Positions 1 through 64,000 of a DNA stretch of 64,000 nucleotides are shown here, in pieces. The first letter of the stretch is position 1. Each line of letters opens with the position of its first letter. A program made the position numbers and the translations under genes. The stretch comes from Amoeboaphelidium protococcarum X5 (lineage: Eukaryota; Fungi; Aphelidiomycota): positions 248,001 to 312,000 of the forward strand of contig JALDTO010000237.1 of NCBI GenBank assembly GCA_023515725.1, given 5' to 3'. The notes under the pieces are model-generated. The model was not told the DNA's origin. It searched no databases and saw nothing but the letters and a program-made list of their open reading frames with translations.

Positions 1-429
1 TGGGCCCGCTTTCCTAATCAAGCCTGAAACAGGATTAACATCACGCGTTTCATCGGTAAAGTGTCTTTAAACTTAGCAAATGTAATGAGGTTCACAAAAG
101 AGCTACAAATTCGCATTTACCAAATACTATCAGTAAACGCAGGTAGAAAAGTATGTTGAAGAAGAAGTTGGAACGTTTTAACAAAAAGCAGTTGGTATAA
201 ATTGCGTAACGCGTTGCTGTTATAACTGACCACTGTACTCGTGATGGAACCATTCAGAATATTCTTAGTTCTGGTTTATCTGTAAAACAATACAGTTCCT
301 TCCACTGGGTGGTGATCGTGGGCACACCACTGAGATACACGATTTAAAGTCGCCTGCTTTGATCTTGGTTCCTCAAACGTCACCCATACCATCAGCATCT
401 GGGCGCTCTCTAAAGTAAGATCGTGTCAC

Positions 430-1020
430 TGACTCTGGGCTGCAGGGGTTGCATGATCTAAAAATCTCCAATGTTCTTGCGGGTAATTAGAGAAAAAGAC
501 TTTACCAGATAGTTCTACAAGTTTTTTGTAGAGCACGTGGCTGAAACAAAGTCCATGGATGCCGTCAAACAGATAGCAGGAACTGGAGACGTTCCCCCTA
601 ATGATGACTTGAATATGGTGCAATATGTAGCAAGTTGCGCTCAGAGTATGTTGTTATGTACTTTTGATAACGAAGATCGATATATAGGACTTAAGTCAAG
701 TAATGCATAAAGGTATCACCGCTTTGAATGAGTGCAAGTTGTCAAAGGACCTCACTAAGCTAAAGATTTAAGTCCTGTCAGATAGCCTCAATCATATGAC
801 CAATATGTGCAAATACTATAACTTCTTGGTGAGTGAATGTGTATTATGCGGACAATGTGCTGAGGATCAGATTCATGTGTTCAATTGTAAAGGAAGAAGA
901 GAAGGCACTTGAACATGTCGGACGCTATAGAGCTGTACAGGTGCTGGCTCCAAAGAGCTGGACCTGTCAAGATTAATTAAGGGTGCAACTTATGCATTCC
1001 TTCCTGTAGGGCGCTAAGTA
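430..1020 (+). mobile_element. Possible degenerate non-LTR retrotransposon remnant (C-terminal Cys/His zinc-knuckle region)
   Basis: Frame 721-912 reads ALNECKLSKDLTKLKIQVLSDSLNHMTNMCKYYNFLVSECVLCGQCAEDQIHVFNC, a CxxC-x7-H-x3-C pattern like the zf-RVT tail of LINE ORF2. Flanking frames are broken by TGA and frameshifts. No RT core is visible. Confidence 0.3.
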
Positions 1021-2444
1021 GAAACCAGTAGGTGGACAAAGCGGATACTTGACCGTGTGATACAGCCACTAATAAAGTTTATTCATTCAGGTAGCATTAT
1101 TGACTTAAGGCGAATAATTATTGGCAGCTATGAACCACAAGGAACGCGCAACCTTGCTGCAATTATGCTTTGCGTCACCTCTGCTACAATATATTATTAC
1201 AAACCTTCCTTTAAATGAGTTGGCTTAAAGTTTTCTCTCGTTATTGAATGCTGCGCAATCTACTCCGCAATAGGTTGAACCTGATTCGAGCTTGGGATTT
1301 CCGTCTGATGAATTCGAAGAATTTGAAAGTGAGTATCCACGCACCTCTGAACTTTGAGTTGGTTTAATTAATATTTAAGCATATTGTTCCATGATAGTTT
1401 ATTGATTTTACCTCCTTAGAACGCTCTTAACAGTATGATGTTATTTACTTTACTTCTACGGCGCATGCTACTGTATATACGGCCTTTCTAAATGCGGAGT
1501 TAAGAAAGTAGTAATCAGGTCAGTCCAAAACTGCGCTGATTCGATTACTTTTTCTAGACTGAGTCGAATCACTTGATACTTTACAGAATCCTTGTATTAC
1601 GTGTATTCTACAATTTAGAAAAGTGGTAGAAGCATTGCATTATTTCGCAACGCGAAATCGTAACTCGATCGCCGCTCTCATCTTCATGACCGCACTCTTT
1701 TGACCTTTTTTCGATTGGATCAGTCATTGCCTTTCGCTAAAAGATCAATAAATTTTAATCTCAAACTGCTAAAAGGCTTTTCAGAACAATCACCATCTCC
1801 TTTCTGCTTGATGAAATCTAAGAGACTCAGTACTGGACGTTAGAGTGCTGATAATTAACGACGACCGCTCGGCGCGAATAAAGGCAGCATTAAGAAATAG
1901 AGGCGAAGTAATAATAACAATAGGACTGGACTTGAAAAGTTGGAAAACGATCTTAATCATGACTTTACAGAGTTCCGCGTACCTACTACAGCTAAGCGGA
2001 TTGTAGTTAAGAAGGACCAGAGGAGCGAGTCTTCAAGAAATCGTATGGCACATGGCTAGATCAAGAATTCTGTGCGTGATGTAACTTAAAACCTCGCTGA
2101 TGTAATGAATTTGATTAATGCTTGAAGTTGCATGTGAAACAGTAATAGATCACGTATTGACGGATATCACTTGACTTTCATGCCTATTGACCCCGGTTTC
2201 GATTTGGTTACACCAATTAACTGTGATCTTGGCTGTGTGACCAATTGAAGCCCGCAGATCACAAATACATCGATTGCGCCGCCGTTGATTGGACATGTAA
2301 CCTCGTTCGGTGTAACGGCTGATTAAGTATTGCCATTATCATGCTGGTACATCTCTTTATCTCTATCAAATTAATCTGTTTCTTTATTCTTGACAAAATA
2401 ATTAATTATATAATTGCACTTTAGATCTGTCTATTACTGGAATA

Positions 2445-4172
2445 ATGAAATTTGGAATATATTAATCAATCGCGTTAATCTTGTTGGCTTCTCAGTTCAA
2501 CACACTGCTAGTAGAGGGAACAAGCCATGACAAGGGCGCGTAAAATAGTCCTGGCTACGGATAATCTGCTCCCTCGAGTCCTGCACCAGCTGGTGGCTAA
2601 CAACCAGCGGCTCCTGTCCCTGCTCCCGATGAAAAGTACCGCATGAAGCTTCCGGATGATGTTCCTCTTCCGAGTGGGGCTTCTCCATAATCTGCTCCGG
2701 CTCCTCCTGCTCATCCAGTTGCTGGTGACTCTACCAAGCCTGCTTAAACTACTCCTTGTGAGTCTGAGAAGGCTCCCTAGTAAACTCCTCATCCATAGCC
2801 TGCGGCACCAAAGCCGGCTCCAATGCCTGCACCGCAGCCTACTGCTCCTGGTAACAGCACAGTGAAGCCTCCTACTGATGTTAAGCCTGATCAGACTAAG
2901 CCGTCATCTACGACTCCTTGCGAATCTGACTCCGTGGCTTCAAAGACGCATGTACCAGAAAAGCCTGCTCCTGCTCCGGCAATGCCAGTGCCTGCTCCAT
3001 CAAAGAATGGGACTAGCCCTGGCGGTGACAAGGCACCTACACCCAAGGCTCCTTCCGGTTCGAGCCCAGCCGGTGGTCTTCCTGTGCCTGCACCTTCCAA
3101 GACTGGTAAAGCGCCATGTACCAACACTGTCACTCTTTATGACCTGCCTCCTACCAACGCTCCTTAAACTGGTGGATCTGGCTCTCCTGCCGTGAACACT
3201 CCATCTTATGGCGGCGAATCTTAAGCACCTAGCCCTGATACTCCAAAGGGAGCTTCCCCTTCTGCAGGCGGTGGCCCTTCTGCCCCTGTTGCAAACGCAC
3301 CTTCCTACGGTGGTTAATCTCCATCTCCTGCTCCAGCTGGTTCAAAGCCGAGCGCAAGCCCAAGTGGTGGCTATGGTGGATCCAGTCCTGCTGGTCAAAG
3401 TCCTTCTGGTGGATACGGCAATTCATCTCCTGCCGGCTCAAAACCAACTGGTCAAAGTCCATCTGGTGGATACGGCAATTCATCTCCTGCCGGCTCAAAA
3501 CCAACTGGTCAAAGTCCATCTGGTGGATACGGCAGCTCCGGTCCTTCTCCTTCTCCTAGCGCCTCCCCGGCAACTCAGGCACCTGCAGGTGGTTAATCTC
3601 CTAAGAGCCCTAGTGGCGGCTATGGAAGCTCCAGTCCTGCGACTGGCGGAGACAATTGTAAGTGCGCATCTCCATCAAGCGGAGGTTATGGTCAATCTAG
3701 TCCGTCAACAGGCAGTGGTGATGGTGGATACGGTTCTTCTGCTCCTGCTGGCGATAACTGTGTGTGTGAGCCTGAAAAGAGCGAAGAGGCAAAGCAGTAT
3801 GAGCAGTTACCATTCTGTGATGAAGTCGATACTTCATAGTTTACTCCTGTCCTCATCAATCCACCTCCTGGGATGCATTATGGTGACAGCAATAAGGGTC
3901 CATCTTCATAGAATAATGCTACTGGTGGCCTTCAGAATTCCACGATGGGTGGTGGAAACTCAACACTGAGTAATACTACATCCATCACATCAACTACCAC
4001 CAGCTCCGCCCCAGCGGCAACTCAAACTCCAATAATCCCACAGAAGAACGAGAATGATGTTGGCAGCTCCATTGTGTCCAACTCTGATTCTAACAGTGCC
4101 GGTAATAAGATCGCCGGCGGTCTCTCTGCGTTCTCAATAGCGTTTACTTCTCTACTCATGATGGCTCTCTGA
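2445..4172 (+). CDS. Secreted, probably GPI-anchored Pro/Ser/Gly-rich cell-surface protein (~575 aa)
   Basis: Single frame with TAR=Gln from ATG 2445 (signal MKFGIYQSIALILLASQFNTLLVEG) to TGA 4170-4172. Contains PAP/SGGYG repeats, a Ser/Thr stalk, then NSAGNKIAGGLSAFSIAFTSLLMMAL (GPI-type hydrophobic tail). Joins track ORFs 2823-3167 and 3945-4172. Confidence 0.85.
3393..3534 (+). repeat. Coding tandem repeat, 57-nt unit x ~2.5 (GQSPSGGYGNSSPAGSKPT)
   Basis: Near-identical units start at 3393, 3450 and 3507. Confidence 0.9.
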
Positions 4173-4612
4173 ATAATTTGATGGTGGAAATAAAAAAAAT
4201 TAATTTTCGGTAACATTTTAATTACTTTCACACACTCCTCTTTACACTTTTCATTTGTTAAAGTTAACGGCGGGTGTAACGTTGCTCGATTAAATTCAGA
4301 TTGGATCATACCATGGTCTGAAATGTACAATCTAGTATTTTCTTGATCAGCGATCAATCAGTACAATGTATTTAATAAGATTATAAGCTATAATTCCACA
4401 ATCGCTCTTAAACTTGGCCCTAAGTTGGCTCAAATTGAATTCAGGTTGATCTACGAGAGGCAATTTGGATTCGGATCTGACGACGGACATGATTCAGGGG
4501 CTTTGAGAAGATAATTTATAAAATTTCACAATTTTCAAGCCTGCTTGATTATACCAAAAAAGTTATAATTTAAGATTTGATTATCAGCTAAGAGTGGCAT
4601 TTAAAGTTATTT

Positions 4613-6160
4613 ATGTTGCTGCTGCCGAATGTATTGGCCGTTATAGTTCTCTTTGATTCTCTTCGCGCGTAGCCAGTGACAGGTCGTGGATCTGGCCAGC
4701 AGGCTGTGGATGATGATGCTGATTTCTATGATTATTTTGGTATTAAATCAGAGTCTGACGGTGATATGATTTTGTTGGATGCCAATTAGTAGAATCCTAT
4801 TATTAGGCGCGGTGATCGCTAGTATCTTAAGCCTGATGGTGAGTATCTCAGTAATTATATCGTACCTGATATTGCACCAGAAGACGATGATGATGGCATC
4901 GCAATGGACGCGCTCTTTTCCACTTCACCATATGATTTTGATAGTGTTGTCGACGACCCTTCTCCTATGTCTGAGTAAGAGTAAGCTGATGTATAAGACA
5001 TCTCGGGCGATAAGTCTTATGAAGAGGAATTGGTAGATTTGCGTCAGTACCAACTATCAGAAAGTACCTCTGCTGATGGTGCTTATCAGTAAAAGATGCA
5101 TGAAGCATAAGTCAATAGTGCTGTGGAATCTTTGACCGATAGCAACCCGTACAGTATTCTATCCGACAACGACTCTTCTGGCAAAGGCAGTGAAGGCGAT
5201 AAATCTGTGCAGCATTCAGTAAAATCTAGTCAGGCGCATAGCAGTCAACGCCATGCATCGCAGTCATAGTCTTCATCAAAGAAGGCCTCGTCCAAGAAAT
5301 CAAAGTCAAAGTCTAAGAGCTAAAAGAATAAGAAGGGGGAGAATCAAGCTACTAGTGCTGCTGATGAAGACGCGCTTTTGGAAGCGGCAATCAAGGAAGC
5401 TGCTCAGATGAAAGCTAAACAATCAGAGTTTTAGGAGAAGGCTGTGAAAACTCTTGTGTTGTATCATTTTGAATAGTATAAAAAGCAGTTGGAGACTGGT
5501 ATTGAAGATAAGATAGTAGAAACAGCAACCAAGTACATTGAGCTTGAGGGTATTTTCTAAATGCTTCTGACGTCCAAGTCATACTAATCGCTGATTTAGA
5601 TGCAATCTTCCTCTGCTTCTACCACTTCTGTTGATTTGAAGATTGAGGCATTCTCAGGAGTTTTGTATTTTCTGGACAAGCTGCGAATGCTGGTCCCTTA
5701 GATCGCTGGCTTGCTTGATGCAATTTAGCATGAAAGGGGAGAAATTGATCAATATGTTTAGAATTTCGAGTCTGAATCCCCAGAATTTATAGAGATAACT
5801 GAAATCCTAAAGAGTTAGCAAGTCAGAGTGCAAAAGATAGTTTCTCAAATGGATACTCGTGTTGTGCAGTTTAGAAAAATCGATAAGTCCTTCTGTGATA
5901 CTATACTTAAGAACATGCCTGCAATCATGTCATTTGTTGATCTAAGACTTCATGATATGGAAAGAGACGTATAAGCAACGTATAAAAACGGGCGCGTATT
6001 GGACCAGGATTATACGGATTACATTAGCATGGAAATCAATAGAGCGTTGCAAGTTCTGAGCTACATTGGTGATGAAGCAGATGATGTGGCGGATTCTATC
6101 AGCAAGTTTAGAGTCTCTTCACAGTTGCGTTATAGAAAGATTATGCTTTTGACCCGTTGA
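4613..6160 (+). CDS. Secreted orphan protein, DFY-motif family member 1 (~515 aa)
   Basis: Open with TAR=Gln. Signal MLLLPNVLAVIVLFDSLRA|QPV, then DFYDYFG (4721-4741), an acidic region, Lys-rich SKKASSKKSKSKSK, DEDALLEAAI and a helical C-terminus. TGA 6158-6160. Confidence 0.8.
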
Positions 6161-6504
6161 TACCACGCGTCACTGCTCATTCATTGGAATGATATTAGAA
6201 ATTTGGAAGGTTTATAAGAGTTGAAGTTGATGGTACTTATAGAGAAATAAAATTTTAGATAGACAAAGGTTGCATAGATTCTTTTCTATTTTTCTCAGTT
6301 ATTGACAGTATAGCGGAGTTTCAACTTAAAGCCTCCTTGCAGAGCACATCAATATCAACCAATTTGATAGATTTGAATCTTGCATATCTCGTGCAGTCAA
6401 ACGACTTCAAACCTCTATCACATTCAGGGGCATATCATCATTTTCACTCTTTTTTTATTTTGACATTGCAGCAGTGAATTGACAAATTATTCGCTGTATA
6501 AGTC

Positions 6505-7902
6505 ATGATGATATCTTTATCGATAGTCTTTGTGTGGATCGCTGTATCTGAGATTATTGCTGCTCCTACGCGCTTCGTCGAGGACTTTTATGACACTCTT
6601 GGCTTTGATATGGATCGTCATGAAGACGGTGCACCACATGTAAAGTTTGGCAGTTTTGATAACACGAATCCTCTGAAAATATCTACTCTGCCTGAAGATG
6701 ATGACGCGCTGAGTAATTTCGGTGATGGTTAGCTTCTCGCCAATGAAGATGCTATTGCCAACATTGGCGAAATTGAATAGCCAGAGTCCTTTGCTTCTAA
6801 ATCTGTGATTGATAGCTTGGATAATAAATAAACTCCCTATAACTTTGATCGCGAAACTGGCGAGTATGATATCATTGATGCAAGTTAATATTAGCTGGAT
6901 GTATCTGCAATTAGCGGAGAGTTGCCGCCTGAGCTCTAGATCGACGCGTCAAACGGAGATCTGGAAGATGATTTCGATACTTCTGGCAATCAGTCCCCTA
7001 GTGAAGCTCTTAAAAAGCCATCCAGCTCAAAGAATAGGAACAAAAAGAAGAAGAAGAGCAGAAGCAAGGCATCAGCTAATAAGTCCAATGTTTAGAATAA
7101 AGGCAAAGCGCTGGATGAAGATGATGATGACTTGGACGCTCTCTTTGCTTAAGCTTAACTATAAAATCAGAAGATGGTTGAGTAGAAGCTGAATGAGCTA
7201 GAATCTGTGCACGCAAAGCAACTGTCAAAGTTAAAATACCAAGTGCACACCATGATTGGGCTTAAGGAGAATTTCAATCTATTCTATGAAGATTTTAAAG
7301 ATAAAGTCATGCAACTAAAGTCATTGATTGACGTGTTTTCCGCTAAAGAGAATATGGTTCCTAGTTTAAAGCTGGATATGCTGCAGAATATGGTGCTTTT
7401 TGCGTCGGAAGGCTCTGTACATTATGCGAACGCTTATGCTGCATTTGAGTTGTTTGAAAGCGCTCTGGATTGCATCAGTGTCAAGTTTCTGCAAACCAAC
7501 GATGCTCAATACTCTGGATTTGCTGAAAAGTATCAAGAGTTGACCGATAGCTATCAGCAAGGATTACAGCTTAAAGAGGAGTTCCCTCAATAACAAGCAC
7601 TATTTAAAGAGTTAATTAAAATTGTGAGATCTTACGGCAGAAGCTCTGAAGTTGAGGTGTTTGGCCATCTTCTGGGCCTGTTGGAGGATGTCCTGGAACT
7701 CCAGTGCGAAGATGATGGATTCGAGAGTTCGAGCGAAAGCGTGTTTGGTACTCGCGATAAGGTGGATATGATTTATGCGTACGTTTACGCCAATGAATTT
7801 CCATCTTAAGAAGCCTTAGCCATTTAATCTTAGATCACTGAACTGTTTTATGATTACATGGAAAGAATGGAACTCTGCAAGGCGTAGTTGGGATATCAGT
7901 GA
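6505..7902 (+). CDS. Secreted orphan protein, DFY-motif family member 2 (~465 aa)
   Basis: Signal MMISLSIVFVWIAVSEIIA|APT, DFYDTLG (6583-6603), acidic region, KNRNKKKKKSRSK, DDDDLDALFAQA, helical C-terminus. Joins three in-frame track ORFs. TGA 7900-7902. Confidence 0.8.
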
Positions 7903-8258
7903 TAATGAGGTGCATGAGTATTTGAATAGCTGAAGAGAAAATAAATTTTAGATTATTTAATAAGCTGTTGCATCTTTAATTTTGTGTCATGTAATGCTCA
8001 TATTACATTCAGAGTGAGAACATATATCATTCTATGGACATTTACAGTTTATGCAACGCATTTACTTATAATTCTTCCATATGCAGATGCCGAATTTCTC
8101 TATCAAAGTGTCGGCGTTTAAATTTTACTTCGTCGATTGACAGGGCGATTAAGTCAAGGGATAGACCACGTGGAAAATGATATTGAATGCTCGATTGATA
8201 TGGTGAGATTATCATTTCTCTCCAGATATATTGACAGAATATTAAAGAAACAGAAGAT

Positions 8259-9701
8259 ATGAAGAATGCATTTATCTTGCTGAGCATATTCTTGGTAATA
8301 CGTGCTATACCAACAGGTGGCACTCATGATGCTGCTGATGATGGCGATTTTTATAATCAATTTGGCGGTGATAAGAATGGAGAAGGTTAGGATGATGATG
8401 GTGTTGCATTTCCATCAATGTAGGCCATATAACCGAATATTAATATTCTGGGCGAAAGTGTTGATCAAGAGCATGGCATTAAAGTATTGCATAGCGCGTA
8501 ATCTTCGTAACCCAATCGCGATCAAGCCTCCTCCAGTATTAGTCAAAAGCCAGCGTCCAATGCGTGGTAGAAGCGTTTGAGTCATCTTAGATTGAGTGAT
8601 GACGCGTAAGGAGAGTCGAGCTAGTCGTTTAAGGACGATCACGTTTAATCTGAGCCGTAATGGTAAGAGATACCACGTGATCTGAGATCCGAGATTGAAG
8701 CTGGCCCATTCTAAACACCAAAGAAACCTGTCAGATTGGATCGCGCTCATAAGCAGGCGACTAAGTAGAGTCGAGCGACCTCATTGGCTCTTCTGAGCTC
8801 TTTATAGACACCTTAGTAATAAGATTAGCTAGATGAGGGGCACATTGGTGGAGACGTTGAACTAAACGCACCGTAGACCCCTGCTGATTATAAAGGTTTG
8901 TAAGGTGAAGGTAAAAGTGTCAGGTCCAAGTCCATTAAAAAATAAGCTATAATAGAGTCTGAGATGCAAACTTAAATTCTTCTACTTGACTAGCTAATGG
9001 AAGGAGCTTTGAGTTCTTAAGGTAAGGCGACGGAGTATCAAGGCTAATATGAACGTGCTCTCATGAGATTATAACATTCTCATGCTGGTGAAGACATTGG
9101 CACTGCATTTCTATAAATTCGATAGGAAAGTTTCCTGCTCTATGACGCGTTACTGAGCTTCAAAGAGTATCTAATCAGATTCCGCTAAACTTTGTCATCT
9201 AGTCCTGAAATGAGAAGTTTGTTGAAAGAAGGAGCTTAAGAGCTAACGCGTTTGGCGTCTCTCCATGACGTTGCCGTTAACGACTACAAGAGACTTCATT
9301 CCGAGTTCCTTTAGTATGATAATAAACTGGAAAATATTGTGTAATAAAGAATCCCTGCTATCATCAGTATCATTGTGACGAGTCTCAAAGATGCCGATCA
9401 AAAGTACTCATATTTGTGGCATTCTGTTCATGGTAACACGAAGAAGCTTTATAAAAAGTCCGCATTGAGCAATGAGATAGCTAGGCTTGTGCGTAAAGCT
9501 AATGATTTCTCTGAACTCATCAGTAAATATACAGACATTAATGGCAATGTATACGTGCAGAATTACGCCAACAAGTATGCGTAAATGGAGTATCGATTGG
9601 ATGAATTTTATAGAAAGTACACCAAGTTGGGACTAACAGACTTCAATCGACGGCCGGTCAAAAATCTTGAGGCAGAATTTGAACTGATATAGATTGAATG
9701 A
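8259..9701 (+). CDS. Secreted orphan protein, DFY-motif family member 3 (~480 aa)
   Basis: Signal MKNAFILLSIFLVIRA|IPT, DFYNQFG (8346-8366), disordered N-half and helical C-half. No in-frame TGA until 9699-9701. Confidence 0.8.
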
Positions 9702-9898
9702 AGTAATATTGATTTAAAAATGGTGAAATTTGTTTGGTAGATTTGTTAAATCTTAAAATTTATATTAAATTTCAGGCAGTGCTTTTCCACTTTGAAACTT
9801 AGTGTCAAAGCGAAGGCGAAAATTTATCAAATTTCACTCTCTTAGACTATCTGAAAACTAGATTATCTGTATAATTTTGGTGATATACAGCGCATCAA

Positions 9899-12484
9899 AT
9901 GGAGACTCATCGAGTAAGATTTTTAAATATTCAACCATCTGCTATTGTGTGTATAAAAAGTACACCAGACGAGTATCCTTATCCTCCTATCACTGCTGTG
10001 GCGCGTGAGAATGGAGATTTGGAGCTGTGGCAGCTATTTGGTTCTGGCGCGTTACCTGTCGATAGCACCAATTAATCTTTTGTACAAACGTCAGATTCTT
10101 ATGGATCACTGATAAATAATAACAGCAAGAATATTATGGTCGATGGCACTAGTGGAGTATGCCGTTATCGCGTCCAAGGAGAGCAGTACAAGAAGATTAC
10201 CGCATTGCATTGGTCATTGTGGGAATTTTAGCCATTCTCCTCTGCATAGTACGGTGGTTAGCGTGTTGGTCATGATAGTGCCACTGATTCTGAAGCTGAG
10301 GAAGATAATGAAGATGACTGCAAAGTTGATGCTCAACAAAGTTAAAATGCGGCAGTGTAATAATCCGTGATAATGAATCGCTTAGTTGCAAGATTATTCG
10401 TTGGGTATTCAGATGGCTCGATTGCAGAGTTTACTCTTCCTTCTTAGGATGGCGCTATCAAGTATATCAAAAGAACTGTAATTTCAAATTCTGGTGGTGA
10501 AATTTGTGGGCTGGCAGTATCACCGTCGTAATAGTATCTAATTGCTGGCTTTTAAAATGGTTATATACGCACGTACGATTTGACTTTGTATAATGAGATG
10601 GGATTGCCCACCTTTGATTACTTGAGATCATTTGATCCTGTCAATGAGCAGTTGACCTGCTTGGGTAGTATGAATATTTGCCTTGGTTCTGAATAATCCC
10701 ACGACTATGTAAATGCTGATAGTGATTCTTAGTGGCGCGTTCTAGTCGGTGGCGATAATGGTATCATTAGAGTGTATAATGGAATTGAAGGCAGGTAGGT
10801 TGAGCTGTTCAAATTGGCTTCTTAATCATCCCATGGAGCAGGTGACCGCCAGTCTCCAGCTATACTATGCTTAACTCAACTTAAATGCAATGAGGACGAA
10901 CAGTTGTTTGCCGCTGGTGACTCTATGGGCAACATTAGAATATGGGATTTAATAACGGGTACGCTGGTGCAAAGTCTGATCGAGACTCATGTCGGAGCAG
11001 TTGTCGCGTTATCCAGTACTTTAGATAGAAAGTCCTTTGTAAGCTGTGGCATGGATGGTAAGATTGCTCTGTATAACTATGTTGATGGTGCTGGTAATAC
11101 GCCGTATTAGTAATTGGTCTCCAGAAAGTTGCACACTCACGACATTTATGCTATTGAATGGTTGCAAGTATCTAGTCGCTTGTTCACTCCATCCAGAAGT
11201 ACTAATTCTGGTAATAAGAGAAAACTGACTGTACAAGCAATGGTCGGTAAGGATAGTGCGCACCCTCTTATTTACGACGCGTTTATCAGTGGTGGTGTTG
11301 ATACTATGCTCACAGTTCTGAATAGTCCTCAATCAAAGTTTATATAATCATTTGTGTAGCCTGCTAGAATCGCGTCATTTTCGAGTGGTAGATACAAAAT
11401 GTTCTTTAATGCCTAAAGTAATTTGCTCATTTCTTTAATTAATCAACAAATTCAAGTGTATTCATTGGGTGTTGCGCATTAGCATGGCGAGGACGTTGGC
11501 TTTGTACCCACGAAGTCTGATTGCAAGTTTGTTTGCAAACTGACATTAAACTCATCTCCTGTCGATGCTTGTGCCTCGGAGTAATTGGACTCTTTCGCTG
11601 TTGCCTATACAGATAAAGTGATACTTTTCAAGTTGTTTTCTGAAAATGGTCAATATCACATGCAGAAATTGTGGTAACACTCAGTGAGTAATCAAGTAGA
11701 AAGGATATTTTTGGTGGACAATGTCGGAATATTAGTCGCCTGTTTAGATGGTCAATCTAGTTGTCTTTGCTTATAAGATGGCTCTGTTAAATCCGAATTT
11801 TAATTGAGCAATGTCATGTGCAGCTCGCGTTGTGTAACTGTCATTGGAAATAGATTTTTAGTTAGTCTTGGTCTGAATACAGCTATAGAGATACGTGATT
11901 TAACTAAGTTTAAACCATACTCAAAACTTGCAAAAGTGAGTGATCATTTTAGTTTTCTAGTAATAGATGGCTCTGTTGATGGTGTTTATGAATTTTCTCT
12001 GGCGTCAACCAAGTACTCTAAACGGTGTTTGTATGGAATGCTACTTAGTTAAAGAGCATCGAATGGTCTATATAAATTCCATCTCTTTGATTTGGAGAAG
12101 GCAAAGCCAATGGTGGAGTTGAATAAAGTTTTAAACAACTACAAGATACTCATTAAAAGGAGAGAACAGATTGTGGGTGCGTTGTCGTCGGTAGAGAATG
12201 GGCGTAACTACCTCTTTATTTACTCGCATAAGTGGGTTTGCCGCGTAGGTGTTGATTAAATTTTGAAGATGATCCGTAAAATCGGCGACTCTGAACTTTC
12301 AACAGATCAATATGAAGAATGCTTTAGCTGGAAGCACGATCTTAGCAATCTACTGTATTTTGACGTTCAGAATATGGGATCAACTAAAAGTGAAATGAAA
12401 AGTGTAATGGTGGAACGTCCATGGGATATGATACGCGCACAACTTCCTGCGCCGATAGAACTAAAGCAGTTTAAACGAAAATGA
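9899..12484 (+). CDS. UTP4: U3 snoRNA-associated protein 4 (cirhin), WD40
   Basis: N-terminus METHRVRFLNIQPSAI...VARENGDLELW, WD repeats (GDSMGNIRIWD, HTHDIYAI, SGGVD) and C-terminal ERPWD..LPAPI..KQF, all typical of Utp4. One frame with TAR=Gln. Confidence 0.85.
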
Positions 12485-12547
12485 TAGAAAACTTTTAAGT
12501 GAACAGCAGATGATATGAATAAACTTCTCTTATAACGTATCATCTTA

Positions 12548-14082
12548 TCACATCTTATCACTTACCCTTTGGAACCGAATTCTCTATTGGCGACGAAACA
12601 GCACCACCGCAGCATATGCAGCTGATAGATAGAAAACTGATAAAGCAAATACTTCCACGGTGTACAGAGACTCAAAATCATGCATACCGAGGAATAGCTT
12701 AACTTGACATGTTTTGCGTGCTTATGCAATCTACGCCAACTAATAATCATGCTCACAGTGCGATGGCAGAGAAGGCTGTTCGTTAGTGAGCACATTACGT
12801 AGATACATCATTTTCTTCTACTTCAAACGATAAGGATGGAACAGCTAGATAAGATCTTCAACCACCAGATGCGGGAGGATGTTTGCCTAATCCTGGAATG
12901 TATCAGTGCCGACATCAGTTCTAAATTTGTCCACTCTAAAAACACGATTCTTCTTTATAAACTGAAGCTCCTTCACCTAATCATATGGTACAATCCATGC
13001 GTATTGCTACCCATTGGCCTTCAGAAACCCGTAAGTCTTCATGAAATTTAAAAGCAAATCTTCTCCATTGGAGAGAATCTAGTGCATATCAATGACGACG
13101 TCAATCTTACCACTTTTCATCAAAATTGCCTAAAACTCACTGACGCTCTCGTACTTCCTCTCATCGCGAAACAGCTTTCCACCAGCAGCCTCGATCAATG
13201 CTTTGAGGTACAAATTACTTTCAAAATACCAATGCTAATTCTTCTTATTACGAACATTCTCCTCGCGATCAATATAGGTGTATGCGCCGCGATAATTGAT
13301 TATAGCAACGATGGGCTTTGGCGTCTACGGCCTAGAGTGGCTCTTCAAACATTCAAATTAGCCTTGCACATGATGAAATATCTAATTTGCCACCTTCTCT
13401 TTGTTGAAGAACAGAGCCAAAAACTTTACCCACTCCAATCTAGCCACCGGATTTACATCCTCAAGTGCATTGAATGATACTCGCTTATTATCAGGGTCTT
13501 TGATCTAATCAATTAGAATATCAACGTATTGCTCCGGTTTACCTAGCTGCTCGTACATCAACGCTGGCGTATATGACAGTTTAAACATTTTACCTTCATC
13601 CGCTCTGCGCTTAAGACAGGTCGAACTGCTTAGATCAGCTTTCGCTGCACTCTTGACTGCTTTGATCTCACCAAGTAGCTCCAAGTACGGTAGAATATAC
13701 GGTTGAAGCACAGAGACTGATGTAATAGGAACTTGAATCACTTTTTGATTCGAATCGGCCACTGGTTTTGGAGATCCGCACTGATAGAGGATGTATTGTT
13801 CATCTGTCACCTTGTTGTGGACAATCTTATGGTCTTTTTCATAACTGACTACATCGAATTGAAACACACAGAATAATGATAATTTTATGTAAATAAGTAG
13901 ATTATGAATATCTCACCTGAAAATAGATTACTCTTCTCAGTATGCGTCTTGTCAGGGAAATAATCAATATCAAATTGGTAATCTTCGGCGCATTTGCCGT
14001 CTATGATATTGCTGGTGAGAGGCGATCCTCCTGATACTAAAGATGCGACTATAGCTTTTAGCAAAAGAGTCTTAAGATTCAT
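12548..14082 (-). CDS. CBA1: CBA1-like cobalamin acquisition protein (BtuF/periplasmic-binding fold) with signal peptide and C-terminal TM segment
   Basis: Exons 14082-13917 and 13848-12548; intron 13849-13916 (GTGAGA...TGTAG). Motifs DYFPDK, FSVSY, YILYQCG, PVARLEWVKFLALFFNKE, NRVFRVDK, PHLVVEDLIQLFHP and YLRNV. Hydrophobic tail followed by RRQQRIR. Confidence 0.75.
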
Positions 14083-14258
14083 CTTTATGATTAATTATCG
14101 AGTGGAATTTTAAGTTGAAGAATTCTAGCAGTAATTTGATAAGTTTGACTAAGCACTGCAAAAGTGATCTCTAAGTGACCATGTCCAAATGGTTACCATG
14201 GTTACGAAAATGAGCGATTAACTTGATCTCCTCCACTAAAACTGCATAGAAAGAGAAA

Positions 14259-15047
14259 ATGGCAAAAGATTAGCAGAGCCTGTAAAGCAACTCTAGCTGG
14301 TATACGAAAGCTTATTAGTATTGGGATTAAACTGAAGCGACTGTTGATGGAATGCTCGGCGGATTATCTAAAGTGCATCAGCCTGATATCCAAGGATCTA
14401 AAGCGTTGATTCGAGAAATTTAGACGCGTTATCCCGGGGCACTACAACGCACATCAGATGGAAATAATCTGATTGCGTGCGAAATCGGTGCTGGTATAGG
14501 AAGAATAACTAAGGCTTTACTGGTAAATATTTGCGATAAAGTTGACGTGGTGGAGCCAACATTGGCGTTTGTATAAAAACTTGCCGACAATTTGAACGAA
14601 TGTCCTCAGTTGGGCTCAATATTCCAAGTGCCTGCGAATGATTTTCAGTTTCCTCTGGATAAATATTCTCTTGTGTGGGCTCAATGGGTGTTACAACACC
14701 TCACGGACGATGATCTAGTGAAATTCTTATATGATGCTTGCAGAGCGGTCAAAGCATAGAATGGCGTAGTTGTCGTTAAAGAGAATTTTCTACGATCAAT
14801 TGCTACATATGATGAACAGCATTTTGATATTACAGACTCTAACGATGTAAAGCGCTGTGATTACACGGCATTTGATAGTAGTCATTACGCGTACGATGCT
14901 GAGGATTCAAGTGTCACACGGTCCGAGAGGCTGTGGTGTAGTTTAATTAGAAAAGCTGGATGCAAAATTCTGTTCGCCGTGAAATAGACTGGATTTCCAG
15001 ACAATTTATTCCCCGTCCGTATGATGATATTATAATCGAAAGACTGA
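14259..15047 (+). CDS. NTMT1: Alpha-N-terminal protein methyltransferase 1 (Tae1/Ntm1)
   Basis: YWDQTEATVDGMLGG, EIGAGIGRIT, VWAQWVLQHLTD, VVVKEN, DAEDSSVTRS, QTGFPDNLFPVRM. TGA 15045-15047. Confidence 0.92.
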
Positions 15048-15369
15048 TCAAGAGTAAAGATTACGATTAAGAGTAATGAATTGTCTAATACAAAGTACTG
15101 TCTCCGCTTGTGTGAATTTATCTGTATATTGATACAGAACTTAGATTTATCAGTATGAATATTTAGTTTCTTACTACGCCAGGTCAGCGACAAGTGACTT
15201 ACAGTACACGAGTTTATACATTATTGAAGTTACATCTATTGCGCACAATGTATCATGTAACCGCGTGCCGTTCAAAAAGTCATGCACAAGGAACGTGGTA
15301 ATATTTGAACACGAAGCCGTACATGTCATTGGACAATGACCGCCTGTGATCACTGCATGGTTGCATGGA

Positions 15370-15555
15370 AAGCTTATTGGTTGCAGTTTATACGCCTATA
15401 AAAGCACAAATATAGCCTGATCCTTCGTCTTCTTATCCACAACAACATCTAATAAATTCAAGTAATAAAACTATCTAGAATCCTAACTAATCTGACATTA
15501 TGAAATACTAACTGACTACTGCTTTTGCTGCTCTGATCGCGTCCGTCTATGGTAT
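15370..15555 (+). repeat. Duplicated promoter/5'UTR/signal-peptide segment (copy 1; copy 2 at ~19068-19248)
   Basis: Both loci share GCTTATTGG...TATAAAAGCACAAA...CATCTAATA...TAATAAAACTATCTAGAAT...TCTGACA.TATGAAATACTAACTGACTACTGCTTTTGCTGCTCTGATCGCGTCCG. Confidence 0.85.
15397..15405 (+). promoter_or_regulatory. TATA box (TATAAAAGC) with upstream ATTGG (inverted CCAAT), small secreted gene A
   Basis: 103 nt upstream of ATG 15500; ATTGG at 15376-15380. The same layout occurs at 19095 and at 25828 (minus strand). Confidence 0.6.
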
Positions 15556-15919
15556 GCCTAGCGAATACCATCCTGAGAGCACTTCCACCTTTGGCAATTC
15601 TTACGCCGTGTTTCAGCGCTTCAGCTCATCTGATTGCTCCGGTGAAGCCCAAGGCCCTTACAAAGCTGTCGTTGCTACTGTAAACCAGTGCACTTCGCTG
15701 GGTGATGTCTCTCTGAAGGTCTCAAACTCTGTGGACACTATCCTTTAATACGAGGTCGAGACCTTTAACGGTGTCGGATGTAAGGCTGAGTATGCCTATG
15801 ATGAACAATAGGTGTTTCCTGTTGTGAAAGGCATTTATCAGGTTGGCCAATGTTCTGCAACGGCCTAGGGAAGCTCCAAGCTGATTGCCGTGAATCAGCA
15901 CGTGATCCCTAAGGAATGA
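15500..15919 (+). CDS. Small secreted 4-Cys protein, paralog A (139 aa)
   Basis: Signal MKYQLTTAFAALIASVYG; FQRFSSSDCSG...TVNQC...YEVETFNGVGCK...FPVVKGIYQVGQC. Aligns with three neighbouring genes. TGA 15917-15919. Confidence 0.88.
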
Positions 15920-16464
15920 TCGAATTATGAAGAAATTCAGGTTGAATTGGAATAAAAAATAAAATGCAATGCAATAACATAAGTCCCTTTATTTTCTTTA
16001 ACTACCGTGTCCGTCGTCAAAAGGCGCTTTTCACCACAAAATAAGCCGCGTGTCCAGCTTTTCTCTATAAAGTACGCTAGCTTCACAGACTTCCCTGCCT
16101 AACTATTATGCTTAACAGCCTTCTAAAATGAGTACAGCAAACATCTGGCTATGATATTGAAATACGATCTTCATACCACCTTATTAGATTCTGTTTAATT
16201 CTTAATTTGCAGCGATGTAACCAAGTGATCAAAGATGTGACATTGAATTTGAAATAATTGGCTGGGAATCTAGAAATGAGTTGGATAACAATGCAGAATC
16301 TCGTGAATCGGATTGCTCTCATGTTGACTGGAGAATGGACGTAGTCCATCATCTTTTCGATTTACCTAAAAGAAATTAGATTACATCTTTATAATTGGAG
16401 TAGCATTCAATTTATATAAATTTTACACTACAAAGATCAATCAATTCAGTTGGAAATCGCATAT

Positions 16465-16881
16465 ATGGAATACAAACTGATAACTGCTTTCGCTGCTCTA
16501 ATCGCTTTTACATCTGGAAGATCTATTGTGGTGCCCCTATCCAATGCAACGGTTGGTGACTCTTACGCCGTGTTTTAAAGCTTTGACAATTCCAATTGCT
16601 CTGGCGACACTACTGGTCGCAATTCGGTTATAGCCGCCACCGTCAACAGTTGCACTTCCTTGGAGAACACGTCTTTGTAGGTCATTCGCTCTCCAGGTCC
16701 TATCGTTTAATTTAAAGTCAAGACATTCATTGGTTTTGGATGTCAGAGTAAATTTGCCATGCCAGAAAGTATTGCCCTACCTGTCATTCAAAGCACTTAT
16801 AAAGTTAATTAGTGTAAGACGATTGGTAATTAAAGTTCCAAATTGATCGGTGTTAGCTATCACATGAAATTGAAACAGTGA
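16465..16881 (+). CDS. Small secreted 4-Cys protein, paralog B (138 aa)
   Basis: MEYKLITAFAALIAFTSG; FQSFDNSNCSG...TVNSC...FKVKTFIGFGCQ...LPVIQSTYKVNQC. Absent from the ORF track because of TAR codons. Confidence 0.85.
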
Positions 16882-18097
16882 TTCTTCATTATTAAAAGTG
16901 ATAACAGTTAGAGTGACATTATCGATTAACACACTGAAATTTTTCTTTAATAATATAATCAAGCAGTATTATAAAGGTTTCAACCGTTTATTTATTTCTG
17001 AGTATTGAAGAGAGAGAAAAGAGTCTGCACACCGTAGAAAATATCCATACATGTATGTTTCTTTGCTTCTTAGGCTATTGTTTCAATATATAGCACAAAA
17101 CAATTGCATATACACTACAATAAGAAAATAGACGCACCATTTGCATGCAAATAACCAAAAGCAAAAGTATCTTACTCACGAATTTGAATCTGCTTTCTAT
17201 GTGTCTGCATGATTACTGTAAAGTATACAGCAAGATGTGAATGAAGAAGTTTTTAAACTGCATTTCGTATGACCTGTAGATGCACTGGAAGGAACTGAGT
17301 GCCAGCAACACTAGTGTAAATGAAAAGGTTATGTATAGAGTTACTTTGCCGTAACGCGTCACAAACTTAGTTACGGCCCAGGCCAGAGAAGCTTTGGTCA
17401 GGGCACTTACCCTTGGCCCTTGATTGACAGACAACCGCCACAAGGAATTGTAAGATAACGAATTCACCCGTTTGTTCAACTTCTTAATCATATGGTAGGG
17501 CTTTCATTCCTACTTATTGTCACTGAAAGTGCCAAAAGTGGAATTCTTATACAGCACAAGATCTGCTCAATTCTAATTACCATTGTCAACATGCGCACTT
17601 CGCCAGGATCATGCAGATTTACGGGAATCATTGTGCGTAACGTCATGTCTTTTGAACAATATTATCATTAACTAAATATATTTTGATAGATGTAGTTCTT
17701 TCGTTGTTTTAACTAGTAAGCTTAAGAAGGCACTAACTCACAAATTCCTTCACTTTTTATGTTCAGAACTGACAACTTTCCATTTCTGAATGTAACGATC
17801 TCTTCGTAGTCATCGATAAGCATTTACAAAAGGACCTATGACATAATGCACTGTATAACCTCGTGAAAAATACACAAACCTCTTGATTAACAGGAGTACA
17901 ATCATGTGTCGTCTTTATAACGCTATATAAAAACACGCTCTTGGACTACGTCATCCATCGATCAAACACGTTCAGGGGCTGTCAAATAGCCAGCAAGGTT
18001 CAAGCGCACAATAAAAGCTCAGAGGGCGTATGACGTTTCTTTTCTTCGCGCCATACTCAAAATAATTAAATTAATCTATATAGAATAACTTGACAGA

Positions 18098-18499
18098 ATG
18101 AAGTTAGTATTAACGGCTGCTTTTGTTGCTTTGATCGCGTCCGTTTATGGTCATCCACATACGCATGCAAAAACTGGTACCACTGTTCTCTTGTTCCAGA
18201 GTTTCGACACTACTGATTGCTCTGGGCCAACGGACATTTTAAAACTTGTCGTCTCTTCTGCTGACAAGTGTACTCTTCAGGCTGCTAATCAGAGCGTCGT
18301 TTCATTGCAGGCAACTTAAATTGATACCAGCGATGCAACTACCTATGAGGTGAAGACGTATAATGGCGCTGATTGTAAGAGCGAATCTGCTATCGAAGCC
18401 TCCCAAGTTTCCCCTGTCGTGTAGGGCACCTATGCGGTTGGGCAATGTGTCGGGGCAGCCACAGGAAGCACTTTGTTGTTTGGCACTAAGTTTCTATGA
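18098..18499 (+). CDS. Small secreted 4-Cys protein, paralog C (133 aa)
   Basis: MKLVLTAAFVALIASVYG; FQSFDTTDCSG...SADKC...YEVKTYNGADCK...SPVVQGTYAVGQC. TGA 18497-18499. Confidence 0.88.
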
Positions 18500-19094
18500 T
18501 CCTCAAGATTTGATGATCGAGTAATGAGTGAAGTGAAATGAGGCGGCGTTTAAAAATATAAATAAATGTTTTTCAAGTATCACGTATTTCATTCTTGGTC
18601 TTACCGAATACCGTTTCGCTACTAACCTTAGCGTAAGAACGCGGCGCAGCAGCATTGCGGTGGATTGTTCGATCAAGATCTGACACCAAGTAATGCACTA
18701 AGTATAGTTTGTATTATTTTGCTGGCAGGCTGCGGATCTAAATTTTACACTATCTTGGTATTATTAATATATTTACTATTCGAACAAACCTATGGATCTA
18801 TGCTTAAACATATTAATTGTATCCTCAATATACTAAGGATTACTTACTTATACACTTCAATGACCAGTCTTAATGGCTTGGCGTCACGGGTGCTTCATTT
18901 AGAAAGTATTCAAGTTACATCCACGATTAAAAAATTTGTGATGCTACCGTGTGACGCCGCGCGTGTCATTTATATGAGCACGATTAGAACAAGTGACTTT
19001 TACTGTAACCTAGAAATACCTTGCATTGGCTCATGAGGAAGAGCTGTGGGTTGCATTGTAGCATAGAATGCTTATTGGTCAGAAGATGCCTGGT

Positions 19095-19103
19095 TATAAA
19101 AGC
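19095..19103 (+). promoter_or_regulatory. TATA box (TATAAAAGC), small secreted gene D
   Basis: 100 nt upstream of ATG 19195; ATTGG at 19074-19078. Confidence 0.6.
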
Positions 19104-19194
19104 ACAAAACATAGCCATTTTTATTTTTCTCTTATCACAACATCTAATATATTTGAATAATAAAACTATCTAGAATACTTACCAATCTGACAAT

Positions 19195-19623
19195 ATGAAA
19201 TACTAACTGACTACTGCTTTTGCTGCTCTGATCGCGTCCGCTTATGGTTTGCCTAACGCCAATAATCTTGATAGCACTTCCAACTCTGAAGTATGGCAAG
19301 TCGTGTTTCAGCGCTTCGCCTCTTCTGATTGCTCTGGCGATGCTCTGGGGCCAAGCATGGTTGTCATTGCCACTCTTGACGGTTGTACATATATGGATAA
19401 TGTGTCGGTAAAAGTCTCACAACTTGCGCTTGAGGAATACCCATATCTCTATGAGGTAAAGACCTTTAATGGCGGCAATTGTAAGAATGAATCTGCCATT
19501 GATCAAGAGCAATCCTTTCCTGTTGTCCAGGGCAATTACTAGCTCGGGCAATGTGTCTCAAATGCTGAAGGAAGCTCTAGGCTTCTTGGCATGTCTCATA
19601 CAAACAAGACGCCTAGGTAATGA
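19195..19623 (+). CDS. Small secreted 4-Cys protein, paralog D (142 aa)
   Basis: MKYQLTTAFAALIASAYG; FQRFASSDCSG...TLDGC...YEVKTFNGGNCK...FPVVQGNYQLGQC. TGA 19621-19623. Confidence 0.88.
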
Positions 19624-19872
19624 TTGATGGTGATAGTAGTGAGTGGAAATATAATTTTAAGCAATTTGTTTTAACTCTACACTTTTTTAAATCTTGATTG
19701 CGTTTTTAAAGCGGACCTTTCAAGGTGCTTTAATCTCTGCGCCAAAAAGCTCTTAAAATTTTATCGTTTGTTCGCCATGTCTGTTCTCATGAGAGCTTTT
19801 AAGTTTTGAGTCTGATCTTTTTACTTTTACCTCTGCATTTATCATAACTAGGCACAGTAGGTATTTTGAACT

Positions 19873-20898
19873 ATGAAAGAATTCAATTCTATTCCTCTGG
19901 ATGTCAAGGAGCTCCCACCTGTTGGATCAGTGGTGAAAATAAATGGATAATCCTACGCAGTGTGTCTAAATGAGGATGAGAACCGAGGTGAGCAGTCGGA
20001 TGAGATGATCCAGAGATTGAATAGAATAAACTCCATCTTGCAGTAGTTTAATAATGGAGATGCTTTGCTTCAGAATAGAAATTAGATGTAGTAGCCTATT
20101 GGTTAATAACAGCCAGTAGTCGCTGGTCAATAGAATCCAAGAGTTCGAGTGATTGAGTTGAATTTTGGCATTAACCTTGCATTTATGGGCGAGTTGATTT
20201 ACAATTTCCTCAAGTTCTGGTTTGTTGGCTTTTTATTTACTAGCGGAAGTACTTCGGGATGGCGTAATGTTGGAATATGGGTGGTGTCTGTCATTGGATT
20301 TCTTTATACTGTTGGCTTTATCACGTATCTTTAAAACTTAATATCTGGTCCCGCTAATGGTGGTAATAATGCGATACACGCGGTCCGTTAGTAATAGTAG
20401 CAAAATGCTCCGGATGCGTAACAGTTGCGATAGAATGAACTGGGATAGGATGGAGCATAGGCCCAATAGTAGTAGTAGCATTTGTAGTAACCGCAATAGT
20501 AGTAATAGCAGCCTAATAATTTGGCTGTTAGAGTCAATTAGATTGGTCAACGTCATCCATGGCTGGGCACTTCTGCTGCATTTTTAGGCAGTCTTTTACC
20601 TGGATTTGAGAATGCTCTTCTTACCAATAACAATGACGTTAATGTCGGTGTCATTGACTAGCCGCCTGCTGCAGACATTGTCCTCGATAGTTCACAGTAA
20701 CTATAGCAGGAATCTTCATCAGAGTAATAATAACAAGATTAGAATAGTCAGTAAGGTCAAAGTTCAGGTGGTATAAAGGCAGATGTTATTATTGATGAAT
20801 AGACTGACATTCAAGGTCATTAAAATCAGTCACAACTCGGGATATCGTCATAAGATGTCGATTAGCGACAAGGATATGCCCAAAGTGAACAAGATTGA
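19873..20898 (+). CDS. Gln-rich membrane protein resembling the C-terminal half of Herp/Usa1 (ERAD scaffold)
   Basis: Open with TAR=Gln. Two TM-like stretches (FLKFWFVGFLFT; WRNVGIWVVSVIGFLYTVGF), poly-Gln written as TAG/TAA runs, then AFLGSLLPG (compare Herp FFASLLP). No UBL domain seen; the start codon is uncertain. Confidence 0.6.
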
Positions 20899-20969
20899 AT
20901 ATATTGTGGTACTTTGCGCAATTACCCTGCGTATTTATTAGTTCATCAAAGTCTTTTCATTTAATTATA

Positions 20970-23348
20970 TCAACGATTTTTAGCAATATCTGAAAAATAT
21001 TCACACAGATCATTGACAGTCACCTGTAGATGCAGATCAGATCCAGGGAAACACTTGAGGATCATGGCTTCAAAATCTGAATGCAAACGGAGGTACTGCT
21101 CTTAAACATTTCGCCATACAACTTACAGAAGACCAGAGTTATCTTGAAAATGCTTCTCCACGCGTTTAAATAGAGAATCAAGGCCCTTCTTGAAATCTTT
21201 GCCGCTATACTAAGCCAGAATCTTCTTCAATGCCGTTCTGTTATAGCCAAAGTGGTAGCCCACCTCCTCGGGCGATTTAGTTTTCAGCAAATCCTGAACT
21301 CCCTCATAGAATTCAAGCAGCTTATGCAATGGTCTTCTAATGACAGTCTTGGTATACGTGTTCAAATGACCATCATACTGCTACTTACAATACTTGACAT
21401 GCACATCCAGACATTGCAGTTTTATACCTCTACTCTCATTATAGAGATGATGCATATTCTCAATCATCATGATCAGGTAGTTAAGCACCTCCTTGTTATC
21501 ATCATCGGCAGCTACAGCTGGATTAACACCTTCTGATAGTTCATTAGTCGACTCATCATTGGCATCCCGGCCAACCTGGTGCAATAGCTCAAACATAACT
21601 TTGGCAATCTTATCATACGCAGCGTCGAGTAACTTTCTAGAATCAAAATCATTATACTCGGGAAGCATATAAGATTCAATACGCCGCACAAATTGTGGAT
21701 AAGTCTCTATGAAAGGAACTAGTCCGAATCTCTTCTTTACCGATATTTTAGTTTCTTCAATAGCCTTGATTTACTCCTGAATGAATAGTTCAAATACAGA
21801 GGACAGTCTTTCACTGAGTTGTAGAAGGAGCTGATCATTCACAAATGGGCAAAATTTCTATCTCCACTCCTTTCTGTAGGAATCGATTATACAGAGAATA
21901 GCCGGTAACGGGGCAATATCAGTCTTGAGAACATAATCAACCAGGCTGAGCACATCTGCCGCTGTCTCTGAGAAAATCTGTCCAGTTAACTCACCAGTCT
22001 TCTTTACCATCTTCAACTCTTTCACAGCCTCTTTGCGTATAGTCAGCTCATCTATTATTTCTTTCTAACTCAACTCAATAGGTTTACATCCGGCTAAAGA
22101 GAATAGCTCGATTATAACATTTTACTCACGAACGACAGCCAGACCCAGAGACTCGAGGCATTTGCGAAAACTTACATCAGGCTTTATCTTGTCTTCTTCA
22201 CGAATAACAACAGAATTTACCAAGCTCGTAGTATCACTTGACGGTTCTTTAACGTGTCCACTCACACTATGATTATGATGGTGTCCAAAGGCTAAACTAG
22301 TGACAGATGCTGTAGATGTGAACTCGGTAATCTTCTTCAGGCCTTTCTTTGACTCTGGACTAGAATTTTTATGATTATCACCAGGAGAAATCTACTAACT
22401 ACTATTGTAAAGCGCATAACTAGAGTCTGTAGATGCATTCTTCTTATGTCTCAGAATACCACTGATACCTTTACTCTTCTGCGGCGACGTTTACTGACTG
22501 AACACCTAAACAGAACTACCGCCTTTGCCATGAGTGAACAGCATACCAGCTTACTCGTCCAAATCGCGTTTGGTATAAATTTTCAAAGTATCAATATATT
22601 CACGGACATCCTTTCGATACAGGCGATTGACTATGGCCACATACGCCAGTAAGAATTCATTGTGCTGTCTCGGATCCACATCCTTCAACCAGTACAACAA
22701 CTTTCGGTATTAGAAAAGAAACTTTATGAATGATTCATGATATGGTATGCTAGGAGACAATTAGGATCTTTTTCTATTAGATTTATTACTGCCACTGACG
22801 GTATCGCCATCTCCGGGCACTAAAAGATCAACATTATAAGCAACTTGATCCTTCATATAATCACACAATCTACCACTGAACTGAGCAGCTAATTGACTAT
22901 AATAAGCGATTCTTTCATTCACAGCACGTAACGATGCTGCCACGGGATCCAACTTCATATGAAGCTTCTACTGCAGCACTGACGTTGCATGCTCCAAATT
23001 AGTAATACCAACATAAGTCTCCAGAGAATCGTATTGTATACATCGAATCACATCATCCGAAACTTCAATGGACTCATGGATTGACTTTAACTACTTCAAC
23101 AGGGATCGCTGATAAGCATTCTAAGACTAGAGTCCCCTGTTCTGCTGCTCAATCATCCTAATGCCTTTGCCCATAGTCTACAGCTCGGTGTGAAATCCCA
23201 GAAGCATAGTCTCCAATAATGACACCTTCTCTAATGAGTCTTTCAACTTGTTAAACATCTCCTAGCTCTACTCTTCAACTTAAATAATAGCATGTACATT
23301 GGCGGCTTCAAGAGCCATCATCTCATCATTCAATCTTGTCTCCTCCAT
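20970..23348 (-). CDS. SEC3: Exocyst complex component Sec3 (EXOC1), apparently lacking the N-terminal PH-like domain
   Basis: RLNDEMMALEAANVHAI, IEQQNRGLQ, MIENMHH, ALKKILAQYSGKDFKKGLDSLFKRVEKHF, LLQVVWR. Single frame, TGA at 20970-20972. Confidence 0.88.
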
Positions 23349-23574
23349 TTCTCTTCTCTAAGACTGATCCTACTGTATATAAAACAAAATTAATGACAAT
23401 GTTGAACAAAGAGTAGGATGGAAAAGCTTTTCAGACCAACAAAATTTGAAACGGAAAAGAGAGACGCGAGACGATTACGTTTAAATTGTTTCGGCCAAAC
23501 TTTCAGGGGCGATAAAGTCTCCCTTATGCATTTGAGTTCCAAGCTTCCTGCAGACAAAGTCAAGGATTGCCATT

Positions 23575-24325
23575 ATGAAGCAAAATGGTTTACCTTTGGT
23601 TAAGATGTACTTTGATGTACTGTCTCCTTACACTTATATTGCGTTTACAGTGATTGCTAGGTACCATTCACTTTAGGTATGGACCAATCGCCAAGTACAA
23701 TTTGAGTTTGTCCCTGTGTATCTCGCCGGGGTGATGAAGGTAAATTTGAATGTTATAGTGTCGTCGACTGTACAAAGATGAAATTTTGTAGCTTGCTGAC
23801 AATAGACCGCCCGCAACGGTGCCTTTGAAAGGACAGTACATGTTTAAAGATCTCAAGAGACTGGGCCGAATGAATGATATTCCCATCAAAGTGATGCCTT
23901 CTGTATTTCCAACTAATACGTTGGGCGCTATGCGTTTACTTACAGTTTTGAAGGAGAAGGAGAGTGTGGAAGTTTATCTTAAGGCAGCAAACAAATTATT
24001 TACTAGTTATTGGGCTGAGGATATTGACATTGGTGGAGATTTCTCAAAACTGCTGAAGGATATCATACCAAGCGACAGTCTTAGTAACTACATGGAGCTA
24101 TCGCGTAGTTAAGAATATAAGGACAAACTCAATCAAGAAACGACTGAGGCTGTACAATCTTATGGAATGTTCGGGGCTCCTTATTTCGTCGTTATCAGGC
24201 CACATGAATAAAGTCGCGTTGAAGCATTTTTCGGAAGTGACAGAATTGAATCTCTGGCACAATACTTGAACCTGCCATACCATGGCTTTAATCCATCTAA
24301 AGTGAACTTGAAATAAAAACTTTGA
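23575..24325 (+). CDS. GSTK1: Glutathione S-transferase kappa / HCCA isomerase (DsbA-like)
   Basis: YFDVLSPYTY, PVYLAGVMK|LADNRPPA, FPTNTLGAMR, YGMFGAPYF, FFGSDRIE. Intron 23740-23791. Ends KQKL-TGA. Confidence 0.9.
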
Positions 24326-24548
24326 TTGTCTTGTTAATTTATTTTAAGTTGAATTAAATAATAATTTCAGTCGCCGTATCGATAGCTCAAGTTGAAACCA
24401 AACGTTGCGCGTGAATCCTCATAACTCTGACTCATCCATGGAGACATCATCATAATGCAAACTCTGGCTTACTAGTTGCATCTTATCTCTCATCTAAACA
24501 AAAATTTATTAGTACTCATTCCCAAAACTTATAAAAGATCTAATCATT

Positions 24549-25265
24549 ATGGAGGACGTCATTGAAGTCGAATCTTTATCAAAGTTGTTCTTTATCATTC
24601 ACGGTAAACTGATAAAATTGCGTTGATCATATATAATAACTGTATCATGTGTAGGTATTTTAATGACTATATCCTGGCTGATAGTGGTCCCGCTGGCAAT
24701 TGTATTTGCATTACTCAGAGCTTATCTGATCCATGGTTTTGTCGCACTCGGAGCTGCGATTCTGATGGTGATAGCGTTCGTCTTTGCTGCCGTTGGGACA
24801 ATGCTGGATTTCCACTTAGGCGGCTTGCATCAAATTGCTGGATTTTTGCTCTTCTTTTTCACTGTATTTGTTCAAGTTCCAACTGGAATATTTTCCCTGT
24901 TGAAAAGTTAGAGTGATCAAGCGGATGTTTCTGTTTCTACTGGCAATCCTCGCGCCACAGGTGGCGGTTTGATCAATCTGTTTCACAAATTGTCTGGACA
25001 TGTTTTACCATTGACTGCGCTCCTGGTTATTGGGCTGGGGATATTGGCATTAATTCGCAAATCTTCTGTTGATTTCCTGCAGTATGAGGAGTAGTGGAAG
25101 CTATTTGGGTTTGTATTGTTCGTCTATTATATTGGGTTGTATGTCATGTACTTGGCTATGCGCTCTAAGGGACCAGCTCAGAGTTACCGTGCCATCGCGT
25201 CTAACTAAAGCGTCCGTGAAAAAGAAGGCCAACTGCATGGATCCTTGAAAGCTGTACAGGTGTGA
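24549..25265 (+). CDS. Cytochrome b561-domain membrane protein
   Basis: HG|ILMTISW, IHG, LHQIAG and FHKLSG give four His on TM helices, as in cytochrome b561. Intron 24604-24654. TGA 25263-25265. Confidence 0.75.
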
Positions 25266-25465
25266 ATTGAATATATATCGTTTAAATATAATTATAACGG
25301 GATTTAGATTGATTATTTTCAAGCGCTGTGGTTTATACTGAGAGAAAATGAAAATTTCGCGATAAAAGTGATCACTGCTGATTAAACTGAACATGTAAAT
25401 TTTTCGTAGCATTTTTTATTGAAATTAAATCATCAGATTTCACGATTCAGTAACGCGTTGACATT

Positions 25466-25726
25466 TCAGTAAGAAATAGAGACGTTGCCATGAGCGTCAA
25501 CAGTCGCCTTCTTCTGAACACCGCTGATGACACAGAAGGACGCAGCAGGGCTCAGATTACAGGATGAGCCTTCCTTGTACACGCAGACAGAGCCGCTGGT
25601 GGTCTCCTGCTTGAAAGTTGGCTCGCCAATGTGACCGATCGTTGGGCACTTCAACACGGGCAGATAAGCAGAGACTGAAACCAAAGCAACGGTAGCACAC
25701 AACAACAAAGACTTGATCAATTACAT
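25466..25726 (-). CDS. Small secreted Cys-rich protein (86 aa)
   Basis: Starts ATG-TAA(Gln): signal MQLIKSLLLCATVALVSVSA, four Cys in the mature part, TGA stop. TATAAAAGC lies 102 nt upstream (25820-25828). Confidence 0.8.
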
Positions 25727-26344
25727 TTTGTTAAGCGGAGATAGTAAGACAGTAAATGTTAGATTTTAATTTGATATTACAAACTTGAAGAAGGAATAGA
25801 TATGAACTATCCCAACTCTGCTTTTATAGAGTGGTTCCCGCTAATATATGGATATTGCTCTTGGCGCCAATCAGATTCATGAGTAGCATTCTAAGATACC
25901 TTGTATTCTATTTTTAGGAACTCAATCTACATTGTACTACACTCTTTAATTAATAATTACTTTATGCAGACCAATCTCCAGCAATAATTAATTAAGAGCC
26001 AAGACCACATTATTAAAGCTTGGTCAAACACGGAGAGCGGCAATCGAGGAATGCAGAGTGGTCTGTAAGGATAACCCAATAGAACCAAAGTTTGTATTCC
26101 AAATATTCATTCGATACAAATCAATGCACCATTCGAAACAGCTCTACATGCCTCAGTATGACTTATAGTTACTCTAAGCCATTATCAACCAGCGCACCGT
26201 GATCACTGACACGTAACATCAACCGCCGCCAAACAAACCTGACTCAGCAAACATTATAACGTGAGCCACCACATCAGCCTATTACATCTCAGCTTCCTCA
26301 CGCAAACGCAACTTTTAGATTGTATCCACCTGAAATAAGATCTA

Positions 26345-27463
26345 ATGACTCGTCAATGTATTGTAACAGTCGGGCCAAATCCTGCAAATCAACATATCCT
26401 ACCAGTGAACAATCCGGCTGGCACTACAGTCCAAAGTGGTGGATTCTCGGCCAATGTGGTGATGAACGTTGAGAATCGCAATGTCTCAACTCTGCCAAAG
26501 AATCCAGCTCAGCCACTAAAATACTTCCAATTAATATTGGACGCGTAATTCGCGTAATTACAAGGTATCAAGCAGCCAACCTTTGATGATGTGTTGTTTG
26601 GCATTGAGGTGAATAAGATCTTGGATCTGAATCAGCTGGGTATACCTAAATGGCTGATAATGGCTATTCAGTTGTGGATTAAACACCTAAATTCAGACGT
26701 TGAGCTTTACAATTTTGCACATGGTGGTCACATTGACAATCCGACCAATCTATGTCAAGGCTCTGCAGTGTACATGCCATTCGTACTTGCTGTTAATACG
26801 ATGGATATCAGACTACCAGCCGTACAAGATCCTTCTTTATTGCAGTAGCAGTACTGTCAACCTTTGCTTGGCTATCCACGGGAAATGGAGCAACGTTCCG
26901 CTGAATGGTAGCTCCTTTCTTCGATCCATGTCAGAGGCCCATCAATGGTGGAAATTACAAATCAGTTTGCGACGCAAGTGCCTGAAAACACGACATATCT
27001 TCTGGCTTCAAAGCAGGCTTATGATGGATATGCACCTCCGGTTCAACTGTCAGCAGAGACCATAGCAAACTTCAACTAATTCATGAGAAGACAGATGCTC
27101 CGCGATAAGTTCTCCTTCTCAAGACTTTTGACGGGGAAGCCTGGCACTACTAATCATTCATTTAGAAACACGCTGGTATTCAGTCCTCAGCTAAAGTTTA
27201 AGTTCAGCATGGACAGTGATTACTTTGATCCCAACACATTCCGCTTTAATCCAAATTTGGGCTCAAGCCGTGCCAACCTGAGCGAAGCTCCACCTCCAAC
27301 TTCAATCTCTCAGTTCTTTAATGGGCGATGGGCAATTGATGGTGGGCAAATACTCGCTGAACGTCTCCCAGATGGCACCGTACAGAGTCAAGTCCGCCTA
27401 GTAGCGCGTAATCGCCACACACTTGAATACTATTTCTGCATCACTCTTTCGCTGATACTTTGA
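26345..27463 (+). CDS. DUF1769-family protein
   Basis: IVTVGP...HILPVN, DDVLFG, YFDPNTF and VRLVARNRHTLEYYFCITLSL match remembered DUF1769 motifs. Joins three in-frame track ORFs. Confidence 0.7.
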
Positions 27464-27611
27464 TATAAAATAGCTACTTGGAACGTTGGTGATTGCATAA
27501 TTACTGATTGAAAATTGATATTCGCGACAATGAAATAAATAAAAAATGCAAACCGAATGTCTTTTGATAACTTTATTATAGTAATGATAATCATGAGTGA
27601 AGATCACACAA

Positions 27612-28217
27612 TCAGTCAGACTGCAGAACTGGGAAATCAAACACAACCTCCTTACCAGTGAGCTTTCTGTACACGGCGCTGAATGTGTCCACCTTGTACT
27701 CCAGAGAGTTCTTGTCTTTAGCATCGAGATAGCACTTGATCACTCTGCTTCCATCCACGCGCACACGAATACGCTTACCAACAATCTCAGTTGGATAAAC
27801 CAGATCCTCCAGAATGGCGTCATGCACGGCAGTCAAAGTGCGGGAACGTGGACGCTTCTGTTTACGGACGTGACTAGCCTTGCGCGATGGCACAGGGATA
27901 ATCTTACGGCTAGCGACAATCAGAACGTGCTGCGAGCTGAATTTCTTCTCCAACTCACGCACAAGACGAGACTGCACTTTGTGGAATGATTTCAGTAGAG
28001 GCACTGGCACAAAGATGACAACACCTTTCTTTCCATTGCCGACATCAACCTCTCTTGCAGAGTTGAAGTACAATACACGTAGATCAGCCTTCAAATCGGC
28101 CACATTGTTCTCCAAATCCACCAATGCCTGTGCAACGTGTAATTCCAAATCAGAAACCTCCTATTTCTAGGCGGAAGGCTTAACAATCTTTGCTCTAACT
28201 GCAGCGTTTGATGCCAT
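27612..28217 (-). CDS. RPS7: 40S ribosomal protein S7 (eS7)
   Basis: [45 protein letters not shown] 28217 is reached through two TAG codons. Confidence 0.97.
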
Positions 28218-29041
28218 TTTATAACGATTTATATATATTCTATCGCTAAATTGAAAATAAGTAGGCCCAGCAAAGAAAGGAAACTCGAGATTTCTCTCTT
28301 TAAGGTTGACTTGGGTTGTGATTTTCTCTTCCTTTCATCATTAGCGGGGCGGGACGAGGCGAAAAAGTGGCGAATTACTCTACGCGCACGCTTTCCCATT
28401 TTATCGCCCCTGATTGGTACGATCGCCTGGAAGTTCTGCTCAATGCTTCTTCGGGTGGTGCTGGTTTCAACTTTACAACTCCTCAGTTCCCTATATATTC
28501 TACTGTTCTTCACGTCTTTGTAAATCTAATCGTAGACCCCATTGCGTTGCTTAAAAAATCTCTAAATGAGCGTGTTTAATTTATTCACTTGGCTATTGTA
28601 GACATTTCCAAACTTTTGTCTTAAACATTCTTGGATAGTCCATATCATTACACTTGTAACTAATACAACATATTTATTGATTCTAAATATTGTCTTTTGA
28701 TATTATTTTATTAACAACTTAACCCTTGTCGAAGTTGAGAGTGTTCCAATAACAGAGCTGTCGCCGCCTCATTTTCCCCTCAGTATTGAAACGATCGCCC
28801 TTTCTTGCTTCAACAACAATTCATTCATTCAGACAGACAATTCATTCACTCGTTCGCTTGTCGTCTTTCTGCCTGATTTAGTTTCGTTTAGACACCAGGG
28901 AAGCCAGCGTCAACTTTAAGTATCTGCTTCTATCTTTTGAGACTTATACTTTATTTGAACAGTGGCATTCTATTAGACTATTATTTCTACTTTCCGTAAT
29001 TGAGATTTTAGATAATTGTTGTCGACAGAGAAAGATTCAAT

Positions 29042-30211
29042 ATGAAAGTTGTTGTTTGTGATAATGGAACTGGATTTGTCAAGTGTGGATTCTCTGGTAC
29101 CAACTTCCCTGAGGCTATTTTCCCGTCTGTAGTGGGCAGGCCTATTATAAGAGCTGAGGAGAGTGTTGGAGACATCCAGGTGAAGGACATTATGGTTGGT
29201 GATGAGGCTGCTGCGTTGAGATCAATCTTGTAAATGTCTTACCCCATGGAGAATGGTATTGTGCGCAACTGGGAGGATATGTTGCACGTCTGGGACCACA
29301 CCTTTTATGAGCGATTGAAGATTGACCCGAAAGAGTGCAAGATTCTGCTCACTGAACCACCATTGAATCCGCTGAAGAATAGAGAGAAGATGGTGGAGAC
29401 AATGTTTGAAAAGTATCAGTTTGACGGTGTTTACATTGCTATCCAGGCTGTGATGACTCTGTATGCACAAGGTTTGATGACTGGTGTGGTTGTAGACAGT
29501 GGAGATGGTGTCACCCATATTGTGCCTGTGTTTGACGGTTTTGCTCTTCCTCATCTGACCCGTCGCCTCGATGTTGCTGGTAGAGATGTGACCAGGTACT
29601 TGATCAAGTTGCTTCTCCTGCGTGGTTATGCTTTCAACAGAACTGCTGATTTTGAGACTGTGCGCCAGATCAAAGAGAAGTTGTGCTATGTTGGCTACGA
29701 TTTGGATTTGGAGAAGCGTCTGGCTAACGAGACCACGACTCTGGTGGAGTAGTACACCCTGCCTGATGGTCGTGTGATTAAAGTTGGCTCAGAGAGATTT
29801 GAGGCTCCTGAGGCAATGTTCCAGCCTCACTTGGTTGATGTTGAAAGTCCTGGTGTTGCTGAACTGTTGTTTAACACCATCTAGGCTGCGGATATTGATA
29901 TTCGTTCAGAGTTGTATAAGCATATTGTGCTCTCTGGCGGTTCCTCCATGTATCCCGGATTACCATCCCGTCTGGAGAAGGAGGTTAAGCAGCTGTATTT
30001 GTAGCGTGTGCTGAAGGGCGATGTCAGCCGCTTGGAAAAGTTCAAAATTAGAATCGAGGATCCTCCTAGAAGAAGACATATGGTGTTCTTGGGCGGTGCT
30101 GTGCTGGGTGAGATTATGAAAAACAGAACAGAGGGATTCTGGATGTCACGTAAAGATTATATGGAGCGTGGAGTCAAGGTTTTAGACATGATGGGAGCAT
30201 CCGGTGCTTGA
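29042..30211 (+). CDS. ARP2: Actin-related protein 2
   Basis: [70 protein letters not shown]. Four in-frame TAR codons, including NTI-Q(TAG)-AADID. Confidence 0.97.
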
Positions 30212-30435
30212 TTATGATTGTTTGTTACCATGTACTCGAGCAGTGAATAGTCCGACTCTAAGCTGTTAGTATAATTTTTATTGAGATTAATAATGATCAG
30301 ATTGTGTGGAATGGAAAGAAGATTTTATTGAATTAATTTTTCATAGTTTTAATAAAACACTATTATCATTCACCGTCCATAACAGATACTCAATAAACAT
30401 CCCATAGTGGCATTAAACATACAGTATTATCAATA

Positions 30436-31884
30436 TCAGAATCGGAACTGATAACTACCAGCCTTGGTGTAGTATCTGACCCACTTCACGCTCTTGTAGT
30501 TGCTCTTCTCAAATACTTTGAGGAACTACACTGTTAGACCAGAGCCAGTAAACATCATCACCTGGAAATCCATTGTAATAGGCGGACGAGTCCAGCCACC
30601 AGCCACCACACCACTCTGACCAGGTTTCTTACTTGGTGATGCTTATAACGAAGACGCAGCAGCCTGTTAAGCGGCCGTTGAGTACGTAGAAGCAGAGACT
30701 TCAACCTCAGCCGTAAGCGTGTACTCTTCCTCACCGCCAAACTTGCTAATCTTCCACTAAAGACAATTCTCACCAGACTAGTATTTGGCCTTACCAATCG
30801 GTACACTTATGGTCGCCTTGGCAGAATTAGGAGGAGTTGGAATTTTAATTACGACTCCAGTGGCAAACAAGGATGCGTTAAATAGAGATTTTACCGCGAT
30901 TTTGTACTCAACCTTTGATTTTTACTCATTAACAATGGCTTGGACTTTGAACGGAAGATTGATATTGTCAGTGGTGCGATATCTCATCAATTCAAACTCA
31001 CCATCCTATGGCACAAATGATATGGTTCGATCTTGATCAAATCTACCCAACTTTACACACTGATGAAATTGAATATCGTCCAGAGCGACTCCCTGCGTCT
31101 GATTACGAATAGATCCTTGAGCATTAGTTGGAGCCTTCCTACTCACATGTTCAGGACCACCCTGCTTCTACAAGACAACCTTATCATTAAGACCAAGTTT
31201 ACACTCTGGCATACCGGACAGATAAGCGCGCATCATCACCTAACCGACAACGTCCGATTTAAGAATAGTATTCTTGGCACTCATCAACACATTGACACTC
31301 TCAACAACATCAAGGTACACCTCATTATTTCTGTACTTGATATCCTAACGTCTCCATGAAGTGGCTCCCGTAGTCTGGATGGTGATCTTGCTCGACTCCT
31401 CCTTCAATGTCTTTTCACTCTTAACACCTTCCGTGGTGATGTACAGCTTCAGAGAGTCCACATCTGATATCTGAGGATAACCAAAGTCCATAATCTCATC
31501 CAGCAGTTCATATATTAGTACAAAATTATTCTTCACAGCATCTTCATCAAACTTGTTACCAAAATAATCCTTGCATATCTTGACAAACTTGTGCAGGAAT
31601 GTGAACAATGAGGCAACATTCAGTGTCAGCATTGTATCCTTGGCACAGGCGACAATGTACAAGTTCTCATTCCTGATATGGAAGAAGTTGACTTGAGTCT
31701 AGAGAGGTGTACCGTTCGGCTAGTAGCTGGTGTAAGGGAATGAATTGATAGGACTAGTTATCTGAGGATTGGATATCACTTGGATTCTAAACAGGTCAGC
31801 CAGGCTTCTCTTGAAATCATTTCTATACATTCGACTAATTATAATTTCTCCCTTATGGTTATAGACAAATACTGCTCCAATCAT
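30436..31884 (-). CDS. AP2M1: AP-2 complex subunit mu
   Basis: MIGAVFVYNHKGEIIISRMYRND, FRIQVIS, NNFVLIYELLDEIMDFGYPQ, ITIQTTGATSWRR, YLSGMPECKLGLNDK, KWVRYYTKAGSYQFRF-TGA. Confidence 0.95.
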
Positions 31885-33233
31885 CTTATAAACTTAAGTT
31901 TGAATGTTGAAAATTGATAAAGATTATTTAAATAACTAGAATATGAAACCTAGAGAGTGGTTAATTGTTGAAACTAGATGGTCGAACTGAGAAGAAAGTA
32001 AGAAGGATCAAAAGGAGAAGAGCATAAGCGGCTCTCAAACAGCTCTCCAAAGTAAATAAACAATGGTATTGTTAGTTAGAGCAGTGTCTTTATCAAGCTT
32101 ACAGGAAAAAGTGCGCGCCTTTCATTCACTGATAGCGAATACCGCCCAACTGAACTTAAGCATAGCCACCAATCAATAGGCTCAATGTAAGAGGATCCGA
32201 CAAGTATCAATGTGGAACATCCTGTTTTGGCCCGTGTTACACTACTGTGTTCACACGAAAATAACCAACTAATTCAGATGAACCAATCACAATACAATGG
32301 CCAACAGCACATCGATCACATTTAAAAGACCATCAGGTGCCTATCAGCCAATCGTCATACTCCGTTAAAATGAGAGGGTGATCGTCTGATCAGGAGTCGC
32401 TGCTCTATTCGTGGCGCCATCTCGCGTGACAATGTCGATCCTTTTCCCGACGAAAAATTAATCTACTGGCGATCATCCGTTATTTTGTTCATGAGTCATT
32501 GCTTACCTATTTAGCGATGCCACCAGTTAATCAATCAATCAATAGCATTATTGAATGTACTGGGTAGCTTCTCTACACGGTTACTATCGGCGAGCTTCCA
32601 GATTTCGGTCTACTGAGTGACCGTTGCCATGGTTTATTCCGTGTTGGGGGTCTAAATTTAAACGTGGCGTTTCTGTCGATCTTCTTTGCGCAGATTTCGC
32701 AGCTTGGTCTAATCCTTTTATTGTACACATCTGATAGCCTCCGAAATATTTATATATATATATCTGAGCTTTCTGATACATTACTGGTTTGATGAGCTGT
32801 TGGCTCACATCTGTTGTGCAGTATCATAGGATTGAATCTTTAGTGATGATATCGATTGTAATGTGTGCTTTGAGTACGACTATAACATGCCAAGTGATTA
32901 CTGCTTGTATCTGCATGTTAAAGTAGTGCTTCACTGCACACATTTCATTCACATATCATGTTTTTTATATGTTTGCTTTTCTAATCTTCTCTTTCATCTT
33001 TGGTTTGATTAAGTCAGCCGGAATCTTTTGTCGTCGATAAAGTTATAACCTGTGAGGATGACGATTACTATCGCTCTGGCGGTAGGAGAAAGTAATTATA
33101 CAGAACCAATTAAACAGAGAGAAAAAAATCAACAATGAGCTGTGATGGAAGTTACAAAATTACTACTAGATACAATGGATCTGATTATCTAAATCAATCA
33201 ATAAATCAATCGGTCGATTGATCAGTGGAGACT

Positions 33234-34055
33234 TCATTAGAGAGCAACGGAGGCAAACTTTGATCGCCGTATCTGCCAGAGAATGATAATGTCCATAAAG
33301 AAGCACACAACACACCCAAGTACGAACGGTAAAGAATCCAGCACTACACTCTTCAAATTAGGATCATCGCGTAGACTAAGCCACGAGGATGCAACGCCAA
33401 GGACGTATGTTATGTACGCTGTCACAGTCGTCATGAACAAAAGTGGAGCCAAGCCGATTATCACCTTGCCATTTCTAATTGACCTCTCATTTTTTATTAG
33501 CTGTGGCAATCTACTACCGATGTATAACACTTGTGCACCGTAAGTTAACACGGTCTTGATAATCTACAACCAGAGCTACTCTTTGCTAGAATCATCGTCA
33601 GAGTCATCGGAGTTAGAGGAGGAGGCTGCCACCAATTTGACAAACAGACACGCAACTACTATCACGTTACTTAACAATGGTGAATAGGATTTGACGCCGA
33701 GTGTTGAGGTTGACCTGCGATCAGACGTGTTTTTATCATATGAAGATTCTTCATCTTGATCTTTAGGCAATTGAATCGACTATGAGCGTCTATAATACAT
33801 ATATTACAGTAGAGTCAGCGTGTCCATGACAGCGCAATAAGTAGGAGTAATCCGTATGAATAGAGGCACATCAGACAGAAAAGAGCCAATGGTTGACATG
33901 TAATCTCCAACAGTGAAAAGGAGCAGAAAATTGATAGACAAATCTTGAACTGACTTCATCTTGTAGTTTCGATACATCTAAGGTAAGAGGATAATGGCCC
34001 AGCATACCACAGATAAATAGCCAAATAACTGACTCAAAATATCCCACTCGTTCAT
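33234..34055 (-). CDS. PQ-loop repeat transporter (Ypq/PQLC2-like)
   Basis: WAIILLP-Q(TAG 33978-33980)-MYRNYK and YIGSRLPQLIKN give two PQ motifs; multiple TM helices. Ends TAA-TGA. Confidence 0.88.
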
Positions 34056-34460
34056 GACCGCGTTAATTATTGTTTTATGCGCTGAGGCGAGATAAAAAAT
34101 GATGTCAGCGCCTTTTTGGATTGATGATAGCCCCCTTGACTGAGTTGCTCAACATCTAACCACATGTTCGCTCCATCCTTTCTTCAGCTTCAGTCCTATT
34201 TTATCAGTGAAGATATATACAGCGGTACTATTAATATATATCAGGTCACATTTCTATACAATATTGATACATTCGCATGTTGTCATCGTATTCAGCATCG
34301 AATCGAAACAACCAACACGGATCAATTGATTAACGCGATTCAACCTAAACGCGCGCAATTCTCAATACGCGAAAATTTTCACTTCTTCCCATTCCTTCCG
34401 TGTAATATATCTCAATCATAACCATATCCTTACTATATTTAGAAAGTAGGTTGAAAGAAA

Positions 34461-34826
34461 ATGGTCAGCGCTCAAGTTAGAAAGTCTACCAAGTTCTCTA
34501 TTGATGCTTCCCAGCCAGTCAATGATCAGATCTTTGACATTGATGCGTATGAGAAGTATTTGCGCGACCGCGTCAAGGTCAATGGTGTCACCAACAATCT
34601 GTCCGAGGGTAATGTTGTCATCTCTCGCAGTGGCAGCAAGGTTGAGCTGCAGTCCAGCGATGTTGCCTACTCCAAGAGATACTTGAAGTACCTGACCAAG
34701 AAGTTTTTGAAGAAGCACCAGTTGCGCGATTGGTTGCGCGTCGTCTCTGCTGACAAGGACTCTTATGTGATCAAGTACTTCAATGTCGACTCCAAGGACG
34801 ATGAGGATGGCAGCGATGCTGAATGA
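34461..34826 (+). CDS. RPL22: 60S ribosomal protein L22 (eL22)
   Basis: YSKRYLKYLTKKFLKKHQLRDWLRVVS. TGA stop, no TAR codons. Confidence 0.97.
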   Translation: MVSAQVRKSTKFSIDASQPVNDQIFDIDAYEKYLRDRVKVNGVTNNLSEGNVVISRSGSKVELQSSDVAYSKRYLKYLTKKFLKKHQLRDWLRVVSADKDSYVIKYFNVDSKDDEDGSDAE

Positions 34827-35074
34827 TCATTGGGCTTTGACGTGGCATCTCTCATAGCTGTGAGCGCGTTAATAGAGTCTTTTTATTCAAATTTATGTTT
34901 TTTTTTATTTTTCTTTCAGCTTGGATAGATGGCGTTCGCCATCAGTTTCCCCCTTTGCTTCGTCTCCTCGCGTCTCTCTCTCTTCCTTTGGCTGTTCACT
35001 CTGTTACAAAGTAGATTTGACAAAAACTTATCCTTTTCAAGTTAATTTAGATAATAAACTAAGTGGTTATAAAA

Positions 35075-37654
35075 ATGTGCCAATAATTCAATTCAAGTAA
35101 TCCTTTTGAAGATGGCCCTGGAGTGATTAATAAATATGCACCGGACCACAAGTTGAAGAGTCAAGTTATTAGCATAGGTGTCCACTTTGATATTCAGGGT
35201 AAATCGTTGAAGTGCACCGTAACTCATCACTTCACTCTATCGTCTCCGCTGAGCAGAGGTGTGAAGTCTATTGATCTTAATGGTGTCTCGTTCTCTGAAC
35301 TCACAGTGGATGGAGCCGACTTTGACTATGATGGCCAGTTGATAAAGTTGCGCTGGAACCAGCCATTTGAAGGCGATGAGGTCCGTAAAGTTACGCTTAA
35401 GTATCAAGTAAGAAGTCCAGTTTCTGGTATGTTCTTCTCTAATAAACTAGATGGCGAGGACCGACCTGTATTTGCTATTACAGATCATGAGACTGAATGT
35501 GCTCGTTATTGGCTAGCTTGTGTTGATTATCCTTCGGCGAGATCCAAGTTGAATTTTGCTCTTACTGCACCTGCTGAGCTGATATCTATGGCTAATGGTA
35601 AGTTTGTGAAGGAGGATATGTCATCGGATGGTCTGAAGAAGACTACTTACTGGACACTTGAGCACCTGTGCCCGTCGTATTTGGTATGTATAGCTGTGGG
35701 CGATTTTGAAGAGGTTGATGGTGGTCAAGTTGATGGTATGCCTGTAAAGTACTTTGCACCTAAAGGGCTGTACACGCCGCAGGATATCGCTAGATCGTTT
35801 GACAAGACTCCGTCAATGGTCAAGTGGCTATCTAATAAACTGGCATATAAGTTTCCGTGGCCAAAGTATTATTAAGTTGCAGCACATTCCATTGGTGGAG
35901 CGATGGAGAATATATCTCTAGTCACCTGGAGTGATCGTTTTATGATGGATGAACTGATGGCCAAGGAGAGAAAGCACGCAATGGATACTGTGAATATTCA
36001 TGAAATGGCGCACACTTATTTTGGTGATTTGCTTGTCATTCGCCACTTTGAGCATGTCTGGTTGAAGGAGAGCTGGGCCACCTACATGGAGAGTGTGTGG
36101 ATTCAAGATCATTTGACTGAAGATGATTTCCGCTACGAGATGTGGATCAATCTCCAGGATTATATTGCAGAGACTGAGTCTTATAAACGTCCGATGGTTA
36201 ACAGGAAGTTTGAGAGCAGTTGGTCAATGTTTGATCATCACACTTATCCTGGTGGTGCGTGTCGTATTCATATGCTGCGAAAGTTGGTGGGAGAGCAGGC
36301 GTTTTGGACTGGAGTTAGAAATTATGTTGCTGAATTCGCAGGCAAAGTTGTTGAGACTGAGGATTTTAGGAAGCATTTGGAAGCTACCAGTGGCCTGAAT
36401 TTGACTCAATTCTTTGTTTAGTGGTTCTACTCTAAAGGATTCCCATCGGTGAAGGCAAGTTATGAGTATGAAGCTGATTCTGGCTCTGTGAAATTGACGT
36501 TGGAGTAAACTCAAGTTGATGATAAGGCTGGAATTCCATTATTTTGCATTGATGTTCCAGTTAAAGTGGTTTGCGAGGATGGCTCTTTCTACAATGCCGT
36601 TGCCAAGTTTACTGATGATAGCAAAGGTCATGTTACTGTCAAGTTACAGTCTAGCGCTAAACCATCATATGTGTCAATAGATCCATAAAATGATTTGATC
36701 ATGACTTAGGACTTTAATCCTGGTCAGACTCTGTTATTGAACGCTATTGAAAAGTCTCCAGATGTGTCTGTTAGAATTCGTGCTTACCATCAACTGATCA
36801 AGAATCTGAATCCGTCGTCTTGTGACTCTTTGTTAAGGTGTATCTTATAAGAAAAGTTTTATGGTGTCAGAGTATAAGCTGCCAAGTTCTTGGCTGATAA
36901 TGGTACATCTTTGGCTATTAGTACTCTGGTGTAGATGTTGTAGAGTGAGTAACATCCTATGGCATTGTGGCAGATTGTCAAAGCTTGCTAGATTAAACAT
37001 CCTTAGATCAGACTTGCTTTATTGCATGTGCTTCGTCGTTAAAGTATTGGATATCGCGCCCAGGAATTTGCGTATGAGAATTTGGGTTACTAGTGTAACA
37101 AGGAGGATCTGCAGTAGTTACTGAGTGTTGCATAGAATGATGCCCTTAAAGGACAGCATAATTTTGTTCGCGGAGGTGTTCTGCGTGGTCTGGGTCATCA
37201 TCGTTCTAGCGAAGCATTTGACTTCCTATACAAAACCGTATGTGAGCCGAATGAATCGCGTAAGTAACCGTTTAGATACGCTAGACCGAATGCCATCGTC
37301 GCCCTCGCTTAAGCCACGTTTTGGCAGGATAGTGAAGTCAAGCGTAGAGATGTCATCTAGATTCTAGAAAGTGCTGTAGTTCAAGATCCAGTTGATGATT
37401 GTAAAGAAGCTGCTATATCTGGTCTCTCTATTCTGAAGTCTTCATCCAGTGCAGATATCGTGAGAAAGTACAAACTATTGAGTGCCCATCAGGAATGGCC
37501 AGCGATTGAACGTAAAGCCAAGAGATTGGAAGCTTCGAGTGGTAGCAGTGCAGACAAAAAGTTGAGTGAGAAGATCGAGAAACTGGAGGCGGCCCTGTAA
37601 AAGCTATCCGACGAAGTTAAATAGTGCAAGCCCTCTGAACCAAAGACTTAGTGA
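35075..37654 (+). CDS. M1 family aminopeptidase (PepN-like) with C-terminal HEAT-like repeats and coiled coil
   Basis: GGAMEN, HEMAH-x18-E (WLKESWATY), FDHHTYPGG, FPWPKYY-Q(TAA)-V. Single frame, TGA 37652-37654. Confidence 0.92.
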
Positions 37655-37966
37655 ATACTGATCGCCATCTGGGTTCTTATAAACAGATAAGTCTGAGATT
37701 TTTTTGCCCACTCTTAGTAATCACTCTATAGAAAGGGGAGATCACGGCGTTAAATTGTTTCACTTCTCGTCGTGTTGTTTCAACGATCGTTTCAACTTGT
37801 CATTTTTCATTCTTCATTCTCTTTGATCTGTTGCAATAGAGCACACTGTTAGAGTATACAATTTACTTAAACTTTGTGTGTGGTGGTAGCATTTATATTA
37901 TTGTAGAGTCTTAACTATATATTTATTTGTGTGGGAATCAAGAATAGTAAAAGAGTAAGAAATCTG

Positions 37967-40354
37967 ATGTAAAGTGCTCGATAGTCTGGAACACCTGTTC
38001 AGCAGTAGCCTGCGTATGTTATCAAGACTCCGCCGTTCAAGTTGAGTTAGCATACAGCGGGTAGATAGAGTCAGTCTCAAATATCTCCATGTGACACAGG
38101 ATTGGCAGCTCACACACCGGTATTCAGAAAAAGAAGTTCACTATCCAGATCTAGTCAGAACTGTTCTCCCATTCAATAGTTGCAGAGTTGGCAATAGTCT
38201 CCTTCAGTGCAGTCGCAATTTCAGTACGATTTTGGTTTCAGTCGAGAATCTGTGAATAGTAACACTGGTGATAACAATGTTGGCGGTAATGAAAATTATA
38301 GTTATTACAATGAAAATAGTTAGATAGAAACACCTGCCTTTAATCGCAAGAAGAAGCCAGTGTATACGGTTAAATCCTTTGCTCAGTCTCCAGTCAGGTC
38401 ATTGAATCTGAATAATGTTACTCCTAGCAAGTTGAATGATGGCGATGCTCATAGTCCTCCTCAATGGATGACACCTAAAGTGAAAAAGACCAACAGAGCT
38501 GCAACTGTTCAAGTTGATGATGATCTGGTAAAGCAGTTGAATGCCGTATCCATATCCCCTAGAATCTACCAGTCTCAGGATACGTCTAGACTTTGCATTG
38601 AGGCTGCCATGCGTCGTTTGAGTATGTCTGCTGAACGGCGTCGTCATAATGGCCCCGCATCAGCCAAGAAAGTCCGTGATCCTCTCTTAAATACTCCCAC
38701 TGCTTGGAATAGGGCCAAGGTTGCACGGAAGACCAGTTCTCAAGTGAACGGCAATGATAGATTTGTACCTCAGAGAAATTAAGATGATCAAGCAGCAGCA
38801 TCCTACCTGCTGAATAAGAGCGTAAAGTAGGTGGAGTAAGACATGTCTGTGACTATTCAATTTTCCAATGTGACCAGCGTCAGTAAACAGTCTACTGACC
38901 ACGGTCATACTTTAACGTCCGCTGACCTGACATATCAGTCCGAACTTGCGAAAGCTTGTGGAATGTCCATTGATAAGCGTCTACTGTCCTTCTCAAAGCA
39001 AAAGAAGGCCATGTCTACAAACGAGAAGGATATCCGCGCCAAGTATCTCAATAAGTCTTTGCTTACGTAGAAGAACATTAGTGCCAGACGAAAGATTCCC
39101 ACAGCACCAGAGAAAGTTTTAGATGCACCTGGTATTATTGACGATTACTACTTGAATCTGTTGGATTGGTCTTGCTAGAATGTTGTTGCCATAAGCCTCG
39201 GCCCAACCGTGTACATATGGAATGCCAGTAGCGGTGAGACGAGTGAGTTGTACACCACAGAGGATGAAGAAGATATCTCCTCTGTATCTTGGGCTTCCGA
39301 CGGACTCCACCTCTCCGTTGGTGATTTTAAAGGGATGACTCATTTAATTAATGTTGAAAAATAGAAGCGTGTTCGCATGATGCCTCAGGTTCAGTCTGGT
39401 GCTAGAGGACACCATATCAATAGTGCTGTTGCAGAGTCGATGGCCAAAATTGGTGTTATGCATTGGAATCGCACTCTATTGTCCACAGGCACAGCTGATG
39501 GTAATTTGATTCATCACGATGTCAGACTTCCTCGTTCCATAACTGCTTTGAATAAAGATCATCATGAAGGAGATGTATGCGGTTTGAAGTGGAATATTGA
39601 TGGAACTATGCTAGCCTCTGGTGGAAATGACAATATGCTTCACATTTGGGATGTCCGTAATCTGAACGCATCCAGGCTCACCAAGTAGGAACACTCTGGT
39701 GCTGTGAGAGCCCTTGCCTGGTGTCCATGGCAGTCTGGACTACTCGCCTCTGGTGGTGGAGTGGTTGATAAGAGAATAAATGTTTGGAATATGACCACTG
39801 ATGTAAAGACTGGTGCCATAGATACTGGCGCATAGGTTACCGCGCTGTAGTGGTCAAAAAGTTATAAAGAAATCGTGTCTAGTCATGGTTATAGTGATCA
39901 AGCTGGAGCACCGTAGAACCATTTGACGATATGGAAGTATCCGACGTTCAAGAAGGTTATTGATCTACCGAATGCTCATGACTCGCGCATCTTACACATG
40001 TCACTAAGTCCTGATGGGCAGACGGTGTGCACTGGAGCTGCTGATGAAAATCTAAAGTTTTGGAAACTGTTTGCCTTTGATTCCAAAAGTGTGAAGACCA
40101 AGGGGAAATCCTCCTCGGCTCACACAATTGATGGTCTGATCAAGACATCTGCTACAAGTCCCGATTTTGGTGCTGGTTCTAGTGTGGGTGGGGCCTTATT
40201 AAGATAATAGAGTGATGATGTACCAAAATACCTGCGTTATTAAACAAAATTTGCATTCAATTTATTTTCTCTTTATACTTCTATAGTGTTTATACATGGC
40301 TTAGAAGGCTATTTTTATCAAGTGATGGTGTTTCATCTATCACTTATCAGCTGA
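37967..40354 (+). CDS. CDC20: APC/C activator Cdc20/Fizzy (WD40)
   Basis: C-box [65 protein letters not shown]. The homology-expected end is GGALLR at 40204, but the first TGA is at 40352-40354, so the 3' end is uncertain (see findings). Confidence 0.9.
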
Positions 40355-40402
40355 ATACTTTATAAATTGAAAACTAAATAAAATAATCAGAAATAAATCA
40401 TA

Positions 40403-42931
40403 ATGGATAAAAGTATTAATTCTTAAAGTAATTCTGCTGCGTAGAGTCCAATGAGAGTGACTGGGCGTTAGCGAAGTAGCTCCATGTCAACTTCAGCCTA
40501 GAATCAGGGTGATCGAATGGCTTCAAACAGTGCGACGCCAACAAGTGCAAAAACAACTGATGGCAATTATAGGCGAATGACTTTATTTGAACCCACCGTA
40601 GCAGATGATTAGTCCTTCTTGGGTAAAAACACGAGCATGGATGCCTTGGCTTAGGCGTTTGGTGGTAGTATTGGTAGTAGTAACAGTTACGCTAACAATA
40701 AGAGATCTTCGCGCGCGTTTGATGAAAAAAAGATCAGTAGCATCTCTGCGGTGGTTCAAGGTCCTATGGTAAAGACCGGCGATCAGTATGGCTCTCGCAA
40801 TATATCTCCACTGCCATAGAAAATTTCTACTGATTATGAGCGTGATTTCACACTGCAAGCCAAGTCGTATCATTATTACTCGAGCGATGAGACTGCCATG
40901 TGTTGTTAATGGATCAATGAGAATCTGATGCCGCATCTGGACCCCGATTTGTCGCATTTGTTCACAGATACTTTTTCGGAGCTTCCAACTCACCCACCAG
41001 AGTGTGATGAAGCTTTATTTAAAGCGTGTCAAGATGGCTGGCTGCTGGCGAAGGTTATCAACTTCGTCGTCCCTAATAGCATTGATTTCAAGGCGATGAA
41101 GCGTAATCCAAAATCCAAAGCTCATGTCACCGAGAATATTCAGGTGATGCTGCGTGGTGCAAAGCAGATTGGTGTAAAGATGAACAATATAGGATCTGAG
41201 GACGTGTATAAAGGTGTACCTCATCTGATTCTGGCTCTTACGTGGCAGATTATCAAACTTGGCCTGCTGTCTAAAGTTGACGTAACGGCGAACCCGCTGC
41301 TTAATCAGCTCCTGACAGAGAATGAACGTCAAGGAGATGTCACCAAGATCAATAATGAGACTCTATTGTTAAAGTGGGTGAATTTTCATTTGAATGCTGC
41401 CAGTTGCGATTTGAAGATCTCCAATTTTAATGGTGATTTGAAAGATGGTCAAGTTCTGATGAACCTTCTGCGTCAACTCTCACATGGTCATGAAAATGAG
41501 TAGTTTATTGCAGAGTTGTATTAGACCAACATTAACGCCACCTCTGTACGTGAAAGAGCAGAGTCCGCTCTTTAAATGGCAGATGAGATGGGTGTACGAA
41601 GTCTTATCACGGTTGATGACATTATAAATGGTAACAAGGACCACGCAATTGCCTTTATCGCTCAGCTGCTGAACAAATTTCCCAACCTTGAGGAGTCGAT
41701 GCAAAGTAAAGTGGCTTTTGTATAAAAGCAGAGTGTTGATAATTTACTGGGGTCAGTGAACAACATCAGCAAGTAATAGCCTGTATAAGCGACTCCATCA
41801 GCAGATGATCAATTATTGTAACTCTAAAAGGAAGTCGCTGCATTACGTTAGGAGTTGGATGCGGAGAGAGATAAGAATGCAACACTCTCGATTGATTATG
41901 CTCAGCTTGATGGCGCGTATTAAATGCTGGACCGATAACACTCATCCACAGTCACTGAACTATAGCTTGTAAAAGACCAATTAATATAATCTAACCAGGA
42001 AGTGATGCAAAATAATCAGACGCTGGACAAGGTTCGAGCGGATTATTAACAAGTAACTGCCTAACTTTAAAGTCTAAAGCTACAATCGTCATCCGAGTAG
42101 TCACATACGCTGAAATTGAGGAATGAGGTTGAAATGCTGCAGAATGTTGTGAGCAGAGAGTAGAATGATCGGCAGCAATTGGAATAGACTTTGGAATTAT
42201 AACGGCAAGAGCGCGCCAAAGATTCCGATCTCATCCGTAAGTTGTAAATCCAGATATCAGGCATTTCATCCTCAAGTGGTGGAGAGAAGCTGCTTTTGGA
42301 GAGGATAAAGTTGTCCCTGATTAACTTTAAATCGGTGGAGTCTTATGAAGATTTGCCTGATGTCACATCTCTGGCTTGTTCACAATTAAGCAACACCATG
42401 ATTGAGTTGACGGCACTGAAAGAGTCATTTGCCAAGGTTTTGAATGAAAAGTAAAAGTTGGCTGAGCAGGATATTCCTAATCTAACGCGTAATCTTAAGC
42501 AGTCTGAGGATCGTGTTAGTCAGATTTAGGATTAGCGGGATGTTGAGGTGAAAGAGATGTAAAAGCTGGTGTAAAAAGCTGAACAAGATTGTATGAGTAA
42601 AGCTTAATAACTTAGTTTACTTCAAGGAGAAGTGTAAAGGACGTCAAAAGAATTAGCTAAGGCTGAGGAGCGTCTTTAAGACATTCTGGAGTAATCTAGA
42701 CAATCTGGTCCTGAAATGGAGCAGAGGATGACGGAGCTTAAGCGTCAACTGTAAGAGAAGACTGTAGAAGCTGAAAAATGGCAACAGACATGTCGCGCCA
42801 TTAGCAAAGACTAAGTTGAAAGCAGCCAATAGTCAGTGTACAAGTACCAGCAGTATAACTTGAATGGTAAGATTTAAGAGATTCTTTGTCGCGTAAAACG
42901 TCTCAATGATGAAGTTGTCCAATGCAAATGA
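40403..42931 (+). CDS. Fimbrin/plastin-type actin-binding domain (CH1-CH2) fused to a long coiled coil (~842 aa)
   Basis: HYYSSDE..CQWINENL, LFKACQDGWLLAKVIN, NIGSEDVYKGVPHLILALTWQIIK, LLLKWVNFHL, NFNGDLKDG, AFIAQLLNKFPNL. After ~41700 the sequence is heptad-rich and Q/E/K/L-rich until TGA 42929-42931. Confidence 0.85.
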
Positions 42932-43008
42932 TTAAATCCAGCAAAAAAAAATAGCAATAGAGTAGTTACAACTTGCAAAGCCATTTATTCAATTTCTCAA
43001 ATCACATT

Positions 43009-44650
43009 TCATAAAATTATACATTTGTTGCGAACCTTTTCAAGTTCTTTTTGGTCGACTTACTCACGTTCTACAAAGCAGTCCCATTTGCTCTTGATAC
43101 AGAATGGGATAAGATTGAGCGTAGTGTTATCTTTAATATTTTCTTTATCAACCAGTGTAATATCAGAAGTGGCAGAATTCACTCGGTATCTTATCAACGT
43201 GTCATCAGACATGGATTAGACCAAGAACTTTGAACTGCACTAGGTACTATTCAATATCAACTCGGAAATCAAACATCCGTCACTCTCATCATCATAGATT
43301 AATCTGCCTCTGTAACGATTGACACTATTTACAACAGCACTGATTAAATTGGCTGACAAGTCGACAATATCAGTTAGATCGATAGATTACAGTAACGGAG
43401 GGATTACAAGATCTTGCTACGTGTATTACTTTTACGCAGATTCAGCAGTGTACTAAAGTATTGAAACTAAAAGAACGTTAGTAATAGATTGACAGTTATT
43501 CAACTCCAAAGAGCGCAACTTCCGACACGACTTTAACAAGCAGATCACCCCTTAATTCGATACTTGAGCGCACGAAGATAAACATAACGTCTCAAGTGAC
43601 TTACAATAACCAAGATATCTAATATCCTTCAGCAAATAATCCGTAACATTATTATCTTCTAAATCTAGATTCTGTAAATTGTGCATTTAGCTCGTAATTG
43701 TTATAACATGTTCATCGTTCAAATCATTATCGGCCAAACACAAAGTCTTGACTTCACTAAGAGCTGCCAAATATTTCAATTGTTCAACTTTAACAGAGAG
43801 CTAGCAATTATTAAGATAAACACAAGAGAGATTAGAGCAACTGCTTATAAGTGACAAATTCATAGTTGGGCATCCATTTGCACTTAGACAAGTCAAACGC
43901 GAAGTTATCAATGGTGTTTACATGCCTCCCAATATGTCACACTCATCCATTTTTAAAGTCCTCAAGTACTGATGCTTGCTAATTAAATCAATTATCGACG
44001 TGGTCAGAATATTTCCAGATATGTCTAGATATTGCAGAGTACCGTCGCAAGAGCTTAGAAAATACCGCAGCAGACTGATATCGCGAATGTATCCAAGATC
44101 AAGCCGGCTTAATCTATGGTTCCATGTGGTAATGATTTAATTGTACCGCATCATCTGCAACTCTTTAGACAGCTCTTTACATCCTCGCAAATTTAACCAT
44201 CTTATATTAGGACAAAATTCACACAGATTAAATATAGTGGAAATTCTCACAGCAGAAGAGCCCCTACATTTATCTCACGGCGTTGTTTCAGTCAAACTCG
44301 TTTCGGAACTGGTGATGATTAAACGACACACTTACCTGAAATCGGCTCTGATTAAACACTCAGTAGACTTGAGAATTAATCGATGTAATTGTTGATATTT
44401 CAATTTTTTGAGAAGGCACTCTTGATATAGATAAAACTCATTCCAAGCGGCTCCGTCCTAAAGCAATTCATAGAACTATTTGTTGATCTACACACGAAAT
44501 AGTGATGAGCTTTAGGAGTGTTAAGACTATTTAAACTTATTATTAATTTCCTACCGTTCCAAGAGTGAGTTTCTTTCTGATATCACAATACTACAGTATG
44601 CGTAATTAAACCTCTCTCGGCAATGACATCCACCCCACAGAGTCCATCAT
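43009..44650 (-). CDS. F-box/LRR protein with C-terminal CaaX box (FBXL2/20-like)
   Basis: F-box LPREVQLRILQYCD...INKQFYELLQDGAAW; LRRs (CPNIRWLNLRGCKELS, CRKLRSLELNNCQSITN); ends CIIL-TGA. Introns 44488-44554 and 44264-44335, the latter carrying an in-frame TGA. Confidence 0.85.
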
Positions 44651-44940
44651 AATTGCTGATTTGATGTGATTGATCAAGAGAAGGAGTAACAATTAGTGAA
44701 GATGACAATCGCAGTGACGAAACGCGCCACGTGATCGATCGCATTGCGAAAAATTTGAATTTCTGTTCTGACTGGAGCTAATTGGAGGAAATGGCCGCCG
44801 TATAATCGATGAAGTTGCGTTGCCGAAATTGTTTCAGAAACGTCCAAATTCTGTTTCATCTCTGCGCAATCGTTCATCCATAGTGTAACATTGAGTGATA
44901 TTCTGGTTCTGACATCCTTTTAACCAGCTCATTGGAAACT

Positions 44941-47473
44941 ATGACTTCTGAATGCTATTATTATCAAGTGTTGTGGTAGGTATTTAGTCCGTATGAGTAC
45001 CTACGAGAAGAATAATTGATATTTGTGTAGGAGAAAGTTTACTAAAAAGAAGAACAAGACGTTTGATTTTGATGGAGTTCTGGTACAAGATGGGATTTAA
45101 TGCAAACTCTATGATGAATCTGGTGGCTAAATTGCCATGAACAGAGTTTCTAGTGTTGGCAAGTTTTCTGATGGCTGTCCTATCACCATGAACGGTAAGG
45201 AGATTGAAGTTTAGAATGAGATTCCTGCTATAGATTACCTGACTGGGAAATGCTTCGTCGGTGCAGCGAGAGCCGTTGAAAACAACGCGTCTGAAGTCAA
45301 TAAACCGCGTTTCAAACCATTCGTTAACTCTAAATTTGTAAAGCTTTAGTCAGTTCAGCCATCAAAAGATAATGAAACAACGTCTGCAAAGTAATAGCCA
45401 GTAAGACCGCGTCATGATCCATCCGCTGAAGGAGCAGTGGTTCTTGCTAGACCACCTGCATAATCCTGTAATGGTAAGTACTAAATTGTGGATGTCGTTA
45501 TTGATCCCGTCCTCTCCAGGAATCTACGTGATTACCAAAAGTAAGGTGTGAGATTCATGTATGAATGTGTAATGGGAATGAGATAAGGCGTGACTGGTGC
45601 AATCCTAGCTGATGAGATGGGGCTTGGTAAAACGTTGTAGACTATTTGTCTTGTTTGGACTTTACTGAAGTAAACACCATTTTATGGATAGTCGTCGATT
45701 GCTAAGCGTGTTCTCATAGTATGTCCAGCCACTTTAGTGAAGAATTGGCAGAAGGAGTTCAAAAAGTGGCTTGGAGATGAGAGGATTAAAGTCTTTGTCG
45801 CCGATGGAGGAAGTTAATAGTCGACTAAAGCTGAAGACTTGGTGAAGGATTTCGTAATCGGAGAGAGAATTTATCCCATAATGATTACGAGTTATGAAAA
45901 GCTACGCTCTATTGGTCAATATCTGGATAAGAAAGTTCAATTCGATCTCATCGTTGCAGATGAAGCGTCCAGACTGAAATCTGTTAGTATCTAGACTACC
46001 AAGTCTTTATTGTCGCTGAAATGTAAGCGGAAAGTTCTACTAACAGGCACACCAATTCAGAATGATCTGACCGAGTTTTATAACATGTGTGACATTGTAC
46101 ATCCCAATTGTTTTGGTAGTGTGAAGACATTTAAATCAGTGTATCAGGATGTGATTATGCGTGGAAGACTTAAGGCTGCCTCGAAAGAAGATCGGGACTT
46201 GGGATAGGCTCGATCAGAGGAATTGTCTAATTTGACCAGCTAGTTCATTCTGCGACGCACCGCTGAAGTTAATGCTGATAATCTGCCTCCTAAAATTGAG
46301 ACTATTGTCTTTTGTAAAATGTCTCAGTTGCAGATTAGCTTGTACGAGAGAATAATTAAGCAAGTGTAAAGCAAATTCCAGAAATTCTGCCAAGATGGTC
46401 ATCACCTTAATGCCATTAATTTGATGAAACAGATATCTAATTCTCCAGAGATAGCGTACAATTTGGCCATGAATAATTCAATAGCCGAGAATGTCGATCT
46501 TAAAGATTATGAAGAGTCAACATTTGGTCGGGCTATAATTGGTGAAGTACAATCTAACATATAGCTGGCCACTAAGTCTGGAGTCTGCAGGACTAATGAT
46601 TGTGTGTAGTTTACCTCAGATTGCTCGGGTAAGCTTAATGTACTGAAGAAGTTACTCTAAAGTATCTGGCAAATGTAAAATGAAGCTAAAGTTGTCATTG
46701 TGTCTCATTACACATAAACTTTGGATGTGATATAATCATTAGTCCAGTCTATGAGTGTTGATTTTTTCAGGCTCGATGGTAGTACTAACGTGAGCAAGCG
46801 TATGAATTTTGTCGACCGCTTCAATGATATTGATTGTAAGGTGAAATTATTTCTATTATCAGCGAAATCTGGCGGTTTTGGTTTGAATCTTGTGGGTGCA
46901 TCTCGACTGGTGATGTTCGATTGTGACTGGAATCCAACCATTGATGCGCAGGCAATGGCAAGAGTTTGGAGATCTGGCTAGAAAGCGCCGTGTGTGTACA
47001 TTTATCGACTCCTTAGCACTGGTAGCATTGATGAAAAGATCTTTCAACGTGGTGTCTGGAAAGATGGTCTCAGCAACTAGATCATGAATAACGACACGCA
47101 ATAAGGTCAGTCTGCTGATCATTTCAGCACCGAGGATTTAAGGCGAATCTTTCGTTTTAATGGAAAATCTTCCTGTGGAACTCATGACTTGATGCAATGT
47201 CATTGTCAAAGTGGTGATCGCAGTATTGAACCTCCGCAGAAAAAGGCCAAAGTATCAACTGATGAGAAGAAGCTGTATGCTAATCAGGTACATGCCACTC
47301 CATCTCAAGTTCTGAATATGGAGCAAGATGTTGTTGATCAAGCGCTACTGAACATGATCAAAGACTCTCCCGATGGTTGCAAGGACATTACTTTTCTAAT
47401 GCTACGCTACGAAAATCACAGCAAGAATTAAGCCAACCGTAACGACAACGACAATTAAGATGATAAAGAATGA
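44941..47473 (+). CDS. RAD54B: Rad54B/Rdh54 SNF2-family DNA translocase
   Basis: W|RKFTKKKNKTFDFDG N-terminus, ILADEMGLGKTL-Q(TAG), LLTGTPIQNDL, RLDGST, GLNLVGASRLVMFDCDWNP, QAMARVWRSG-Q(TAG). Intron 44976-45030. Confidence 0.9.
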
Positions 47474-47661
47474 TACCATAATAGTCTCAATAGCGTGAAT
47501 AACATTGATCCCATTTAAACTTGTACCACTCTGAAAAAGTTTTATAGTTCAGGAGCCAATCAGAACGGCCATTTCGTTCAAACAAGAAATTAAAGCGACA
47601 AGTTTCTTCTTTTAGTGTCTCTATCTATCTTTTACAACAAAACTAGTAATTATTAATAAAG

Positions 47662-49674
47662 ATGTAGATTTCTAGTAGTGCAGATAATAATAATAATGAG
47701 TAATCGGAGGATAATGTGTGTATGTGGATGATTGACTCTGAGAATGGATAATTTTTGTCTTGTGGCATGCAGTTTGATGCGGCAGTGGATCTATTCAATC
47801 ACATTAATAATGACCACATTGGGCGACGTGCTGGTGGTAATCTCTGTCTGCAATGTTTTTGGTTATAGCCATCAGGTATTACTACGATGAATTAGATGCA
47901 TAATAATCATTTAGAGGATTAATAGTAGTAGAAAACAGAGTTGCATCTGTCTCCATGTGGACACTCTGTCGAGAAGAGAGATCACATTGTCAGCCATATC
48001 CGCGTCCATGTTGTCAATTATAAACCGTATGAATGTCCAATATGTGCAAAGAGATTCAGTCGAAGTTAGGATTGTAAGAAGCATGAGAAGACGCATAATA
48101 GTGGTAAAGGAGCTAACAGCGGGAAGCCATCCGTTGCAGGATATCAGAATCCTCCTCATCCTCCTACTTAGTCTCCATCTGCCGAGGTGTAAATGCATCA
48201 GTCTCCTGTCTATATATAAAGGAAGCGATAATCTGATTTTTAGTTAACATAGCAGCAGCAGCAATAGTAGTTGTCACAATATCTTCCAGAGCGAAGGGAT
48301 TTGGGCAATGTAATGTAGTAGTTCCTTGGTTCGATTAAACGATAGCGGATACAGCCTCGGTATGACTCTGAAGTTAGATAGACTCTGAATAAGATTGTAG
48401 AGTATCAAGTGGCCAACTCTGCACCTGATTTTAATTTTATGCTCGTTGATGGCATTCCCACCATTCAGGAGTAGAATCTGTAGAATGGCACAAATCCTGA
48501 AGTTACTGATGCGGTAGTTCCCCCTCAGAATATCCGTACTTAGAATCAATAATAATTCCATGATTCACAATAATAATAAGTACATTCAGATGCAGATTTG
48601 GATGTTGTGGATGAAATTGCAGATGAGATGGATAAGGATGTACTGCACAAGTTTCTGGCAGATTTGTATCAAGATTTGAGTATCGATTAAGATGTATAAA
48701 GTCCTTTGGTAGATGACATGAATGTTGAAGTGGATAGTGGTCAGTAGTAGTCCCTAGTAGATTAGCAGTAGCCGCAGCTATAGCCTTCGTAGCCACTATC
48801 AATCAATACTGTGATTTAAAAGTTGCAGGAAAATCCTGATTAAAGCTAAGATCCTGATAGTCCGTCGTTTGTCACAGCGCTTGATGATGAGCTGTATGCT
48901 GATTAATAGTTGAGAATGTTCGAGTAGTAGACTGTTAATAGACAAGAGTCACTTGAAGTTTTTATGCGCGATGTAGATCAGGCGGTATAGTAGTCGGGAG
49001 TGCCTGCAGTCGGTAGAGATACACCAGACAAGAAAGTTAAGCCATTACCTCGTAGCTCCAAGGGAAGATATCCACGCAATTCTCCTCTGCCTTTTGATTA
49101 GTTTACGCCGTCTTCTGCATAATAAGATGCCTAATAGCCGCGACCCAAGATGGTTGATGTTATCAAGAACACTGTGGAAGTCTCGGTATCTGATCCATCT
49201 GCTATTATACATAAACAGGTGTAGTTTTCTCCTTCGCGATAACAATAATAATATTCTAAGAAGTAGTAGTAGCAGCCTCAACAGAATAGTGTAAAGCCCT
49301 CGATAAGTCGCAACATGTCTAAACTCCCCGCAGACTAGACATTCTCTACTGCATTCAAGGGAGCAGAGTTTAATCCTCTCAAGCCGCAGTCATCCGCCAT
49401 TGCAATACTCAAATCTCAGTTGCATAAGTCCGCCACTCTCGGTGGTAATAAGAAGTTTGGAGCTAGTAAGTCTCTCCCTGCCCATGCATCGTCATTATCA
49501 TCAGCTGGCTAATAAAGTTTGAGCAGTCCATCAGATAATCAATAATCAATAGGCAATGTAGATGATGGTGGCGGACCGCGCACTATTGAGCTTGATTTTG
49601 GCGTCATGAAGAAGGTCCATCTGCGGATCATTGAAGGTCTTTTGGTGTCATTGAGTTCAAGCAACAAGAAATGA
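47662..49674 (+). CDS. pacC: PacC/Rim101-like C2H2 zinc-finger transcription factor (~670 aa)
   Basis: LFNHINNDHIGRRAGGNLCLQCFW, KRDHIVSHIRVH, KPYECPICAKRFSRS-Q(TAG)-DCKKHEKTH. No in-frame TGA until 49672-49674. Completely missed by the ORF track. Confidence 0.88.
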
Positions 49675-49766
49675 AATAATTTAGAAATCAAGTAAATATT
49701 ATGATCTACAGCGTCTATCTATAACATTTATTCATGAAATACAACTTATCCAGTCTATCCTTAATG

Positions 49767-50480
49767 TCAAGACGATTATCTCTTCATTTTTCGCGCATAT
49801 TTGGCAGCCGCGGCAGCTCCTTGTTTAAATAAAGAGAATCCAGGCCATTAATAGGAACTCTTATTAGAACTAATCAGACGACTGTATGAGTACATTACGA
49901 ATGAAAGTAGACAAATTGTGACAGTGATCGCTAAGCCGGTATTAAGTCTGTGCATCAGCCATACTTTCCTCCTCCTCTACTGCTCTTCTTTAGAGCCCTT
50001 GTCCCATCGCTGCCTATGAGGACGGGTATTTCTATCTGATGACACCACTTTGGCGTTGCTATCTTATGATGACACAGCCTTATCGTCACTCTCTAACGCT
50101 TCCTGTTCCAATCTATCAAGTCTCTCTTCGTGAGCTTTCAATTCAGCATGTCGCAGATACTTTGCAAGCGCGTATACATTTAATCGACCATCGTCGGTGG
50201 TAGTTGATGCCTAAACTATGTGATGATCATTATTATTGTTATTATTATTATTATAATCTCCATAATCTGATCTACTGCGACCATTATAACGCGCCGATCC
50301 ACCTCTACCGCGACCGCGCTAATGATATCTACCACCTCCTCTCCCACGCCTGCCACTCTATCCACCCGTATGATGATTATTATTACTATAACTCTTCTGT
50401 TTCTTTTTCATAGCTCTCAAATTCTTCTTCCAATGCTAATTCAGATCCATATCCACACTCTCATTTCTACCAATAGTCAT
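49767..50480 (-). CDS. Orphan protein with RGG-rich and poly-Asn N-terminus and a near-C-terminal TM helix (237 aa)
   Basis: GRRGRGGGRYHQRGRGRGGSARY, an Asn run, a charged helix, TM LAITVTICLLSFVMYSY and a basic tail. Open ATG to TGA with TAR=Gln. Confidence 0.7.
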
Positions 50481-50620
50481 AATTTCTATCGATTTTCTCT
50501 TTTGGTTCTTTGCGACAAAACAATGTCTCGCTGATTTGATTTTGCTTCTTTATTACTACTATTTACGAGATTCTCTTCATATTATTATCTTTATCAATTT
50601 ATAATATAAACTTGGTAGCA

Positions 50621-52006
50621 ATGGATGAGGGAGAGTATTAGTGGGAAAAGTTGACGCGCACGTGGGATCATCTTATTGAAGACACATCTGGCAATCTGAT
50701 TGTCGACCCGAATGCTTCAAGTTCTAAGCATCGCCATGCGGTTGGACTCTACAGGCAGTTTGATTCGAGCACTGGTGGGAATAACACTAGCTAAAAGTCT
50801 ATTGTTCGCGGCATAATTCGCTAACTGTATCTACTGCTAGATTTATCAAGTGCCATGCTGGAGCGAAATGATATTTTCAAACCATCGCTGCATGACTGTG
50901 CTATTCGATGTCTTAAACGGTGGATTCAAGAGTTCTTTGACTCAAATCCAGTGGGTCGTATTGGTATAATTGGCATGCGGGATGGAGTCGCTTATAAATT
51001 ACTAGATCTATCTGGTAATCCGCAAGATCACATTAGAGTTTTGAATGAGTTGAATCAATCGGAGCAGTTCAAAGGTACGCCTAGTGTATAAAATGGATTA
51101 ATCATGGCGTAGACTCTGTTGAACACTGTCACTTCAGCAACCACACAGTCTTCAATATCTGGTAACACGTCTACTCCTACAGCATCTCTGCACTCTTCAC
51201 GCGAGTTACTCATAGTAATGGCATCCATATGCACAGTGGATCCAGGTGATATTTGGACTGTTTCCAATTAACTGACTTAATCTAATGTGCGCATCAGCTC
51301 TGTTAACCTATCTGCAGAAGTTCATGTGTGTAAGCGAATATGTAAATAGGCGGGCGGTACTTATAGAGTGGCGTTGGATGAAGATCATCTGGTGGACTGT
51401 CTTAATGAGCATCTTATCCCACCGCCTCTGTCTGAGCAGATTCCTACGTCACAACTCAAGATGGGCTTCCCTACGCGTATTTCTTATCCATCGCTGTGTG
51501 CGGATCATCATTAGCCGTCAAATGAAGGCTATCAGTGTCCCTAATGCAAGTCTAAGCTGTGTACTATTCCGACTGATTGTGTGATTTGCGGTCTCAAATT
51601 AATATCTGCGCCTCATCTGGCTAGAAGTTATCACCATTTACGTCCAGTTGCATTGTACCGAGATGTGGGATTGGAGTTGCATGCAAGAGGCTAGATGTCT
51701 GTACACTGCTTCGGATGTTCAACTTAGGTCAATCTGGTGGATATCCGTCCGGAAGTTATGCCTCCCACATCCACTGGGAAGTCGGGAACTGTGAAGATTA
51801 AGATAAAGTTGAAGAGCAATAAGAAGCAGGTGATTAAAGAGGATTCAAAAATTAATGACTCTTCTATACCAAGTAACAATACAAGAGATTAAGATTTACG
51901 CTTGGAAATGAAAGTGTTTGAGTGTACGCGGTGTAAGTAAAAGTTCTGTCTATAATGTGAGATATTTGTGCATGAGAAGCTCTTCACTTGTCCCGGTTGT
52001 AATTGA
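50621..52006 (+). CDS. SSL1: TFIIH subunit Ssl1/p44 (GTF2H2)
   Basis: YQWEKLTRTWD, RGIIRQLYLLLDLS, EFFDSNP, SREL...TVDPGDI, MGFP, CGLKLISAPHLARSYHHL, FVHEKLFTCPGC. Confidence 0.95.
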
Positions 52007-52108
52007 ATGATACCAACAATAGAATTATGTCAAGATGACTAAAAACATTTAAATACTCGCCATTATTAATTGAGTTATTCTAAACTTAGTACTTGAAATG
52101 ATGTTATA

Positions 52109-52684
52109 TCACATGCGAAGATCAAATCGTTCAAAGCCGCGTGTTATCACAGACATTTCCATCTGGATGCGACCCATAGATTAAGTGACCAGTTTATACC
52201 GATCTTGGTGCAAGAGTGCAGTATCCACATCTTGGAGCTTTGATTGAATGTTCCAGAAATAGGAGGAGAGTCTTTCATACAGTGACATACTCGTGGGACG
52301 CCAGATGAGACACTCTAAACTATGATGCATTCCCGGAGTCAATGGCAAATGAGAAATACCGTAACCATACAGAATCTCCCTATTCTAATCATCAATATGG
52401 TAGACTTCAAATATAATCTTGGGCCATCCTCGAAGACTTTTCACAGAGTAGTGGAGTTCTATTGGCTGCGCAAAGATGGCCTGACCATTTGTTGTTTCAG
52501 CGCTCGAGTCAATCTGAGTCGCACCTGAAGTCAAACCTTCAACCAGCACCCAATTATTATTACTATTATTCTTATTACCATCGCTCTCTTTATCGCCAGT
52601 GATGACTCTGTATTTAACAGTTATTGAAGATTGCGGAAAGTCTCCTGCTTTAACAATTTATCCAGTGAAAAATATCTCTGCCAT
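52109..52684 (-). CDS. B9D2: B9 domain-containing protein 2 (ciliary transition zone, MKS module)
   Basis: MAEIFFTG-Q(TAA)-IVKA, GATQID, FAQPIELHY, LRGWPK, GYGISHLPLTPGMH, WRP, DRYKLVT. Confidence 0.9.
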
Positions 52685-53366
52685 TTGGTACTTTGATGGT
52701 GGAATGTAAAATATGCGGGAGATACAAGAGAAGGAATTGAAACAGTATGAAGGCGCGTACTTTGTAACATTGCTGAAGATTTCTTTCACACTTGGGACTT
52801 TATGCAGGTTATAATGGTTTTAAGGCTTTAAATTAAATTAAATTAGAAGCGCTGAGCGCAACAAAAATTTAATGAGGGATATCCGAAGATTCCAGCCAAC
52901 ATTGAATCCGCGGTGTGCAATGCGAAAACAACGTTGACTATATTCAGGGTACTTGAGCCTGAACATCTCATAAGGTAAGTACCAAAAAGAAATTAGTGCA
53001 AGTGATCATTCCGCTTTTATAGTGGCCCAATGTAGAACTAACGATCGCTTTTCGGTTAAGGCTGATTGATTGCGCGCGCGTCGTTTCAAGTTGAGAGCGT
53101 TACAACTACGGTATGTATGCATGTATAGAATGTGCATCTTTATCTCTCAAAGATTGAAGTTGATGTTATCATTTGCTCACATGCTTGCCATATCATTAAA
53201 TTGAATTTCTAGTAACAAAATTTGCAACTGAGGAATGAGAGTCATGAATATAATGGGATCGCGTTGTTTAGAATTCAATGAGTTAAAATTCAAAAGCGAC
53301 ATTCAAATAAATCAATTTTCACTTTGTTTTAAGTCTCAAGTTTATATAATATATATTTTATAGTAT

Positions 53367-56300
53367 TCATAAGTCATCGAACAGTTACAGGTAACTTCTT
53401 TTGTCTACGATAGATTAAAAATCCTCCACACTCGGCATCAATTACAATATCAGGAAACGCGTGTCATCTCCCACAACTTTTGTGATGTTGCCCAACTTGA
53501 AAATCTTGACTAATCTACTCATAAAGGCTTGCAGTGTTTATTGGTTCGCTTAAGACAACGTTTACACCATCTCAATCTTGAACAGCTGATGCAGACACTA
53601 AGGCTCATGAAAGGCCAAGTGATCACACCATTACTGCCAATCTCCTGTGAATTAAGGTGCACAAGTACCTAAAACATCCACGGTAAATAACACAAACAGC
53701 TTCCACGCGTCATTAAAATCTTCCTCATTCTAGCACTATTTCCAGTAGATATAAAACAGGTCAAATATTTAAAAGTACTATTCAAGACCCAAATGCAAAG
53801 TTTAAATCCATACAGACAACTTGAAAGCCTTTAGCTGAGCATCATCATTGGCATTTAGGATCTAAGAGTATAATATCTTACTCTTGGTAACAAAATCCTG
53901 AATTAAAAAGCATAAACCGACAAAATGCTTCAGAGGAACCACCTCACTTGACATTTACTTGGGAATGTCTCTAAGTAAATTCTTTGCACCATTCATTCTC
54001 AGCAAATCATAAATTCCAGCAATTAATCGTGCATGATATTTACATTCTTCTGCTTGAGTCAAAGTCTGATTGGAGAACTATAATGAGTCAAGACGCTCTT
54101 GGAAGAATTAAACCAGCATATTCTAAAGCGGCTTAATGAGTGTTTGCGCTTTACAGACTCTGTGCACAACTGACAAAGTACCGAATTAATTATCACTCAG
54201 CGAGTAAAACTGTTACAATATCAACTTTACTCTCACCGGCTACACTTGAGACTGATTAGCCAAAATCAAGAGTTACTCCAAACCACTGGACATGATCCAT
54301 TGCAGCACTTCATCTGAGCTTTGAGTCGGCGCGTCCGTAAATAGAGCTAGCGCAAACTGCAGCACTGATTTAGAGTAATGCATATGCTTCTAAACAAAGC
54401 GCAAGGCCAGCGGAATCAATTTTTCATGTTCAAAGCAAATTCGCAAAGCAGAGGACCAGTTGACAAACGGCAGAGGCCCATTGAAAGATAGCAAGATCTA
54501 CAGACAACACTAAACCATGTCCTCATTGTCAGCATGTGATAATAACGTATCATACACCAATTGCAAATAGCTTTCATCTTTGGCCAATCTTGAATAATCA
54601 AAAGGCTCATTCATAGTCTGTATTCGTGCCATGTCAGCTTTACTAGAGCCACTTAACTACTCGGATGGAACACCCAGCGCGATGAAAGCAGATAAAAACT
54701 TTACAACACCAATTATAGATGCTCTGACGGCTTTCAGATCTGCGTTAGCCTTATGTTTGTCTCCACTCTGCGAAAATCCTGATACCCTAAAAAGAATGTT
54801 CAGTGCACGAGACGCCAGCTGCTGATACTATCCTTCAACTTAAAGATTGTTGTGGCAATTCTCATCCATCACACCAACATCTTGAGACCAATAAGAGACA
54901 CCAATTAGTATCTGCAATTACTCTACTCTGGCTTCTCTCAGCACAGATGGATACTTGGCGATTGAAAGATCTGATTAGATTTCCGTCAACACGTTGTAGA
55001 AATCAATCTCATACCGAGGCGATTTAACTACCAAAGAGCGCAGCATCACGGCGTGTGTTCGGTACAATGAACCCATAATACCGTAATATGCAGTGTTATT
55101 GGTCAGAATTATGATGGCTTGTCTGATCAAATTCAAACTATCAGCCTGCTCAAACTCAGTCTCTGAAAAGACAGTAATCAAATGGCAGCATACACGAATG
55201 GCAGCCAAATTGAATTCTAGCTAGTTGGCATCGGCAGTATCGTAATTCAACTTCAATAACACCTGCTTGGCCAACTGGTAAAACTCTTTATACTAATAAG
55301 CAAGCTTCATATTAACAGCGATACTCTAGCCCATTCCAATTAAATAGTATTCGCACTTCTGCATCGACAACGCATCAAAAGTGGATACGTTCTTCAACTA
55401 GGCGGAGGAGTCGCTCTTCAAAGATTCAAACAGTGACCGTAATTTTTGAAATCCCAGAGATTTATACTAATCTATTGAAATAAGATGAGCACATGATCCA
55501 ACGAAATAGAATAGACAATTTTCACCTTACTTAGACTTCTGAGAGCGACCAAATAGCATTTGAAGTAACTAGAAGCACAGATTCTCATTAACATCAAGCG
55601 CATACTAGAATATTACGGCATACGCAACAATTATGGAGCAAAAGAGAGATTCGGTCATGATCTACTCTCTTGCCACAAGACGCTGCCAAAACTCCAGGAT
55701 CAACTAGAGAAGAGGTCCACTAGCAGACGGGTACAGCTGAACTCCACAGGCAACGAAAGCGCATGCAGCAAACTGAACATTTATCTTGCAGTTCATATTA
55801 TTGGACTTTTCAAACTTTTCAAATAGGAGCACCTTCAAAAGATCACCCAGCACACCAACAATTTCATAGTCGCCCATTTTGCTCTGCGTAAACTTTGGCA
55901 AGAAGACTGTAAATAATTAACGGAAATGAGGAAGTCCCTCGGTGATAGTCACGTAAATGTCACTACAGGGTAAGTTGTGCAATGCCATATCTAGCATCAT
56001 GTCATACAACGTATTAGTAACATTCTGCTCTAGTTTCCTTTCTAAAGCCAACAGTATGCGCTCACTAAAGATCATGGACGAGTATGAGTAGGCAAACACT
56101 AATCCAGACGCGACATCAGTAGGAGCTTTAAAGTCCCAGTACTGAACAAACTATTCCATGACGATATCATATATTCTCTGAGCATTCGTAGCCAAATCAG
56201 TCTCGGATTACTGATGCTGAGTCTATGATTTAAAGCCACCCTGAGTAGTAGCCTCTTTCAGTGCCTTAAACACTGGACGTCGCATATTATCAATCTCATA

Positions 56301-58145
56301 CTTGATTAGATTCTCCAACACTGGCAGCACAGCAGTAGGATCAGAAGCAAAGCACAACTCTACTCTCTCCAAGTTCAATCGCTCAAACAGGAACTCTGAC
56401 GGAAGCTGAGCCAAAGCTCTGCAGCTAAACTGATCCACATCTGGACACGTCCCGTCTTCCAATTCAACAAGACCGGAATATGGCAAAATTATACTTTCAA
56501 TAACTTCATTTCGCAATACCATAAGAGGCTCCTACTCACCAGTTGTAACGGCAATCAAACCATAAAATTGCATTATACTGGACCGCAAATCTTGTCCACA
56601 ATCCTCCAAGTGCACAGATTCAACCAACTTTTAAATCATAATGTTCCAAATCTCGTACACCTCCGCAATACTCTATTGCACTAATGAACAGACAGAATCC
56701 AAGATTAAATGCTTTTCAGCCTCTTACAAGTCATCCATATAATTTTCAACCAATTAGAACATTAGAGAAAGCAGTTAGATTCCACATTGATCAGCACGTT
56801 GATGACATAACTAGTTTGCACAGTTCAAAGCAGCATGAAACTTTTTTCTCTTCCATCCTTAAAGTTCACTTTTGATAACAACTGCCGGAGTCCTGTTCAG
56901 AAGTTGATGCAATACATCTAATAGATAGTTCCAAACGCGATTATTCACATAATAGCACTGCAATAGACCATTCAGGGCGTAAATAAATAAGCCATTGCCA
57001 TCACTCTCTAACAACTTTAGATAAAACTTGATCACAATTCCCGTAAAATTGCCATCTTGATTGCACATACTTAACAAATACGGTATGCTCTCAGTTATAA
57101 AGTATTTGACCAGTTCAAAGTCTGAAGTTTTGCCCAATTTATACACCAGAATACTAAAAATTCCACTCAACGAATTAAATGACAGCTGCTACTTGCTAAA
57201 TTTCTTCAATTACTCTCTGAGCTCATCTAAATTCTCGGCGTTTAACAATTTAGTCAAATAAGATAACATACTCTGATCGTCCAATTCATCCTGTTCATCT
57301 CCATAAAACTTGGTCACTAAATAACGAGCATAATCAGATTAAAGTTCCATAGTAGACGGCTATTCAACATTAATAAACTTCTTATTCATTAGAAGAGATG
57401 CACACTACTGAGATAGCGCGCCATCAATAACATTTACTTAAAAGGACTTCCATATCAAGACGGGTTTCACCAACATCGCCAAAGACTCAAACTTGGATAG
57501 CTGTTCTACGATCATATAAATTAGATCCAGCGATGAATTGGTATCCAAAAGTAAATCGCACAACATCAACTAGATTCCAATAGCATTATCCTGGTGACTA
57601 GAACGTAAACGCTAAAGATCATAACTCTAAGACACACCAGAACGGATTGAAGATTTTACATCAACCAGCTACAGCTCTGCTAATAAAGCATTCCAATTTT
57701 AATCCAATGTAAGCATTCTATAAATTCTCTATCGCTTGACATAATCCTTTGAAATTAGAGGGACATTGCGCAAGTAGTCCGCCAGAAACTAAGAGAACCT
57801 CAATCTAGTAACAGCAACCACGAAATCACCAGAATTGTAATGATCATCTAGCTCATAAAATATATCATTAAAGCATGGCAATGGAGGATAACTTGACTAG
57901 ACGACAACATATTTCATCAAATTTAGAGACCACGCGCCATCTTACGAAGAAAGTCTGAGACACTCTGGACGTTCTGAGGCGATTCGAACTAATGGATCAC
58001 GATTCAATGGCAACTGGTCAGATTTCCCAAATTTCCCCACTTATCTCAACAATACGCGTATGAGAGCATCAGGCAATATCTAACGATCAGATACAAAGGG
58101 AAGTAGAGCATCCGACAGCATATCCACATCAGTCAAGGTGTCCAT
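53367..58145 (-). CDS. Large ARM/HEAT-repeat protein, focadhesin/RST1-like (~1590 aa)
   Basis: Five track ORFs share one frame and join with TAR=Gln. Leu-rich helical solenoid; LIKYEIDNMRR and LPFVNWSSAL recall focadhesin motifs. The family call is tentative and I did not check every codon. Confidence 0.6.
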
Positions 58146-58554
58146 CAACTTACAACGAACCCACACGGGAATGTCACCATCCCGGATAAATTTTAATGAC
58201 TCTTCAACGTATTAATTAGGATTGTGCTTCTACTAAAGGAGCCATGTAGAGAGACTATAATTCTAAACATTACCAATATTAGAACTCAACTACTTTTTAA
58301 CTATATCCATAATCTGGTACTAAATGGTATGCCTAATATTCAAAGGGAGATGTTGCGCGTCTTTATTGTTCAGAAGAGAAACTCGCTCGTTCCAAATGGA
58401 AAGGAAACTCGCAATGAGAGAACGTTCTATGAGTGTATTGACACCCAAGAACTTTTCAATACTGTACTATCGGGGAAGGAAAATAGATAAATTTAATTCA
58501 ATAAATATAAAGCAAAGTACCGTTAAAGTGAAACTAATATATTACCGAATTTGA

Positions 58555-60135
58555 TCATAAATTATATTGGGAGAATCGGTAAAGCAGAATGCGGCCTTTG
58601 TCATTACCAACGGCAAAATGGCCGGCAGATGGACTGAATTCCGCACACTAAACGTGACCCAGAGGAGTATTCAGATTTGGCCAATTGCCGTAGACAATAG
58701 ACTAGCCAGAATTAGAATTAACAATCCTCAATTGATCTCTCTTCATTTTGGATCCCATGCACATCAACTCATCATTGCCACCACCACCACCTATCGAGAG
58801 ACAACTAATTCCAGTGGTCAGGTTAGTAAGCGATTTTACAGGTACATTATAACTACCGCGTTTTAGGATGAAATTAGTATCGTACATGGACACTATTCCA
58901 CAATCATCACCAATGTAGGTGTACATCTCGCCAACTTTGAGCTTGGTGGCATGAAGAGCACCGTCCACCTTGAATCGGTTCACACATCGACGCGTCTACA
59001 TGCTCCATATGCATACATTAGCTTCCGCATCAACAGCCACTACAAATTAACCATCAGCGGTGAAATCAAAGTCCCTCAAACCAGCTCCATTGGGGAGAGT
59101 GAGTGCAAACGCAAACAGCTTAGACTTGGCATCGCATATAATCACATCTCCACCATCACCAGCAAAAGCTAGCCACTTGCCATCAGGGGAGAATCTGAAC
59201 CGCTCATAGAATTTATCGGATCTAGTCTGGATCTGAGGTATTTTGGTATCCTTCCCAGTGGCGACATCAATACCGTAGAAAAATTTTCTCCTACCAGTGG
59301 CAATAATCTCTTACCCATCTGGACTAAATTGAGCACTGCGAACTCCACCAAGTTCCTGGAAAAAGAATGAATGCAACTGCTCATTTTCATCTTCACCCAA
59401 ACCATAACTGGACATGGCCTGAGTTCCAATCTTGTACAACTTTACAGATTTGTCAAGAGACGAAGCACAAATAATCGGTCGCTGCACTTGATCATGCAGA
59501 GGGTACCAAGACAAACTAGTAACAACTCCACTGAAATACTTTTTAAAATTCACGTCTTTCAAGCGCGTGAATTCAATTTTAGATTAACCAAGACGCGCCT
59601 TTGTATCTAGAACTGATTTGGTGCTAGCTAGCAATCTTCCGGCTGCAGAGATATCTTCATTGACATCATCATCGTCCATTTGAGCCCACTTTGGACGGCC
59701 ATATATCGACTCATACTACGACCTTAGTCTTTGTTCATACTCACTTACATCCACAGACTCTTCGCTGATATCGCGCCTCAACTTTTTAGTTCTGCTCTAA
59801 ATCAATAACGATACTTGATCAACCGCGGACTTGTCATTATCGCCGCCATCTTGCAAATCATCGTCATCATCTTCCCATACAGCTTTTCTGGATACCGTAC
59901 CAGAGCGAGTGTTTCCAGAATCAAGAATTTCAGCATCATCGATATCACCTTCAGCATTTCCAGTATCCACAACAAACAGATCAGAGTCTTTCGCAGTAGA
60001 CAGCGCCTAGATATTTTAAAACGATTCTTCATTAGACGCGTCAGGCAGCACAGAATGTTTAAATTGAACAGCTCCAAATAGAGCAGATTCCAACTACTCT
60101 TCCTAACTATCTTTCTTACTCTATAATGAAGCCAT
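58555..60135 (-). CDS. UTP18: U3 snoRNA-associated protein 18, WD40
   Basis: EEQLESALFG, AVWEDDDD, YESIYGRPKWA, LKDVN, NLTTGISCL, FSNWP..NTPLGHV, FAVGNDKGRILLYRF. Confidence 0.92.
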
Positions 60136-60322
60136 ATCTTTAATGAAATAGATTTTGCTCAAGAATATTAGAAAAATCAACTGATAGCGGATATAAAAAT
60201 GATCGGGATTCAATTTTCACCGTTTTCACACACAATGCTCTTAAAAGGAAATCTTTAACGCGCGCGGCTTAACAGCTTTACATAGAATAAATGGGAATCT
60301 ACAAAATAATCACTCGTAATAA

Positions 60323-61347
60323 TCATAGAGAAGGAAAGTCCTTGTCTGATAGAGAAACGGTAGTCTACTTTACGGCGAAAGCAGGAAACATTCTGCAAGT
60401 GTTCTGAAACACAATGCCCGCTAGTTCTTCGTACGCGATCCCTTTCAACTTTGACAGCACATACAAAACTTCCACCGCCTGACACGGCTCGTTTCGCCCT
60501 TTCACCATCGCGCCTTCTGTGAAACGCTCCTTCTTCACTGATCGGAAGGGCAAAAGTTCCTTATCTATAAACTAATATGACGCGTGACTTTACTTGATCT
60601 CACACCATGGCGCATCAGTCTCAACAATCAACTTGTCCACAGGTATCTACCGCACCACCTCTAGATTCTCCTCCGTCTTCATGGAACATCCATTAACACC
60701 GATGCTCAGACCGAGTTCCTGTGTCAGCACTTTCATCTCCTCCATGGTGCCAGTGAACGAGTGAACAACTCCGGTGAGTCCGCGACCATATTACCTCATG
60801 ACATTAACAAAATCATCTCCAGTGTTTCTATTATGCAGAAATAGAGGCAGTTTAACTTCAAGTGCCAATTCCAACTACTTGAGAAAGAATTTGTATTAGA
60901 TATCCTTAGGACAGAACTGCAATCTATCATAATCTAATCCACATTCACCGACAGCGATTACTTAATTAGGATTCTGTTAAATCAACTGCTTCAACTAGTG
61001 TAAATGACCATCAGGATCTTTGAGAAATGTCTAAGATTCTGTTGGATGCACACCCACGGTGCAAAACATATTCGAGTATTGCTTGCATACTTCAATGCAT
61101 TATCTGCTTGACTTGAGGGATGTCCCCGTGGCTAGAATACCAGTTACTCCAACCTGATGTGCTCTATCAATCATGAGCTTGAAATCCTCACCATGTACAC
61201 GTTTGCCATGATACGCTCCTCTAAACATTTAATCTACACCATTAAGCGCGTTGTTAAGTATATTAAAACATGTAAGAGCGAATATTATTAGATTAAAATA
61301 CCTGTGACATTAACAGCAATATCAATAATTTAGACCATCTTTTACAT
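60323..61347 (-). CDS. TATDN1: TatD-family DNase (TATDN1-like)
   Basis: IIDIAVNVT|[65 protein letters not shown]. Intron 61234-61301. Start may be 61338. Confidence 0.93.
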
Positions 61348-61629
61348 TTAACTATTATCGTAATAATGCAAAGACTTTATGAATAGCTCTCACAGAGAGT
61401 ATTTCAGTCAGTTGTCGCGTCCAGTATCGCCCAGGCGCTTCTCCTTTGCTTTCAGTTGGATCTGCTGTGAATTGAAGGAACACTGAACGCGCGTTGTTGT
61501 TTCTCTCTCAATTCTCACGCTCTTCTTTCTCTCCTCGTCGAGTCTTACGGTATCTGTCCATCTCTCTCTATTCCTTGAAATTGTTTGAGTGTACCGTAGT
61601 CAGCATTTATTATAGCAATTAAAGAAGCC

Positions 61630-63856
61630 ATGCCGAACGCTCCACAATCCCATGGACCGTATGCTAAGCCAGTCACTGTTCCTAAAGAGGGTGAAAGTGG
61701 TAAGTTTGTACTTATAATACTTTCTTGATGATCTTGAATTTACAACCAAATGAATGTGTGTGTGTGTGTGTAGCTGTGTATAGAAATGCCAATTGCTTAG
61801 ATGGCGTGTTTATGCCAAAAGATGTTACCACTTTGTATGAAAACTTTTAACGTGGACTCAAGATTAGTCCTAAGGCTGTAAGTATGTTCTTGTTACTTTC
61901 AAGCGTGCTCAATATTTATGTATAATGCAACTGTTGTAGAACTGTTTGGGAAAGCGCAAGATCTCGAGCGATGGGAAAGCTGGTCCATATGAGTGGTAGA
62001 GTTTCACTTAGGTGGATGAGAGAGTGACTGCTTTTGGGAGCGGTCTTTTGCAATTGCAGCAATAGATACCTAGCATTGCTTAATCAGCCGCGAGTCATCA
62101 GCTGCCTGTACACAAGTTAGATACTTAGTGGCACGTTGGAATTTACTCTATTAATCGTCCAGAGTGGCTTATTACTGATCTTGCATGTTCCTCTTATAGC
62201 CTGATATCTGTTGCATTGTATGACACTCTGGGTGCAGATATATTGAAGTTTACTATTAATCATGCTGAACTTGGTGTGGTCGTATGTTCTGGTGATAAAG
62301 TTCCCTCACTGTTGAAAGTGGCCTCCCAGTGTCCGTCACTTAAAGTCATAGTATCCATGGATTAGTTTAAGAGTGGTGACAAGTCAACCAAGATTCTGCA
62401 AGAGTGGGCTAAGGAGAAGGGAATATAATTGTTTGATTTCCAGCAAGTCGAGGACCTGGGTAGATAGTCTGTCAAGCCTCATCGCCCACCATAAGCTGAG
62501 GACATATGCACTATCTGCTACACTAGTGGAACAACGGGTAATCCTAAGGGTGCCCTGTTGATGCACAAGAATTTTGTTAGTGCCGCTCATTCTATTGGAT
62601 AACATGGAATAACATTGGAATCGCAGGATGTTCACATTTCGTATCTACCACTCGCGCATTGCTTTGAACGTGTATTGGTTACTTCTATTCTGGGATGTGG
62701 TGCATCTATTGGCTTCTATCGAGGAGATGTTCTACTTTTGGTTGAAGATGTCCAGGAGCTGAAGCCAACCTTCTTCCCATCTGTGCCGCGCTTGTTCAAC
62801 AGAATCTATGATAAGCTGACGGAGGGCACAGTCAAAGCTGGTGGATTGAAAGGATGGCTATTTAGGAAGGCGGTGGCCAGTAAAGTGGCTATTCTGCAAG
62901 ATTCAAAGATTGAGAGTAAACAGAGTGTGTATGATTGGACTCTGTTTGCCAAGGTGAGATAGGTACTTGGTGGAAGGGTGAGATTAATGATTACTGGTAG
63001 TGCACCAATTGGTGGAGATGTTTTGACGTTCCTACGCGCTGTGTTCTGTTGTGAAATCTTGGAAGGATTCGGGTAGACTGAATGCGCCGCTGGCTCCACG
63101 TTGACATTCCCAGGTGATTATACCACTGGCCAAGTTGGTGCTCCTATTATATGTAATGAGTACAAGCTAGTGGACGTGCCCGAGATGGGCTATACAAGTC
63201 GCGACCCGGAGCCGCGTGGAGAGATATGCATTCGCGGTCACAATGTCATGAAGGGTTATTATAAGGATGTGGAGAAGACTAGAGAGACTATTACGGAAGA
63301 TGGTTGGTTGTTGACTGGAGATATTGGAAAGATTTCACCTTCCGGCACTATGGCCATAATCGATCGTAAGAAGAACATTTTCAAGTTGGCACAAGGAGAG
63401 TATGTGGCTGCAGAGAAGTTGGAAGTTGTATTTGGCACTGGGAGTCCTTTCATTGCGTAGATATTTGTGCACGGAGACTCTCTGCAGAGTGAACTTGTGG
63501 CCATTGTGGTGCCTGATTAGGAGCGCATAGTCAATTGGGCTACTAAGAAGTCACTGCTCACCACGCAGGCTGCGAAAGATGCAAGTGCTTTGGTTAAGCT
63601 GCCTCAGGTGAAAGACTTGCTGTTAAAGGAACTTGCCGGCATTGCTCGAAAGGGAAAACTGGCCGGCTTTGAGTTGCCAAAGAACATTCATGTGGAATAT
63701 GAGCTCTTCTCCGTCGAGAATGATCTTCTGACACCATCGTTCAAGTTGAAGAGGAATGTGGCTGCCAAGAAGTATCGCCAAATCATCGATAGTCTATACG
63801 AAGAACTTGCTCAATAGAAGCAACAAGGTGGTGCTAAAGGCAAAGCTCTTCTCTGA
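61630..63856 (+). CDS. Long-chain fatty acyl-CoA synthetase (ACSL/Faa2-like)
   Basis: [29 protein letters not shown](TAG)-[39 protein letters not shown]. Introns 61700-61773 and 61878-61939. TGA 63854-63856. Confidence 0.95.
61755..61771 (+). repeat. (TG)n microsatellite abutting the 3' splice site of ACSL intron 1
   Basis: TGTGTGTGTGTGTGTGT directly followed by AG. Confidence 0.85.
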
Positions 63857-64000
63857 TCTAGTCGATTTTTAATAATTTACTCATAAATATATGATATAAT
63901 TTAACAAGATATTGAATATGTATCTGGTAATAACAATACACAATATCACAGATTCTTTTTCTCCTTAAGCGATTTAGTATTAGATGGTGACTACTACTTG

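Follow-up and report, generated by a model that had tools for sequence, protein, structure and literature searches.

Three probably secreted orphan proteins of the aphelid Amoeboaphelidium protococcarum share a DFYxx[F/L]G motif that appears to mark one small tandem gene family

In a single genome, motifs of the RxLR/PEXEL type are shared by tens to hundreds of secreted proteins that are otherwise unrelated. Aphelids, the sister lineage of Fungi, kill algae, and to our knowledge no host-directed aphelid protein has been characterised so far. Crinklers are reported to be lacking in Paraphelidium (PMC6299283). An initial annotation of a 64,000-nucleotide window of A. protococcarum DNA (the window being the whole stretch analysed) described three neighbouring genes, here called A, B and C, as a candidate effector family whose products would carry an RxLR/PEXEL-like leader, DFY[DN]x[FL]G, behind a signal peptide. 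The motif does lie within about 20–60 residues of the N-terminus in all three proteins, as in RxLR/PEXEL leaders, and the Crinkler (CRN) motifs LxLFLAK and HVLVxxP are absent from translated A, B and C.

Reading the window requires genetic code 6, in which TAA and TAG encode glutamine: open reading frames (ORFs) of at least 200 amino acids number 44 with table 6 versus 1 with table 1. With table 6, the triplet was recovered as described, as three adjacent, co-oriented and intronless genes of 465–515 amino acids, and translation placed the three variants of the motif at the residues originally given for them (Table 1). The NCBI gene models of A and B are identical to our ORFs, so that both genes are intronless; gene C is shown to be intronless by its uninterrupted code-6 ORF alone. 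The upstream regions of A, B and C have no promoter motif of at least 8 bases in common. Orthologous copies of B are P0004 (MIR68_000465) and P0005 (MP228_006312). Each of two assemblies contains the whole cluster twice, as duplicated copies, and the resulting four syntenic copies comprise 12 genes in all. Deep allelic blocks are carried by genes A and B.

Table 1 Features of the A/B/C cluster, in window coordinates.
Feature	Position	Strand	Details
Gene A	4613..6160	+	515 aa, table 6 ORF; P0006, NCBI hypothetical protein, same contig
A signal-peptide-like N-terminus, aa 1–20	4613..4672	+	presumed cleavage between LRA and QPV; hydrophobicity heuristic
A DFYDYFG motif, aa 37–43	4721..4741	+	identical in 4/4 A copies
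A Lys/Ser-rich basic patch, NLS-like, aa ~220–242	5270..5338	+	net charge +10 in aa 211–240; A–B profile match
A all-helical C-terminal domain, aa ~249–515	5357..6157	+	AlphaFold2 pLDDT 80.8, pTM 0.65, six helices
Gene B	6505..7902	+	465 aa, table 6 ORF; P0001
B DFYDTLG motif, aa 27–33	6583..6603	+	retained in deeply diverged allele B4
B Lys/Ser-rich patch, then acidic DEDDDDLDALF helix start	7012..7107	+	charge profile, A–B profile match
B helical C-terminal half, aa 203–461	7111..7887	+	AlphaFold2 secondary structure, low to medium confidence
Gene C	8259..9701	+	480 aa, table 6 ORF
C DFYNQFG motif, aa 30–36	8346..8366	+	derived variant; DFYDTLG in other three C copies

The proteins belong to no recognised family, as had been proposed: A, B and C have no Pfam matches and no sequence matches in the PDB, and a language-model search of the Atlas likewise gave no match. 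An exhaustive phmmer search with residues 228–362 of B against 1.84 billion proteins found no relative beyond B itself, two matches (P0002 and P0003) being rejected as spurious repeat proteins. Word-based searches, whether with A, with B or with a mixed profile, which retrieved A but not C, returned nothing outside A. protococcarum, and no further paralogues were found in its own genome, where the C-terminal halves match just themselves and their duplicated copy, as does the N-terminal profile. A, B and C are under purifying but relaxed selection, with dN/dS values of 0.30–0.45 (0.32–0.45 for A against its orthologous copies) compared with 0.11–0.17 for neighbours (gene U and a WD40 gene). A, B and C are genuine fast-evolving orphan genes and, judging from these searches, appear to occur in A. 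protococcarum only.

Each protein starts with a signal-peptide-like N-terminus, in agreement with the initial annotation; by heuristics, this is supported by a hydrophobic core (best 12-residue Kyte–Doolittle value of 2.7 in A, B and C; 2.73 in A) followed by a conserved junction in which the presumed −1 position is an invariant Ala, then x-P, in all 12 genes of the four cluster copies. Hydrophobicity profiles of A, B and C revealed no further hydrophobic segment beyond the N-terminus, and none of the three proteins ends in an HDEL/KDEL-type C-terminus. On these features, the A, B and C proteins are probably secreted.

Behind this N-terminus the three proteins have a common layout, with a conserved N-terminal module of ~80 residues, a variable acidic linker containing a Lys/Ser-rich patch, and a helical C-terminal domain of ~260 residues. 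AlphaFold2 models of B and of the C-terminal half of A fit the earlier description of a disordered acidic region followed by a helical half; in the whole-protein model of B, whose overall pLDDT of 41 is insufficient for fold searching, residues 1–207 have a pLDDT below 50. Across the four copies, the N-terminal module is conserved, as is the C-terminal domain, and the linker is variable; from residue 201 of B, 75–90% of columns are invariant in most 20-residue bins, the lowest being 65%. Cys is nearly absent from all three proteins, and N-glycosylation sequons are sparse. A Foldseek search with the C-terminal domain of A gave no match at E ≤ 1e-3. The domain superposes on antiparallel three-helix bundles (syntaxin Habc, spectrin repeat and BAG) at Z 10–14.5 with 7–17% identity, Z values that for helical models are at the level the comparison tool reports for unrelated bundles; membership of the BAG, syntaxin or spectrin families was therefore rejected as generic helical-bundle likeness.

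Beyond the motif, the three proteins had been described as showing little other visible similarity, which holds for pairwise comparison but not once profiles are used. In plain pairwise global alignments, the bodies of A, B and C do not score above block-shuffled controls, the N-terminus excepted, so that the case for whole-length paralogy rests on weak profile signals and the common architecture. Small islands of similarity are collinear across A, B and C; profile matches reach E of about 1e-6 from A to B (residues 216–300 of A with 171–255 of B) and 6e-4 from A to C, whereas neighbouring gene U, used as a control, gave E > 0.1. Whole-length hhalign comparisons among the three gave P values of 2e-4 to 1.4e-3. 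Together, these signals point to A, B and C being tandem paralogues along their whole length, and such paralogy would explain why they have the motif in common.

The motif starts 7–17 residues past the presumed cleavage site, in an acidic context, and the form DFYxx[F/L]G is retained in 12/12 genes of the four cluster copies. It is intact in allele B4, in which the surrounding 135 residues are merely 55–78% identical. The same DFYDTLG is encoded by different codons in B and C, which indicates constraint on the peptide and excludes recent gene conversion. Two patterns inside the motif, F-x-[D/N]-x-[F/L] and Y-x-x-hydrophobic, are reminiscent of adaptor-binding motifs.

Were the motif to act as a leader for sorting or host translocation throughout the aphelid secretome, carried by unrelated cargo like RxLR, PEXEL or Crinkler LFLAK, it should reach beyond this family. 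The layout would suit such a leader, with a putative signal peptide, a motif close behind it in acidic surroundings and divergent Cys-poor cargo lacking significant pairwise similarity past the N-terminus. Genome-wide searches gave a different picture. The strict motif, back-translated, matched 6 sites in the 23.6 Mb genome versus 0 for a reversed control, and is thus no chance match, but all 6 are A, B and C or their duplicated copies, and a profile hidden Markov model (HMM) of the N-terminal region recovered the same 6 loci and nothing else at E ≤ 10. A relaxed motif gave 44 matches versus 10 in the control; outside the family this leaves 38, among which 13 are J domains and the remainder internal or non-coding, and the single other case of a signal peptide followed by the relaxed motif is an endoplasmic reticulum (ER) DnaJ (L009). 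Being confined to this family, with cargo weakly alike in collinear order, the motif would be a family hallmark rather than a general export or host-delivery signal, and we consider a secretome-wide leader very improbable. The initial annotation had itself named confinement to these genes, accounted for by paralogy along their length, as an outcome that would refute its proposal. The DnaJ matches reflect a likeness in form: helix I of the J domain (PF00226) starts with D-[FY]-Y-x-x-[LF]-G, ER-luminal J proteins of the Scj1/ERdj3 type show D-[FY]-Y-x-x-L-G behind a signal peptide, and L009 carries its signal peptide directly before a DYYNILG J domain, a layout like that of A, B and C. One could thus imagine an endogenous role in the secretory pathway, with an N-terminus derived from or mimicking an ER-luminal J protein and the mature proteins residing in the ER and interacting with chaperones; the last ~80 residues of the A model also superpose on BAG domains (Z 10.7–10.8, rmsd 1.9–3.5), although for helical bundles the tool itself places its noise level above these Z scores. 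However, A, B and C differ from a J domain in having no helices II–IV, and the HPD tripeptide, found at +28 in most true J domains of the genome and at +41 in one, is absent from all three. An HMM built from the genome's own J domains aligned ~12 residues at about 0 bits (a J domain has ~65 residues), and Pfam gave neither a DnaJ nor a BAG match. J-domain identity was rejected on these grounds, and with no retrieval-type C-terminus either, residence in the ER seems highly unlikely.

N-terminal vacuolar sorting propeptides sit directly behind the signal peptide, which is also where the motif-bearing module lies, conserved as a block. This module could therefore be a sorting determinant of the propeptide type that, rather than delivering the proteins to the host, directs them to an internal compartment, for instance the digestive vacuole, or into a zoospore or cyst organelle of regulated secretion. 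A vacuolar destination would be in keeping with aphelids being phagotrophs that possess a digestive vacuole (PMC6299283). The motif nevertheless matches no known sorting motif and is carried by three cargo proteins only, and such a role leaves the NLS-like patch unexplained; we regard it as improbable. Alternatively, the proteins would not be secreted at all, the hydrophobic N-terminus being an anchor or irrelevant, and would be helical proteins serving inside the parasite itself, in the nucleus or the cytoskeleton for instance. The Lys-rich NLS-like patches, long helical bundles of the spectrin/syntaxin type, and the scarcity of Cys and of sequons would be in line with an intracellular location. 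Against it, the hydrophobic core and the Ala-x-Pro junction are retained in 12/12 genes although the core itself carries substitutions, and a second hydrophobic segment is lacking, so that we judge an intracellular role unlikely.

We instead favour, with a probability of about 0.6, a reading in which A, B and C are old tandem duplicates built on one modular plan, the motif being the constrained core of their own N-terminal module and not a secretome-wide leader. One ancestral gene would have given rise to the three duplicates, which would since have diverged almost beyond recognition while retaining the plan: a signal peptide that can be cleaved off, then an acidic and conserved module of ~60–80 residues having D-F-Y-x-x-[F/L]-G as its invariant core, then a linker that is variable, acidic/Ser-rich and closed by the Lys/Ser-rich NLS-like patch, and lastly a domain of ~260 residues forming an all-helical bundle. 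As the most constrained island of the module, the motif would probably be a short linear site that the A, B and C proteins alone need in order to mature, be sorted or bind a partner. The earlier proposal of an effector candidate family keeps its footing in an orphan, species-specific and fast-evolving tandem family with a constrained motif, few Cys, and disordered and helical parts, but loses the leader analogy. An effector-like role of the candidates is plausible, considering their orphan status, tandem arrangement, fast evolution, paucity of Cys and NLS-like patch, and their location among other genes for secreted or surface proteins; a role at the parasite–alga interface is what we infer from this. 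It would be a long shot to go further and take the module for an aphelid-specific processing or sorting site or host-factor-binding motif of polymorphic effectors that are secreted during infection and enter the algal nucleus through the Lys-rich patch, with the allelic blocks of A and B reflecting host-driven balancing selection.

The main result is a negative one, in that the motif appears to be no secretome-wide delivery signal but the mark of one small gene family, and it therefore offers no RxLR-like route to cataloguing aphelid effectors. The triplet is nonetheless a compact candidate set, with 12 natural variants in two assemblies and the seven-residue motif in every one, suited to first localisation and secretion experiments on aphelid candidates. 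It differs from oomycete RxLR-dEER and Plasmodium PEXEL proteins in that its motif is restricted to one three-gene family and is unrelated in sequence. With these it shares a putative signal peptide, a motif that lies in acidic, disordered surroundings no more than about 20 residues past the cleavage site, divergent, Cys-poor and often helical cargo, and tandem fast-evolving genes. Another comparison is with the tandem families of secreted orphan proteins that are specific to single parasite lineages, such as the dense-granule (GRA) proteins of Toxoplasma that have an NLS. To these, A, B and C bear no sequence or specific fold relation, and a TEXEL-type motif is absent from them; what they have in common with such proteins is a signal-peptide-like start, long disorder, an NLS-like basic patch, a lack of homologues beyond a narrow lineage and relaxed constraint.

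Read with genetic code 6 (TAA/TAG = Gln), the window yields 44 ORFs that reach 200 aa or more, as against 1 with the standard code, and code 6 is therefore needed here, in agreement with the UAR-to-Gln reassignment known for Amoeboaphelidium protococcarum (PMC5304391), the organism named by the database matches. Code-6 translation confirmed the three ORFs that the initial annotation had described, each with a DFY motif (DFYxx[F/L]G) at the expected position. All three end in TGA and carry 16–35 in-frame TAA/TAG codons, and the NCBI models of B (P0001) and A (P0006) have the same length as the ORFs, indicating that both genes are intronless. With TGA as the only stop, long spurious ORFs are common in the other reading frames and on the complementary strand; several overlap A, B and C, such as 4441-5001 (-) and 8212-8709 (-), and should not be counted as genes.

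Positions of the genes discussed (window coordinates unless a contig is named)
Gene	Position	Strand	Features
U (upstream neighbour)	2445-4172	+	575 aa; signal peptide, Pro-rich and GGYG-repeat regions, hydrophobic C-terminus
A	4613-6160	+	515 aa, code-6 ORF; DFYDYFG at aa 37-43
B	6505-7902	+	465 aa, code-6 ORF; DFYDTLG at aa 27-33
C	8259-9701	+	480 aa, code-6 ORF; DFYNQFG at aa 30-36
L009 (ER-luminal-type DnaJ)	G000:C24:31989-32008	-	signal peptide, then directly J domain DYYNILG; HPD at +28

A, B and C form a genuine, previously undescribed orphan family whose annotation goes no further than 'hypothetical protein'. No relative turned up outside the species: an exhaustive phmmer search of 1.84 billion representatives with B residues 228-362 returned only B itself and two repeat-driven false matches, word-indexed searches that took B, A or a mixed profile as query found only A. 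protococcarum hypothetical proteins, and the family had no match in Pfam, PDB sequence profiles or the ESM Atlas. Plain pairwise comparison of A, B and C detected similarity at the N-terminus only, with the protein bodies scoring no better than block-shuffled controls. The initial annotation's statement that little similarity extends beyond the motif thus holds for pairwise alignment but not for profiles, one per gene built from its four copies, which revealed weak collinear similarity. The A profile matched B (A 216-300 / B 171-255, E ~1e-6 to 1e-4 in a single-sequence search space) and the A and C profiles matched mutually (A 395-451 / C 319-382, ~6e-4), with control gene U at E>0.1. Whole-length hhalign alignments preserved order (P 2e-4 to 1.4e-3), and the proteins share a series of islands running from A|xP through DFYxxFG/LG, an N-P island, PEDDD and QYQL to a Lys/Ser patch, an acidic D-E-D..L..A helix start and helices. 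Together, these profile and hhalign signals and collinear islands lead us to read A, B and C as probable old tandem duplicates, extremely diverged, which is the whole-length paralogy that the initial annotation had set against its own proposal.

Together with the window's cluster, a syntenic counterpart on contig C57 of the same genome and two more syntenic ones (L047 and L048) in assembly GCA_023515745.1 give four haplotype or duplicated versions and 12 genes, fitting the genome-wide duplication and two sequenced strains published for the species (PMC10608142). D-F-Y-x-x-[F/L]-G is kept in all 12. DFYDYFG occurs in every A copy and DFYDTLG in every B copy and three of four C copies; DFYNQFG, found only in the window's C, is the derived state. 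The codons for DFYDTLG differ between B and C at four positions, so it is the peptide on which constraint acts. A, B and C are genuine genes on which purifying selection is relaxed: dN/dS between copies is 0.30-0.45, compared with 0.11-0.17 for U and the WD40 gene that flank them. U, whose features are consistent with a GPI-type surface mucin, varies much less from haplotype to haplotype (94-98% aa identity, dN/dS 0.11-0.16) than A, B and C do. Four-way DNA alignment of the locus (window, L007/L008, L047, L048) resolved sharp mosaic blocks. Most of gene A (4825-6009) is 65-75% identical between the two assemblies (dS ~0.9-1.0), its first ~70 codons and the flanks 85-95%; in the 5' part of gene B (6304-7169), haplotype L048 shares 64-73% identity with the other three. 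Sequence flanking the two blocks is 85-98% identical overall. Haplotype grouping differs between A and B, and the deep alleles of both retain the motif. Ancient balanced alleles, introgression or gene conversion could lie behind these blocks.

Each N-terminus contains a hydrophobic stretch of 12-13 residues (Kyte-Doolittle ~2.7) that precedes an Ala-x-Pro junction, its Ala invariant in every copy, at which a putative signal peptide would be cleaved. It is unlikely, given such N-termini, that the proteins are non-secreted. Comparison of each gene's four copies shows a conserved N-terminal module (aa ~20-100) and a conserved C-terminal domain, separated by a variable linker. In AlphaFold2 predictions residues 1-207 of B lack a confident structure and helices run from 203 to 461; the C-terminal half of A has a confident all-helical model (pLDDT 80.8, pTM 0.65), a long three-helix bundle plus a small terminal bundle. 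Searches with this model by Foldseek (PDB, no match at E<=1e-3), VIA and the Atlas (all TM-scores <0.5) found no specific fold; VIA returned syntaxin Habc, spectrin repeats, BAG domains and designed bundles at Z 10-14.5, a range it rates ordinary for helical models. The proteins contain 0-3 Cys and few N-glycosylation sequons, with neither a second hydrophobic segment nor an ER-retention ending. We favour, at a probability of about 0.6, the view that A, B and C are secreted, modular proteins of a family particular to this species. The DFY motif would form the core of the family's own N-terminal module and may serve maturation, sorting or partner binding, and the helical domain would be the working part. 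That the module is instead a sorting propeptide for an internal compartment seems quite unlikely. It is plausible that they play an effector-like role where parasite and alga meet, as this orphan family is arranged in tandem, diverges fast and is poor in Cys, an NLS-like patch is present in A and B, and the genes lie among others for secreted or surface proteins.

The strict motif, back-translated as GAYTTYTAYRAYNNNYTNGG, had six matches in the 23.6 Mb assembly and none for the reversed control, all in A, B, C and the syntenic C57 copy. A relaxed pattern, [DE][FY]Y[DNEK]x[FLIVM]G, matched 44 sites versus 10 in the control; all 38 outside the family were fetched and read in frame with code 6. 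Thirteen were true J domains (HPD at +28 in most, +41 in one), the remainder protein-internal sites or short open frames, and the ER-type DnaJ L009 was the only other protein in which a motif of this form comes after a signal peptide. A duplicated gene pair (L020, G000:C146:1017575, +; L025, C155:775384, -) has DFYNLVG at ~aa 51; the N-terminus ahead of it resembles a mitochondrial presequence more closely than it does a signal peptide, and the pair showed no relation to the family in the N-terminal profile search. The DFY motif does have the form of a J-domain helix I start. An HMM from the genome's own J domains aligned only ~12 residues at ~0 bits, and HPD is absent from A, B and C; the resemblance does not make them J-domain proteins. 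An ER or chaperone-linked role, for which an N-terminus derived from the 5' end of an ER DnaJ gene may be envisaged, is very improbable. When the first 60-70 residues of eight family members were built into a profile, it recovered only the same six loci at E<=10 in this genome. With strict motif and profile confined to A/B/C and their C57 copies, a general leader is highly unlikely, and the proposed RxLR/PEXEL-like leader finds no support: rather than marking a secretome, the DFY motif is the hallmark of a single small gene family.
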